DNA from: Nannocystales bacterium
GTDB lineage: Bacteria; Myxococcota_A; Polyangia; Nannocystales; Nannocystaceae
Reading direction: 5' to 3'
NCBI GenBank assembly: GCA_050633305.1
Contig: JBOEGF010000011.1
Span: 315,317 to 370,467, forward strand
DNA length: 55,151 nucleotides
Shown: piece after piece, positions 1-55,151 of the stretch
Layout: every line of letters starts with the position of its first letter
Numbering within the stretch: the first letter of the stretch is position 1
Program-made: the position numbers and the translations under genes
The notes under the pieces: generated by a model
Databases searched by the model: none
What the model saw: only the letters and a program-made list of their open reading frames with translations
Told to the model about the DNA's origin: nothing

Positions 1-111
1 GGGCTCGCCTGTTGGCGCTTCGCTTCATCCCCTGTCGGCGCTTCGTGGCCGCTTCGAAGCGGCGGCGTGGGCCGCTTGGTTCATCTTTCGTGAGCTCCCG
101 GGGGCGGAGAC

Positions 112-999
112 TTAGGTCGTTCGTGGGCCCAGCCAGGACTCTGCGAGTTTTGCGAGGCGTTGTAGGATTGGCTCGTGGTGCTCGGCGGCGCAGGCGACCA
201 CTCCGCCGGGGTGGGTCACGGGGGGAGCGCTGAAGTCCAAGGGATCGCCGCGCAGGTCGGAGACGCGGCCGCCGGCTGCGAGCACGAGGGCCAGCGGCGG
301 GCAGGTGTCCCACATTTTCGTTTTGCCCGGCGCCTGCACGTAGCAATCGGACTGACCGCGCGCGACGGAGGCCATGCGGACCCCGACCGAGCCCACAGAG
401 CGGACGCGGTCGCGGCTGATGCCCAGGGCTTTGTGAATCTCCCGTTGGCGGGAGAACGGGGCCACTTTGCCGCCGATGATCTCGATCGCATCCCAGGGGC
501 GCACCACGGCGCGCAGCGGTACTGGCCCGGCGAGGGTTTCGGTTTCGCCTGTCCACCGAGCTGTCGGTGTGCCCACGCCCTCGAGCGAGGCCCAGCTGAG
601 CCGACCATGCGCAGGTTCGGCGACGACGCCCAGGACGGGCTCGCCGTCGATGCACAGCCCGAGTTGAACCGTCCACCCCGGAGTCCCTCGGGCGAACTCG
701 CGGGTGCCGTCGATCGGATCGACGAACCAGCATCGGCCGCCGCGTTGCCAGGCGGTTTCCTCCCAGCTCTCTTCGGCGACGATGGGATCGTGGGGGAACG
801 CATCGTGCAACGCCCCTACGATGTGGGCGTCCACGGTCTCGTCGGCGGCCGTGACGGGGCCGCCACCGAGCGGCTTGTTTCGTAGCCGAAGGATTCGGGC
901 CCCGCCCCGCTGAAACGTTCGCGCTATCTCGGCACCGGTTCGCGCCAGCGAGATGGCCAAGCGACGCTCTTCATCCAAGGAAGCCAAAGACGTCCCCAC
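112..999 (-). CDS. cysQ: 3'(2'),5'-bisphosphate nucleotidase CysQ / inositol monophosphatase family
   Basis: FIG-superfamily motifs PVTAAD, AEES, VDPIDGTREF and WDTC. Confidence 0.8.
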   Translation of the reverse strand: MGTSLASLDEERRLAISLARTGAEIARTFQRGGARILRLRNKPLGGGPVTAADETVDAHIVGALHDAFPHDPIVAEESWEETAWQRGGRCWFVDPIDGTREFARGTPGWTVQLGLCIDGEPVLGVVAEPAHGRLSWASLEGVGTPTARWTGETETLAGPVPLRAVVRPWDAIEIIGGKVAPFSRQREIHKALGISRDRVRSVGSVGVRMASVARGQSDCYVQAPGKTKMWDTCPPLALVLAAGGRVSDLRGDPLDFSAPPVTHPGGVVACAAEHHEPILQRLAKLAESWLGPRTT

Positions 1000-1104
1000 G
1001 GTAGCGCCCCAGACACTCCATGGCGACCCGATAGCGTGCAGTCGGGGGACGGAGATGTGCCTGGAGGTTGAGTCAACCCGCCGGCCGCTCCTACACTGTC
1101 CGTC

Positions 1105-3453
1105 ATGGGGACGGTGGGTCGATGCTTTGGGGTGCTTTGTGGACTTGCGCTGGGCCCTGGGTGCTCCTCGAGCACACCGCCCGAGGAGAGCGGTTCCTCG
1201 GAGTCTCTGAGCGACACGTTGACGGACACGGACGGGACCGATACGTCGACGGGCGGAACCTCGGCGGAGGGGTCGTCGGGCGTGGTGCCCACCGAGGGGT
1301 CATCGGGCCCGACCTGCGCCGACGAGGAAATCTCTTGCGAGGACAGTTGCTGCCCGAACACGCAGGTCTGTTTCGAAGGCACGTGTGCGGACGACTGTGG
1401 AGGAACGGCGGCGTGTGGTGCGTCGCAGGTGTGCTGCGGTGAGGGGGATACGTGTTACCTGGGCCAGTGCGTGACGCCGGCCGGGGCGTGCCAGGACAGC
1501 GGCTGCGCGACGCGGGTGGAGGACAGCAACTGCGGGGAAGGGTTCATCTGCGCCGGAGACCTCGGACTGTGTGTCCCTTCGATGGCCGACCCTGCCTGCG
1601 AGTACGTTCCGCCGCCGGCCGAGTTCTCTCCAATCCCGCGCTTCACCTGGGGAACCCGCGCGCAGGTGGCCTGCGTGGACGGGAGCGAGTGTCAAACCGC
1701 AGAGACCTGCGTGGCGGATGTTTGCGTGCCGAGCTGGACACACCGCGACCCCGACGTGGCGCCGGCGAACTACCAGGTGTCTTCCATCCCTGTGGTCGCA
1801 GACCTCAATGCCGACTGTACGCCGGAGATCATCTTCAACACGTACATCGACGGGACGATCTCGTCCGACGGTGTCATCCGGGCGATCCGCGGGGACACCG
1901 GATTGCCGGTCTGGTCGGTGACGGACCCGGCGTATCAGACCAACTCGACCGCCAACCCGTCGGTCGGCGACATCGACAGCGATGGTCTGCCTGAAGTTGT
2001 CGTTGCAGGCCTTGGGTCGACGCTCGTCGCGATCGAAAGCGACGGCACCCCGATGTGGGTGTCGGACACGTTCACGAGTGCCAACAGCAGTGGCTCGGTG
2101 GCCATCGCCAACATGGACAACGCTGGAGACCCCGAGCTTGTGTTCGGCGCCGCGGTCGTGGACAGCAGCGGTGCGCTGGTATGGGAGGGAACCGCGGGAA
2201 TCGGGCGAGACGGGCAAGGCCCGATCTCCTGTGTTGCGGACCTCAATGGTGACGGCCGCCCCGAACTGATCGGCGGAAACACGGCGTACACCACGACCGG
2301 GACGGTCGCCGGGGGTGACTTCGCGGGCTCCATCCTCTGGGAGTCGACCGTGGGGGATGGCCGCTGCGGCGTCGCGGACTTCGATGCCGACGGTCTGCCC
2401 GAGGTGATTCTCGTGCGCGGCGGTCAGGTGCACGCACTCAACGGCCAAACCGGGGTCGAGTTGGCCTCGTTTGCGATCCCCGGCACCGCCGATCGCGGCG
2501 GTGCACCGAACATCGCGGACTTCAACGGCGATGGCCGTCCCGACATCGCCACGGCGGGCGCTTCGTTCTACGTGGTCGCCGAGTTCGATGGGACGAGCTT
2601 TTCCGAGCTGTGGCGCGCCGCAACCGAAGACGACTCGTCCCGGGTGACCGGGTCTTCGGTGTTCGACTTCGACGGAGATGGCATCAACGAGGTCGTCTAC
2701 AACGACGAATTCTTCATTCGCATCTATCCCGGGGTGGAGCCGGACTGTCAGCTCGTCCCGCCAGGGCCCGGGTGCGATGGAATCATGACCGACGAGGAGG
2801 TGCTCTTCCAGGACCCGAACACGTCCAGAACTCGAACCGAGTATCCGGTGGTGGCGGATGTGGACGGCGACTTCAAAGCGGAGTTGGTGTTCTCCAACAA
2901 CTCCGACGTGTCGTGGGGCCTCGATGGTGGCATCGAGGTCTGGGAGGACCAACTCGACAACTGGGTCGCGACACGCCCGGTATGGAACCAGCACAGCTAT
3001 CACATCACCAACGTGGAGGTGGACGGCACCATCCCGGTGACCGAGCCCGACGCTTGGGACACACCCGGATTCAACGCGTACCGGCGCAACGCCCAGGGCG
3101 CTTCAAATTTCTGCGCGCCCGACCTCGCGTTGTTCGACCTCCGCGTCGATCAGGTGGTGTGTCCGACGTTGGACATCAGCGTAGACGTTGCCAACCTCGG
3201 CTGTCTGGGCGTCGGTCCTGGCGTGGCGGTCTCCTTCTACGAGGAGACCGCGGGACTGCTCGGGACGGTGAACACGGTCGCCGCATTGCCGGCGGGGGCG
3301 TCGGAGACTGTCACGCTCGCGACCGGAGAGTCGATCCCCTCCGCTACCATCTTCGCGGTTGTCGACGACGATGGGACCGGCAACGGGGTGCTCAACGAGT
3401 GTGACGAGACCAACGATATCGAGCCGCTGCTGGTCTGCACTCCTGTGGGCTAG
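1105..3453 (+). CDS. FG-GAP/VCBS-repeat Cys-rich lipoprotein with C-terminal CARDB-like Ig domain
   Basis: Lipobox-like GPGC, S/T-rich linker, Cys-rich region, many DxDxDG Ca-binding repeats (DIDSDGLPE, DLNGDGRPE, DFDADGLPE, DFDGDG) and a C-terminal VVDDD...ECDETN motif. Confidence 0.85.
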   Translation: MGTVGRCFGVLCGLALGPGCSSSTPPEESGSSESLSDTLTDTDGTDTSTGGTSAEGSSGVVPTEGSSGPTCADEEISCEDSCCPNTQVCFEGTCADDCGGTAACGASQVCCGEGDTCYLGQCVTPAGACQDSGCATRVEDSNCGEGFICAGDLGLCVPSMADPACEYVPPPAEFSPIPRFTWGTRAQVACVDGSECQTAETCVADVCVPSWTHRDPDVAPANYQVSSIPVVADLNADCTPEIIFNTYIDGTISSDGVIRAIRGDTGLPVWSVTDPAYQTNSTANPSVGDIDSDGLPEVVVAGLGSTLVAIESDGTPMWVSDTFTSANSSGSVAIANMDNAGDPELVFGAAVVDSSGALVWEGTAGIGRDGQGPISCVADLNGDGRPELIGGNTAYTTTGTVAGGDFAGSILWESTVGDGRCGVADFDADGLPEVILVRGGQVHALNGQTGVELASFAIPGTADRGGAPNIADFNGDGRPDIATAGASFYVVAEFDGTSFSELWRAATEDDSSRVTGSSVFDFDGDGINEVVYNDEFFIRIYPGVEPDCQLVPPGPGCDGIMTDEEVLFQDPNTSRTRTEYPVVADVDGDFKAELVFSNNSDVSWGLDGGIEVWEDQLDNWVATRPVWNQHSYHITNVEVDGTIPVTEPDAWDTPGFNAYRRNAQGASNFCAPDLALFDLRVDQVVCPTLDISVDVANLGCLGVGPGVAVSFYEETAGLLGTVNTVAALPAGASETVTLATGESIPSATIFAVVDDDGTGNGVLNECDETNDIEPLLVCTPVG

Positions 3454-3473
3454 GGACGCGCCGTCGTCCATCG

Positions 3474-4703
3474 CTACGGCTCCGCGGGCCCATCGAGGTC
3501 GTCGCGGCGCTTTTCGAGGAACATGCGGTCGGCTTCGTTGCGCGTCAGCGCGAGGGCTTGGTCGTATGCATCCCGAGCTGCGTCGGTCCGGCCCAGTCGG
3601 CGGAGCATGTCAGCGCGGGCAGCGTGAAACGACTGGTAGTGCTCGAGTCCTTCGGGCAGGTTCTCCAGGCCGAGGGCCGGACCACGGGCAAATGACAGCG
3701 CGACCGCTCGGTTGAGCGCGACGACGGGGGTTGGGGTGAACTCGATCAAACGATCGTAGATGAGCGCGACTTCATCCCATCGGGTCGCTTCGAAGTCGGC
3801 AGCTTCGGCGTGAATCGCCGAAATTGCCGCCTGCAGTTGAAACGGCCCCGGGCGGCCACGGCGGAGCGTGGTCTTGATGAGCGCCAACCCTTCGCCGATG
3901 TTCTCGTGGTCCCAGCGGGTACGGTCGTGAAGCTCCAGTGGAATGGCGGCGCCTGACGCATCGAGCCGGGCGGGGCTGCGTGCGTGGTTGAGCAGCAGCA
4001 GGGCCAGCAAGCCCGCGACCTCGGCGTCGGCTGGACACAGCGAGTGAAGGGCCCGAGCAAGCCGGGTCGCCTCATCGCAGAGCGTCCGGCGTACCACGGC
4101 CTCCCCCTCGTTCGCCGAGTAGCCCTCATTGAAGATGAGATAGATGACAGTGAGGACCGAGGTCAGGCGCGACTCCCAGGCGTCCGGTTCGGGGACTTCG
4201 TAGGGGATCCCCGCCTTGGCGATCTTGGCCTTTGCGCGCGCCAGCCGTTGGGCCATCGTCGCCTCCTTGTCGAGGAACGCTCTCGCGATCTCGGGGGTGG
4301 CCAGTCCGCACAGGGTCCGCAGTGTCAGGGCGATTCGCGTCTTGGCGTCGAGGGCAGGGTGGCACGCCGTGAAGATGAGCCGCAGCCGCTCGTCCGGGAT
4401 GTCATGCTCGGACTCGATCTCCTCCGCGTCGAGGGCCATGAGGTAGGCGAGGTCCGGCTGAGCCTTCGTTCGGGTCGCTGCCCGCCGGAGTCGGCTGATC
4501 GCCTTACGACGCGCGACCTGGAGGAGCCACCCCTGAGGGTTGCGTGGAACCCCTCGTGGCCAGTGCTCTAACGCACTGCGAAAGGCCTCCGAGAGGCAAT
4601 CCTCGGCGAGTTGGAAATCGCGAAGGTTGCCGATCAGAACGGCGAGGAGCCGCCCCCAGTCGTCCCGCATGAGCTTTGCGATGTCCGACTGGAGGCGTTC
4701 CAC
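3474..4703 (-). CDS. ECF42-type RNA polymerase sigma factor with C-terminal TPR/DUF6596 extension
   Basis: Motifs LAEDCL, DERLRLIFTACHPAL, MAQRLARAK, YLIFNEGY and GPFQLQAAISA. Lies directly downstream of a DGPF/YciI gene. Confidence 0.9.
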   Translation of the reverse strand: MERLQSDIAKLMRDDWGRLLAVLIGNLRDFQLAEDCLSEAFRSALEHWPRGVPRNPQGWLLQVARRKAISRLRRAATRTKAQPDLAYLMALDAEEIESEHDIPDERLRLIFTACHPALDAKTRIALTLRTLCGLATPEIARAFLDKEATMAQRLARAKAKIAKAGIPYEVPEPDAWESRLTSVLTVIYLIFNEGYSANEGEAVVRRTLCDEATRLARALHSLCPADAEVAGLLALLLLNHARSPARLDASGAAIPLELHDRTRWDHENIGEGLALIKTTLRRGRPGPFQLQAAISAIHAEAADFEATRWDEVALIYDRLIEFTPTPVVALNRAVALSFARGPALGLENLPEGLEHYQSFHAARADMLRRLGRTDAARDAYDQALALTRNEADRMFLEKRRDDLDGPAEP

Positions 4704-4704
4704 G

Positions 4705-5073
4705 TCAGGCGTCCGTCATTTCGGAGAGGTCGATGAGGGGGCGGACCTCGATGGTGCCGGTCTCGTGGACGGGGATCATCGCGGCGTATTTGATCGCCTC
4801 GTCGAGGTTCTTGCAGTCGAGGACGTAGTAGCCGCCGAGTTGCTCCTTGGTTTCGGCGAAGGGGCCATCCATCGTCTCCTGTTTGCCCCCGCGAACGCGA
4901 ACGCGGGTCGCGGTGGTGGAGGGCTGGAGCGCCTCGCCGCCGACATAGACACCGGCCTCCTTGAGCGCCGCGTCAAGCGCGAGCCATTGGCCCATGTAGG
5001 CCTCGAACTCGGGACTGTCCGGAGCGAAGTCGTTGGTGCCCTCTGGATCGTAGATCAGTGCGAGAAATTTCAT
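4705..5073 (-). CDS. YciI/DGPF-domain protein
   Basis: DGPFAETKEQLGGYY and IEVRP motifs. Start set at MKFLALIY (ATG 5073). Confidence 0.92.
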   Translation of the reverse strand: MKFLALIYDPEGTNDFAPDSPEFEAYMGQWLALDAALKEAGVYVGGEALQPSTTATRVRVRGGKQETMDGPFAETKEQLGGYYVLDCKNLDEAIKYAAMIPVHETGTIEVRPLIDLSEMTDA

Positions 5074-5123
5074 CGTGTCTGCTTTCGTTGTGTCCGTGGC
5101 CGTTGTCGTCGCCACATCTGGGA

Positions 5124-5150
5124 GACGCTCGGGTGTCCGCGGGATCGACA
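5124..5150 (-). promoter_or_regulatory. Putative ECF42-dependent promoter (TGTCGA-N17-CGTC)
   Basis: Minus strand reads TGTCGA tcccgcggacacccgag CGTC about 50 nt upstream of the YciI start, preceded by a T-rich tract. Confidence 0.6.
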
Positions 5151-5196
5151 TCGCCGCAAGAAAAGCGAAAAAAAAGGAAAAGAATCCGCCTCGCGC

Positions 5197-6993
5197 CTAG
5201 CTCGGGTCGAGCGCATACCGGAGTAACGCCTCCGCGTCCGCGCTCCGCCCCTCGGCGTACAGGGCCTCGCCCAGCGCCTTGGTCGTCTGGAGGTAGTTCG
5301 TCAGGACGTCGGTGGCGAAGGGGTGGCCGTCGACGAACGGAACCTTGACGAGGGGCCCGTAGCGCTTGAGGGCGGCCTTGTGACGGGTGACGACTTCGTC
5401 CGCGGTGGCCGGAGGAAGGCGCGGGTGGACGAGTCTCCACAGGACGCCCTCGGGCACACGATTGAGTCCGACCGAGTGCCGGGAGAAGTCGTTGGTGAGG
5501 TACAGCGGGACCTCGTCCCACGCTGGGTCGGCTTGCAGCGCGGTGAGGAGCAGCACCGGCTTGTCGATGTCCGGCAGGGCGGGAAGTCTCGCGCGGAGCC
5601 GAGCCCGGTACCAGGGGTAGGCCAGCAAGGACGCGTCGATGTAGACGACGTGCTCCCCCTCGCCGAGGACCTCCTGCGCGTACAGAATCGGGAAGGTGCG
5701 GTGGTCGTCGGTGCCGACGATGACCGCCCGGGGGGCATCGGGCGTACGTAGGACGTCGACCGCATAGCGTTGCAGCCATGGGTTGGTCGAGGGGACTCCG
5801 TGCCACGCGGCGAAGACGACCTGTCGGAGGACCAGGAGCGCGGCTGCAACCGCCAGGCCCTGTCCGGCTCGGCCGCGCTCCGCGACCGCGCCGGGCAGAG
5901 GGGCGAGGGCCAGCGCGCACACGGGGATCAGCAGGGTGAGCGGGACAAGGTCGAACCGCTCGAGGATCCACTGTCCGAACGGGGATGTGGGGTCCAGGTT
6001 GTGGGCAAGCGGAAAAAGACTTCCGGAGAGCAGCAGACTCGCGACCAGTCCCGCACGAAGCTTTCGCGGCCCGGGACCACGCCGGACGGCAAGAGCGCAC
6101 GGGGCCAGCAGGAGGACCCCCGACAGCAGCCAGTGTGGGCTGAGCTGGGCCGAGAGCGCGCCGCCTTGGACTTGCCACGCACGGCGCAGCTGGGCCCACG
6201 CCGGGACCTGCCCATTCTTCTGCAAGCTGAGGTCGAACACGCCGTAGTCGCCGCGGGTGACGTGATGCAGCCATCCCGAGAGGGACTCGGTGTTCCCCCA
6301 CGCCCATGCCGCGTCCGGGCCTTGGGCGCCGAGCATGAGCGTGAGGAGGGGGGCGAGGCCGAGCAGGCTGCCTCCGAGCCCCTGCAGACCCGCTCGGAGG
6401 ACGGTCTTCGGCGTCGCGTTGTCCGGCCAGGCCGCAGCGATGGCCAGCGGGGCGAGGAAGACGGCGGTGAGGTGGTGGCTGACCCCAAGCCCAAGCGCCA
6501 CGCCCAGGACCCACGGTGGGCTGCGACGGACGAGCGCGAGGTAGGTGAACCCGGAAACGGCGAACAGCAAGGGGCCCCACACCTCGCTGTCGAAGACGTG
6601 GAGGACGACGGGCGGGGCGCTGGCGAGGAGCAGCGTGAGCACGGTGGCGATGACCTCCCGTGCGCGCATCGAAGCGCCGCGCAACATGTGCAGGGCGACG
6701 CGGTGCATGACGGCGAACCCGGCGATGCCCGACAGCGCGCAGGGGGTGGCGGCAGCCGTGGCCGGGGGCAAGCCCAGCGCAGCCAGGGCGGAGGCGGGGA
6801 GTCCGAGGAGCCGCATCCAGGGGTAGCCAGAGGGATGAGGCACGCCGCCGCGAAGCATGATGGTGGCGAACTCTCCGGCGTCGCCGGGTTGGATCGCCCG
6901 GGGCATGGCCCAGATCGCGATCGTGAGCAGGACGCCCACGACGACGAGCGTGCTTCGTATCCCGGCGGTGGAGGGTTCGGAGTGTTGGGTCAT
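5197..6993 (-). CDS. DUF2723 / TMEM260-like polytopic GT-C glycosyltransferase (putative protein O-mannosyltransferase)
   Basis: GDAGEF...GVPHPSGYP signature, SEVW, GVSHHLT and many TM helices. Start ATG 6993 overlaps the upstream stop (ATGA). Confidence 0.8.
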   Translation of the reverse strand: MTQHSEPSTAGIRSTLVVVGVLLTIAIWAMPRAIQPGDAGEFATIMLRGGVPHPSGYPWMRLLGLPASALAALGLPPATAAATPCALSGIAGFAVMHRVALHMLRGASMRAREVIATVLTLLLASAPPVVLHVFDSEVWGPLLFAVSGFTYLALVRRSPPWVLGVALGLGVSHHLTAVFLAPLAIAAAWPDNATPKTVLRAGLQGLGGSLLGLAPLLTLMLGAQGPDAAWAWGNTESLSGWLHHVTRGDYGVFDLSLQKNGQVPAWAQLRRAWQVQGGALSAQLSPHWLLSGVLLLAPCALAVRRGPGPRKLRAGLVASLLLSGSLFPLAHNLDPTSPFGQWILERFDLVPLTLLIPVCALALAPLPGAVAERGRAGQGLAVAAALLVLRQVVFAAWHGVPSTNPWLQRYAVDVLRTPDAPRAVIVGTDDHRTFPILYAQEVLGEGEHVVYIDASLLAYPWYRARLRARLPALPDIDKPVLLLTALQADPAWDEVPLYLTNDFSRHSVGLNRVPEGVLWRLVHPRLPPATADEVVTRHKAALKRYGPLVKVPFVDGHPFATDVLTNYLQTTKALGEALYAEGRSADAEALLRYALDPS

Positions 6994-8822
6994 CGGGACA
7001 GCAGATCGTCGAGGGCTAACATCCAAGACCCTGCCGGGGTGCGGACGAGGCTGCTGGGTTGCAGGCGTTGGCGGACCGCGGCCTCGAGTCCCGGGGTGCT
7101 CAGGGCCAAGGCTTGATCGTCGAGCAGATCGACAAACCGTTCGACATCATCCTCGAGCGCTGCGCTTCCCTCGGGCCAGGGCGCCAGCGTGAGACGACGC
7201 CCCTCGCGGTCGAGGATGGGCTGCAGCCAGGGATGCACGTGTTGGCAGAGCGCTTCGAGTTCGGGTTCGGTCCACGTCTCAGCCGCATCGACTACGACGC
7301 CGGCGCGCATCAACGCGGAGCTGCTCTCGCCAGGTTGCGGGGCGACGCCGGCGCTCATCGAACCGGCGGCACCACCGAGTTCGTGGATGTCTGCGACGCG
7401 CGCTCGCAAGACTTCGAGTGCCGCCTCGGCGTCAGGCCGCTGCGCAGGATCGGCTTCCTGTAGGGCCCGCGCGATGGTGTCTTCGGGGGTCGACTCCGAG
7501 GGAGGAGGGGTCTGCAGGTCTCCGTCGAGCAGCCATTGCAGGAGGACACCGACCGCGAACATGTCGCTCTGCACGGTGGGTGCGGCACCGCTGCGGAGCT
7601 CGGGGGCAGTCATCGCCATCAGCTCCTCGAGCCCTCCGGTATGGGTGGCGGTGAGTCCGGAGAGGTGGTGTCCGCCAAAGGGAGGCACGAGTGGTCGGCC
7701 TGCGCCGTCAAACGTGACGAGGCTCGGCAGCAACCATCCGTGGACCAGACCCCGGGCATGCGCCGCCATCAGTCCCTCGAGCATGAACGCGATCCAGGCC
7801 CGGGCGCGCGAGCGGACCCTCCGCATGCCAGGCGGGCGCAGCAGGGCTCGCAGTGAGGTGCCTTCGGTTCGGGGCATCACGAGGAGTCCGGCGCGGGCGT
7901 CGAGCCGCAGAATCGGACGAATGGCAGGGTGTCCGATCGAGGCCGCGGCTCGGGCAACAGAGGAGAATCGGTCGAGCTGCTGTGCGACGTCGGGGTCGAG
8001 CTCGCGCGCGTCGCCGTGTTCGGCGAGCAAGAGGTGAAGCTCCACCTCTTCGTGAGTCGCGCGGTCGAGCGCCTGGTAGGTGGCGCCCACCAAGCCGGTC
8101 CCACCCAGGCCGGTGACTCGGTACCGACCGGGGCTCACGGCGTCGACGCTCCGCGAGGACTGCCCGCGCAGGACCATCTGGGCGGCGAGGTCGTGGCCAA
8201 GGGCGGTCAAGGCCCGCCCGAGTTGGTCTCGCGTGGCGTCGTCGTCCTCGCGAAGACGGAGGGAGGCCTGCGCGTGGCGAGCGGAGCCTTCCGCGTCTCC
8301 AAGCTCCCATGCCAAGGAGGCGGCGAGCGCCAACGCCGGGTGGGACTGCAGGGAATGCGCCTGCAGCATGTCGAGCGCTTCCTTGACCTCGCCGGCCTCC
8401 GCCAACGCGCGGGCTGCCCCGTAGGGATCCCCGCCGCGCTCCAACGCTCGGGCTTGGGCCACGGGGTCGTCGCGGAGGGCGAGCAGGCGCGCGGCCTCCA
8501 TTGGCCGGCGTCGCTTCTCCAGCAGCGCGATCGCGGCGTCCACTTCGTCCGGAACCGCGTGTTCCTCGAGTTCCGAGAGCACCGCGTCCAGATGCTGCGT
8601 GACTCCGGATTCGAGCGCGATCCGCAGGGCGTCGAGGCCGAGGTCGGCGTCTCTGTACGCCGCCAACGCGGCATCCCAGTCCCAGATCTGCTCCAGCACC
8701 GCGCCGGCGAGGTCAGGTCGGGCGCGAGCTCGCAGGGCGTCGGCGACCTCCTCGTGAAAGCCGCCCGCGAGCTTCTCGCGCTCGGTCTGCTCAAGCTGGG
8801 CGTGCAGCTCGCGGTCGTTCAC
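6990..8822 (-). CDS. TPR-like helical region plus Ser/Thr kinase-like (pseudokinase) domain
   Basis: Kinase fold recognisable (GRYRV..GxG.VG..Y.A.D, HP.I, APE, SDMFAVG) but catalytic motifs are degenerate. GTG 8822 overlaps the upstream stop (GTGA). Confidence 0.7.
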   Translation of the reverse strand: MNDRELHAQLEQTEREKLAGGFHEEVADALRARARPDLAGAVLEQIWDWDAALAAYRDADLGLDALRIALESGVTQHLDAVLSELEEHAVPDEVDAAIALLEKRRRPMEAARLLALRDDPVAQARALERGGDPYGAARALAEAGEVKEALDMLQAHSLQSHPALALAASLAWELGDAEGSARHAQASLRLREDDDATRDQLGRALTALGHDLAAQMVLRGQSSRSVDAVSPGRYRVTGLGGTGLVGATYQALDRATHEEVELHLLLAEHGDARELDPDVAQQLDRFSSVARAAASIGHPAIRPILRLDARAGLLVMPRTEGTSLRALLRPPGMRRVRSRARAWIAFMLEGLMAAHARGLVHGWLLPSLVTFDGAGRPLVPPFGGHHLSGLTATHTGGLEELMAMTAPELRSGAAPTVQSDMFAVGVLLQWLLDGDLQTPPPSESTPEDTIARALQEADPAQRPDAEAALEVLRARVADIHELGGAAGSMSAGVAPQPGESSSALMRAGVVVDAAETWTEPELEALCQHVHPWLQPILDREGRRLTLAPWPEGSAALEDDVERFVDLLDDQALALSTPGLEAAVRQRLQPSSLVRTPAGSWMLALDDLLSR

Positions 8823-10408
8823 GGCGCGGGATCCTGGGCCCCCGGGGGCGGAGACCGGGCGTCCAACGGTTCGACGGTTCCACGGACCGGGGATGGGCGG
8901 TCGTCGTCGCCGGGGGGCAGGGCGACATCGTCGATGAGCCCAGCGGGCAACCACCACAGCTTGTCCAGGGGGACCACGCCGGCGGGGCCTCTGGACACCC
9001 GCGACAGCGCGAGGCCTTCAAGGGCTTGCCGAGGACGAGCCTCGGCGCGCGAAATGTAGGACGGTGTCTTTCGCGGGCATTTCTTGTCGAGGCGCTCCGC
9101 GAGTCCGGCGTCGTCCCCGAGTTCGCCGTGAATCCACAACGCAGCCGCGGCGAGGCATGCCGCATCCAGCTCTGCATGGAGGGCTCGGGCTGCGGCGGGT
9201 TGGAGGGGGGGCGCGCCGAGCAGGAGCGCAGTGCGAAGCGTGTGGGCCTGAGACCCTCGTGCCACTCGACCACCGATCGACGTCAGGACATCGGGGAGGG
9301 GTTGAAGTGCCTCGGTGCGCAGCGGCCCGACGAGGGCGGCGTCGATGATGGCGATTCGCAAGCCAACATCATCCAGGGTTGCCGTGCCCAAGCCGGCCAC
9401 GAAACGCGCACAGCGAAACCCCTCGGCGTTCAGCGTGTCGTGTGCCTCGAGCACGGGGGCGATATCCGCCCACGCGGCCTCACAACGCGCCTGCGTCACC
9501 GTGGTGGGTGGCTCGGGCTCGGGCACCGTCCGCTTCTCGACCATGGCCGCGAGCGCAGAGACGGAGGCGCCCAGATTCTTGAAGAGTTCCGTCGCGGTCT
9601 GGCCGACGTTTTCCTCGACCTCGAGCTGTCGTTGGAGGACGGCCTTGCCGATGCGAGCAGGCTCGTTCGCGGAGGAGAGCTGGCCCTGGACAGTGCTCGC
9701 AAAGGTCTCCAGCGCAAGGGCTGCGGGGGCGTCCGCTTGGCCGGGCAGCATGCGAACTCGGTCCGCAAGGGCGCGGGCGTCGAGGACCGCTGCCTCGCCT
9801 CGTGCCTTGGACATGCGCTGCAACCCAGCGGATGCGACGGGCAGTGTCTTCTCGAGATGCGAGAGGCTGACCTCGCAGTGGGTACACGTGCCGTCGCTGC
9901 GCGCGGACGCCTCGAGTGCCGCGATGACGTGCTGGGCCTGTGCGGTGACCCAGCTGGGATCGTCGGCCCACGGTGCACGCCGCACATAGGTGTCACGGGC
10001 CCGGTCGATCGCGAATCTCGAGGCCACCGCCACGACGCGGTCGGCGGGCTCGAGCAACCGTGGGGTCAAGCCCTTGGACTCGCGGTCGGCCGCCTCGAGG
10101 GCTGTTCGCAACGCGGCGCGGTCGTCAGGCTGAAGCGGAGGCATGCGTGGTGCCGTCCCGTCCCGAAGGGCCGCGGTGATCGGGTCTTCGAGCGCCGCGA
10201 GCGTGGCGACCTTGGGCGCGAGGCGTTCGAGCGCTTCCTTTTGCGCTTCCTTCCGGAGTTTGGCGGTCTTCTGCGTTGCGCTGGGCTCCTGATCCGGATT
10301 CGGGTCCGGGACCGAGTCCCGCGGGCAGCCGGTGCACGCGGCGAGCGTCACCAACACCCACGCGCGAGCGTGGGGGAGGGGGCGGGGTGTTGGCGACAAA
10401 CAGCGCAC
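8819..10408 (-). CDS. Hypothetical lipoprotein, possibly a divergent DUF885-like protein
   Basis: Signal/lipobox LVTLAAC-TGC, helical protein, coupled with glyA and the pseudokinase gene. Confidence 0.65.
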   Translation of the reverse strand: MRCLSPTPRPLPHARAWVLVTLAACTGCPRDSVPDPNPDQEPSATQKTAKLRKEAQKEALERLAPKVATLAALEDPITAALRDGTAPRMPPLQPDDRAALRTALEAADRESKGLTPRLLEPADRVVAVASRFAIDRARDTYVRRAPWADDPSWVTAQAQHVIAALEASARSDGTCTHCEVSLSHLEKTLPVASAGLQRMSKARGEAAVLDARALADRVRMLPGQADAPAALALETFASTVQGQLSSANEPARIGKAVLQRQLEVEENVGQTATELFKNLGASVSALAAMVEKRTVPEPEPPTTVTQARCEAAWADIAPVLEAHDTLNAEGFRCARFVAGLGTATLDDVGLRIAIIDAALVGPLRTEALQPLPDVLTSIGGRVARGSQAHTLRTALLLGAPPLQPAAARALHAELDAACLAAAALWIHGELGDDAGLAERLDKKCPRKTPSYISRAEARPRQALEGLALSRVSRGPAGVVPLDKLWWLPAGLIDDVALPPGDDDRPSPVRGTVEPLDARSPPPGAQDPAP

Positions 10409-10409
10409 G

Positions 10410-11681
10410 TCAGTGGGACAGGCCCGGAGCCGGGAACGGCTGGAGAAACTCGCGGATGCGGCCGGCGAGTGCGGTGGCGAAGGGATCGCCGATGGTGCCG
10501 TCGTGCTTGGCTGCTTCGCGCACGCCTTCGTCGATGAAGCCCGCGACCGCGTCCATGTGCTCGGCTTTCAAACCGCGAGAGGTCAACGCGGCGAGGCCCA
10601 CACGTACGCCGGAGGGGTCGAAGGGCTTGCGCTTGTCGAACGGGATGGAGTTCCCGTTCATCTCGATGCCGCAGCCGTTGAGCGCCCGGGCGGCGATCCT
10701 TCCGGAGATCCCCGTCGAGGTGAGATCGACGAGCAGCAGGTGGTTGTCGGTGCCACCGGTGATCAGCGACAGGCCGCGCCCGAGAAGGCCTTCTCCCAGC
10801 GCTTTCGCGTTTGCCACAACCTGCGCTGCGTAGTCTTTGAACTCGGGCTGAAGCGCCTCACCAAAGGCGACCGCCTTGGCCGCCGTGGTGTGGTTGTGGG
10901 GTCCGCCTTGCAAGCCGGGGAAGACGGCCTTGTCGATCGCCTTGGCGTGCTCTGCTTTGCACATGATCAGACCTCCGCGCGGGCCGCGGAGCGTCTTGTG
11001 GGTTGTGGTGGTGACCGCGGCGGCGTGGGGAACCGGTGAGGGATGCACTCCGCCCGCGATGAGGCCCGCGATGTGGGCGATGTCTGCGACAAGGTGCGCG
11101 CCAACCTCGTTTGCGATCTCGGCGAACGCTTCGAAGTCGACCGTGCGCGGATAGGCGGAGTGACCGCACCAGATGAGCTTGGGCGCGTGCTCCTTGGCGA
11201 GGTCGCGCACCTGGTCCATGTCGAGGCGGTGGTCGGTCTCGCGGACGCCGTACTGGACGGCGTTGTAGTAGATGCCGGTTGCCGAGACCTTCCAGCCGTG
11301 TGTGAGGTGTCCGCCCGCGGGCAGCGACATGCCCAAGATGGTGTCCCCGGGGTCGACAAGCGCGAGCAGGGCCGCGAGGTTGGCGGGGCTGCCGCTGTAG
11401 GGCTGCACGTTCGCGTGCTCTGCCCCGAAGATTTCCTTGGCTCGATCGATCGCCAGACTCTCCAGCGGATCGATGACATCCATGCCCTCGTAGTAGCGCC
11501 GACCTGGGTAACCCTCGGCGTATTTGTTGGTGAGCGTGGATGCGCTGGCCTCGAGCACAGCACGGCTTGCGTAGTTCTCCGAGGCGATCAGGCGGAGACT
11601 GTCTCGCTGGCGGGTGTCCTCGCGGGCGATGAGCTCGGCCACCTGCGGATCGGCGGCTTGGAGTGCGGGGTCGAAGGTCAC
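10410..11681 (-). CDS. glyA: Serine hydroxymethyltransferase
   Basis: [40 protein letters not shown] and FPGLQGGP. Start set at GTG 11681. Confidence 0.97.
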
Positions 11682-11718
11682 GAGCGGACGGTAACCAATC
11701 CTTCCCGGGGGCGCTATC

Positions 11719-13272
11719 GTGGGCGACGTGGACGTGTTCCCCGCGGAATCGAAGCTACGCGCAAGCCTGGAGGCGGGCGATGCGGCGGTGGTCCCGGTGT
11801 GGGCCGAGGTGTTGTGCGACACGCAGACCCCCGTCGGCGCTTTCGCGCGGCTGCGGGCAGCGGCGGACACGGCGGTTCTTCTGGAGTCGGTGGTGGGGGG
11901 CGAACGCTGGGCTCGGTACAGCTTTCTGGCCCTCGGGCATCGACTGCGCGGCCGGGCATCGTGGCGAGACGGCGCGTTGCGTTGGGACTGGACCGCGCCG
12001 GAGGGCTTCTGCGTGCCGGCCGATCTCCCGAGCGTCGGGCTCGACTCCTTGCGCGCTGTGAGCCAGGCGTTGCACGGCGAAGCGCACCCCGACCTTCCTC
12101 GCTTCTGGGGCGGCCTCGTGGGTGTGTGTGGTCACGACTTCGTACGGGCGGTGGAGTCGATCCCTCCACCCCAGACTCGCGAACCAGATGCGGTGCCAGG
12201 GGTCGAGATGATCGCGACCGATGTCCTGGTGATCTTCGACAATCTCACCCAACGGGTGAAGGTGGTGGGAAGCGTCTGCCCACAGACCGACGGCGGTTTT
12301 GAGGCCGGCTACGCCCGGGCGGTGGCAAGAGTTCACGAGGTCACCGACACCCTTCTTGGCGAGGGGCCTGGCGCTCCGTCGCTCCGCCTTCGAGAGCCTG
12401 AACCATCGCAGTGGGAAACCGAGCCCACGCCGCCCTGGTCGAGGGATCGGCATGTGGAGGCGGTCGCGGCCGCCAAAGAGCACATCGCGGCCGGAGACGT
12501 GTTTCAGGTCGTGCTCTCCCAGGCGTTCGATGCTCCCCGGGATGGCCTCGATCTTCTCGATGTCTACCGGGCGCTGCGGGTGACCAACCCCGCTCCGTAC
12601 ATGTACGCGATGCAGTTGCCCTCGGCGACGCTGGTGGGCGCCTCGCCGGAAGTCCTGGTGCGGGTGGATCGCGACTCGCGGCAGGTCACCGTTCGGCCGA
12701 TCGCGGGGACTCGACCGCGTGGGCGAACCGAGGCGGAAGACCAAGCGTTGGAGCGCGAGCTGCTGGCCGATCCCAAAGAGCGCGCCGAGCATCTGATGCT
12801 CATCGACCTCGGTCGCAACGACATCGGCCGCGTGAGCGAGGGCGGCTCGGTGCGCATGACCGACCGCTTTGCGATCGAGCGGTACAGCCGCGTGATGCAC
12901 ATTGTCTCGGAGGTCACCGGGACGTTGCGCCCGGAGCTCGATGCCCTCGATGCCCTGGCTGCGACCTTCCCCGCGGGGACGCTCAGTGGGGCGCCGAAGG
13001 TCCGTGCCTTGCAGCTGATCGACGAACTCGAAGTGGATGGACGAGGCTGGTACGGCGGTGCGGTGGGCTACCTCGGATATGATGGCGGGGCAGACTTCGC
13101 GATCTGCATCCGAAGCCTCGTGGCGCAAGGGAACACACTCCGCGTCCAAGCCGGCGGTGGCATTGTCTACGACTCGGACGCCGCAGCGGAGGACCAAGAG
13201 TGCCGAAACAAGGCGAGCGCGGTGCTTCGTGCGATCGCGATGGCGCGCGGCGCTCGGGAGGAACAACGATGA
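11719..13272 (+). CDS. trpE: Anthranilate synthase component I
   Basis: [34 protein letters not shown] and TLSGAPK. True start may be GTG 11728. Confidence 0.95.
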
Positions 13273-13916
13273 AAACTCTGCCTGCTGGAGGAACTCGATA
13301 CACCCCGGCCGAGGCCGGAAGCGGCGCACGTGTGCTGGTGGTCGACAACTACGACTCGTTCACGTTCAACCTCGTGCAGTACCTGCTCGAGTTGGGCGCG
13401 GTCGTCGACGTCTACCGCAACGACGCGCTGAGCGCGGAGCAGATCGTGGAGGACGAGCCCAGCCATGTTCTACTCTCCCCGGGGCCGGGCCGACCGAGCG
13501 ACGCGGGGGTCTGCGCGGACGTCTGCCGGTCGCTGTGTGAGGAGGATTCGGACATCCCGATGCTCGGGGTTTGCCTCGGCCACCAGACGCTGTGCGAAGT
13601 CCTCGGTGCGAAGGTGGTCCGCGCCGACCGGATCATGCATGGCAAGACATCACCGGTCCTGCACGACGGGTCCGGCGTCCTCGCACGGATCCCCTCGCCG
13701 TTCGTTGCGACGCGTTACCACAGTCTCATCGTCCCTCAGGAGACTCTTCCTGTTTCGCTCTTGCCGGTCGCGCACACGGCCGAGGGCGAACTGATGGCGG
13801 TCCGGCACGTCCGCGCGCCTGTGTTCGGGGTGCAGTTCCACCCCGAATCGATCCTCTCCGAGGCGGGCCACCAGATCCTCGGCAACTTCTTGGCCCAAGG
13901 GGGTGGAGATGCCTGA
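13269..13916 (+). CDS. trpG: Anthranilate synthase component II (glutamine amidotransferase)
   Basis: DNYDSFT, SPGPG, GVCLGHQ, RYHSL and QFHPES. ATGA overlap with trpE. Confidence 0.93.
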   Translation: MKTLPAGGTRYTPAEAGSGARVLVVDNYDSFTFNLVQYLLELGAVVDVYRNDALSAEQIVEDEPSHVLLSPGPGRPSDAGVCADVCRSLCEEDSDIPMLGVCLGHQTLCEVLGAKVVRADRIMHGKTSPVLHDGSGVLARIPSPFVATRYHSLIVPQETLPVSLLPVAHTAEGELMAVRHVRAPVFGVQFHPESILSEAGHQILGNFLAQGGGDA

Positions 13917-14973
13917 CGCGCATGTGCGGGCGGCGCTTCGCGAGCTTGCAGCCGGCCGAGACCTCCCCCGCGCGACGATGACGGCCGTGCTCCGCGAGAT
14001 CATGGCGGGGGATGCCCACCCTGGGCAGCTGGGCGCGCTGCTGATGGGTCTGGCCGCCAAGGGGGAGACGTCCGAGGAAATCGCCGGGGCCGCGGTTGCG
14101 ATGCGGGAGGCGATGACGCCGGTTTCCGCGGAAGCGAGTGAGCTGGTCGACACCTGTGGAACCGGGGGCTCAGGGGTGGCGCGGCGGAATGTCTCGACGG
14201 CTGTCGCGATCGTGCTCGCGGCGTGTGGGGTGAAGGTTGCCAAACACGGCAACCGAGCCGCGAGCAGTCGAAGCGGAAGCGCGGACGTGCTCGAGGCGCT
14301 TGGCGTCGGCATTGCGGCGTCCGCCGACACCGTCTCAGCCTGTATCGACGGGGTGGGGGTCGGGTTCTTGTTCGCCGCTGCGTTGCATCCTGCGATGAAG
14401 CACGCGATGCCGGTGCGCAAGGCACTGGGGGTCCGCACCTTGTTCAACCTGTTGGGTCCGCTGACCAACCCGGCCGGGGCGAAGCGGCAGTTGCTCGGAG
14501 TGTTCGATCCCCGGCGGTGCATGCCGCTCGCATCCGCTCTGAGCGCACTTGGAAGCACACGCGTCATGGTCGTCCACGGCTTCCGCTGCGGGGTGAGGGC
14601 TGCCGAGGACGCGCCGTGGGGAATCGACGACCTGAGCCCCGAAGGCGAGTCTTTGGTCGCCCATGGGCACCACGGCGTTGTGAAACGGTGGGTCCTGACG
14701 CCCGAGCAGGCGGGGGTCGAGCGGTTTGCGTGGGAGGAGATCGCCGGGGGCGATCCCGCGGACAACGCGGAGGCTCTCAAGGCGGTGCTGCACGGGGCAC
14801 CAGGGCGGTATCGGGACGCGGTGGTGTACTCCGGGGCGGCCGGGCTGCTCGTGGCGGGCGAGCAGGGGGTTGCGGCGCTTCCGGAACTCGCCGACCGAAT
14901 TGCGGCCGCGCTTGATGACGGGTCGGCAGCGGCTACCCTCGCGGCGCTGGTGAAGGCTTCCAACCCGGCGTAG
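13909..14973 (+). CDS. trpD: Anthranilate phosphoribosyltransferase
   Basis: DTCGTGG, AKHGNR..SS.SGSADVLE and RTLFNLLGPLTNP. Confidence 0.95.
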   Translation: MPDAHVRAALRELAAGRDLPRATMTAVLREIMAGDAHPGQLGALLMGLAAKGETSEEIAGAAVAMREAMTPVSAEASELVDTCGTGGSGVARRNVSTAVAIVLAACGVKVAKHGNRAASSRSGSADVLEALGVGIAASADTVSACIDGVGVGFLFAAALHPAMKHAMPVRKALGVRTLFNLLGPLTNPAGAKRQLLGVFDPRRCMPLASALSALGSTRVMVVHGFRCGVRAAEDAPWGIDDLSPEGESLVAHGHHGVVKRWVLTPEQAGVERFAWEEIAGGDPADNAEALKAVLHGAPGRYRDAVVYSGAAGLLVAGEQGVAALPELADRIAAALDDGSAAATLAALVKASNPA

Positions 14974-14982
14974 CCTTCCCGT

Positions 14983-15780
14983 ATGTCCGAGGCGACCCAT
15001 CTCGATCGGATCATCGCGGCCAAGCGCGCCGAACTCTCGGCACATCGCGGCGATGGTGTGATCTCGGCCCGTCAGTTGGAGCAGGCGCTCGCTGGCCTGC
15101 CGCCGGTCCGGGACTTCGAAGGCGCCCTCCGCCAGGGACCCGCGCCTCGGATCATCGCGGAGTTCAAGCGCGCCTCGCCGTCTGCGGGCCCGATTCGCGA
15201 GGACGCAGACGTCGCGCAGATCGTGTCTGCGTACGAGAAGGCCGGAGCCACGGCGATCAGCGTGCTGACGGACCGACACTTCGACGGGCGGCTCGCCGAT
15301 CTCGAGGCGGCCCGCGCGGCGACTTCTCTCCCGATTCTCCGCAAGGACTTCATTCTCGATCGCAGCCAGATCCTCGAGGCTCGGCGAGCCGGTGCCGATG
15401 CGGTCTTGCTGATCGCCGCGGTGCTCGAGGCCCCGCTGCTCAAGCAGCTCATCGACTTTGCCCATGACCTGTCGCTGCACGTCTTGTGTGAGGCGCATGA
15501 TGGACACGAAGTGGACCGAGCGCTCAGCGCCGGCGCCACGCTCGTGGGTGTCAACAACCGCGACCTCAAGTCGTTCGAGGTCGACCGCAGCGTCGCAATC
15601 TCCCAACGTGCTCGGGTCCCGCGATCGTTCACGTTTGTCGCGGAGAGCGGAATCGAAGGCCCGGAGCATCTGCGGCAGCTGCGTGATGCAGGGGTCGATG
15701 CGGCGCTCGTCGGCACGCTGTTCATGGGCGCCGAAGACCCCGGAGCGGCGCTTGCCTCCGTCCTCGAAGCGCTCGCCTGA
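14983..15780 (+). CDS. trpC: Indole-3-glycerol phosphate synthase
   Basis: IAEFKRASPS, ISVLTD, LRKDFI, GVNNRDL and AESGI. Confidence 0.96.
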   Translation: MSEATHLDRIIAAKRAELSAHRGDGVISARQLEQALAGLPPVRDFEGALRQGPAPRIIAEFKRASPSAGPIREDADVAQIVSAYEKAGATAISVLTDRHFDGRLADLEAARAATSLPILRKDFILDRSQILEARRAGADAVLLIAAVLEAPLLKQLIDFAHDLSLHVLCEAHDGHEVDRALSAGATLVGVNNRDLKSFEVDRSVAISQRARVPRSFTFVAESGIEGPEHLRQLRDAGVDAALVGTLFMGAEDPGAALASVLEALA

Positions 15781-15813
15781 GGTGCACACCCAAGACGCGC
15801 CTGGGAGCTGCGA

Positions 15814-16452
15814 ATGGTCGGGCTGAAGGTTTGCGGCGTGACGCGGCGCGCCGACCTCGAGGCATGCGACCGCCTGGGGGTCGATGCGGTCGGTATCAAC
15901 CTGTGGTCCGGGAGCAAGCGCGGCCTGTCCCCGGAGGATGCGGGGGCGTTGCTCGCGGGCCGCTCGGGAGCCCTGCGGGTCGGGGTGTTCGTGGACCACC
16001 AGCCGCACCAGGTCGCTGCGATCGCGCGCGCATTGAACCTCGACGCGATTCAACCCCACGGGGATGCGGACCCGCAGCTGTTCGCTGGATTGGGGGTTCC
16101 GTGGGCCTGGGTGATCCGCGGTACGCCGGACCTTGCCAGCCTCGCCGTCCCCGAGCCGTTGCCCGCGTGGGTCCTGCTTGACGCAGTGGTCGCCGGATTC
16201 GGCGGGGCAGGGGCCCAGACCGACTGGGCGTGGGCGGCTCGGGCGGTGAATGCCTTGGCGCCCTTGCCGGTGTGGCTGGCCGGAGGCATCACCGCGGACA
16301 ACGCTGCCGATGCGTTGTCGCAGGTGCAACCCGCGGGTCTGGATGTCGCCAGCGGATCTGAAATGCCGGGCGCACTGCACGGCGAGAAGGACATCGTACG
16401 CATCGAAGGGCTGTTGGGAGCTGTGCGGGCGGCGTCCGGCGGGGCCTGGTAA
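15814..16452 (+). CDS. trpF: Phosphoribosylanthranilate isomerase
   Basis: KVCG, VGVF, Q.HG, GGAG..DW, LAGG and DVASG.E. Confidence 0.93.
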
Positions 16453-16463
16453 AACCGCCATCA

Positions 16464-17708
16464 ATGGCCGATGAACTCGCGAGTCCCTCGCTTCAGTTTG
16501 GCGCGTTCGGTGGGCGCTACGTCGCAGAGACGTTGATGCCCGCCGTGGAGCAGCTTGCACTGGAGTGGCCCAAAGCTTGGGCGGACGCGAGTTTTCAAGA
16601 GGAGTACCGCTTGATCCTCCGCGACTACACCGGGCGCCCCTCGGTCCTCACCGAGGCGAAGCGTCTGGCGGATGTGTTGGGCATGAAGGACGGCGGGCGC
16701 CTGCTGCTCAAGCGCGAAGACCTCAACCACACCGGGTCGCACAAGATCAACAACTGCGTCGGACAGGTGCTGCTGGCACGTCGCCTGGGCAAGACCCGCA
16801 TCATCGCCGAGACCGGAGCCGGCCAGCATGGCGTCGCGACGGCAACGGTCTGCGCCTACTTCGGGTTGCCGTGCACGGTCTACATGGGCGAGCGAGACGT
16901 TGAGCGGCAGGCGCTCAACGTGTTCCGCATGCAGCTTCTCGGGGCGCAGGTCGTTCCGGTGAAGGCGGGCAGCGCCACGCTCAAGGACGCGATCAACGAG
17001 GCGCTGCGGGACTGGGTCGCGCACGTCGACGACACGCATTATGTCATCGGAAGCGTCATGGGCCCCGACCCCTATCCGACGATGGTCCGAGAGCTTCAGC
17101 GGGTCATCGGGGACGAGTGTCGGGCACAGGTCCATGCCTTGACCGGAGGGCTGCCCGACGCGGTCGTCGCGTGCGTGGGCGGTGGGTCGAACGCGATGGG
17201 AATCTTCGCGGCGTTCGTTCCCGAGCCGACCGTCGCGTTGTACGGGGTCGAGGCTGCGGGCGAAGGCCTCGATGGAAAGCATGCGGCGACGATGACCGCG
17301 GGCAAGCTCGGCATCTACCACGGCATGCGCTCGCTGGTGTTGCAGGACAACCACGGGCAGCTCCAAGAAGCGCATTCGATCTCGGCTGGTCTGGACTACC
17401 CCGGTGTCGGGCCAGAGCACGCGCACCTCCACGCGACGGGGCGGGCGAAGTACCTCAGTGTGACCGATGCTCAGTGCCTGGATGCGCTGTCCCAGGTGGC
17501 GCGCAGCGAAGGCATCATCGTTGCCTTGGAGACCGCCCACGCGTTTGCGGCCTTGCCTGCGGTCTTGAACGAGGTTGGCCTCGATGCGACCGTCGTGGTC
17601 AACGTGTCGGGACGTGGAGACAAGGACATGCACACGGTGATGGACGCCCTCGATGGTGATGGGCCGTCGGTGACACAGCAGTCGGGACACGCGGAGGAAC
17701 CCTCATGA
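16464..17708 (+). CDS. trpB: Tryptophan synthase beta chain
   Basis: [43 protein letters not shown] and SGRGDKD. Confidence 0.98.
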
Positions 17709-18490
17709 GCCGGATCAAGCAAGCCTTCGAAAACGCCAAGGCCGAGGGGCGCGCGGCCTTGGTCGGGTACCTCACCGCATTCGACCCCGACCTTGAAGGG
17801 TCACGCGAGCGGATCATGGCAGCGTGTGACGCGGGCCTGGACGTGCTGGAACTCGGCGTTCCTTTCTCAGACCCGACGGCCGACGGCGGTGATGTTCAGG
17901 CGGCGATGATCCGCGCGCTTGCGGCAGGGGCGACCCTTCCGGGCGTGCTCGACTTGGCACGCTCGATTCGAGAGCGCACCGACATTCCGATCGTCTTGTT
18001 CTCCTACGCAAACCCGCTGCTGCAGATGGGAAGTCGGCTGGGTGCAACGGCCGCGAACGCCGGCATCGACGGCCTCTTGGTGGTCGACTGTCCGCCGGCG
18101 CATGCGGAGGAACTGCGCGGTCCCGCGGCCGCACGGGGCCTGGACTGGATCGGCCTGGTTGCCCCCACGACGACCCCCGCCCGTATGGAGGCGGTCGCCA
18201 GCGTCAGCACCGGCTTCGTCTATGCGGTGACGCTCAAGGGCGTGACGGGGGCGGAGGTCGACGTGGACTCCGATGCGCTCACGGAGCAGCTCGCGAGTGT
18301 TCAAGCCCGGTTTGATGTTCCTGTCGCAGCGGGGTTCGGGGTGCGCTCGGCGAAGCAGGCGCAGGTTTTGGCCCGCAAGGCGGACGGCGTGGTCGTGGGT
18401 TCAGCACTGATCCGCGCGGCACAGGATAGCGTTGGCGCGCTGACCGAACTCGTTCGCGACCTGAGGGCGGGAACCGAGGTGGACAAGTGA
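17705..18490 (+). CDS. trpA: Tryptophan synthase alpha chain
   Basis: [20 protein letters not shown] and [13 protein letters not shown] overlap with trpB. Confidence 0.96.
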
Positions 18491-18495
18491 CGCGG

Positions 18496-18975
18496 TCAGC
18501 TTCGGAGCCGACCCGAGAGCGCCATGCGGGCGTTGGCGATGAGCTTGCGGAGGCTGACGTCGCCGACGTTGCTCAGTGCACTCATCGTCTCGGGCGCGGG
18601 CTCATCGGGGAGATCGACGATGTCGGGCGGCGGAGGCGGTGGCGGACGGACGGGGACCGGGGGAATCTCGCCGACCCGCAGCCGGATGGAGCTCACGGGG
18701 CACTCGGGACACTGCTGGGTGACGCGCGCCACGAGTTCGTCCTTCATGTAGACCAGCTCGTGCTGCCACTGGGTATCTTGAACGAAGACCACCAGCTGTT
18801 TCCCCTTGAGCGCGCCGGGCCACGCGACGGCGCGAACCCGGGGGCCGACGATGTCGCCCCAGACGATCTGCAGTCGCGTCAGTCGAAGTCGCTCTGGCGG
18901 CACGATGATCCGCACCGCGTGCGCCGCAAACTCGCGCGCCGGTCGGCTCTGGCCGTGGTTGATGCGACGCGCCAT
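18496..18975 (-). CDS. DUF721 / DciA family protein
   Basis: W..IVGP.V...A.P......L.V.V....W.HEL..MK.EL...V pattern. Confidence 0.8.
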   Translation of the reverse strand: MARRINHGQSRPAREFAAHAVRIIVPPERLRLTRLQIVWGDIVGPRVRAVAWPGALKGKQLVVFVQDTQWQHELVYMKDELVARVTQQCPECPVSSIRLRVGEIPPVPVRPPPPPPPDIVDLPDEPAPETMSALSNVGDVSLRKLIANARMALSGRLRS

Positions 18976-18987
18976 GGACTTCGAACA

Positions 18988-19362
18988 GTGTGCCACGCCC
19001 TGCCGAAGCGTGCGTCCGTCGCCGCCCTTGCGTTGCTATCCGTCGGTTGTGCTCCACGCAGCGGGTGGGTTCGCATCGAGCAGGCTTGCCAAGCTTCGGA
19101 TGCGCCGAGGGTGTGCTTTGTGGCGGAACCGGACGCGCCGCTGACGCTCGAGGTCGGGGGCATGGTCTTGGTTCCGGGGGAGTGTGCGCTCGCGCCGACT
19201 GCCAAGCGTGCCTCTGTGAAGGCCGTCGTGGTCGATGGACGCACCGGGGAAGAGCAGCGCAAGCGCGTGGGAGTCGGGCGCGGCCGTACCGCGACGCTCA
19301 CCGTGGCGCAGCCGGACGGCGGCCTGGATGTTGACGTTGCGCGGGCGCGTTGCGGTGGTTGA
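18988..19362 (+). CDS. Hypothetical small lipoprotein
   Basis: 3' part of ORF 18487..19362 has a signal and lipobox (AALALLSVGC) and a beta-rich mature part with paired Cys. Confidence 0.55.
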   Translation: MCHALPKRASVAALALLSVGCAPRSGWVRIEQACQASDAPRVCFVAEPDAPLTLEVGGMVLVPGECALAPTAKRASVKAVVVDGRTGEEQRKRVGVGRGRTATLTVAQPDGGLDVDVARARCGG

Positions 19363-19443
19363 AGCCTCGCGGGGTGGAGAATCCCGTCGTGGAGGCAGGC
19401 CTGGATCATGAGCAGCCGCGGGGTGTTTGCCCGACCCGTGCCT

Positions 19444-20937
19444 TCATCGTGCCGCGTCGCCGGCTTCGCGAGCGAGCTTCGCGAAGCTCCGACGGGTCGC
19501 GGCCTCTTCGTCCGTGACGATGCGGACATCGGTCTCGGCCTGACGGCGTAGCCACGAGAGGCGGCCGTCATCGATTTCGTCCAACACGCTGCGAAACAGG
19601 GGGACGGCGCTCGCCACCGCGGGTTGAATGCTGGTGGAGGCGCGGTCGATGGCGACGCGGAGAGCGTCCGGACGGGCGCGGAAAACAAGCACGGCGCGCC
19701 CCAGGGCGAAGCGGCGCGCAAACTCGGACGGTGCCGCCTCGATCGCCTCGAGCTGGGTCCGGGCGACCACGCTGGGCGAGGGCCAGTCGGGATCCGCGGC
19801 GTGGTCGAGCGAGGCCGCGGAGGCAGGCGAGGAGTTGGCTCGCGCGCGTTTGAGTCGCGCATCGAGTCGCTCGAGGTACTCCTCGCCCTCAACGTCGGTC
19901 AGCCCAGCCTGCAACAGCTGCTCGATGTCCGCCAAGGGCACGTTGCCGCGCTTGCGCAGGGTGAGGGCGCGGGCGATGGCGAGGTCGACGAACCCGTGCT
20001 CGAGCAGGCGGGGCAACGCGTTGGCGATGGGCTCGACCCGGTTGGGGGACTGCGGTCCCAGGTCGCGCTCGAAGGCCTTGAGCAATCGAGCATGGACGTC
20101 GGTCCGCTCCACGTATTGGCGACCCATCGATAGCTCGTAGGCGACCAACGGTGGATCGCCGGCACTCGAGTCTGCTTCGAGCACGAGCACAGCCCACAAG
20201 ATGGCGCGTTCAGTCTCGTTGAAGAGCGTGCCGAGGCCGGGGACCCGTCGACGCCAGTACGCGGTGCAGAAGGCGCGGCCGTAATGGATCGACAGCGCGG
20301 CGAGTTGGCGTCCCAGCGGCCCCGGTGGTCGGGTCGTTTCGATGCCAAGTTGGCGAAGCGCGTGGGTATGGACCTTGGCCAGGTACGCGCGGGCTTGGGT
20401 GTGGGCCCCGGGTCCGAGTCCCGGGGTTTGGAGCCGCGCCCGCGCCAAGGCGAGCGTCGACAACACGGTGTCGGACAGTGGGGTGACGATCGCGGTGGCG
20501 GGGTCGGGCAGGCGGGCGTCGATCTCCACGTCGACGCTTGTCTGTGCCACGAGCTTGGCCAGCGCTTCGAGCTCGTTGTGCCCCGCGAGCAGCGGAATAC
20601 GGCGGCGCGCTGCATCGGCCGAGTCTGCCGCGAGCAGTGCCTTTCGGGCCGCAACGGCGTCGAGCGGTGTCTCCGGGCACAGGACGGGCAGTAGAGCCGC
20701 CGCGTGGCCATCCTCGGCTGCCATGGCGGCAACCTCTTCGCAGTCCTCCGGGAGCACGGGGGGAGGCGCGAGCGGCTTGGGCACAGGAGTGCCGAGCGCG
20801 GGATTCAGCGTCGAGACCGGGTCGGACCCGCACGCCGCGACGAGCAGCAGGCTACTGCTCGACCAGACGACGAATGACTTCGCGGAGGCGGTGAACACCG
20901 CCCATGTCGCGCGCCATGAACTCAAGACCGACACCAT
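19444..20937 (-). CDS. Hypothetical lipoprotein (helical)
   Basis: Long ORF with lipobox LLLVAAC. Start uncertain because it overlaps the PilZ gene. Confidence 0.65.
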   Translation of the reverse strand: MVSVLSSWRATWAVFTASAKSFVVWSSSSLLLVAACGSDPVSTLNPALGTPVPKPLAPPPVLPEDCEEVAAMAAEDGHAAALLPVLCPETPLDAVAARKALLAADSADAARRRIPLLAGHNELEALAKLVAQTSVDVEIDARLPDPATAIVTPLSDTVLSTLALARARLQTPGLGPGAHTQARAYLAKVHTHALRQLGIETTRPPGPLGRQLAALSIHYGRAFCTAYWRRRVPGLGTLFNETERAILWAVLVLEADSSAGDPPLVAYELSMGRQYVERTDVHARLLKAFERDLGPQSPNRVEPIANALPRLLEHGFVDLAIARALTLRKRGNVPLADIEQLLQAGLTDVEGEEYLERLDARLKRARANSSPASAASLDHAADPDWPSPSVVARTQLEAIEAAPSEFARRFALGRAVLVFRARPDALRVAIDRASTSIQPAVASAVPLFRSVLDEIDDGRLSWLRRQAETDVRIVTDEEAATRRSFAKLAREAGDAAR

Positions 20938-21478
20938 CGGGATGGTCCGTGTTGCGGACGATGGATAACACCTCGAGCGGGCGCTCGCTGCCCGGAGGCA
21001 TGATCTCGATGATCACCTCTTCTCCGGACTCCGGGCGCGTCTCATCGGGGGTGAGCAGCAGCCCTCCGCCCTCGGAGATCTCCGAGAGGGCTGCGACGAC
21101 GAAGTCGTTCGTGTTCTGCCGTCGCCACCGGATCTCGACCATGACGGGCAAGCGAACGTGTCGACGTCGAGCGTTGAGCTTGATCTCGCCCGCGCCGACG
21201 CGGCGGAGGAACTGCAGCTTGGTCCACTCCGTACCCGTGCACCGCAGCACGCCACCGGCGCGCACGCGAAGCCGAGGGCGGGCAGGATGCCAATCTCGGC
21301 CGATCGCCCGTACCATCATCTTTCCGGGCAGGGAGGGGAAGTGCACTTCGAGGAGCACCTCCTCGCCCGGCTCAAACCCGTCCGTGGTGAACACCTGAAG
21401 CGCGCATTCTTCTCCGGGCGCGTCGATCGCTTCGACGAAGGCCTCAGGGGATGCGTAGTGGCAGCGAATTTTACGCAA
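20852..21478 (-). CDS. PilZ domain protein (tandem PilZ-like)
   Basis: RRRHVR followed by EISEGG and GVGLEF. Start probably TTG 21478. Confidence 0.85.
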   Translation of the reverse strand: MRKIRCHYASPEAFVEAIDAPGEECALQVFTTDGFEPGEEVLLEVHFPSLPGKMMVRAIGRDWHPARPRLRVRAGGVLRCTGTEWTKLQFLRRVGAGEIKLNARRRHVRLPVMVEIRWRRQNTNDFVVAALSEISEGGGLLLTPDETRPESGEEVIIEIMPPGSERPLEVLSIVRNTDHPDGVGLEFMARDMGGVHRLREVIRRLVEQ

Positions 21479-21622
21479 TGTCCGATACAATTCCAGGGGG
21501 TGTAGCTGACCATACCACATCGCAACTCGACGATCCGGTGTCCGTTTGTGAGGCCTCGCGCGTTGACCGCGGGAACCTCGGACTCAGCGAACCGGCCCAG
21601 GCGGCCGTATGATGCGCAGAAC

Positions 21623-22384
21623 GTGACTTCGGCGGCTTCTGGAGAGCCAACGACCCGCGCGGTCGTTTTGGTACCCACCTACAACGAGAAGGAGAACATC
21701 GACACGATCCTCGCTGCGATTCGAAGTGCGCAGCCGACGTTCGATGTTTGCGTGATCGATGACGCCAGTCCCGACGGGACCGGCGCGCTCGCCGACGCGT
21801 GGGCAGCACGGGACGAGAAGGTCCATGTGCTGCACCGCGAGGGCAAGGAAGGACTCGGCCGCGCCTACCTCCACGGGTTCCGCTGGGCTCTCGAGCACGA
21901 GGCCGGCTTCACCCACGTGTTCGAGATGGACGCCGACGGCAGCCACCCTCCGCGTTTCCTCGGAGACCTGCTACGGGCGACGGAGCAGGGGGCCGACCTC
22001 GCGCTCGGTTCCCGGTACGTCGAAGGCGGCGGAATCGAAGGGTGGGGACCGCATCGGTTGGCCTTGTCGTGGGGCGGGAGTCTGTATGCCCGCTCCGTCT
22101 TGGGCGTTTCGGTGCGGGACATGACCGGTGGGTACAAGTGCTTCACCCGGCGGGTGTTGGAGACACTTCCTTTTGAGGAGATCCTCACCGTTGGCTACGG
22201 GTTTCAGATCGAAGTGACGTATCGGGCGCTCGAGGCCGGGTTCGAAGTGGCCGAGGTGCCGATCATCTTTCCGGATCGCGAACGCGGGGAGTCCAAGATG
22301 TCGATGCGTATCTTTTGGGAGGGGTTCACGTCGGTATGGCGCCTACGCGGTGCAGACACACGGACGCGGAGGACCGGTCGATGA
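21623..22384 (+). CDS. Polyprenol monophosphomannose synthase (GT2, Ppm1/DPM1-like)
   Basis: PTYNEKEN, DDASPDGTG, GLG.AY, EMDAD.SH, GSRY, D.TGGYKC and F.DR..GESKM. Confidence 0.9.
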   Translation: MTSAASGEPTTRAVVLVPTYNEKENIDTILAAIRSAQPTFDVCVIDDASPDGTGALADAWAARDEKVHVLHREGKEGLGRAYLHGFRWALEHEAGFTHVFEMDADGSHPPRFLGDLLRATEQGADLALGSRYVEGGGIEGWGPHRLALSWGGSLYARSVLGVSVRDMTGGYKCFTRRVLETLPFEEILTVGYGFQIEVTYRALEAGFEVAEVPIIFPDRERGESKMSMRIFWEGFTSVWRLRGADTRTRRTGR

Positions 22385-23253
22385 GCAGCACGAAGGTCTA
22401 CCTGTCGAGTTCGGATCGAGTCGTCGATCCGGCGGAGGCGAACGTCAGCGTGTTCGACCGCGGATTCCTCTACGGCGACAGCATCTACGAGACGATGCGG
22501 ACCGCCGGCGGGGGGGTGCCGGTGGAGCTTCAGCGCCACCTCGAGAGATTGGCGCGAAGTGGTCAGGGCATCTACATGGACCTGCCACGTTCCGCGGCCG
22601 AGCTCGGTGAACTGATCGCGCGGACCCACGAGGCGACGGGCAACGACGAGAGTTACGTACGCATGATGATCACGCGCGGGGCGGGACCCATCGGTCTCGA
22701 CCCGCGCCGCAGCGAAGCGCCCACGATCGTCATCGTCGCGCAGCCGCTGCAGTTACCGTCCGAGGCCACCTATCTCAAGGGGCTCTCCGCGGTTCTTGTC
22801 GAGGTCGACAAGGTCGGCGGCGGACTCGACCCGGGCATCAAGACCGGGAACTACCTCAGCAACATCATCGCGCTGCGCGAGGCCATCAGTCGCGGCGGCG
22901 ACGATGCGATTCTCGTGACCTCGGCAGGTGAAGTCGCGGAGGGGGCGACGAGCAACGTATTCGCGGTGACCGACGGCAAGCTGTGCACGCCGCACCTCCG
23001 CGTCGGACTGCTCGCGGGGATCACCCGACAGGTCGTGTGCGAACTCGCAGCCGAGGTCGGACACCCCGCGCTCGAATGCACGGTGGACCCCGACGGACTT
23101 CGGCTCGCTTCCGAGGTGTTCCTCACCAGCTCGGTTCGCGGGATCATGCCCGTCACCCGCTTGGATGGTGCGCAGGTCGGCACCGGGCAGGCCGGTCCTG
23201 TCACCACGGCGCTGAGAGCTCGATACGAGTCGTACATCGCAAGCTACGGCTGA
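22381..23253 (+). CDS. PLP-dependent aminotransferase class IV (BCAT/DAAT/ADC-lyase family)
   Basis: DRGFLYGDSIYET, HLERL, KTGNYL, EGATSN, LAGITR and EVFLTSS. Confidence 0.9.
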   Translation: MSSTKVYLSSSDRVVDPAEANVSVFDRGFLYGDSIYETMRTAGGGVPVELQRHLERLARSGQGIYMDLPRSAAELGELIARTHEATGNDESYVRMMITRGAGPIGLDPRRSEAPTIVIVAQPLQLPSEATYLKGLSAVLVEVDKVGGGLDPGIKTGNYLSNIIALREAISRGGDDAILVTSAGEVAEGATSNVFAVTDGKLCTPHLRVGLLAGITRQVVCELAAEVGHPALECTVDPDGLRLASEVFLTSSVRGIMPVTRLDGAQVGTGQAGPVTTALRARYESYIASYG

Positions 23254-23317
23254 TTCGGTGGGCCCGTGCGTAGCGGTGGCGGCCGGTCGCGCTGCCTGAT
23301 AGGTTCGCGCCCTTCCG

Positions 23318-23869
23318 ATGATTCCGATCGAGATTTGCAAGCACCTGGGCAAAGAGCGCACCGATGCGTTCTACGAAGAACTCTCCGGCAAAGAGGTTCG
23401 TGCCGTCCTCAAGGCGGGTGGCTCGCACTCCGGTGTGCCCTCCACCGCGTTCACCCGTTCGCAGCGCCTCAAGGCGTGGCGTAAGCGCTTTGACGCGGAG
23501 TTCGAAAAAGAGAACCAGCAGCTCGCGCTGGCGTTCCTGATCGAGTGGCTGATGCGCCACCACCGTCAGATGCTCATCGACTACCTCGACTTCCTCGAGG
23601 TCAAGCACAACCAGGGCGAAACCGACGAGGACTTCTGCGAGACCAACTCGCCGGAAAAGCTCCGCGAAGGCGCGACGATGCTGCTCGGCAAGTACGAGCC
23701 CCACCAGGTCGCGGTGTACCTGCTGCTCGTCGGCCACCTTCAAGAGACCGGCGTGTTCGACCAGACCCCCTCGTTGCTCGAGGCGTTGGGCATGTCCGGT
23801 GGCGACGCGAAGACGTACGCTGAGAAGCACGCCGCGGACAATCCGCCCAAGGCCGAAGGCGCGGCGTAG
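23318..23869 (+). CDS. Conserved hypothetical protein
   Basis: Strong GC3 codon bias and a W.....QML..YLD.L...H..G pattern. Confidence 0.8.
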   Translation: MIPIEICKHLGKERTDAFYEELSGKEVRAVLKAGGSHSGVPSTAFTRSQRLKAWRKRFDAEFEKENQQLALAFLIEWLMRHHRQMLIDYLDFLEVKHNQGETDEDFCETNSPEKLREGATMLLGKYEPHQVAVYLLLVGHLQETGVFDQTPSLLEALGMSGGDAKTYAEKHAADNPPKAEGAA

Positions 23870-23904
23870 CGCCGTCGGGCAGCCCGATCGCAGCGAGGAC
23901 ACCG

Positions 23905-24228
23905 ATGGACCGGCTAGGCATGTTGCGGAAGATGGCGGCGGCGAAGCCCGACGAGGCATTCCCGGCTTACGGACTCGCGATGGAGCTCTCCAAACAGGGG
24001 CTGCTTGACGAGGCTCGCACGACGTTCGCGGCGCTGGTCGAGCGCCTGCCCGACTACGTGCCGTCCTACCTCATGTTCGGGAACCTCCTCGTTTCGATGG
24101 GGGCCAAGGAGCAAGCCGCAGGGGTGTTCCGCTTGGGGATCGGAGCTGCCGAGCGCGGCGGAGACGACCACGCACGCGGAGAGCTCCAAGGCGCGCTTGA
24201 TGAACTCGCGCACGGGGCCGAGGCGTGA
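23905..24228 (+). CDS. Small TPR protein
   Basis: P.EAFPAYGLAME...PDYVPSY..G TPR pattern, SD GAGGA. Confidence 0.85.
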   Translation: MDRLGMLRKMAAAKPDEAFPAYGLAMELSKQGLLDEARTTFAALVERLPDYVPSYLMFGNLLVSMGAKEQAAGVFRLGIGAAERGGDDHARGELQGALDELAHGAEA

Positions 24229-25130
24229 GTCGGCTTCCCGAGCTCCGATTCGCCTCGCCGCGCAAGCTCCCCCGGGCTGGAAGCCTCGACGGCCGCGTGG
24301 TCGTGCTCGACATCGCGTTCGCGGCTGAGGGCATCGGCAAGGGCTTCGAAAAGACGACCGGCAAGTTCATCAAGAACCTCGACGCCCGGCTGGCAAAGTG
24401 GGTCGATCACCACGACCATCCGTTGCACGAGTCCTTCTCGCGGGATGAGCGTTTCGTGCTCGCGACCAAGGCCCAACACGGTGCCTGCCCGGAGATGATC
24501 ACCGTCGAGATGGTCGAGCGCACCGGTCCGGTGGACACGGTGCTGTGTCACTTCGACCTCGACGGTCTGTACGCGGCGGCCAAATGGGTCCTCGGCGGCA
24601 AGGAACCGTACCCCGGCGCGGATGCAGACGCCCGGGTGGTCGACACCCGGATCGGGGTGGCAACGAAGGAGGCCGAGCGCATCGACCATGCGCTGCGGGC
24701 CCACTGGCTCGACGACACCCTCAAGCGACGCGTCGTCCTGTACTTGGTGGGCGGGCTCAAAGCGGGCGTCGAACGCAACTCGATCGAAGAGGCTGCCGCG
24801 GATTTCCGGCGGATGGCCGACGCGGCGAAGCGACTCTCCGACGAATATGAGGTCGAAGGTGGGATCGCGTACCTGGAGCTTCGATCCGACGCACCCAAGT
24901 GCGACAAGACCGAGCTGTTGCTGCTCGGTCAGCAGCAGGCGACGGTCTCGATCGTGGTCGACGCCGGCAACGCGACCATCGCCGCGCCCTTCGAGAGTGG
25001 GCTCGACTTCGTACGCTTGCTCGACCTCGGGGGCGGAATGCCCACGCGGGTCAACATCCCGAAGAAGCGGCTGGCGAACGCGATCGAGACGATTCGAGCC
25101 GTGCTCGCCGAGCGTGACGCCGCGACGTGA
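24225..25130 (+). CDS. DHH-family phosphoesterase-like protein with permuted motif order
   Basis: VVVLD, WVDHHDH, CHFDLDG and C-terminal GGGMP. GTGA overlap with the TPR gene. Confidence 0.7.
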   Translation: MSRLPELRFASPRKLPRAGSLDGRVVVLDIAFAAEGIGKGFEKTTGKFIKNLDARLAKWVDHHDHPLHESFSRDERFVLATKAQHGACPEMITVEMVERTGPVDTVLCHFDLDGLYAAAKWVLGGKEPYPGADADARVVDTRIGVATKEAERIDHALRAHWLDDTLKRRVVLYLVGGLKAGVERNSIEEAAADFRRMADAAKRLSDEYEVEGGIAYLELRSDAPKCDKTELLLLGQQQATVSIVVDAGNATIAAPFESGLDFVRLLDLGGGMPTRVNIPKKRLANAIETIRAVLAERDAAT

Positions 25131-25175
25131 GCCGGCCGGATGAGGTCCGCTTCGGCAGGACGTAGACTGCCGTCG

Positions 25176-26204
25176 ATGACTCGCGCTTCCAGTGTGTTTG
25201 TGATCGCGGCGATACTCTCAGCGTGCTCCGTCTCGGTCGGGTCGAAGCCGGCGTCGACACCCTCGGGCAGCGCAGCGGCTGCGACCCTCTCGCCCGATCC
25301 GGAGGCGCCTTCCGATGAGGCTGCGACCGGAGGTGCCCCGGTCCGCGCGAATCCTGCGGGAGCACCTACGCGGACCAACCCCGAAGACGAGGGGACCCGT
25401 CCCGCGACGAAGGCCGACTCATACGCAGAGGGCATCGCGGTGCTGGATGTGTCCGCGCCCGGCACGTTTGCGGCGGCGGTTGCCCTGTTCATCGAATTCC
25501 ATCCCGCCGGGAGCACGCGGGCGTCGACGATTCGGCTGGATCTCGAGTCGTTCCTCGACCTCGTCGAAGCCACGACCGCGGCTGCGGACGTGACGGTTCG
25601 AGGTTCGGACGGCTTGATGGCGGCCGCCTGCGCACAGGCGGGGTTCGACTGCGGAACCGCGACCGAAGACGATCGGGCCCAGCTTCGTGCGTTGCAGGAG
25701 CGCGGCGTTCGGTTCGGATACGCGGGGGAGGGGACCGTGCGAGTTGCCGTTGATCATCGCGCCGTGGCGCAGGCCCTGGACCCAGCGCTCGACGAGCCTT
25801 CGACGCGATTTCTGGCTGCCACGCACGCGTCAGCGCTGCTCTCCGAGGGGTTCGACGAAGGGGGCTTCTCTGGGGATGCGGCGCTCGCCGTGGACGCGCT
25901 CGTACGCTGGGAAGGACTGGTCGCCGACCCCGGTCCGTATGCCGCAATTGCGCCGAGGCAGGCCGCGGACGTTCGCCGGACGTATCTCCGTCTTTGCTAC
26001 GACGGCGAACACCAAAAACCGCCGTGTCAGGCCAACAAGGCGTTGCGGGCCTCCTACTCTCGGTTTGGCAAGCGCCACCCCGACTCACCCTCTGCCCCTG
26101 TCGTGGCCGCGTTCTACCAGGCGTTGCGCCGCCGCCGGTGGCAGGCGAGCGCCGACGAACTCGACGCGATGGTGACCAAGGCGCTTGCCGCCGGGCCTGC
26201 CTGA
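25176..26204 (+). CDS. Hypothetical lipoprotein
   Basis: Signal VFVIAAILSAC, low-complexity linker and helical domain. Confidence 0.7.
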   Translation: MTRASSVFVIAAILSACSVSVGSKPASTPSGSAAAATLSPDPEAPSDEAATGGAPVRANPAGAPTRTNPEDEGTRPATKADSYAEGIAVLDVSAPGTFAAAVALFIEFHPAGSTRASTIRLDLESFLDLVEATTAAADVTVRGSDGLMAAACAQAGFDCGTATEDDRAQLRALQERGVRFGYAGEGTVRVAVDHRAVAQALDPALDEPSTRFLAATHASALLSEGFDEGGFSGDAALAVDALVRWEGLVADPGPYAAIAPRQAADVRRTYLRLCYDGEHQKPPCQANKALRASYSRFGKRHPDSPSAPVVAAFYQALRRRRWQASADELDAMVTKALAAGPA

Positions 26205-26231
26205 GACAAGAGGTGCAGCGGAGGGGTCGAG

Positions 26232-27161
26232 ATGCGACATCGAAAGGAGTACACGGCGCGGGTCAATCGGGTTGTCGATCACATCGAACGGCACCTCGAT
26301 GTCGAGCTGTCACTCACCGAGCTCGCCTCGATCGCACACTTTTCGCCGTTTCATTTCCATCGCGTGTTTCGGGCCATGGTCGGCGAGACACTGCAGCGGT
26401 TTGTCCAGCGGCTTCGGTTGGAACGGGCGGCGACCTGGTTGGTTCACGACCCGGAGCGGTCGATCACGTCCATCGCCCTCGATAGTGGGTTCGCGAGCTC
26501 AGCAACGTTTGCACGTGCATTTCGGGCGGAGTTTGGAATGAGTGCGAGCGCGTGTCGCGACGGCTCTCAACATCGCAACCTCGGCAAACTCGTTGGCAAC
26601 TCAGGCAAAGCCGAGGCCGGAGCTGGGCCCTACGGTGTTTCCCAGATGGAGAACACCACACCAAAAAACCGGGCCGTGGACATGCAGGTCGAGGTCCGAG
26701 ATCTCGAACCCACCCGGGTCGCGTATGTCCGGCACACGGGTCCCTACGCCGGGGACGAAAACTTGTTTGAGACCCTGTTCGGCAGGCTGTCCAAGTGGGC
26801 CGGTCCCCGAGGACTGCTCGGTCCATCCTCGCAGTTCTTGTGCGTCTACCACGACAATCCGCAGGTGACGGACGAAGCCAAGCGACGGATCAGCGTGTCC
26901 GTGACGGTGCCCGAGTCCACCGAAGTCGAGGGCGAGATTGGTGCGATGGTGCTGGACGGGGGACGCTATGCGATCGCCAAGATCCGGATCGACGCCGACC
27001 AGTATGCCGACGCATGGGACCAGCTGCTCAGCGAGTGGATGCCCGACAGTGGCTACCAGCCCGACGATCGCCTGTCCTTCGAGCGGTTCTTGAACGATCC
27101 GGCGAGCGACCCCGAGCAAAAACACGAACTCGAGATTTGCTTTCCAGTGCGTCCGCTGTAG
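26232..27161 (+). CDS. AraC family regulator with GyrI-like effector domain
   Basis: FSPFHFHRVF and GF.SSATFARAFR HTH motifs; VAYVRHTGPY, YHDNP and W.P.SGYQPD. Confidence 0.93.
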   Translation: MRHRKEYTARVNRVVDHIERHLDVELSLTELASIAHFSPFHFHRVFRAMVGETLQRFVQRLRLERAATWLVHDPERSITSIALDSGFASSATFARAFRAEFGMSASACRDGSQHRNLGKLVGNSGKAEAGAGPYGVSQMENTTPKNRAVDMQVEVRDLEPTRVAYVRHTGPYAGDENLFETLFGRLSKWAGPRGLLGPSSQFLCVYHDNPQVTDEAKRRISVSVTVPESTEVEGEIGAMVLDGGRYAIAKIRIDADQYADAWDQLLSEWMPDSGYQPDDRLSFERFLNDPASDPEQKHELEICFPVRPL

Positions 27162-27172
27162 CGCGGGGGGCG

Positions 27173-27664
27173 CTACGTGTCCACGAGCGTCTTCTCGAAG
27201 TACCGGACGACCTTGTCCGCGCGGAGCGTTCGGTCCGAGACCGCCGTCCAGCCGGAGCGCTCGTGGAAGGCGATCGACTGCGGGTTCGCAGGGACGACGT
27301 TGACCTCGCACAACAGGCGCGTCGCGTGCTGGGCCAGCGCGTGTGCTTCGAGCACGGCGTAGAGCTTGGAGCCCAGTCCTCGCCGTTTGTGGGTGGGGCT
27401 GATGATGATGCGGTCGACGTAGCGAAACTGCTCGAATCGCTTCTGCAGCCATCGGTAGTGCGCGCTGGTGTACTCGGACCCGGGGGCGAAGCTGACGAGT
27501 AGACCGGCGAGCGTGTTCTCGTCGGTTGCCACCCAGCACCGATCCGCCTGGGACACGAGCGTGGCCAGTGACTCGGCGTCGTGGGAGTTGACGGCGGGGA
27601 GCGCGGCCTCGTTGAGCCGGAGGGCGGCGTCGAGGTCGGCGGGGGCAAGGTCTCGAATCTGCAT
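27173..27664 (-). CDS. GNAT family N-acetyltransferase
   Basis: YVDRIII...RRGLG..LY and CEVN..P.N..S.AFH..G. Confidence 0.9.
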   Translation of the reverse strand: MQIRDLAPADLDAALRLNEAALPAVNSHDAESLATLVSQADRCWVATDENTLAGLLVSFAPGSEYTSAHYRWLQKRFEQFRYVDRIIISPTHKRRGLGSKLYAVLEAHALAQHATRLLCEVNVVPANPQSIAFHERSGWTAVSDRTLRADKVVRYFEKTLVDT

Positions 27665-27848
27665 CGTGACCCTCCGGACTCTACGACGGGACGGCGAAGC
27701 TCGGCCTCGCTCGAGGCGGGCTGAGGAACCTGTTTGGTGAAATCCGGCTGCACTTGTGTGAGGTCGGCGCGGGGGACATCTTCAATTCGAACCAGGCGCC
27801 GTCGCTTGCGAACCCGGAGGACCCGTGCAGAATCGAAACTTTGACGGC

Positions 27849-28376
27849 ATGTTTCGTACGGCGCTCAATCGAAGCGTGCCCTGGGCTGCCGACGGACTCG
27901 AGGGAGACTACGCCGTCGTCGACTGTGCTCGGGACTCGCGGATCCATCCCGCCGTCGTGGGGTCGCGGGTCGAGTCGGTCTGCCTCTACGACGGCAGGCT
28001 TGGGCGTGGGTTGGCCGCGGTCGCGCCCTACCTCGTTCGGCTGGAACAGGGGTCTCGGTTCTCCAATACGTTCTACGAGCACGGATGGAACGACGCATGG
28101 GGGCTTGTGATCCGCACCCGCGTCGGGCTCGCGGCACTGCGTCGGCACTTTCGAACGCTGGCCTACGTCCGCCGTGAGGCGGGGCCCAAGCTGCTCTTTC
28201 GGTACTACGACGTTCGTGTCCTTCGCACGTTCTTGCCAACGTGTAGCGAACAGCAGCTCAAGCAAGTGTTCGGCCCCGTGGACGCGTTCGTCCTCGATGG
28301 GATCGGCGGTGTGTCGCCTCAGATCGCGTCGCGGACCGAGGAGGGAAGACTGTCGGTGCAGGAGATTCTGCACTGA
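27849..28376 (+). CDS. DUF4123 domain protein (T6SS effector chaperone family)
   Basis: YAVVD.ARD, LY.G..LA.VAPYLV.L, WG, L..HFR and FRYYD.RVL..FL. Confidence 0.85.
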   Translation: MFRTALNRSVPWAADGLEGDYAVVDCARDSRIHPAVVGSRVESVCLYDGRLGRGLAAVAPYLVRLEQGSRFSNTFYEHGWNDAWGLVIRTRVGLAALRRHFRTLAYVRREAGPKLLFRYYDVRVLRTFLPTCSEQQLKQVFGPVDAFVLDGIGGVSPQIASRTEEGRLSVQEILH

Positions 28377-28963
28377 TGTTTCACGGTCCTCGGAGAACAG
28401 TCGACTTAGGGCGCGTTGTTCTTCGGCGGGTCGAGTTTGGCGGAAGCGGTTGGAACAACCGTCCGGTCGGGCTCGAGAGCGCACTGCGCGAGTACGTCGG
28501 CCGCCGCGGAACCGGGAGCGGTCTTGCCGACCTACTCGGGTCGTCGGCCGTCGACAGTCGTGACTCTGGAGCCGTCGTCGCACGCATCTGTGCGCTCGTG
28601 GAGGCCGGGAGGATTCAGGTCGAGTGGCGGGATTCGGGATTCGGCGGGCACGCCAGTGCCTCTCCTGAGCCGGTCCCGCTTGCATCGCTCGAGGGCGAGC
28701 CGGAGACCCTCGCCGAGGCTCCGCCCGAACCGGTCGGTGAATCGACAGATCCGGATCCGCACCCCGAAACGACGGCGGCACAGGCTCGCGCGTTGGTCAA
28801 TGCTGCGCGGGCGGGGACGCCATTCTGCGAGGTCTGTGCACCCGCACCGAAGACCGCGCCCGTCGATGAAAAGCAGGCCGCGGCCGAGGCCGCGCAAGTC
28901 GAGGCTTTGACCCTCGCGGCCGAGGAGGGGACTGCGTTCTGCGAGGTGTGCTCCGCACCGTGA
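28376..28963 (+). CDS. Hypothetical protein with two Q..AL..AA..GT.FCEVC repeats
   Basis: TGATG coupling to the DUF4123 gene and two CxxC-bearing repeats. Confidence 0.7.
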   Translation: MFHGPRRTVDLGRVVLRRVEFGGSGWNNRPVGLESALREYVGRRGTGSGLADLLGSSAVDSRDSGAVVARICALVEAGRIQVEWRDSGFGGHASASPEPVPLASLEGEPETLAEAPPEPVGESTDPDPHPETTAAQARALVNAARAGTPFCEVCAPAPKTAPVDEKQAAAEAAQVEALTLAAEEGTAFCEVCSAP

Positions 28964-29003
28964 TGTGGGGCTCGGGACGATCTCGGCCGATGCTGCGTCG
29001 GCG

Positions 29004-29981
<978 letters not shown>

Positions 29982-30078
29982 GCGTAGCCTCTACCACGGG
30001 TGTAGACGCACCACACGTTCGGCCGCCGCTGGGCATCCCGTGTGGAGCCGCGGGGAGCGAACGGGGCCGTGCGGGGGG

Positions 30079-31050
30079 TCACAGCACCAGGCTCGCTCTG
30101 GGATTCGCGCTCGCTTGCAGCTCGGTCAGCAGCTCGAGCAGGCGCTCGTCGCCCGCCTCGGGGAGTCGCACGTCGAGGGTCACCATGAGGTCTCCGGCGG
30201 GCTTGTCGCCCGCGGGCCTCACCCCGCGCCCACGCAGTCGAAGCGTTTGCCCGCTCTGGGAGCCCGGAGACAGCTTGACGGTGACGGTGCCCCAGGGTGT
30301 GGGGACGTCGACCGGACCGCCTCGATACGCCTCGAGTGCAGTGACGGGGAGGCGAAGTCGGAGGTTGTCGTCCTCGCGGGTGAGCAGCTTGTGCGTGCCG
30401 ACCCGGACGGTGAGCAAGATGTCGCCGGGGGGAGAGCCCGCGCCCCCTTTGCCCCGCAGGCGAAGTTTTGCGCCGTCCTTCATCCCTGCGGGGACCTTGA
30501 CGTCGAGTGTGCTCATGCCGCCGTCGGCGGAGTCGAGTCGCAGGGGGACCGTGGTGCCGACGAGCGCGTCGTTGAAACCGACCGAGATCTCACCGCTGAT
30601 GTCCGCCCCCCGGCGAGCTCGCGGTTGTGCACCACCGCCCGCGCGAACTCGCCCGCCACCGAACAAGCGGGAGAGCAGGTCATCGAAGTTGGTCGCCTTG
30701 GCATCGCCGACGTCGCTAAACATCGAGTCGTCCATGGGGAAGCCCGCGCCCCCGGGGAAGCCTCCACCGCCCGCGTAGGCTCGCTGTTGGCTGCCCTTGT
30801 AGGCGCGCGCCCGGTCTGCATCGAAGCCCTGGGTGAGGCTCATGTCGCCGAACTCGTCGTACAGCGTCCGCCTCTCCGGGTCGGAGAGGACGTCGTAAGC
30901 ACTGGAGACAGACTTGAATCGCTCCTCGGCGGCTTTGTTTCCCGGGTTCTTGTCCGGGTGGAACTTGCGAGTGAGCTGGCGGTAGGCCTTCTTGACCTCG
31001 CTGGCCGAGGCATCACGGCTGACGCCCAAGGTGTTGTAGAGGTCCTTCAC
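30079..31050 (-). CDS. DnaJ/CbpA-class co-chaperone (J domain, G/F region, DnaJ_C, no Zn finger)
   Basis: FHPDKNPG, AYDVLSD and LRLRGKG/LRLRGRG. Confidence 0.92.
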   Translation of the reverse strand: MKDLYNTLGVSRDASASEVKKAYRQLTRKFHPDKNPGNKAAEERFKSVSSAYDVLSDPERRTLYDEFGDMSLTQGFDADRARAYKGSQQRAYAGGGGFPGGAGFPMDDSMFSDVGDAKATNFDDLLSRLFGGGRVRAGGGAQPRARRGADISGEISVGFNDALVGTTVPLRLDSADGGMSTLDVKVPAGMKDGAKLRLRGKGGAGSPPGDILLTVRVGTHKLLTREDDNLRLRLPVTALEAYRGGPVDVPTPWGTVTVKLSPGSQSGQTLRLRGRGVRPAGDKPAGDLMVTLDVRLPEAGDERLLELLTELQASANPRASLVL

Positions 31051-31195
31051 GATCTGCACGCATGGTAAATCGGCGCAGCAGACGCGCAAGGGGGGTGCGA
31101 CGACCTGATCGCACGCGGGGCCCTTGGGAGCCTCGGCGGCGTCTCCGCGAAGCCAGGCAATGGCGTATTGATGCTGTCTGTGGCACTAGAGCGCC

Positions 31196-34069
31196 ATGAG
31201 CACTGGACGCACCGAGCCCCCGGCGGTCAACGCAGCTGCGCTTTCGGAGCACCCGTATGCCGACTTTTTGACCAGTGTTCAGAAGCCAGGCCGCTACCTG
31301 GGGGGGGAGGAGCAGCAGATCCTCAAGTCGCATGAGGACCTGGCGTGCACCTTCGTGCTCGCGTTCCCCGACATCTACGAGATCGGGATGAGCCACTTGG
31401 GCACCCGGATCCTCTACGACCTCATCAACAAAGCGGATGACCTGGTGTGCGAGCGGGCGTTCTCGCCGTGGGTCGACATGGAGGCGGAGCTGCGCAAGCG
31501 CGGGCTGCCGTTGGTCTCGCTCGAAACGCGCACGCCGCTGTCGGAGTTCGACGTGGTGGGGGTCAGCCTCCAGTACGAGCTCTGCTACACGAACGTGCTG
31601 CTCAACCTCGAGTTGGGTGGCGTGCCCTACCGCTCCGACGCGCGGAGCGACTCCGACCCGATCGTCCTCGCGGGCGGTCCGACGGCGACGCACCCCGAGC
31701 CGCTCTCCGATTTCGTCGACGCGTTTTTGGTGGGCGAAGCCGAGGAGGTTCTCCCCGGACTGCTGCGCACGATCGGGACGATGCGTTCGGGGGGTGCATC
31801 GAGGGCCGAGGTCCTCGCCGCAATCGCGAACACCGCTGGCATGTACGTGCCCTCGATGTACGTCGTCGCCGAGGATGCGCGCACGGGACTCGAGGTGGTC
31901 ACGGGGCTCTCGGAGGCCGGGCAGGCGGCGAACGTCGAGCTCTCCGTCCAGCGGGTCTTCGTCCGGGACTTGGACGAGTTCCCGTTTCCCGAGCGATTCC
32001 CCGTGCCGTACGCCGAGGCGATCTTCGACCGCGCCTCGGTCGAGGTGACGCGGGGATGCACCGAGGGCTGCCGATTCTGTCAGGCCGGCATCATCTACCG
32101 ACCGGTCCGCGAGCGGACGCCCGAGGCGATCAAGAAGGCGGTGCTCGGGGGCATCGAAGCGGGCGGCTTCAACGAGACCAGCCTCACCGCGCTGTCCACG
32201 GCCGACGTGTCGTGCATCAACCCGCTGATCAAGGACCTCGTTCCAGAGCTCGCGGAGCGCAAGGTCAAGCTGGGCATCGCCAGCCTGCGCGCGTACGGGC
32301 TCGACGGCGAGCTGCTCGACCAGATCAAGACCGTGGGCATCACGGGCCTGACCTTCGCACCCGAGGCGGGTACGCAGCGGATGCGTGACGTCATCAACAA
32401 GAACGTCACCGAGGACGACATCGCCGAGTCTGCGCGGCGTATCTTCGAGCGCGGCTACGACCGGATGAAGATGTACTTCATCATGGGTCTGCCCACCGAG
32501 ACGGACGAGGATGTCGCCGGCATCATCGAGACGGGGCGTCGCGTGAAGACCATCGCCCGGGAGGCGGGGATGAACCGCCCTCCCGCGATCACGGTGAGCG
32601 TCTCGCAGCACGTGCCCAAACCGCACACCCCGTTCCAATGGGCTGCCATGGACACGATGGAAGACCTGCGGACCAAGGTCACCATGCTGCGCGGGCTCGC
32701 CAAGCAGGCGAAGCTGACGCTGAAGACCCACACCGTGGAGGACAGCTGGTTGGAGTGTCTGTTCGCGCGGGGCGACCGCAAGCTCGGCAAGGCGTTGCAG
32801 CTCGCGTATGAAGCGGGAGCGCGCTTCGATGGGTGGCAGGAGGTCTTTAGTTTTGACCGCTGGCTCGACGCACTCGAAGGTGCGGGGGTCGACCCCACCG
32901 CGTATACGCGCACGCTTCCGGTCGATGCTCGTCTGCCCTGGGACCACATCGACATCGGTCTCGAGCCGGGATTCTTGGCCTCGGAGTGGCAGAAGGCCAC
33001 GCGCAGTCGGCTGTCGCCTCCGTGTGGCAAGGCCGCCGGAGACAAGGTCCACCACACGAACCTGCCCGACGCCGAAGGCGATCAGCGCAAACTCGTCTGC
33101 TACGACTGTGGCATCGCCTGCGACATGAGCGAGATGCGAGACGAGCGGATCGTGGCGCTGCGGAGCCTGCGTTCGTCTCACAAGACGCATGACGCCCCCG
33201 AGCCCGAGATCGCGGCGTCGTCGGGTCTTGTTCCGGCGGAGGCTCTGGTCGGCCGCTTGGGAACCTCCAACCTCGAAGATGGCAACGCTTGGAAAGCCAA
33301 CGCCGAGGCGGCCCACTCTCGGCTTCGTCTGATCTTCGGCAAGCAGGGCCCCCTGCGATTCCTCAGCCACCGGGACCTGCTGCGGATCTTGCCGCGGATG
33401 TTCCGTCGCGCGGAGGTCGAGCTCGCTTTCTCGCGCGGCTACAACCCGATCCCGCGGATGATCTTCAGCCCCGCGCTCGCGCTGGGCATGGCGGCCGAGG
33501 AGGAGGTCGTCGACATCGATGTGCTGCTGCCTCGCTCGCGCGAAGACCTGGCTGGTTTGCTCAGCGACGAGGAGCGCGCAGCGATGGGCGATGACGTTGT
33601 TGCGCGGATCCGCGATGCGGCCCCTCCGGGGTTGGTCATCGTCAGCGGCACGTTGCTCGAGCCCGGCGCGGTCAAGCTGCCCAAGCTGATCGAAGCGGCG
33701 GACTACGCGGTGTCGCTGGAGCCGGACCAGCTCGCCGTGGCCGCGCAGACGGTCGCGCGTCGACTCGCCGAGGGGGAGCTGACGGTGCAACGTGCGGTGC
33801 ACAAAAAGAAGCGCGGGGGCAAGCGTCGGCCGATCCGCAAGGGCGAGGCGCCGCAGGAACGGACGATCAACGTTCGCGAGTATCTCATGGATGCTTCGGT
33901 GCAGGATGGTGCGCTCACGTTCCGACTTCGGGTCGGAAACGACGGTGGCGTTCGTCCCCGGGAGGTCGTCGAAGCGCTGCTTCAGACCCAAGTCGCCGAC
34001 CACCGCATGCGCCGGACCCGGTTGCTCCGGCGCAGAGGCGACGCACTGGTCGGCTTCGCCAGCGTCTGA
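31196..34069 (+). CDS. TIGR03960-type radical SAM protein fused to a TIGR03936-type radical SAM-linked domain
   Basis: KPGRYLGGE, FPD.YEIGMSHLG, RGCTEGCRFC, TFAPEAGTQR and PKPHTPFQW; C-terminal F.K.GPLRFLSH.D...S.G.NP.P. Confidence 0.9.
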   Translation: MSTGRTEPPAVNAAALSEHPYADFLTSVQKPGRYLGGEEQQILKSHEDLACTFVLAFPDIYEIGMSHLGTRILYDLINKADDLVCERAFSPWVDMEAELRKRGLPLVSLETRTPLSEFDVVGVSLQYELCYTNVLLNLELGGVPYRSDARSDSDPIVLAGGPTATHPEPLSDFVDAFLVGEAEEVLPGLLRTIGTMRSGGASRAEVLAAIANTAGMYVPSMYVVAEDARTGLEVVTGLSEAGQAANVELSVQRVFVRDLDEFPFPERFPVPYAEAIFDRASVEVTRGCTEGCRFCQAGIIYRPVRERTPEAIKKAVLGGIEAGGFNETSLTALSTADVSCINPLIKDLVPELAERKVKLGIASLRAYGLDGELLDQIKTVGITGLTFAPEAGTQRMRDVINKNVTEDDIAESARRIFERGYDRMKMYFIMGLPTETDEDVAGIIETGRRVKTIAREAGMNRPPAITVSVSQHVPKPHTPFQWAAMDTMEDLRTKVTMLRGLAKQAKLTLKTHTVEDSWLECLFARGDRKLGKALQLAYEAGARFDGWQEVFSFDRWLDALEGAGVDPTAYTRTLPVDARLPWDHIDIGLEPGFLASEWQKATRSRLSPPCGKAAGDKVHHTNLPDAEGDQRKLVCYDCGIACDMSEMRDERIVALRSLRSSHKTHDAPEPEIAASSGLVPAEALVGRLGTSNLEDGNAWKANAEAAHSRLRLIFGKQGPLRFLSHRDLLRILPRMFRRAEVELAFSRGYNPIPRMIFSPALALGMAAEEEVVDIDVLLPRSREDLAGLLSDEERAAMGDDVVARIRDAAPPGLVIVSGTLLEPGAVKLPKLIEAADYAVSLEPDQLAVAAQTVARRLAEGELTVQRAVHKKKRGGKRRPIRKGEAPQERTINVREYLMDASVQDGALTFRLRVGNDGGVRPREVVEALLQTQVADHRMRRTRLLRRRGDALVGFASV

Positions 34070-34080
34070 CCGTGGTGTCC

Positions 34081-34497
34081 TCAGACCCGCGCTGCGAGCC
34101 CTCGCAGCCGGGCTTCGAGCGTACCGACGACTGCTCGCCCGAGCACCAGCGGTGTGACGAGCATGAGCGACCAAGCGAAGGGGCTGAGCGCCAACGGGAT
34201 CGCCCGGGTCACGGCGCGTACGTGGTGCTCGGGCGGGACGGTCTGCAGCGCCGCGCACGTCTCGATGAGGCCGAAGGTCGCTCCAAGGGCCCCGGCCAAT
34301 CCGGCGGCCACCATCAGACCGAGGATGAGGCCTTCATGCTCCGGGGGCGGTGGCGGTGTGCCGGAGGTGACGCGCCGTACCAGACGGCGGAGCCGGACCG
34401 CACGTGCCGCGAGTAGGCCGGTGCTGGCGAGCGCGAAGAGGGTGATGAGGTGCATGAACACCCCGCCTTGTTGGTAGAACTGGCCGAAGTTCGTCAT
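34081..34497 (-). CDS. MotA/TolQ/ExbB-like small membrane protein
   Basis: FYQQGGVFM N-terminus, G.LG..FGLI and I..AL.P....L in three TM helices. Confidence 0.65.
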   Translation of the reverse strand: MTNFGQFYQQGGVFMHLITLFALASTGLLAARAVRLRRLVRRVTSGTPPPPPEHEGLILGLMVAAGLAGALGATFGLIETCAALQTVPPEHHVRAVTRAIPLALSPFAWSLMLVTPLVLGRAVVGTLEARLRGLAARV

Positions 34498-34596
34498 CCA
34501 CTCCACTGAGCCCAGCAGCGGGGGCGGGGTTTCGACGACCACGAAGAAACCGGCGCATACCCGCAGGTGTCACGCCGGTTCGGAGCCGAGACGAAG

Positions 34597-36675
34597 CTAG
34601 CCCAGCGGGTGCTCGAACTGGGCTGGCTTGCCGCGCATCATGGCCTTGACCCCGATCGCGCTGCTGCTGAGCGTGAGGCTCTTGGCCGCGTTGCTCGCCT
34701 CGAGCGCCGAGCCGTCCGCATACGGCATCGCGTTGGCTTGCTCGATGGTCTCCGCGAGCAGGGTCCGCAGTTCGCTGTCCAGCGTCACGCCTGCTTCGTT
34801 GGTCGTGGCGACGTTGCGGTCCACTTCGACCGTCGCTCCTTCATCTCGGAAGGCCGGCATTGGCGTCTCCCCGGCTGCGAGGGCCGCCGCAAGCTTCATG
34901 CTGGCCCCCGGCAGGTCAGGGATCGGGACGACGTCGGTGACGATGCCCATTGCTTTCGCCTCATCGACCTTGAACCCGTGGCCGGTCAGCAGAATTTCGT
35001 TGATGCGGCCGTAGTGTTCCGCGGTGCTGAAACGATGCGCGTGGTGGCAGCCGCCCAGCCCTGGAATGACGCCAACGGTGGTCTCGGGGAACTGCAAACG
35101 CGTTCGTTCTCCGGCGATGCGAGCGTGGCAGGCCAGGGCGAACTCGAGCGAGCCCCCCAACACGCGGCCCACCAGGGCTGCGACCGTGGGTTTACCCGCC
35201 CGAATCTTGGACAGCGTCTTCTTCCAGCCGTCGATGAGCGCCTGGGCCTTGTCCTGTTTGCCCAGCACGGGTACGAAGTCGAGCAGGCTCGCACCGTGTC
35301 CGAACTCGCGGCTGAAGCTTCCGTCGGGCGCGATGACGATGGCCTTGACCGAAGCGTCGCTGTTCAGCGCCTCCACGGCGCGGTCGAGTTCCGCGATGAA
35401 GGTGTGGCTGATCGTCATCCGCTTGATCGACAGCAGACCGACGCCATCATGGACTGCCGTGTGCACGTAGGCGTTCCACCACTTGGAGGGCTTGTCCGAC
35501 AGGGCGCCCTCGGCGAGGACGGCCAGCGGAGCCACCTCGTCCGCCTTGGTGATGTCCTGCTCGGACAAAAAGCGGGTCGCGATCGCCTTGGACTCGTCGA
35601 ACCCGAGGTTCTGGATGAGCGCCGGGAGCCCTTCACGGAACGCCAGAGCGTTCTCGGAGAGGAAGTTGATCGCGTCGAGCGTCGCGATGTCGTGCTCGAG
35701 CATGTAGGCCGTCAGGCTGATCAACATGCCGAGCATCCGCGTGCGCGCAGCCTCGAACTTCTCGGGCGGGCACTTCTGGCCGCGCTCGTAGGGCCAGGTC
35801 TTGTTGGGGTCCTCGATGTACGCTTTCCAGGCCTCGGGAATCGCGAACAGAGTGCTGTCCACCTCGGTCTGCATCAGCTCCATGCAGTGGGCCGAGAGGT
35901 AGTTGGCCCCTGGGATCAGGTTGTGCACGAAGAATGGCGACGTGCCGAGGGTCTTCTTGCAGACATCGTCGACCTCGGCCGGGGACAAACCCAACTCCAC
36001 GTGGGTCCGCACCGCTTCGAGCATCATTCCGCAGAACAAGCGGTCAGCCGCGAACGAAGGCACGTCGGCGGTGGGGATGAGGTTCATCCCCAAGCCGCCC
36101 AGGAAGCGTTTGATCGACTTGAGCTCGCCCTTGCCGGTCACGGCGCCACGGACCGGCACCTCCCACAGCTTGTTGGTGAGGTGAGGGAAGAACGGGTGCA
36201 TGACCCCGCAACGCTCTTTGCCCTCGAGCTGCTCGAAGAGCATCGTGCTGGGGAAGCCGCTGGTCGCCGAGAAGATGAACGCCTCCGGGTCGCGGGCTCG
36301 CACCGCCGCGTAGAAACTGTGCTTGATGTTGAGCCGCTCGGGGATCGCTTCGAACACGAAGCCGACCTTCAGGTCCGCGGGAAGGTCGTCGATGCCCCCC
36401 TGAACGATTGTGATGCCGTCCATGATCGTGGAGACGGTGTCCGCGTCGAACCGCCCGCCGTAGGCCTTCTCGAGCTTGTCTTTGACCCCCTGCACGTCGG
36501 CCGAGAGGTCCAGAGCCACCACGGGGATGCCCTTGGGTGCGAGCAGGCGGGCGAACTGGCCCAGCTTGCCGAAGCCCACATTGCCGCAAGCACCGGCGAC
36601 CACAAGGGCCCGCACTGGGCCGCCATCGTCGGGCTGGAACACGGGTCGGAGATGGGCGTCCGAGAGTTGCGTCAT
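34597..36675 (-). CDS. Bifunctional 3-hydroxyacyl-CoA dehydrogenase / enoyl-CoA hydratase (HAD N-terminal, ECH C-terminal)
   Basis: GACGNVG Rossmann motif, EAIPE...IK, ATS and MHPFFP..WEV; C-terminal LGGSLE.ALACH.R and PE..VGVIPGLGG. Confidence 0.88.
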   Translation of the reverse strand: MTQLSDAHLRPVFQPDDGGPVRALVVAGACGNVGFGKLGQFARLLAPKGIPVVALDLSADVQGVKDKLEKAYGGRFDADTVSTIMDGITIVQGGIDDLPADLKVGFVFEAIPERLNIKHSFYAAVRARDPEAFIFSATSGFPSTMLFEQLEGKERCGVMHPFFPHLTNKLWEVPVRGAVTGKGELKSIKRFLGGLGMNLIPTADVPSFAADRLFCGMMLEAVRTHVELGLSPAEVDDVCKKTLGTSPFFVHNLIPGANYLSAHCMELMQTEVDSTLFAIPEAWKAYIEDPNKTWPYERGQKCPPEKFEAARTRMLGMLISLTAYMLEHDIATLDAINFLSENALAFREGLPALIQNLGFDESKAIATRFLSEQDITKADEVAPLAVLAEGALSDKPSKWWNAYVHTAVHDGVGLLSIKRMTISHTFIAELDRAVEALNSDASVKAIVIAPDGSFSREFGHGASLLDFVPVLGKQDKAQALIDGWKKTLSKIRAGKPTVAALVGRVLGGSLEFALACHARIAGERTRLQFPETTVGVIPGLGGCHHAHRFSTAEHYGRINEILLTGHGFKVDEAKAMGIVTDVVPIPDLPGASMKLAAALAAGETPMPAFRDEGATVEVDRNVATTNEAGVTLDSELRTLLAETIEQANAMPYADGSALEASNAAKSLTLSSSAIGVKAMMRGKPAQFEHPLG

Positions 36676-36806
36676 CGTCGGCAGGATAGGGTCCCAGCCG
36701 CGGTCGGTGGTTGAGCTGAGATTGAGGAATCCCACTTGCGTGCTCGCGCGTTGAACCCCGTGGGGCGGATGCAGTACGGTGGCCCTCGCTCGACTCTGGA
36801 GTCCTG

Positions 36807-37307
36807 ATGACCGCAACTCGATTCACCATTTTTGGGGCGCTGGCTGCCAGCCTGCTCATGGTTCCAGCCTGCGACGACAAGAAGGCCGACGGAAAGCCCG
36901 CGGCCGAAGCCACCGCCAAGACGGACCCCGAAGCCAAGTCGGGGGCCAAAGACGCGAAAGCGGACGAGAAGACGCCTGAGGACAACGCGGCGGTCGCCGG
37001 GGACGCAAAACCCGACGAGGCGAAACCCGCGGATCTCGACGCAGGCGCGGAAGCCGCGGGTGGCGCAGCCGAGGACTCCATCGGCGTCCCGGTCTGTGAC
37101 GAGTACATCGAGAAGTACGGCGCATGCATCGAGGCGCACGCACCGGAGGCTTCTCGGAAGCAGGCGGCGGAACTCCTCGCCAAGAGCGCGGACCGCTTTA
37201 GGAAGCAGTCCGTCGGCCCCGAGAAGGACTCCCTGGCGCAGTCCTGCAAGGCCGCGCTCGACGCGGTGAAGAAGACCACCAAGGGGTGGGACTGCACCTA
37301 CGAGTGA
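36807..37307 (+). CDS. Hypothetical lipoprotein with K/A/D-rich linker and a C-terminal 4-Cys helical domain
   Basis: Lipobox VPAC, IGVPVCDEYIEKY..C motif, SD GGAG. Confidence 0.85.
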   Translation: MTATRFTIFGALAASLLMVPACDDKKADGKPAAEATAKTDPEAKSGAKDAKADEKTPEDNAAVAGDAKPDEAKPADLDAGAEAAGGAAEDSIGVPVCDEYIEKYGACIEAHAPEASRKQAAELLAKSADRFRKQSVGPEKDSLAQSCKAALDAVKKTTKGWDCTYE

Positions 37308-37502
37308 TCTCTGTGCAGGTGGGGGCTCGGGCCGACGTGTCCCCCGCCGCGGCGGATCATTCGTTTTTTTGAACCCGATGCACTATCTTACGCGTCCCAA
37401 CGGACGCAGGGGCCTCTTGGGGCCGCTCGCAACTCTCGGGCTCGGCCGCACTCGCGCAGCCACCCGAACCAAACTTCCAAACCAACTTCGGAGACAACAA
37501 TC

Positions 37503-37676
37503 ATGAAACTCAGCAAGCTCATCGTTGCCGCCTCGCTCTGCACCTTCGGCCTTTCCATGCCCGCCTGCGACAAGAAGGAAGAGGCAAAGAAAGAGGACAA
37601 GAAGGACGCGAAAGACGGCGACAAAAAAGAAGAAGAGAAGAAGGACGGCGACAAGAAAGAGGAAGAGAAGAAGTAG
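37503..37676 (+). CDS. 57-aa K/E/D-rich small lipoprotein (not in ORF track)
   Basis: MKLSKLIVAASLCTFGLSMPAC-DKKEEAKKEDKKDAKDGDKKEEEKKDGDKKEEEKK, with SD GGAG upstream and a terminator downstream. Confidence 0.85.
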   Translation: MKLSKLIVAASLCTFGLSMPACDKKEEAKKEDKKDAKDGDKKEEEKKDGDKKEEEKK

Positions 37677-37699
37677 TCTTCTCCTCGATCTTTTCGAGG

Positions 37700-37731
37700 A
37701 AGGGCGGTCCGCTTCGGCGGATCGCCCTTTT
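37700..37731 (+). terminator. Intrinsic terminator
   Basis: AAGGGCGGTCCGC-TTCG-GCGGATCGCCCTT-TT: 13-bp stem (one G-U) with a cUUCGg loop. Confidence 0.8.
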
Positions 37732-37823
37732 CGTTGGTTTGTGCAGTCACTGCGACATCTCGGAGCGAGGGCGCGGAAGAACGCGGAGAACCGCCGTGCA
37801 CTGCCTGGTAGGGTCCGCCTGCC

Positions 37824-38552
37824 ATGCGCGCCGACGGACGCTCATTTGACCAGCTTCGCCCTTGCACCATTGCACCCGGGTTCACCCGGAACGCACTGGG
37901 CTCTGCCCTCATTGAGACCGGGAACACCCGCGTCATCTGCACCGCCAGCGTCGAGTCTCGGCCTCCGGGGTGGCTACAGTCCGGCGGATGGGTCACGGCG
38001 CAGTACTCCATGCTCCCGGGCGCCACACATCCTCGCGGTCGCCGAGATCCGGGCGGTCGCGGCAAAGAGATCATGCGGCTGATCGGACGTTCGCTGCGCG
38101 CGGCGGTCGAGCTTCCCGGGCTCGTGGACGTGGACGGCACTGCGATCTCGATCGTCTGCGACTGTGACGTGATCGACGCCGATGGTGGCACCCGAACCGC
38201 TTCGATCACCGGGGCCTATGTCGCGTTGCAACTCGCGCTCTCGAAGCTGGTGAAGCAGGGTCGCCTGGGCGCTGTGCCGATCATCGCGCCGATCGCTGCC
38301 GTGAGCGTCGGCATCATCCCGCACCAGGGGAAGTCGGTCGCGATGTTGGACCTCCCGTACGTCGAGGACAGTGCCGCGGAGGTCGACCTCAACGTCGTGA
38401 AGCTGGCCACCGGAGGACTCGTCGAGGTGCAAGGCACAGCCGAGCGTCACACGTTCTCGCGGCCGCAGCTCGACGCGATGCTCGACTTGGCCGACGTGGG
38501 TACGGAAGCGCTGTTTGCCGTGCAGGCGGCGGCGATCGAGGAGGGGGCATGA
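37824..38552 (+). CDS. rph: Ribonuclease PH
   Basis: [33 protein letters not shown] and [11 protein letters not shown]. Confidence 0.96.
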
Positions 38553-39190
38553 CCCAGAGAATCGTGGTGGCGTCGGGAAACCGGCACAAGGTGAAGGAAC
38601 TCGCCGCGATGTTGGCGGGGGCCCCCACAGCGGTGGACGTCGTCGGGCTTGATGCGTATCCCCAGGCCCCCGAGGTCGAGGAGACGGCCACGACTTTTGC
38701 GGGCAACGCTGCGCTCAAGGCTCGCGGGTTCGCGGACTTTCTCCGCGACCAGGGGGAGTCCGGGGACACCGCGGTGCTCGCCGACGATTCGGGTATCGCG
38801 GTCGATGTGTTGGACGGTGCCCCGGGGGTCTACAGCGCCCGCTACTCGGGGGATGGCGCGACGGATGCCACCAACAACGCCAAGCTCGTGCAGAGCTTGG
38901 AGGCGCTGGGCCTGGCCTCAAGTCCCGCGCACTACGCCTGCGTTCTCGCCCTGTGCCGGGTCGATGGCGAGGCGATCGGCACCGGGGCGATGCTGACGTT
39001 CGAGGGCCGTTGGGATGTCGAGGTCCGCGTCGGGTCGCGAGGCGAGGGCGGGTTCGGCTACGACCCCCATGCTTGGGTCGAAGACGGTGTTCGAACCGTG
39101 GCCGAGCTTACCGAGACCGAAAAGGCCGAGCGCTCGCACCGCGGCGTCGCGCTTCGGGCGATGCTCGCGGCATGGCCCTGGGGGACCTAG
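38549..39190 (+). CDS. rdgB: Non-canonical purine NTP pyrophosphatase (RdgB/HAM1)
   Basis: [35 protein letters not shown] and SHR. Confidence 0.94.
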
Positions 39191-39296
39191 GCATCGCCCG
39201 ATGAGTCCGACGGCCTGGCCAGCGCAAGAGATGGACGGTCGTCGGCGTGTGGCGGGGCGGGTCCGGTGTGTGCGGCATCGGACGTGCTAGCTTCAA

Positions 39297-39938
39297 GTGG
39301 TGGGCGACGATGACTTTGCATTGCTGGACCAATGGGGGTCGGGCGATCGCGGGGCAGGGAACACGCTGCTCATGCGTCACTTCGACACGGTCTACCGGTT
39401 CTTCGTCAGCAAGATCGGGAATGACACCGAGGTCGATGACCTGATCCAGCGGGTCTTCCTGGCCTGTGTAGAGTCGCGGGAACGCTTCCGCCGCGAGGCG
39501 TCGTTTCGCACGTTCTTGCTCACCGTGGCTCGCCACGAGCTGTTTCGGCACTTTCGGCAGAGCCGAACCCGAGGGGCCCGGTCGGAGTCTCTAGGCAGCA
39601 TGAGCGTCGTCGAGCTGGGAAGTTCGGTGCGTGCCGCGATGGTGCGACGCGAAGAAGAGCGGCTGCTTCTCTCCGCGCTTCGCGAAATTCCCGTCGATCT
39701 GCAGATCACGATCGAGCTGCACTACTGGGAAGGCCTCACCACGGCCGAGCTCTCGACCGTGCTCGAGATCCCACAGGGCACGGTCAAGTCGCGGCTCCGC
39801 CGCGCTCGGGAGGCCCTGCATGAAGCGATGGCGCGGATCTCCGAGGACGCGGCCACGCTCGAGTCGACGATCAGCGACTTCGAACACTGGGCGGGTCAGG
39901 TTCGCGAACGTGTTGCACAGGCGCGCGGCCAAGGCTGA
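39297..39938 (+). CDS. ECF RNA polymerase sigma factor
   Basis: Sigma2 (DDLIQRVF, FRTFL..VAR) and sigma4 (LHYWEGL, P.GTVKSRL.RAR). Start may be GTG 39300. Confidence 0.92.
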   Translation: MVGDDDFALLDQWGSGDRGAGNTLLMRHFDTVYRFFVSKIGNDTEVDDLIQRVFLACVESRERFRREASFRTFLLTVARHELFRHFRQSRTRGARSESLGSMSVVELGSSVRAAMVRREEERLLLSALREIPVDLQITIELHYWEGLTTAELSTVLEIPQGTVKSRLRRAREALHEAMARISEDAATLESTISDFEHWAGQVRERVAQARGQG

Positions 39939-39953
39939 CCGCGCCCGTTCCAG

Positions 39954-42900
39954 CTAGGGTTGCGCGACGGCGGATGGGGACGCCTCGGGATCGAGGGTCT
40001 CTGCACGCCAACCCTCGATCGCATCGCGCAGCGGCTTGCCGGGCTCGAAGTCGGCGATCGAGGCGACGGCGGTCTCCGACATCTCGCGTGCCGCCTCGGT
40101 GTCACTGGGCGCCAGGGCTCGGGCGAGCGCGAACTGGAACTCGGCGCGCTGCATCGGGTGGGTCTTGGGGGTGTCGAGGATCTCGAGCCCTTCTCTGAGC
40201 AAGGCAGCCGCGTCTTCGAATCGACCGGTGCTCGCGTAGGCGTCCGCCAGGGGCAGACGAGGGTCCGCCCGCCGGGGATGCTGGCCTTCGAACGAGGCGT
40301 CCACGATCCGTAACGCCCATTCTCCGTGCTTGGTCGCCTCCTGTACCTTGCCGAGGCGAAGCTGGGTCTTGTTGAGGTCGACCAGCGCCTCGACGAGCTG
40401 AGGGCCGTCGTTGCCGTGGTTGTGCTCGTGTACCGCGAGGCCAGCGAGCAGGTCTCGTTCCCCATCTTTGGGGTCCAAGAGGTGTCCTTCGATGCCGCCG
40501 ATGTCCGAGAGCAGCTGTCCGCGCATGGGGTGATTGGGCCCGGACGCGTTTTCCACGATCGCGGCTGCCCTGCGGAGCGACGCGACCGCCTTGACTCCGT
40601 CGTGAGCGTCGGCGTGCAGCAGGCCAAGGTTGGCGTAGCGCCCGGCGACTTCGAGCGGCTCGACGTTGGGGAGCCCCTCGATCAGTTCCAGGGCTTGGGT
40701 GTGGTTGTTCAGGGCGCACTCCACGTCTCCGACGCCTCGGCACGCGGACCCCAGTGTGCTTCGCACGGCTTCTTCGGTGCGGGCAGCCAGCGGCTCTCCT
40801 TCAAGGAGGCCACGGGTGAGCTCCATGGCCCGCTCGTGGTCGTCGCCTCGGTAGGCGATGGCAGCCTGGGTGGTGATGAAGCTGACCTCGAGGTCGCGGT
40901 GTGCGTCCTGTTCTCGGACCCGGTCCGTCAGCGCCAGGCCGAGGTCGGCTCCGGCTTGGGCGGCTGCGAGGTCTCCGGACTCGAGGTCGATTTCGGCTCG
41001 TCGCAGCAGGAGGACGGGCAGGAGTCTTCGGTCGGGGGTGCGCGCGGCGGGAGGCAATCCGGCGGCGTAGTGGGTCCGAGCGCCCTCTGTGTTCCCTTTT
41101 CGCTGTTCCGCGTAGCCGAGCCACAGGTGGCCATGCGCGGTCGCGGAGGCGAGCGCATTGTTTGTGCCGATCTTCAGCAGCGCCTGTGCATCCTCCTGCC
41201 AGTGTTGGGGCGGCTTGGTGCTCGACAGCGCCAGACGTGCCATGAGGCGGCTCGCCTCGGTCCACTGCGCCTCGGCGATGAGGCTCGATTCTCCGGAGAC
41301 TTCGTAGGCGGACGCTTCGACCATCAGTTCCGCGACTTGGTCACAGCGCGCGAGGGTGGGTAGGGCGCCGTCCAGAGCGTCGAGCGTGTCCGCGCTGGGA
41401 GCGTGGGTCAGCGCATCTGCGGCGGCATCCAGGCGGGCCCGCATGCGGTCCAGGCACGCGGTCCTCAGCTGCAGCACCTGGTCGGACTGTTCGCCAGACA
41501 CCCGGGTGGCCTCGCAGGACTCCACACGTTGTTCCGTCCATTCGGCCGCGAAGGCATCCAGGCGAGCCGCGGGCCCGCTGGGCAGCGCGGCATCGGCGAG
41601 CGAGCGTTCGACTTCGTCGCGTCGCGCGTCGCTCCAAACCGAGTCGATGTCGGTGTGGGCTGCCTCGCACGGTTGCTCGTCGAGGGCGACCGCCGCCTGA
41701 GCGCCGAATCCGACCCCGAGCACGGCCAGCAGGGCGCCCCCGGCGAGCACCCGGTTTCGGGTCTGTGCGCGCAGGGCTGCCTCGAGTCGGTCGGCGAGCT
41801 GCCCCATCGAGGCGTGACGCTGGTCGGCCTCGGGGGTGAGGCCTTGGAGGACCGTCTGAACGACCGCTTTCGGCACGCCATGTTTGGAAGGCAGAGGCTG
41901 CCGGTCGTTCTCGATCACCGCGACGGCCAGTTCGGTGACCGAGTCCCCCTTGAACGGTCGGTGTCCGAACAGCGCCTCGTACAGGGAAGCGCAGAATCCG
42001 AACTGATCCGAGGCGCCGGTCACGTCGACGCCGACGAACTGCTCGGGGGCCATGTACGCGGGGGTTCCGCAGACTTCACCGGTGCTGGCCATCGCGTCGG
42101 ATGAGCGCAGCGCCAGGGCGCGGGAGGAGGACGAGCTTCCATCGTCGAGCATCTTCGCGGCATCGCGGACTGACCATCCCTCGGTCGGCCGCGCCAGCCC
42201 GAAGTCGGCGACGCGGGGCCGTCCGTCTGCGCCCATCAAGACGTTGTCTGGTTTGAAGTCGCGATGCACCAAGTCCGCCTCATGCGCGGCGTTCAGGCCT
42301 CGGGCGATCTGCACGAAGAGCGCGGCGATTTCCCTCCAGTCGTGCTCACGCTTCATCCATTGCGTCAGCGTTTCTCCCTCGACGAACTCCATTGCCAAGA
42401 AGACGTCGTCCCCTTGATGCCCGACGTCGTACACCGTGACCACGTTCGGATGCCCGAGGGCTGCCGCCGCTCGGGCCTCTCGCTCCAGGCGGACCTGGGC
42501 TTCGCCCATCTCGGAGCCGAGCGAGGAGGTGTCGACCAGCTTCAGGGCGACCTTTCGATCCAGCTTGGGATCGTAGGCGAGGTAGACGATGCCCATCGCG
42601 CCCTGGCCGAGTTTGCGGAGGACGATGAAGCGCCCGATCTTGACCGACTCGGGTTCCACACCCAACATCCGCTCTTGAAGGCGGGCGAGCGCGAGGTTTC
42701 GATCGACCCCGTCGGGTGCTTCTGGGCGTCCCGACCCGCGTAGCGCGGCCGGGGTTCTCGACTCATCCGCCGAGGCGGACAGTGACGACGACACGGCCGA
42801 ACCGCGGAACACGGTGCCCGTCGCAGACGCTTCTTCCGCGAGAAGACAGGACGCGGGGAGGATGTCGCGGGTGGCGTCCGGATCCTCGCTCCGGACGGAC

Positions 42901-43301
42901 GCGGCGAACGCGAGGCCGTCGATCGTCTCCGCGGTTGCAGCGGGTCCGGGCGGGATCGGCGGCTTCGGAGCGCGCAGCGTCGCGGTCACGCTGGGCCGCT
43001 TTGAGGGGGCGATCGTGTCGATGAGGCTGGGGCGCCTATCGAGATGCGTGTCGAGCGGGCGGCAAACTGGCGCCGACGCTCCGAGCTCCGGCGTTGGCGA
43101 TCCGCGTCGAACCGTGTCGGTGGCCCTCGGTGGTGTTGCTCGGGGAGCAGCCGGAGCTTGCGGGGCTTGGAACAGATCCGAGAGCTCCTGCGGCGTCGCA
43201 GCGAGGGTTTCGGTTGTGCTCGCGGGGGCGCTGCGCATCGTCTGGATGGGCGGTGATGTGGCGCCCTCCGTGGTGGCTGCGGTCTCGCTCTCTTGTCCCA
43301 T
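39954..43301 (-). CDS. Membrane Ser/Thr protein kinase with C-terminal TPRs
   Basis: LGQGAMG, VALK, HRDFKPDN, DFGLA, GTPAYMAPE, one TM helix and TPR repeats. Confidence 0.93.
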   Translation of the reverse strand: MGQESETAATTEGATSPPIQTMRSAPASTTETLAATPQELSDLFQAPQAPAAPRATPPRATDTVRRGSPTPELGASAPVCRPLDTHLDRRPSLIDTIAPSKRPSVTATLRAPKPPIPPGPAATAETIDGLAFAASVRSEDPDATRDILPASCLLAEEASATGTVFRGSAVSSSLSASADESRTPAALRGSGRPEAPDGVDRNLALARLQERMLGVEPESVKIGRFIVLRKLGQGAMGIVYLAYDPKLDRKVALKLVDTSSLGSEMGEAQVRLEREARAAAALGHPNVVTVYDVGHQGDDVFLAMEFVEGETLTQWMKREHDWREIAALFVQIARGLNAAHEADLVHRDFKPDNVLMGADGRPRVADFGLARPTEGWSVRDAAKMLDDGSSSSSRALALRSSDAMASTGEVCGTPAYMAPEQFVGVDVTGASDQFGFCASLYEALFGHRPFKGDSVTELAVAVIENDRQPLPSKHGVPKAVVQTVLQGLTPEADQRHASMGQLADRLEAALRAQTRNRVLAGGALLAVLGVGFGAQAAVALDEQPCEAAHTDIDSVWSDARRDEVERSLADAALPSGPAARLDAFAAEWTEQRVESCEATRVSGEQSDQVLQLRTACLDRMRARLDAAADALTHAPSADTLDALDGALPTLARCDQVAELMVEASAYEVSGESSLIAEAQWTEASRLMARLALSSTKPPQHWQEDAQALLKIGTNNALASATAHGHLWLGYAEQRKGNTEGARTHYAAGLPPAARTPDRRLLPVLLLRRAEIDLESGDLAAAQAGADLGLALTDRVREQDAHRDLEVSFITTQAAIAYRGDDHERAMELTRGLLEGEPLAARTEEAVRSTLGSACRGVGDVECALNNHTQALELIEGLPNVEPLEVAGRYANLGLLHADAHDGVKAVASLRRAAAIVENASGPNHPMRGQLLSDIGGIEGHLLDPKDGERDLLAGLAVHEHNHGNDGPQLVEALVDLNKTQLRLGKVQEATKHGEWALRIVDASFEGQHPRRADPRLPLADAYASTGRFEDAAALLREGLEILDTPKTHPMQRAEFQFALARALAPSDTEAAREMSETAVASIADFEPGKPLRDAIEGWRAETLDPEASPSAVAQP

Positions 43302-43388
43302 GTCGATCTCCGTGGCTGACCCCGTAGGGTCTCATGGTCAAGGCTTCGGGGTTCTCACCGCAGTCGTCGCGGCGAGGCCGAAGCCTTG

Positions 43389-43418
43389 AAAAAGGGGGCC
43401 GCTGAATCCTTCGGCGGC
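43389..43418 (-). terminator. Putative intrinsic terminator of the 43463..44113 gene
   Basis: Minus strand GCCGCCGAA-GGA-TTCAGCGGC followed by CCCCTTTTT. Confidence 0.5.
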
Positions 43419-43462
43419 TGAACAATGAACTTGGCGAGTGCGGACGAGTCGCCAGCGTACGG

Positions 43463-44113
43463 TCAGCCCGCCGTACAGGCGCACAGGCAGAAACCTGTGA
43501 CGTGGACATCGCTGACCCAGTTGAGCCCGTTGGGTCCCTCTTCGAGGTGCGGGGGCGTCATGACGAGCGTGATGCCCTCGCCGCTCTGGAAGACCCACTC
43601 TTTCTCGCCGAACCAGGGTTCGGACAGCGCGCCCTCGGCTCCAGGGGGCAGGGCACCCGAGCACTCGATGGTTCCATCCTCCAGCTGCTTGCACTCCGGG
43701 TCACACAGGACGACGTCATCCATGACGAGACCCTGTTGGGCACACGTGTCCTTGCAGCTTTCCACGAGCTGCTGGGGCTCGGAGTCGCCGCACGCGGTCT
43801 GGATGAAGAACTGACCCGTCGACACGGCTTCAAAACGCAGTTGGTCGAGCACCTCGAGCGTTTGCTGATTCGAGAACGAGGCCGGGTCGGCCTTCATCGT
43901 GAGGGTGAACCCGTCGTCGGTCTTCACCGACTTCGCGTCGTCGTTGGACGTGGAGGCCTTGTAGCTGGAGCTGGAGCTGGAGCTGTAGCTCGAGTAGCAG
44001 TACTTGCCGTACCGATCAGAGATCCCTCCATCCCCTGCGTCTTCCACGCCGTTGTAGCAGCCGCCGAAGATCATCGCCCCGAGCCCCAGAAGAAGTGTCG
44101 CTTTTTTACCCAT
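43463..44113 (-). CDS. Hypothetical Cys-rich lipoprotein
   Basis: Signal/lipobox MGKKATLLLGLGAMIFGGC, poly-Ser tract, several Cys and terminal CLCAC. Confidence 0.8.
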   Translation of the reverse strand: MGKKATLLLGLGAMIFGGCYNGVEDAGDGGISDRYGKYCYSSYSSSSSSSYKASTSNDDAKSVKTDDGFTLTMKADPASFSNQQTLEVLDQLRFEAVSTGQFFIQTACGDSEPQQLVESCKDTCAQQGLVMDDVVLCDPECKQLEDGTIECSGALPPGAEGALSEPWFGEKEWVFQSGEGITLVMTPPHLEEGPNGLNWVSDVHVTGFCLCACTAG

Positions 44114-44315
44114 CGTCCCGTGTGTCCCGTCGTCCCAAAGGTTGCTTGCCGTCGCAGGGGTCATCCGCGTCCCCCCCGGTCGCAGGTGTTAGAGCCCCGA
44201 CAGCGGCATCGGATCACGAAAAACTGCCCGAGGGCTCATTTCGGTGTGTGCATGTCCCCACGGGTGAACGCGCCGCCTATCAGGATTTCCCCGGCAAAGA
44301 AGGTGCAACTTGTCT

Positions 44316-44344
44316 TTGACGTATCGGATCCGCTCCGCTATGTT
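44316..44344 (+). promoter_or_regulatory. Primary-sigma promoter of the tRNA operon
   Basis: TTGACG-N17-TATGTT followed by a GC-rich discriminator (CGCGGCC) just upstream of tRNA-Pro. Confidence 0.75.
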
Positions 44345-44355
44345 CGCGGCCGCTT

Positions 44356-44430
44356 CGGGGTGTGGCGCAGTTTGGCTAGCGCGCCTGTTTTGGGTACAGG
44401 AAGCCGGAGGTTCGAATCCTCTCACCCCGA
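44356..44430 (+). tRNA. tRNA-Pro(TGG)
   Basis: Acceptor CGGGGTG/CACCCCG, anticodon arm CCTGT-ttTGGgt-ACAGG, T-loop GGTTCGAATCC. CCA not encoded. Confidence 0.96.
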
Positions 44431-44487
44431 CTCGAACCCGCATCGTCTTCAACCTCTGTTGCTGGCGATGCGGGTTCGAACTTTTCT

Positions 44488-44561
<74 letters not shown>

Positions 44562-44562
44562 C

Positions 44563-44587
44563 TTGGCCCCACCGGTGGTGGGGCCAA
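44563..44587 (+). terminator. Hairpin after tRNA-Arg (terminator or processing stem)
   Basis: TTGGCCCCACC-GGT-GGTGGGGCCAA is a perfect 11-bp stem; the U-tract is weak. Confidence 0.55.
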
Positions 44588-44717
44588 CCTTATGTCCGGC
44601 GAAGTCTCCCATGTGTGGAGCCCGGCCTTCACGACGGCGCGGACCCGAGGCCGGTGGCCTGCGCGATGGCAGCCCCGGGCAGCCCCCCGCGACTGTGAAT
44701 TGCCCTACGATTCGGGG

Positions 44718-45773
44718 GTGGGCCGAGCGTGGGTGAAGGGGGGCGGGGCCGTGGCTCTGCTGGGTCTCGGATACGTCCTCTTCGCGCCGGTCGACGCTGA
44801 GCCGGCCGCCTGGGACCCACCACCATTGGGCGACCTTGGAGAGCCCGCCGCGGTGTCGGTGGCGGTTCACGCCGAGGGCCTCGGCGTGGGTCCGGAGGAT
44901 GTGGCGGTCGACGGGGAAGGGCGCGTCTACACCGGGGTCGAGGACGGACGCATCGTCCGCTTCGCACCCCCGCAGGGGGAGCCGGAGGTCTTCGCGTCGT
45001 TGTCGGGCGGTCGTCCGCTGGGGATGGAGTTCGATGCCGCGGGGCGCCTGATCGTGGCAGACGGCCGCGCGGGGATCGTGGCGGTGGAACGCGACGGAAC
45101 GGTCAGCACGCTCGTCTCCGAGGTCGACGGCGTACCCTTGGTGTTCGCGGACGACGTCGACATCGCCCCGGACGGCACGATCTGGTTTTCGGAGGCCTCG
45201 ACACGATGGAGCGTGTCCGAGTCGACGCTCGACGCCATCGAAGGGGTCCCGACCGGACGCCTGATCTCCTTTCACCCGGAGCACGGCGAGCCGACGGTTC
45301 ATCTGCGCGACCTTCGGTACGCCAACGGTGTGGCGGTGACCCCGGACGGGCAAGCTGTGCTCGTCACAGAGACACTCGGCTACCGCGTCACGCGGCTTTG
45401 GATCGACGGCCCCCAGCGTGGCGAAGTGGACCGATTCGTCGAAGGCCTGCCGGGGATGCCCGACAACGTGCAGACCGATGAGGATGGCCGGGTGTGGGTC
45501 GCCCTGGTCAAGGAGCGCAGCAGCCTCTTGGATGCCCTCTACCCACGGCCATGGGTCCGCAAGATCATGTTTCGAGTGCCGCACGCCTGGCTGCCGGTTC
45601 CGCCGCCCATCGTGTGGTTCGCGGTCTACAGCCCCGACGGGACTCGGTTGCGTTCATTTCGTACAGACGAAGGTTTTGGCGATGTGACGAGCGTGACGCC
45701 ACACGGGGCCGACCTCTGGCTGGGAAGCCTGTCGATGCAGGCGGTCGGTCACCTTCCGCGGCCGACGTTGTAA
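44718..45773 (+). CDS. SMP-30/gluconolactonase/strictosidine synthase family beta-propeller
   Basis: GPEDVA, GRPLGM.F, F.DD.DI..DG, ANGVA and LPG.PDN, with an N-terminal TM helix. Confidence 0.9.
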   Translation: MGRAWVKGGGAVALLGLGYVLFAPVDAEPAAWDPPPLGDLGEPAAVSVAVHAEGLGVGPEDVAVDGEGRVYTGVEDGRIVRFAPPQGEPEVFASLSGGRPLGMEFDAAGRLIVADGRAGIVAVERDGTVSTLVSEVDGVPLVFADDVDIAPDGTIWFSEASTRWSVSESTLDAIEGVPTGRLISFHPEHGEPTVHLRDLRYANGVAVTPDGQAVLVTETLGYRVTRLWIDGPQRGEVDRFVEGLPGMPDNVQTDEDGRVWVALVKERSSLLDALYPRPWVRKIMFRVPHAWLPVPPPIVWFAVYSPDGTRLRSFRTDEGFGDVTSVTPHGADLWLGSLSMQAVGHLPRPTL

Positions 45774-45832
45774 GGCCCGACCGCCCCGCGTCGAGTGTGA
45801 CCCACTCGCGGAGGGCGGCGTTGGCCCCACAC

Positions 45833-46189
45833 TCATACTTTGATGGCGAGTGCGGCGTTGGCCATGATGTGGCGAGCCATGCCCAGGTTTCCTTGCTTTC
45901 GGTCGATCGCGAGGTAGAGAAACAGGGTCTTGCCGATCGGTCGGATGAGGTGCAGCTGGGAGGTGAGCGTGATGAGGATGTCCTCGATTCCGCCGTCGAT
46001 CTCCAGCTGGTCCATGACCCGAAGTTTGGCCCGGACCACGTCGGTGTTGCCGGCCGCTGCCACTTCGAGGTTGAGGCCGTTGCCCACAGTGCCCAGTGCC
46101 ATGCCGCTTTCATGGTCGACGAGTGCTGCGCCCAGGAAGCCTGTGATGTCGGACTCGAGTTTCTTGAGAGTGTCTTGTACGTTTTGCAT
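45833..46189 (-). CDS. Roadblock/LC7-like protein
   Basis: GFLGAALVD.ESGM.L, AAAGNT.VVRAK, IEDILITL..Q.H.IRP and NL.MAR, with SD GGAG. Confidence 0.85.
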   Translation of the reverse strand: MQNVQDTLKKLESDITGFLGAALVDHESGMALGTVGNGLNLEVAAAGNTDVVRAKLRVMDQLEIDGGIEDILITLTSQLHLIRPIGKTLFLYLAIDRKQGNLGMARHIMANAALAIKV

Positions 46190-46249
46190 GTCTATCTCCG
46201 CTGATTGAGTGGTGAGAAAAGTGGCTGGCTGGCTCCGTTGGGGGGCGCA

Positions 46250-47059
46250 TCAGCCGGGTGTTTCGTCGCGCGAGTCCGCGTGACGCAAGAGGCTGTCGAC
46301 GATCTCCGTCGCCGCAGGACCAAAGAGGTGTTCGAGGGCTTGTTTGCGTAGCGTTTGAGCCTGCTGGAGCTGCGCAGCGGCAGCGGCCAGATCCGATGCC
46401 CCCTGGTCCCTGAGCGCGGAGACCTCGGCCTCGTAATCGCGCGAACGGGTTTTTTCTTGAGCGAGGTCGGCGTGGGCGGCGACGAGTCGCTTCGCACGCT
46501 CGGCGGCTTGGGCCGCGGTGCGCTCGAGCTCGGCCTCGGCCGCTTTGCGCATCGTTCGCTCTTGGTCGAGTTGTTCCTGTTGGAACTGAAGCTGCTTGCG
46601 AACCCGGCGGGCCTGCTCTCGAAGAGGCCCGAGCTGGGTTTGCAGTCCCGAGTGGGCGGCTTCGACGGCGTCGGCGCGGGTGCGTTGCTGAGCCGCGTCT
46701 CGTTCGACGACGTCGAGTCGCTGCTGGAGCTCGAGTGCTCGAGTCGACGCCTGTTCGGCGGCAGCGCGGGCGGCCCGAAGCGATCTCTCCCCGGTCTGTA
46801 GTGCCGCTGTCAGCTCCTGCAGCTGGTTGGGGTCCTCGTGCCCCTCGCTCCCCTCCACCAGCGCTTCCAGTTGCCGCAGGCGATGGGCTTGGCGTCCGTT
46901 GATGTCGGTGAGTTGGGCGTTACGCGCGAGGGCCTCCTCCAGGCGCGTGACGACGTCGCCTTGCGCTGCGGGCGAGGCGGCTGGGTCTGTTCCGAGCGCC
47001 TCTTCCCGACGTCGGCCGCCGACCCATCGGCGGAGCCATCCATCATCGCTGTCGGTCAT
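46250..47059 (-). CDS. Coiled-coil protein with N-terminal amphipathic helix
   Basis: Starts MTDSDDGWLRRWVGG with an ATGA overlap; long Q/E/A/R heptad region. Confidence 0.75.
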   Translation of the reverse strand: MTDSDDGWLRRWVGGRRREEALGTDPAASPAAQGDVVTRLEEALARNAQLTDINGRQAHRLRQLEALVEGSEGHEDPNQLQELTAALQTGERSLRAARAAAEQASTRALELQQRLDVVERDAAQQRTRADAVEAAHSGLQTQLGPLREQARRVRKQLQFQQEQLDQERTMRKAAEAELERTAAQAAERAKRLVAAHADLAQEKTRSRDYEAEVSALRDQGASDLAAAAAQLQQAQTLRKQALEHLFGPAATEIVDSLLRHADSRDETPG

Positions 47060-47478
47060 GATGGGTCCTTGGGGGTCTGTGGCTCCTGTTGAAGCTCGAT
47101 CCACTGACGGACCCGGACAATCGCCATTCCGGCCGAGGCCGGGTCTTGGAGCACCACGGCGGTTTGGGTCTCGTCTGCAATGCCGACCACGAGGAGTCGC
47201 TGGTCGTGAACCGTGACCATCACGCGCGGTTGGCCGAGGTCCAGCTCTTGGGCGATTCGTCCAGCCAGCGATGTCTGTAGTTGGGCCCAGGACGCCGCTG
47301 TCGGACGTTGGGGCGTGGACTCTCGGTGAAAGAAGCGTTCGGGGTAGCGGCTCGATGCGCTGGTCCACGCGAACTCGATGCCCGGCAGCTCTTGCAGCGC
47401 GGTCCAGCCGGGAGGATCTCCATCCTCGGAGTCCGTCGGCCCGGAGGAGAGGGGCGTCTTGTTGGCGGTTGTAGGCAT
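47056..47478 (-). CDS. Divergent roadblock/LC7-like protein
   Basis: L.ELPGI..A...AA......IAQEL.LG......V......LVV......AVV.....AGM pattern, consistent with the roadblock fold. Confidence 0.6.
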   Translation of the reverse strand: MPTTANKTPLSSGPTDSEDGDPPGWTALQELPGIEFAWTSASSRYPERFFHRESTPQRPTAASWAQLQTSLAGRIAQELDLGQPRVMVTVHDQRLLVVGIADETQTAVVLQDPASAGMAIVRVRQWIELQQEPQTPKDPS

Positions 47479-47502
47479 CAGTGGAGCGAAAGAGGCCTGG
47501 CG

Positions 47503-48312
47503 TCACGGCTTGAACTCGGCGGCGGCGGTCGAGACCACGCGGCGAGCCATCGCGAGGTTACCCTCGGTCCGGTCCAGAACAACGCAGAGGAAGCGCGCAT
47601 CATCCACAGGTCGGAGGATGCAGAACCAGTGGTCCAGGCTAATCAGGATGTCCTCGAGCGTGCCCGCGAGGTCAAGCTGTTCGAGGAGCCGCATTTTCGC
47701 CTGGAGGAGCCCCTGGCTGCCCGACACGGCCAGTCGCGTGTTGTCGGGACTGCCCAGGGCACGCAGCGTCGTACCGTTGGCCTGGTCGACCAACGCGGCC
47801 GCGAGAAACCCGGCGACGCCCCGCTCGATGCTCGAGAGGCATTGGTGGCCTGCCGCGGAGCCGCTCGAGCTGGTCCCGAAGCTGGGCGTCAAAGGAGCGG
47901 CGGGCGTCTTTTCCGGAGTGTCCGCTGGCGCCGGACCGGAGCAGACGGGAGCCAACTCGGTGTTGGTCCTGCGACGTCGGACGGCCGCGGGGCGGCTCGT
48001 GAGTGCCGCGATGCGCTCGTCGTATTTGCCGTCGCGGAGCGAGATGCACATCTCACGATGCGAGTGCCGCATCAGCACTTGAATCTGGCCTCGGGAGTGG
48101 CGGTGGGCCCGGTACTCCGTCTTGCGTGAGGCGATCACCGTCCCGGCGAAGAAAATGTGCGAGTGGATGTGGCCGTGCGGTCCGCCGGAGTCTTCTGTCT
48201 GGACGTGGAACAATCGTCCCTGGTGACGGAAGTTGTGGTTGTACCCGAACTGGAGCTCCTGGCCGGCCGGCGGGCCTTCCACGGATGAGGTGCTCTCTTG
48301 AACGGTGGTCAT
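47503..48312 (-). CDS. RomY N-terminal-like domain fused to a roadblock/LC7-like domain
   Basis: N-terminal GYNHNFRHQGRLFHVQTEDSG..H.HSH.F..G..IAS.KT.Y...LM..SH.EM...L..G.YD; the C-terminal domain is paralogous to 45833..46189. Confidence 0.75.
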   Translation of the reverse strand: MTTVQESTSSVEGPPAGQELQFGYNHNFRHQGRLFHVQTEDSGGPHGHIHSHIFFAGTVIASRKTEYRAHRHSRGQIQVLMRHSHREMCISLRDGKYDERIAALTSRPAAVRRRRTNTELAPVCSGPAPADTPEKTPAAPLTPSFGTSSSGSAAGHQCLSSIERGVAGFLAAALVDQANGTTLRALGSPDNTRLAVSGSQGLLQAKMRLLEQLDLAGTLEDILISLDHWFCILRPVDDARFLCVVLDRTEGNLAMARRVVSTAAAEFKP

Positions 48313-48728
48313 GAATGCCCCTTGCATAGCCGGACTTGGCGGATACGCTATCGTGCAGTTCGCAGGTCTGCGAGCTGCGCGTCGCACATATACTCCTGTG
48401 CGACCCTGTACAGCGTTGTTCTACAGGTGTGTTCCGGCGGGCCGGTCATGTGGCCAACCGCCCAAGAAAGGTAGTGGACACGCAATCTTGCCGTCAAGCG
48501 GGTTCAGCGATTCCGTGCTGAACTGCCGGATTCCGCGCCGTATGGTCTGTTTTGCAGCTCACAGATTCCACCGCCGACATAGCTGCGGCGGGGCCGTGGT
48601 TGGTTCTGAACGGCGTTTCCTGGATTTGCTCCAGATTTGTCGGTGTGGCTGGATGTACGGCGAGCGCTCACGCTGGGATGGCGAGGCGGCCGTTCGGTTG
48701 GTGCTGCGCACGGGAGGCTGCTGGCAGA

Positions 48729-49799
48729 TCAGAACCGCCAGGTGAGCTGCAGGGACGCCTCCGTCCCATTGCTCTGCTGCTTCGCGTGCCGCTTGTCCTT
48801 CGCCTGGCCCACTCCGAACGCTATGCCGAACCCGGTGAGGGTGCCTGCGCCGATTCCGAGCACGACGAGGCCCGTGGCGAGAGAGTTGTGCACGTCGCGG
48901 CACTTCTCCCCGGTGGCTGGGTCCGAATCGGTCAGATCCGGGCATCGACCATCGATCGCAGCCGCGAACGCGCCGCCTGCGATGGCCGCTCCGCCCAACG
49001 TCATCCCCAGGATGCCTGCCCACCGCGGCAACTTCCGCCCGCTCTTCGAGGTGGTCGGAGTCTTCGTCGTGCCCGCGGCGGCGTCGGCCGGCGGCGGTGG
49101 GACGTCGAGCGACAAAGAAGCCTTGGGCGCGTCGTCGGTCAGGACGATGGAGGTCTGCTCGAACGGCTCAGGTGGCGTCCGGTTTTGAGGTTCGATGCGG
49201 ACGACGTGGGGCCCGAGCGGAATCCCGGTGGACAAGACATCCATGCCGGTTCCGAGGACACGCCCGTCGAGGAACACGCGGCACGGTCCCCCGGAGCACG
49301 AGACTTCGATCGCACCGACCGGCTTGAGCTCTGGGGCTGAGCGGCGCTCCTCGTACAGCGCACTGAGGCTTGGCCCAAACTCAGCCACGTTCGCGACGCT
49401 GCCTCCCGAGGCGCGAATGGCCTCGTCGAGCGCGGCGGTCGCCTCATCGGGTTGGTCGAGTACGAGCAGCGCGCGCGCGAGATACAGGAGGCCTTCGATG
49501 CGCATCGACTGCAGGGCGGCATCGCGCCCCACCACGCCCGGCGCGGCGGCGGCTCGGTCGAGGACCTTACGCAGTTGCGGTGCGTGTAGCTCGGGGTCCT
49601 CGTTGGTCGCATCGATGGCGGCCTGCAGCTCGGCTCGAAGCTTGGGACCGGTCTCCTCGGGCGCGGCCTCGGCCCGCATGAGCGTGGAGACGGCCGCCTT
49701 GGGGGAGGGGGTCGGTCCAGCAAACGCAGGCGTCGCGAAGGCGGGGGCGAGGACGGCGGTGAGAGCCAGGCGAGACAGTCGAGTGCTGAGGACGTTCAT
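48729..49799 (-). CDS. Secreted/membrane hypothetical protein (TPR-like helices, PEGA-like beta domain, C-terminal hydrophobic helices)
   Basis: Signal peptide ending AFA, VFLDG...G.H.VRIE, two hydrophobic segments and terminal WRF. Confidence 0.7.
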   Translation of the reverse strand: MNVLSTRLSRLALTAVLAPAFATPAFAGPTPSPKAAVSTLMRAEAAPEETGPKLRAELQAAIDATNEDPELHAPQLRKVLDRAAAAPGVVGRDAALQSMRIEGLLYLARALLVLDQPDEATAALDEAIRASGGSVANVAEFGPSLSALYEERRSAPELKPVGAIEVSCSGGPCRVFLDGRVLGTGMDVLSTGIPLGPHVVRIEPQNRTPPEPFEQTSIVLTDDAPKASLSLDVPPPPADAAAGTTKTPTTSKSGRKLPRWAGILGMTLGGAAIAGGAFAAAIDGRCPDLTDSDPATGEKCRDVHNSLATGLVVLGIGAGTLTGFGIAFGVGQAKDKRHAKQQSNGTEASLQLTWRF

Positions 49800-50938
49800 G
49801 TCGGTACCGCGGACGATCCTGAGTCCAGCGCAAGTTGGCCGCAGGCGGCTCCGATGTCGTCCCCCCGCGGAGTACGAACGTGCACCTTCACGCCGCCGCG
49901 ACGCAAGCGTTCAACGAAGCGAGAGACACGTTGTGCGCTGGGACGTCGATACGGCGCGCCGGCGTGCGGGTTGAACGGAATCGCGTTCACATGGGCGTCA
50001 AAGCCCCGCAGCAGGGCAATCAGGCGTCCTGCGTCGTCGTCGGTGTCGTTGACGCCATCGAGAAGCACGTACTCGAAGGTGATCCGACGGCGCCGGTTGG
50101 CTGGCAGGGCGCGAACCGTGGCGAGCAGGGTGTCGATATTCCACTTGGTGTTGATCGGCATCACCGCGTCGCGGACGGCATCGGTCGTCGCGTTCAACGA
50201 GACCGCCAATCCGACCTCTTCAGCCAGCCCCTCGCGGCCGAAGCGTTCGATCGCCGGGACGAGGCCCGCGGTCGAGACGGTGATCCGGCGGCCGGCGATG
50301 CCGGCCCCGTCGGGGTGGGTCAAGAGGTCGATCGCCCGGCGGACCTGCACGAAGTTGTGCAGCGGTTCCCCCATGCCCATGAGCACGACGTTGGTGATGC
50401 GCTCGACCCATGGAGCCCCGGCGTCGGCGGCATCCTCCGCGAGGAGCGTTTGGGCACGGTAGACTTGGTCGAGGATCTCCCACGCGGCGAGGTTGCGCTG
50501 GAATCCGAGGGTTTGCGTTGCGCAGAACTGGCAGGTCAGTGAGCAGCCGACCATCGAGCTGATGCACAGGGTCAGCCCGCGCCCATCGTTGGGGATCAGG
50601 ACCGACTCGAGGCTGTGACCATCCGAGGTCCGGATGCGGAGCTTTCGGGTTCCGTCGGCACTGCGTAGGACCGTGTCCACGTGCAGCGCATCGATGGTGG
50701 AGGCCGCGGCCAGCTTGGCGCGCTGCGCTTTCCCCAGGTTCGTCATCTCGTCGAACGAGGTGACGCGCTGCTGGTGAATCCACCCGTAGACCTGTCCGGT
50801 GCGGTACTTGGGACCGCCGACGGTGGTCTCCATGAACGACGCGAGCTCGCCCCACGACAGGCCCCGCAGATTCGGACCGGTTTCATCAGTCCGCGGCAGG
50901 CCGGTGCGGGGCCGCCGAATTGGAACGAGCTCAGACAT
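49796..50938 (-). CDS. rlmN: 23S rRNA/tRNA m2A methyltransferase RlmN
   Basis: CISSMVGCSLTCQFCAT, MGMGEP, FEYV and RG.DI.AACGQL. Confidence 0.96.
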   Translation of the reverse strand: MSELVPIRRPRTGLPRTDETGPNLRGLSWGELASFMETTVGGPKYRTGQVYGWIHQQRVTSFDEMTNLGKAQRAKLAAASTIDALHVDTVLRSADGTRKLRIRTSDGHSLESVLIPNDGRGLTLCISSMVGCSLTCQFCATQTLGFQRNLAAWEILDQVYRAQTLLAEDAADAGAPWVERITNVVLMGMGEPLHNFVQVRRAIDLLTHPDGAGIAGRRITVSTAGLVPAIERFGREGLAEEVGLAVSLNATTDAVRDAVMPINTKWNIDTLLATVRALPANRRRRITFEYVLLDGVNDTDDDAGRLIALLRGFDAHVNAIPFNPHAGAPYRRPSAQRVSRFVERLRRGGVKVHVRTPRGDDIGAACGQLALDSGSSAVPT

Positions 50939-51001
50939 ATGGTTTCCAGCTCACACTCTCGGACCGACGCGGTGGCCGGGTCCGAGAGCCTGGAGGGCAG
51001 C

Positions 51002-51415
51002 TTAGATCAGGTCGAGGCCGGCGAAGAAGTAGCCCAGCTCGAAAGCTGCGGTGTCTTCAGCGTCGGAGCCGTGGGTGGCGTTGCGCTCGATGGAGGTGCC
51101 GAACTGGCCACGAATGGTCTCGGGGCCGGCTTCGGAAGCGTTGGTGGGTCCCATCAGGTCGCGCCAGCGCTTGATCGCGTCTTCGCCTTCGAGGCAGACC
51201 GCGAGGATCTTGCCTTCGCACATGAAGGTGCACAGGTCGCCGAAGAACGGGCGCTCACTGTGGACGTGGTAGAAGCCTTCGGCCTGCGCGCGCGTCAGGT
51301 GGAGCGAGCGAGTGCCCACGACGGACAAGCCGCTCTCCTGAATCTTGGCGAGGATGGCTCCGGCATGGCCGGCGGCGTAAGCATCGGGTTTGACGAGCGC
51401 GAGCGTGCGTTGCAT
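51002..51415 (-). CDS. ndk: Nucleoside diphosphate kinase
   Basis: RTL..VKPD, FY.VH.ERPFF, TIRG and NATHGSD. Confidence 0.97.
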   Translation of the reverse strand: MQRTLALVKPDAYAAGHAGAILAKIQESGLSVVGTRSLHLTRAQAEGFYHVHSERPFFGDLCTFMCEGKILAVCLEGEDAIKRWRDLMGPTNASEAGPETIRGQFGTSIERNATHGSDAEDTAAFELGYFFAGLDLI

Positions 51416-51624
51416 CGGGCGGAAGCTAACAGAGCGCTGGCCTTGTCGCAGTGGAGATTCTCCGGCGTCGCGGTGTGCCGGCTCATGCTGCGGCGAGGGC
51501 GCAGTTCTCCCGTCGGCCATGCCCTGGGCCGCGGGTGCCTCGCGGCCGGGCTCGGCTCGGAGTCCGAGCTGTCTGGCGAGGTCCGCGGCGACATCGAGCC
51601 TGCTAGGGTGCGCCGCCCGAGACC

Positions 51625-52665
51625 GTGAAGTCCATCGACACCGATACGCTGAACCCCGATGCCTTTGACGAGGTCATCGACGTGCGTTCGCCCTCCGAGT
51701 TCGCCGAGGACCACGTGCCGGGGGCGGTCAACCTCCCAGTGCTGGACGACGCGCAGCGGGCCGAGGTCGGGACTCTGTACAAGCGGGTCTCCGCGTTCGA
51801 GGCCCGACGGCTGGGCGCGGCCTACATCTCCGAGAACATCGGCGGCCATCTCGCGGTGCACTTGGCGGACAAGCCGGCCTCGTACGCACCGCTGGTGTAC
51901 TGCTGGCGTGGCGGTCAACGCAGTCAGTCGCTGGCCCACATCCTAGAGCGTGTGGGCTGGCCGGTCTCGCTGTTGACCCAGGGCTACAAGACCTACCGAC
52001 GTCTGGTGCGCACCCAGCTCGAGGTGTTGCCCAAGCAGGTGCGGTTCAACGTTCTGGCCGGCTACACCGGGACCGGGAAGACCAAGATCCTCCATGCTCT
52101 TGCGGAGCGTGGCGCTCAGGTGTTCGACCTCGAAGGCCTCGCCAACCACCAAGGCTCACTGCTGGGCGAACCGCCGGAGGGGCAGAACGTCTCTCAGAAG
52201 TGGTTCGAGTCCCGCCTGTGGGACGCGCTGCGCAAGTTCGACCCTAGCCGGGCTGTGTGGACCGAGGCCGAGAGCGCCAAGATCGGTCAGGTGTCCCTGC
52301 CGAAGGAAGTCCTGCATTCGGTGCGAGGCGGCACGACGTTCGAGATCGTGGCGGAGCGCGAAGAACGAGCTCGGTTCTTGTCCTCGGGATACCGCTGGTG
52401 GCGCGAGAACCCGGACGTGCTGATGGGCAAACTTCGACGGCTCACCGAGCGCTATGGTCAGGCTGAGATCGGTCGGTGGCAGACGCTTGCCGATGCCCAG
52501 GACTGGCCCGGTTTCGTCGGGCGGGTGCTGGAGATGCACTACGACCCCGCGTATGCGCGCAGCCGCGGCAAGAACTACGCGACCGCCTCCGTTCAGGTGC
52601 ACGTCGAGGGACTGCTCGAGCGCGGTGCCGACGAGGCCGCCGAGCACTTGCTCGCACTCGAGTGA
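51625..52665 (+). CDS. selU: tRNA 2-selenouridine(34) synthase SelU/MnmH
   Basis: DVRSP.EF..DH.PGA.N.P, rhodanese YCWRGGQRS, P-loop GYTGTGKT, DLEGLANH.GS and HYDP.Y. Confidence 0.95.
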   Translation: MKSIDTDTLNPDAFDEVIDVRSPSEFAEDHVPGAVNLPVLDDAQRAEVGTLYKRVSAFEARRLGAAYISENIGGHLAVHLADKPASYAPLVYCWRGGQRSQSLAHILERVGWPVSLLTQGYKTYRRLVRTQLEVLPKQVRFNVLAGYTGTGKTKILHALAERGAQVFDLEGLANHQGSLLGEPPEGQNVSQKWFESRLWDALRKFDPSRAVWTEAESAKIGQVSLPKEVLHSVRGGTTFEIVAEREERARFLSSGYRWWRENPDVLMGKLRRLTERYGQAEIGRWQTLADAQDWPGFVGRVLEMHYDPAYARSRGKNYATASVQVHVEGLLERGADEAAEHLLALE

Positions 52666-52863
52666 CGTCCGCGTGCCGTCGTGGGCACGCATGATCGTCT
52701 TGTGAGGTATCGGCACTACCGGGGTATGAAACCCCGTGCCCTGATGGCCCAGGCCGTCCTCCTCGCGGGCTGTGCGAGTGACGCCGAACCCTATGCTCGA
52801 ACGTCTCCGGCGATCGACTTGGCGGGCATTGTGGCCGCGGCCGAGCAGGCGTCGCGGGTGGCT

Positions 52864-54198
52864 TCAGGTCCCGGTTGCCTCGAGACGGTCGAGCCGGCGC
52901 TGGGTGACGAGGGCACCGATCATGTCGCCCTCGACGTTGACGGCGGTGCGGAAGGTGTCCAGTGGCCGTTCGATGACCATCAGGATGCCGATCGCTTCCA
53001 GCGGGATGCCGACGGCGAGCATGACCATCTGCATGCCGCTGATCGAGCCCGAAGGCATGCCGGGGGCGCCGACCGAAGAGACGATCGTCATCAAGAACAC
53101 GGCGACGAGCGACGCGCCGGTCAGCTCAATACCGAAGATGTGGGCCAGGAACACCGCAGCGATGCCCTCGAACAAGGCTGTGCCATCCATGTTCATCGTC
53201 GCGCCCAGCGGCAAGACGAACCCGCTGACGCCCTTGCTGACGCCGAAGCGTTCCTCGCACGTCGCGATGGTGACGGGCAGGGCGGCGGAACTGGAGCTGG
53301 TGGTCAGGGCGACGAGCAGCGGGGCACCGGCGTAGCGCAGGAAGTGCAGCGGGTTCACGCGCCCGAGGAACCAGCCCAAGGTGGGCAGCACGACCAGCCC
53401 GTGAAACATCGTCGCGCCGAACACCACGGCGGAGAATGAGAGCAGTTCGGTGAACAACTCCCCGCCGGCTCGCAGCGAGAAGTCGAACACGATGCCGAAA
53501 ATGCCCAGCGGGGTGAGCAACAGGACCCAGCTGAGCACCTTCGAGATGATCATGTTCACGTGGTGCACGCCGGTGATCAGCGGGCTGTCCTTGGGAACCA
53601 CGAGGATCAACGCAAAGCCTGCCAGCATCGCGTTGGTGACGATCGCGAGGATGTTGAGGTTGGCCAGCGCACCGAAGGGGTTGGACAGGGCTGTCCCCAG
53701 CATCCCGTGCAGGATTCGGATGACCGAGTCGCTGCCGGGGTTGATCAGCACCGGGGCCGGAGCACCGGAGGCTTGCTGGGCGGCCGCGACATCCTCGACC
53801 GAGAGCTGAAGCCCGCTGTTCTCCCAGGGGTGAATGAACGTGACGACGAACAGCCCAATGCAGATCGCGATAAACGTCGTCAGGACGTAGTAGCCGATCG
53901 CGGTGGCGCCGATCTTCTTCAAACGCGTGGAGTCGCCCAGCCCCAGCAGTCCGCCCAGCAGCGAGAAGAACACGACCGGCGCGACCAGCAGTCGAAGCGC
54001 CGAGATGAACGTGTCCTTGAGGAGCAGGACCAGCTCGTACAGCGGAGGCGGCTCGGCCATGCTCGGCCAGCTACGATCTCCGAGCGTGACCGCGGCGAAA
54101 TACCCGAGCGCGCCTGCGACGAGGACCCAAAAAGACAGATTGCGGTGGAGGTTTCGCAAGGCGCCCCGCTTTGGGGCTGGAGCGGATGCGTCGGCCAT
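52864..54198 (-). CDS. Dicarboxylate/amino acid:cation symporter (DAACS, GltP/SstT family)
   Basis: TSSSSAALP, LPLGATMNMDGTA and D.FRTAVNV.GD. Confidence 0.93.
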   Translation of the reverse strand: MADASAPAPKRGALRNLHRNLSFWVLVAGALGYFAAVTLGDRSWPSMAEPPPLYELVLLLKDTFISALRLLVAPVVFFSLLGGLLGLGDSTRLKKIGATAIGYYVLTTFIAICIGLFVVTFIHPWENSGLQLSVEDVAAAQQASGAPAPVLINPGSDSVIRILHGMLGTALSNPFGALANLNILAIVTNAMLAGFALILVVPKDSPLITGVHHVNMIISKVLSWVLLLTPLGIFGIVFDFSLRAGGELFTELLSFSAVVFGATMFHGLVVLPTLGWFLGRVNPLHFLRYAGAPLLVALTTSSSSAALPVTIATCEERFGVSKGVSGFVLPLGATMNMDGTALFEGIAAVFLAHIFGIELTGASLVAVFLMTIVSSVGAPGMPSGSISGMQMVMLAVGIPLEAIGILMVIERPLDTFRTAVNVEGDMIGALVTQRRLDRLEATGT

Positions 54199-54359
54199 GA
54201 AGCGCGGCGAGCATATCGCCTCGGGGAGAACGTCGTCGCGCGAAGTGCACATGGCGCCTCACACGCTCGACGCGATCTCTACGGGGAGTTCCGATGCAGC
54301 GGCTGGGGGGTTGTGCGGCGGCCCGCAGGGACCTGGGAGTGCGGTAGTTTCAGCTCCGG

Positions 54360-55151
<792 letters not shown>

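Follow-up and report, generated by a model that had tools for sequence, protein, structure and literature searches.

A four-gene operon of Nannocystaceae with a RomY-N::roadblock fusion as a candidate variant of the MglA regulator

Genes of the operon and their setting

The operon lies in a window of 55,151 nucleotides (the whole stretch of DNA that was analyzed) from a genome of 11.0 Mb with 66% GC and 92% completeness (G000); the named close homologs belong to Nannocystaceae. It consists of four co-oriented open reading frames (ORFs) on the minus strand, G1-G2-G3-G4, which span 45833..48312. G1 (P0001; 47503..48312, minus strand; 269 aa) carries a RomY N-terminal domain (RomY-N), a linker and a divergent roadblock, and G2 (P0002; 47056..47478, minus strand; 140 aa) is a divergent roadblock of a small family. 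G3 (P0003; 46250..47059, minus strand; 269 aa) is a long coiled coil and predicted scaffold, and G4 (P0004; 45833..46189, minus strand; 118 aa) is a roadblock by itself, from a large and highly conserved family that has no name. G1 and G2 are separated by 24 nt and G3 and G4 by 60 nt; G2 and G3 share an ATGA overlap, through which they are predicted to be translationally coupled. The initial annotation had described four co-oriented genes with this spacing, three roadblock-type domains, and no GTPase in or next to the operon. We reproduced the spacing and assigned the three domains to the C-terminal part of G1, to G2 and to G4. No MglA-family gene or other small GTPase was found in or beside the operon, nor was a histidine kinase; the contig has its nearest MglA-family gene at a distance of ~152 kb from the operon.

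The operon is flanked by a convergent strictosidine-synthase-like gene and, upstream, by a TPR-like gene and rlmN. The nearby ndk and a P-loop selU-like gene are assigned to the chromosomal neighborhood and not to the operon; these neighbors are kept in two related genomes (G002, G006) and absent at the copies of G004, G016 and the metagenome contig L338. Genes for tRNA-Pro and tRNA-Arg lie at 44356-44562 of the window, ~1.3 kb past the operon end. A search of the operon for a sigma-70 promoter and a minus-strand terminator found neither. The GC content of the operon resembles that of its flanks; therefore, we see no sign of recent transfer. A longer ORF for G1 starting at GTG 48387 was dropped because homologs begin near ATG 48312.

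Selection was assessed as dN/dS against two same-genus orthologs. With dS near saturation, the rough values were ~0.11 for the RomY-N of G1, 0.2-0.3 for its roadblock and 0.7-0.8 for its linker, 0.2-0.4 for G2, 0.4 for G3, and 0.09-0.14 for G4. All four genes are under purifying selection by these values, most strongly in RomY-N and G4 and least in the G1 linker, and the ORFs are not due to chance.

Domains encoded by the operon

In G1, RomY-N covers residues ~21-105, followed by a disordered linker (~108-144) and a divergent G4-family roadblock (~150-269). Residues 21-99 match the NCBIfam model RomY_Nterm (NF053858) at 87.1 bits against a cut-off of 50, and the AlphaFold model of G1 contains two confident domains with a low-confidence linker between them. 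The C-terminal domain matched MglC/MglB in Foldseek (E 1e-5), and its comparison with M. xanthus MglB (VIA) gave Z 15.3 and rmsd 2.3 for 119 residues, a match that was tied with archaeal and Streptomyces roadblocks (Z 15.6-14.8 to roadblocks). The domain is predicted to adopt the Roadblock/LC7 fold (helix, three strands, helix, strands, helix). The RomY-N-like::roadblock fusion named in the initial annotation was thus borne out by the NF053858 score and the likeness to MglB, and the Foldseek check proposed there confirmed the roadblock. These fold searches were dominated by the roadblock part, and the fold of RomY-N was barely probed. We found no RomY structure in the PDB, no solved RomY or roadblock matched G1 by sequence, and word-pattern scans of genome and metagenome contigs with G1 returned no relative.

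The RomY-N of G1 is 46% identical to the RomY-N of the stand-alone romY in its own genome. Across 77 stand-alone RomY-like proteins, a set whose orthology is confirmed for part only, 25 columns reach at least 90% conservation; G1 retains 22 of them, and its three changes are conservative. G1 ends in the roadblock where the C-terminal motif of RomY would be; this acidic/hydrophobic motif is present in the canonical romY on C19 and absent from G1. In a weakly resolved RomY-N tree, 15 of 20 fusion domains fell on the same side as 17 of 18 Nannocystaceae RomY (branch support 93/84, not starred), and the fusion branches were longer than those of canonical RomY-N. Repeated origin of the fusion is possible (four changes in the tree), and a single origin is also compatible; the RomY-N and G4 trees have few columns, and neither settles the origin.

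G4 is probably of the roadblock type, on account of its homology to the G1 roadblock (39% identity, E 2.5e-23) and an Atlas feature score of 0.94 to a putative Roadblock/LAMTOR2 cluster. Its relatives form 7,157 clusters, many of them ~60% identical in Streptomyces/Kitasatospora, and neither Pfam nor NCBIfam has a name for the family. The gathering score of Pfam PF03259 (23) was passed by no roadblock of the operon: G1 reached 14.3 bits at best (E 0.036), and G2 and G4 had no match. The comparison with the MglB and MglC roadblocks made at the outset did not extend to orthology, as hhalign against the MglB of this genome gave probabilities of 0.12 for G4 and 0.5 for G2, neither significant with these shallow profiles. 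G4 has no C-terminal helix extension of the MglB type; an Ala-Gly-Asn run is common to G4 and helix 2 of MglB in a non-significant alignment. The roadblocks of the operon appear to belong to an unnamed family and not to be orthologs of MglB or MglC. This genome holds only three G4-family matches and no REC-DUF4388-G4 fusion. One G4 copy that is 91% identical lies on a 2.5-kb contig (G000:C82:1857-2210), behind an ssb-like fragment and amid repeats common to other small contigs; it is possibly mobile DNA or derived from a second strain.

The Atlas model of G2 superposed on Robl_LC7 models with TM 0.75-0.83, which agrees with its first description as a divergent roadblock. The G2 family has 29 representatives; 11 of the 26 scanned gave a weak or passing match to Robl_LC7 or MAPKK1_Int, two of them above the cut-off, and the family profile matched a solved roadblock at E 0.0011. 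In a profile search of the genome, G2 was the sole match; the scans showed no sequence match between G2 and a gene on C18 that we take to be MglC-like, and G2 and G4 were not significantly related by profile (probability 0.09-0.18). For G3, the reading as a coiled coil was upheld by composition (residues 36-243 are 73% E/Q/R/K/A/L, with 2 Pro) and by SMC/Rad50-type matches that were weak and below the cut-off. The N-terminus of G3 carries a Trp/basic motif, GWLRRWVGG, which we presume by analogy to be a membrane-targeting amphipathic helix; its hydrophobic moment of 0.51 is no higher than that of windows in the coiled coil of G3 itself (up to 0.75). The Trp motif was present in all 11 compared proteins (G3 included) that are encoded downstream of G2 homologs; 16 G2 matches were inspected, the weakest of which are other roadblocks with other neighbors.

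In other genera, G2-G3 pairs adjoin response regulators and ABC-ATPase/phosphatase genes and no GTPase. A recurrent cassette there consists of a response regulator, an unnamed 380-aa helical protein, a roadblock, an ABC-type ATPase that is often fused to a dual-specificity phosphatase (DSP), G2, and a G3-like coiled coil (L240:5090-8246, L241:7797-11846, L041:7456-16229, L269:3247-9059, L244, L328). This genome encodes two homologs of the 380-aa protein, both as isolated genes (C14:481539 and C36:50287).

Distribution, neighboring genes and alternative readings

A synteny survey, suggested together with the initial annotation, showed that 4 of the 72 genomes of the order, from two genera, have the full arrangement G1-G2-G3-G4 (G000, G002, G004 and G016), as does a single metagenome contig (L338). 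The RomY-N::roadblock fusion is more widespread (15 of the 72 genomes, from 7 of 17 genera) and is frequently accompanied by G4 only or repeated in tandem; the four-gene order is missing from 11 of the 15 fusion genomes, and G2-G3 are absent at most fusion loci. No fusion spanning both domains occurred in 297 genomes of the phylum outside the family in a first look with stricter settings, so that this count of zero is a floor. The operon appears restricted to part of one family. In G006, only G1 and G4 lie behind the same rlmN/ndk neighborhood (L033:7354-8749); therefore, G2 and G3 came or went together in this genus. None of 17 fusion loci of relatives, some on short contigs, had an MglA match.

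Three RomY-N::roadblock fusions stand at one locus of G016, and G076 has a tandem pair; these multi-fusion loci are L034:8240-13122 and L261:7577-10006. Such extra copies would suit a dosage role, in which the tethered RomY-N acts as a decoy or titrator that sequesters MglA or MglB on the scaffold and opposes canonical RomY. The missing C-terminal motif of G1 points the same way, and titration of MglB by RomY is raised in PMC13408092. However, RomY-N alone stimulates GAP activity in vitro (PMC9481161), and the core residues are kept in G1. We consider this role improbable.

The neighbors of G4-family genes bear on a different proposal, that the operon is a GTPase-independent roadblock hub of receiver/PATAN and kinase/phosphatase signaling, with RomY-N co-opted for another target. 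Among the 80 best genome loci, nearly all in Actinomycetota, none has an MglA-family gene within 4 kb; the sole GTPase match (L059), presumably a translation release factor, is not MglA and was rejected. The 79 metagenome loci, mostly short, are likewise all free of a GTPase. We distinguished four settings of G4-family genes. The first is an actinobacterial operon of four genes, free of a GTPase, in which an unnamed protein is encoded together with two roadblocks of the G4 type and one that resembles MglB (L052-L130; Streptomyces, Kitasatospora, Actinoplanes), and this three-roadblock operon accounts for 67 of the 80 loci. It may correspond to the clade of orphan MglB from actinobacteria that PMC4316618 notes. 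In the second setting, the G4 domain is fused to REC-DUF4388 beside histidine kinases; in the third, a G4-like gene accompanies the 380-aa protein, the ABC-type ATPase (often DSP-fused) and the G2-G3 pair. In the fourth, G4 lies within 3 kb of a long-tailed MglA-like GTPase, which held for 15 of 58 G4 matches in the order under thresholds chosen after seeing the lists (G4 at least 120 bits, long MglA at least 185 bits), with many rows from one genus.

The first three settings favor the hub, as do the 43 of 58 strong G4 matches without a long MglA within 3 kb and a G4 tree in which the G4 of the window branches apart from GTPase-linked copies (SH-aLRT 91, not starred). RomY-N also occurs with a ParA-type ATPase: at L246:7544-8860 (also L247 and L249), a divergent RomY-N-like domain is fused behind a ParA/MinD-type ATPase, near a response regulator, the ATPase call by Pfam applying to L246 only. 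RomY-N in relatives is additionally fused to unknown regions; therefore, the domain is not exclusive to MglA control. The hub is weakened by the strong conservation of RomY-N towards canonical RomY and by the genome itself, which has no REC-DUF4388-G4 fusion to serve and three G4-family matches only. In addition, the sole tested function of RomY-N, within the part of PMC9481161 that could be consulted, is on MglA/MglB. We regard the hub as rather unlikely. PATAN genes near some mglA genes are described in PMC4316618 (and in Makarova 2006 as cited there).

In this genome, canonical mglB and mglA are paired on C15, and a stand-alone romY lies on C19. The listing of MglA paralogs that had been proposed gave two GTPases, the canonical MglA and the one ~152 kb from the operon, which lies beside a histidine kinase (C11:208319) and which we take to be SofG-like; a profile of distant MglA paralogs found only these two in the 92% complete assembly. 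A long MglA was present in 5 of the 15 fusion genomes, always unlinked to the fusion; two of the genomes with the four-gene operon, G002 and G004, are among these, each with one orphan long MglA. None was found in G000, G016 and eight other fusion genomes (10 of 15), which suggests that the fusion needs no private GTPase.

The long MglA belongs to what looks like a second Mgl-like system, in which a long-tailed MglA (~500 aa or more, with a conserved unnamed C-terminal region) is accompanied by a G4-family pair. These loci often add REC-DUF4388 and a kinase and sometimes a RomY paralog (L267:7068-11114, L268:6970-10948, L270, L271, L286, L287 and L294; further L044, L045, L274, L326 and L327), and at L274 the long-tailed GTPase is fused to a roadblock. 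Of 27 long-MglA loci (at least 185 bits), 15 carry a G4-family roadblock within 3 kb, and three (L267, L268 and L274; two genera) carry a stand-alone RomY-N gene. G4 pairs beside a long MglA were found in three genera of the family and in three genomes outside it (L046, L326, L327). These GTPases have a PGQ-type G3 motif, and nine of ten inspected keep the intrinsic arginine. RomY-N and the G4 family thus come together in two ways, in one fused chain and as neighbors of a GTPase. The G4 family could be the GAP platform of a second Mgl system, in which a long-tailed MglA would work with two roadblocks, a paralog of RomY and REC-PATAN input. The regulator half would have left the GTPase, fused RomY-N and joined a membrane-bound coiled-coil scaffold, and the Nannocystaceae fusion would be an MglB-independent single-chain co-GAP/GAP. 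Taken jointly, we find these propositions unlikely.

The initial annotation had seen a self-contained GAP and second switch acting on an MglA-family GTPase. Its link to the MglA family is supported by the intact RomY-N and by relatives in which a long MglA has G4-family roadblocks and a RomY paralog at its sides; the self-contained switch is possible and, for this genome, less likely than a second RomY acting on MglA-MglB. Here, a dimer of the G1 roadblock and G4 would replace MglB, with a tethered co-GAP, and act on an orphan paralog of MglA, which would be the long MglA in genomes that have one and the SofG-like GTPase in this genome. Such a role fits the G4 pairs that flank long MglA-like GTPases with the intrinsic arginine, the co-occurrence of operon and orphan long MglA in G002 and G004, and the Ala-Gly-Asn run, as helix 2 of MglB is the MglA-binding face (PMC6785124). 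However, ten fusion genomes, this one and G016 among them, show no long MglA, G4 has neither a significant sequence link to MglB nor its C-terminal helix extension, and the G1 roadblock has diverged and sits on a long branch in the G4-family tree. MglA/MglB pairs also coevolve (PMC4316618). Since the roadblocks do not appear to be MglB/MglC orthologs, the family is GTPase-free at 80 of 80 loci and no dedicated third GTPase was found in the genome, we judge a self-contained GAP unlikely.

A second RomY in trans and comparison with known systems

We tentatively favor, at somewhat less than an even chance, that the operon provides the ordinary MglA-MglB with another co-GAP, placed elsewhere in the cell and acting in trans. 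Ordinary MglA-MglB is the simplest target because a private GTPase was found neither in this genome nor in 10 of the 15 fusion genomes. The N-terminal helix of G3 would bind the membrane, and G3 would form a scaffold; G2, whose gene always directly precedes a G3-like one, would dock on it as an adaptor. The G1 roadblock would pair with G4 and, via G4, with G2, so that RomY-N would be parked on the scaffold and could, in the manner of RomY, contact MglA-GTP together with the MglB dimer. GTP hydrolysis would then be raised locally or under operon-expressing conditions, and reversal/motility behavior would be altered. In M. xanthus, the GAP-stimulating activity of RomY resides mostly in RomY-N, which is modeled against MglA and one MglB monomer (PMC9481161).

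We counted for the co-GAP in trans the 22 of 25 RomY columns kept, the 46% identity, the dN/dS of ~0.11, and the position of most fusion domains in the RomY-N tree on the side of Nannocystaceae RomY, as well as the 15 of 27 long-MglA loci with G4 and the three with a RomY-N gene. Against it, we counted RomY-N on a ParA/MinD-type ATPase, the longer fusion branches, and the G4 family being GTPase-free at 80 of 80 and 79 of 79 loci. The G2-G3 pairs that elsewhere lack a GTPase and are missing at most fusion loci, the unexceptional moment of the G3 motif (0.51) and the assembly completeness of 92% also count against it.

Full-text searches of the literature did not find a RomY-roadblock fusion or the G4 family; S1 Table of PMC9481161 may list fusions or paralogs. 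We consider the operon to be real, conserved, undescribed in the searched literature and a variant of the MglA regulator with a predicted mechanism. A natural RomY-N::roadblock fusion is a ready tethered construct for tests of the RomY mechanism, and RomY beside a different roadblock pair and an MglA paralog offers an independent coevolving set for them. The RomY complex is of low affinity, and to our knowledge the stimulation of MglB by RomY still awaits a mechanistic explanation. In addition, small-GTPase signaling is linked here to a roadblock family that is very large, unannotated and common in Streptomyces.

With the actinobacterial conservon (CvnA-D), the operon shares the character of a roadblock-containing signaling operon, and G4 homologs are abundant in Streptomyces; however, it has no histidine kinase or CvnD GTPase, and the G4 operon of actinobacteria is arranged differently and has no GTPase. 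MglC and RomR of M. xanthus have roles as polar adaptor and scaffold. The operon resembles them in coupling a divergent roadblock to a coiled-coil scaffold (PMC13408092), but G3 has a Trp/basic motif at its start and no receiver domain, and the scans gave no sequence match of G2 to the MglC-like gene of the genome. Orphan MglB homologs (328 of 749 MglB homologs are unlinked to a GTPase in PMC4316618) are alike in being GTPase-unlinked roadblocks, with G4 fused to REC-DUF4388 in relatives; in contrast, PF03259 and NCBIfam do not recognize the G4 family, and the consulted part of that paper describes neither a RomY fusion nor a coiled-coil partner. The operon is also similar to the bipartite MglB/RomY GAP of M. 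xanthus (PMC9481161): RomY-N scores above the cut-off, the roadblock superposes on MglB, and the operon lies away from mglBA, as romY does. It differs in that RomY-N is fused to a roadblock in place of the C-terminal motif, the roadblocks do not appear to be MglB orthologs, and the host genome keeps separate canonical romY, mglB and mglA.

Follow-up and report, generated by a model that had tools for sequence, protein, structure and literature searches.

A RomY-type N-terminal domain fused to a roadblock-fold domain in a Nannocystaceae operon

A RomY domain and a roadblock fold in one reading frame

The window, that is, the whole stretch of 55,151 nucleotides that was analysed (Nannocystales bacterium, family Nannocystaceae; assembly GCA_050633305.1, contig JBOEGF010000011.1), contains four co-oriented genes on the minus strand, in the order P0001, P0003, P0004 and P0002, which encode three roadblock-fold proteins and one coiled-coil-like protein. 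The first gene, P0001 (47503..48312, minus strand), was translated as a single uninterrupted reading frame of 269 aa and its ATG is preceded by a purine-rich stretch. Alternative in-frame starts lie upstream, and the protein would comprise 294 aa if begun at 48387. P0001 consists of a RomY N-terminal domain, a linker and a divergent roadblock domain ('RbB') without internal methionine; it belongs to the fusions that we call type I below.

We took the conserved N-terminal domain of Myxococcus xanthus RomY (residues 8-89) as the criterion for RomY identity. Residues 21-99 of P0001 (48016..48252, minus strand) matched the RomY_Nterm profile NF053858 with 87.1 bits (cut-off 50; E 7.8e-25), covering profile positions 2-83 of 83. 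The domain retains 28 of the 31 positions conserved among 56 stand-alone RomY rows, and the three deviations are T51S, I59V and K86R. The partly conserved C-terminal motif of RomY is absent from P0001, where the roadblock occupies its place; the same pattern is present in six of the seven stand-alone RomY-type proteins checked.

The RomY domain is followed by a low-complexity linker composed of Pro, Ser, Thr and Ala (47863..47994, minus strand; approximately residues 107-150; pLDDT ~50) and by the roadblock-fold domain (47506..47859, minus strand; residues 152-269). Residues 156-268 share 38% identity with P0002 (43/113, E 1e-27), the product of the stand-alone roadblock gene of the same operon. 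In the AlphaFold model of P0001 (mean pLDDT 82.5), both domains are well folded and the linker between them is of low confidence; the pTM of 0.49 indicates that the two domains would have no fixed mutual orientation in the monomer. The C-terminal domain shows roadblock topology in this model (alpha-beta-beta-alpha-beta-beta-beta-alpha). Fold searches with residues 145-269 only matched MglC, MglB, archaeal and other roadblocks (Foldseek E ~1e-6, VIA Z ~16; for 9jue, Z 16.6 and rmsd 2.0 over 115 residues), with MglC as the best Foldseek match. Pfam's Robl_LC7 model (PF03259) assigned only 14.3 bits to P0001, below its gathering cut-off of 23; some members of the roadblock superfamily are reported to escape the Pfam model (available text of PMC4316618). 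Neither P0001 nor P0002 had a significant relative when solved structures were searched by sequence, and the ESM Atlas contained no large cluster with a clear match to the entire fusion (the top feature score of 0.87 is no more than a lead). The preliminary description of this DNA, made from the letters alone, had assigned the N-terminal block to the RomY N-terminal domain and had read the gene as one protein joining it to a roadblock paralogous to the product of 45833-46189; both points hold.

Purifying selection acts on both domains. Relative to the gene of a same-genus genome, pN/pS was 0.23-0.27 in the RomY domain and 0.38-0.49 in the roadblock, compared with 0.80-0.84 in the linker. An assembly or frameshift artefact, which had been named as a possible refutation, was ruled out by this selection together with full-length homologues from other sources (34-66% identity) and the synteny of the locus, which is retained in a same-genus genome. 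Contigs of one DNA run cover parts of the operon and none crosses the linker, so that they are uninformative on the junction itself; this run contained 0.40 of the words of the sequence, and no RNA run was listed.

The second gene, P0003 (47056..47478, minus strand; 140 aa, start uncertain), encodes a third, highly divergent roadblock-fold protein. Its model, built from five rows, reached a pTM of 0.71 with MglB as the top Foldseek match (E 1e-4), and homologues adjoin the fusion in four other fusion loci. P0004 (46250..47059, minus strand; 269 aa), whose start overlaps the P0003 stop, encodes a coiled-coil-like protein with weak profile matches of SMC/tropomyosin type only. Homologues of P0004 were found at loci L081 and L082 and coiled-coil-like genes occupy the same place in L085 and L087, and we regard P0004 as a candidate scaffold. 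The last gene, P0002 (45833..46189, minus strand; 118 aa), encodes a stand-alone conserved roadblock ('RbA') and its ATG is preceded by GGAG. The profile of its family matched solved roadblocks weakly (7yh1, E 0.008; MglC 7ct3, E 0.021). A complex prediction with MglA, P0002, the fused roadblock and the RomY domain scored 0.00 against a mark of 0.32, in a job that was unlike the calibration and whose controls were unfolded, and we give this score no weight in either direction.

Promoter and terminator scans of the locus yielded nothing above chance. A strictosidine-synthase-like beta-propeller gene of ordinary appearance (44532-45773, plus strand) converges on the operon, and genes for tRNA-Pro and tRNA-Arg (44356-44431 and 44488-44562) lie 1.3 kb from the operon end. 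The flanking synteny is kept in the same-genus genome, which argues against a recent insertion.

The fused roadblock and the polarity genes of the genome

The source genome (11.0 Mb, 65.9% GC, 92% complete) carries a separate canonical romY on another contig (C19, 101 bits). Where this RomY falls on the RomY-domain tree, together with the source names of close homologues, suggests Nannocystaceae. P0001 is thus an extra RomY domain and not the polarity RomY itself, which answers a check raised in the preliminary description. The genome also possesses mglBA on contig C15, with an MglB highly similar to that of M. xanthus (E 4e-49), a separate gene that we label MglC-like by resemblance, and an orphan group-1-type mglA on contig C11. 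A six-frame profile search of the genome revealed no further MglA-family GTPase beyond these two, and the assembly, which is 92% complete, did not yield the type of GTPase that accompanies related roadblocks in operons elsewhere. The orphan MglA paralog (L102:5320-6039, 239 aa) lies between dnaK/dnaJ-like and kinase-like genes, and we take it to be SofG-like by its length and type. A second free roadblock, 91% identical to P0002, is located behind an apparent ssb fragment on a contig of 2551 bases (L107:1857-2213, contig C82); this copy possibly stems from another strain or is mobile.

The identity of the fused roadblock as MglB was rejected. BLASTP against the MglB of the genome gave E values of only 0.15-0.48 and hhalign assigned a probability of 1-12%. 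MglA is reported to bind the MglB dimer on its helix-2 face, and Arg substitutions at Thermus A68/A72, which correspond to M. xanthus A64/G68, to lower the affinity tenfold and to abolish the stimulation of MglA (available text of PMC3199381); RomY has also been placed on the helix-2 face of MglB (PMC10329633, in its available part). The MglB of this genome has A65/G69 at these positions. In all three MAFFT modes, P0001 presented Q204/R208 and P0002 R53/R57 in the same columns, and the P0002 family (16 rows) has Arg in 13/16 at the first column and Arg or Lys in 13/16 at the second. The hhalign register, of 1-12% probability, differs and places the small residues G201/A205 there. From these alignments, we lean towards a fused roadblock that is bulky at the MglA-contact positions and would thus be non-GAP. 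The other roadblock encoded in four loci with a GTPase mostly has small residues at the contact positions.

We found no GTPase gene within 4 kb at any of 18 fusion loci (0/12 of those with full flanks), compared with 10 of 23 hand-picked non-fusion loci that have one (4/13 with full flanks), a comparison that is no statistical test. In metagenomes, an MglA-family GTPase was encoded in 34 of the 37 loci of at least 8 kb, some of them with a GTPGQ motif; these come from 80 fetched loci, many of which are close kin and not independent. The GTPGQ motif is reported to mark MglA groups 2-5, and systems with two coupled roadblocks have been described (available text of PMC4316618). Judged by sequence, the roadblock family of P0001 and P0002 is large, unnamed, usually coupled to MglA-type GTPases and below Pfam's cut-off. 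By analogy, it looks like the accessory roadblock of two-roadblock MglA systems, a place that M. xanthus gives to MglC (PMC4719450, in part).

These results bear on a claim of the preliminary description, namely that the fusion converts the low-affinity MglB/RomY complex into a tethered GAP. The RomY half of this interpretation stands; as written, the GAP half is not supported, since by BLAST and hhalign the fused roadblock is not MglB and it aligns Q204/R208 to A64/G68. A related possibility is that the fused roadblock and P0002 together form a self-contained GAP, which the linked RomY domain would boost independently of concentration. The fold is as near to MglB as to other roadblocks, the family is coupled to MglA-type GTPases, an unfused operon (described below) contains both a GTPase and a romY, the hhalign register offers small residues, and a linker of ~45 residues could span the dimer. 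These observations are opposed by the lack of BLAST similarity to the genome's MglB, by the bulky contact residues in every MAFFT mode and by the absence of a cognate GTPase gene from every fusion locus. Moreover, such a GAP would abolish the concentration dependence that is described as central to polarity (PMC9481161, available text). Overall, we consider a self-contained GAP unlikely.

M. xanthus MglC (MXAN_5770) is among the closest known parallels: it is described as an orphan roadblock without GAP function that forms a bridge between RomR and MglB (available parts of PMC4719450 and PMC10329633). Like MglC, P0002 and P0001 are orphan roadblocks whose genome encodes group 1 MglA, and in the MAFFT register they would lack the small MglA-contact residues of MglB. 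At the acidic FDI surface of MglC, the P0002 family aligns an aromatic-acidic-Gly loop. The differences are that sequence similarity to MglC is weak (E 0.021), that one subunit of an apparent heterodimer is fused, and that the acidic residue of the loop is missing from the fused copy. There are also parallels with the MglA systems with two coupled MglB homologues described in the available text of PMC4316618, in that genes for GTPases of GTPGQ type and of group-1-like type neighbour this roadblock family, and with the receiver/PATAN-roadblock fusions described there, in that the family forms the C-terminal domain of receiver-PATAN proteins. Unlike those systems, the GTPase gene is missing from the present locus and a RomY domain occupies the N-terminal slot.

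Distribution, fusion types and domain mobility

The same architecture was sought elsewhere, as the preliminary description had suggested, and was found in 15 of 72 genomes of the source's family, covering 7 of 17 genera. In these 72 genomes, the RomY domain was present in 70 and this roadblock family in 41. The fusion count was obtained from the intersection of the two genome lists and a reading of the fetched loci, and the carriers are mostly metagenome-assembled genomes. We counted 21 fused copies in 18 loci, two of which are broken (a frameshift in L088 and a stop in L114), and some of the fused roadblocks are degenerate. A higher-scoring stand-alone romY was also identified in 14 of the 15 fusion genomes; the exception is 71% complete. 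Across 180 collected proteins, a permissive threshold gave 42 with both domains, a figure that counts near-duplicates. In 396 genomes sampled from the phylum outside the family, no match spanned both domains among the six candidates scored per genome.

The roadblock tree places the fusions in several positions. Grouping the type II fusions with free copies and a distant group of four was rejected (AU p 0.0008) in a test on a quick tree of 39 chosen rows, with the group named after an earlier tree was seen. This result argues against a single origin of all fusions, and these trees suggest that the RomY-roadblock fusion probably arose more than once. The N-terminal domain of the distant fusion group matches RomY weakly (3/6 at E < 0.002, all under the cut-off). 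Two proteins outside the family clade on the roadblock tree, P0047 and P0055, have a RomY domain above the cut-off. A tree of the RomY domain, built by a quick method from 117 rows and 87 columns, had long branches and little resolution.

The fusions fall into two types. In type II fusions the roadblock is conserved, with 66-86 identities to P0002, and the methionine at the start of the stand-alone roadblock is kept in 11/11 copies, and a free roadblock gene is present in the locus of just one of them; several lie near contig ends. Type I fusions, P0001 included, have a diverged roadblock in which this methionine is present in only 1/9 copies examined (the broken L114 copy left out), and a free roadblock gene adjoins 7 of 10. 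Because of this frequent pairing, it is plausible that P0001 forms a heterodimer with P0002, which would be the probable partner of the fused roadblock. Both types stand side by side in a cluster of L085 (8402-13125), where three RomY-roadblock fusions surround a free roadblock, a coiled-coil gene and a gene resembling P0003.

Within fusions, the roadblock family often retains the start codon of the stand-alone gene: this methionine was kept in 11 of the 20 fused copies examined and in 96 of 138 fused family members, ranked by a profile that contained type II rows, compared with 5-11 in equal control windows. One gene may therefore yield both a long and a short chain. The residues preceding the internal methionine are rich in Lys and Glu. 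A Shine-Dalgarno test was mixed, with internal starts in the top fifth of local controls in 6/11 type II and 3/9 type I copies. Taken from sequence features, internal restart is likely, and if it is real, both types supply one RomY domain per roadblock dimer. Alternatively, the internal methionine could persist by mere descent.

It is also possible that the long form has no role and is decaying: a duplicated romY would have lost its stop and joined, near-neutrally, a downstream roadblock gene with its own start. The internal methionine of so many fused family members, the patchy distribution over 15/72 genomes and the degenerate or broken copies are all in line with such read-through. Against it, the fusion covers seven genera, and the roadblock of type I proteins has lost the methionine (1/9), yet its pN/pS is 0.38-0.49, compared with 0.8 in the linker. 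The loss of this start under continued purifying selection implies that the roadblock is selected within the long protein, and we judge near-neutral read-through to be very improbable.

Both domains also occur in other contexts. Two genomes of one genus possess an unfused operon (L111:2812-8118 and L112:3587-7951), composed of a PATAN-like gene (by eye), two family roadblocks, an MglA-like GTPase, an unknown gene and a romY paralog (88-90 bits). Its GTPase is ~490 aa long with an unannotated C-terminal domain, and the unknown gene before the romY paralog encodes 347 aa. In L133, a RomY paralog immediately precedes an MglA-like GTPase gene, and three similar GTPase operons were found without romY. 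No RomY domain was detected in 96 further roadblock loci. A metagenome scan started from the distant fusion group failed to recover the neighbourhood of that group, and its 80 loci showed no RomY domain.

A scan of 121 hits identified, in front of the same roadblock, many receiver or PATAN domains and a few BLUF, kinase, TPR or MazE domains. Four proteins of 520-557 aa combine the blue-light sensor domain BLUF with this family (P0063, P0071, P0083 and P0091) and represent a possible light input to an MglA-type switch. On the RomY side, three tandem N-terminal domains are present in P0052, P0053, P0054, P0056, P0077 and P0081 and two in P0078; a further tandem protein is encoded at L127:5545-6123, and the later domains of tandem proteins are degenerate. 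MinD/FlhG-like ATPases with a C-terminal RomY N-domain were observed at L140:5608-6762, L141:5815-6864 and L142:5015-6052 (50.1 bits for the RomY domain of L140), an architecture found in several genera of the family. The Rosetta-stone argument, by which fusion implies joint function, is weakened because the roadblock family fuses to many unrelated domains; with both domains mobile, their co-occurrence can be cheap.

This mobility is compatible with a decoy or GTPase-independent adaptor, in which MglB or MglA-GTP would be titrated by the RomY domain with no stimulation of hydrolysis, or in which the two domains, as general interaction modules, link the scaffold to, for example, RomR. According to the available texts, Bdellovibrio RomY bound RomR directly (PMC11025332), no MglB is listed for Bdellovibrio in the S1 Table of PMC9481161, and RomY acting by titration of MglB was left possible (PMC13408092). 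The missing C-terminal motif of P0001 points in the same direction. We nevertheless regard this alternative as rather unlikely: purifying selection acts on a RomY domain that has kept nearly every conserved residue, and RomY paralogs recur next to MglA-like genes.

A candidate accessory module of the MglA switch

M. xanthus RomY (MXAN_5749) is described as the co-GAP of MglB/RomY (PMC9481161, available text), and P0001 resembles it in its N-terminal domain, in the presence of MglA and MglB in the genome and in the linkage to a roadblock. P0001 differs in being a second copy, in its covalent roadblock, which is not MglB, and in the absence of the C-terminal motif. The S1 Table of PMC9481161, in its accessible part, has one romY per genome and no fusion. 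Full-text searches, which covered mainly openly available papers, brought up neither a RomY paralog nor a fusion of RomY to a roadblock, and the arrangement is apparently undescribed.

Our tentatively preferred reading, to which we give slightly less than even weight, is that P0001 and P0002 form an MglC-like scaffold that offers a RomY domain in trans to an MglA-family GTPase and a true GAP. We infer every binding and activity step for P0001, whereas its domain identity, fold, selection and gene associations were observed. In a RomY paralog, an accessory roadblock of MglC-like (non-GAP) kind would have taken the place of the short C-terminal tail, and if this roadblock pairs with free P0002, each roadblock dimer would carry one RomY domain. 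The complex of RomY with the MglB dimer has likewise been modelled with one RomY per dimer (MglA:MglB2:RomY), and M. xanthus RomY's N-terminal domain is reported to confer most of the co-GAP activity and has been modelled on both MglA-GTP and MglB (PMC9481161, available text). The P0001-P0002 dimer may constitute a positioning scaffold, possibly joined by P0003 and the coiled-coil protein P0004. The tethered RomY domain would act in trans, and its candidate targets here are either the canonical MglA/MglB pair or the orphan paralog of MglA. Tethering would then substitute for affinity while the catalytic GAP lies outside the fusion, and the fusion probably keeps a weak-binding RomY near its small-GTPase target. 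The module as a whole resembles one half, the accessory one, of an MglA-roadblock operon, from which the GTPase gene was lost while a GTPase-binding RomY domain was kept. Against this reading stand the promiscuous fusions of both domains, the confinement of the unfused operon to one genus, the similar operons and further roadblock loci without romY, the failure to find the operon-type GTPase in this genome, a helix register derived from alignment only and the decaying copies.

A more elaborate scenario, which we consider unlikely, is that a one-gene asymmetric GTPase regulator has evolved repeatedly in bacteria. Internal restart would generate long and short chains and thereby one RomY domain per dimer, and duplication would have split these roles in the present operon. 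The RomY domain would re-route a module without GTPase onto the core MglA switch, as a second input independent of concentration.

The docking of RomY on MglA/MglB and the boost that it gives to hydrolysis are hard to study due to low affinity. The natural fusions, the unfused operon with its own GTPase and the series of two fusion types represent ready constructs for this purpose. The MinD/FlhG-like fusions connect RomY to a second class of polar ATPases. Finally, the same series of constructs would test whether the low affinity of RomY is essential for polarity.
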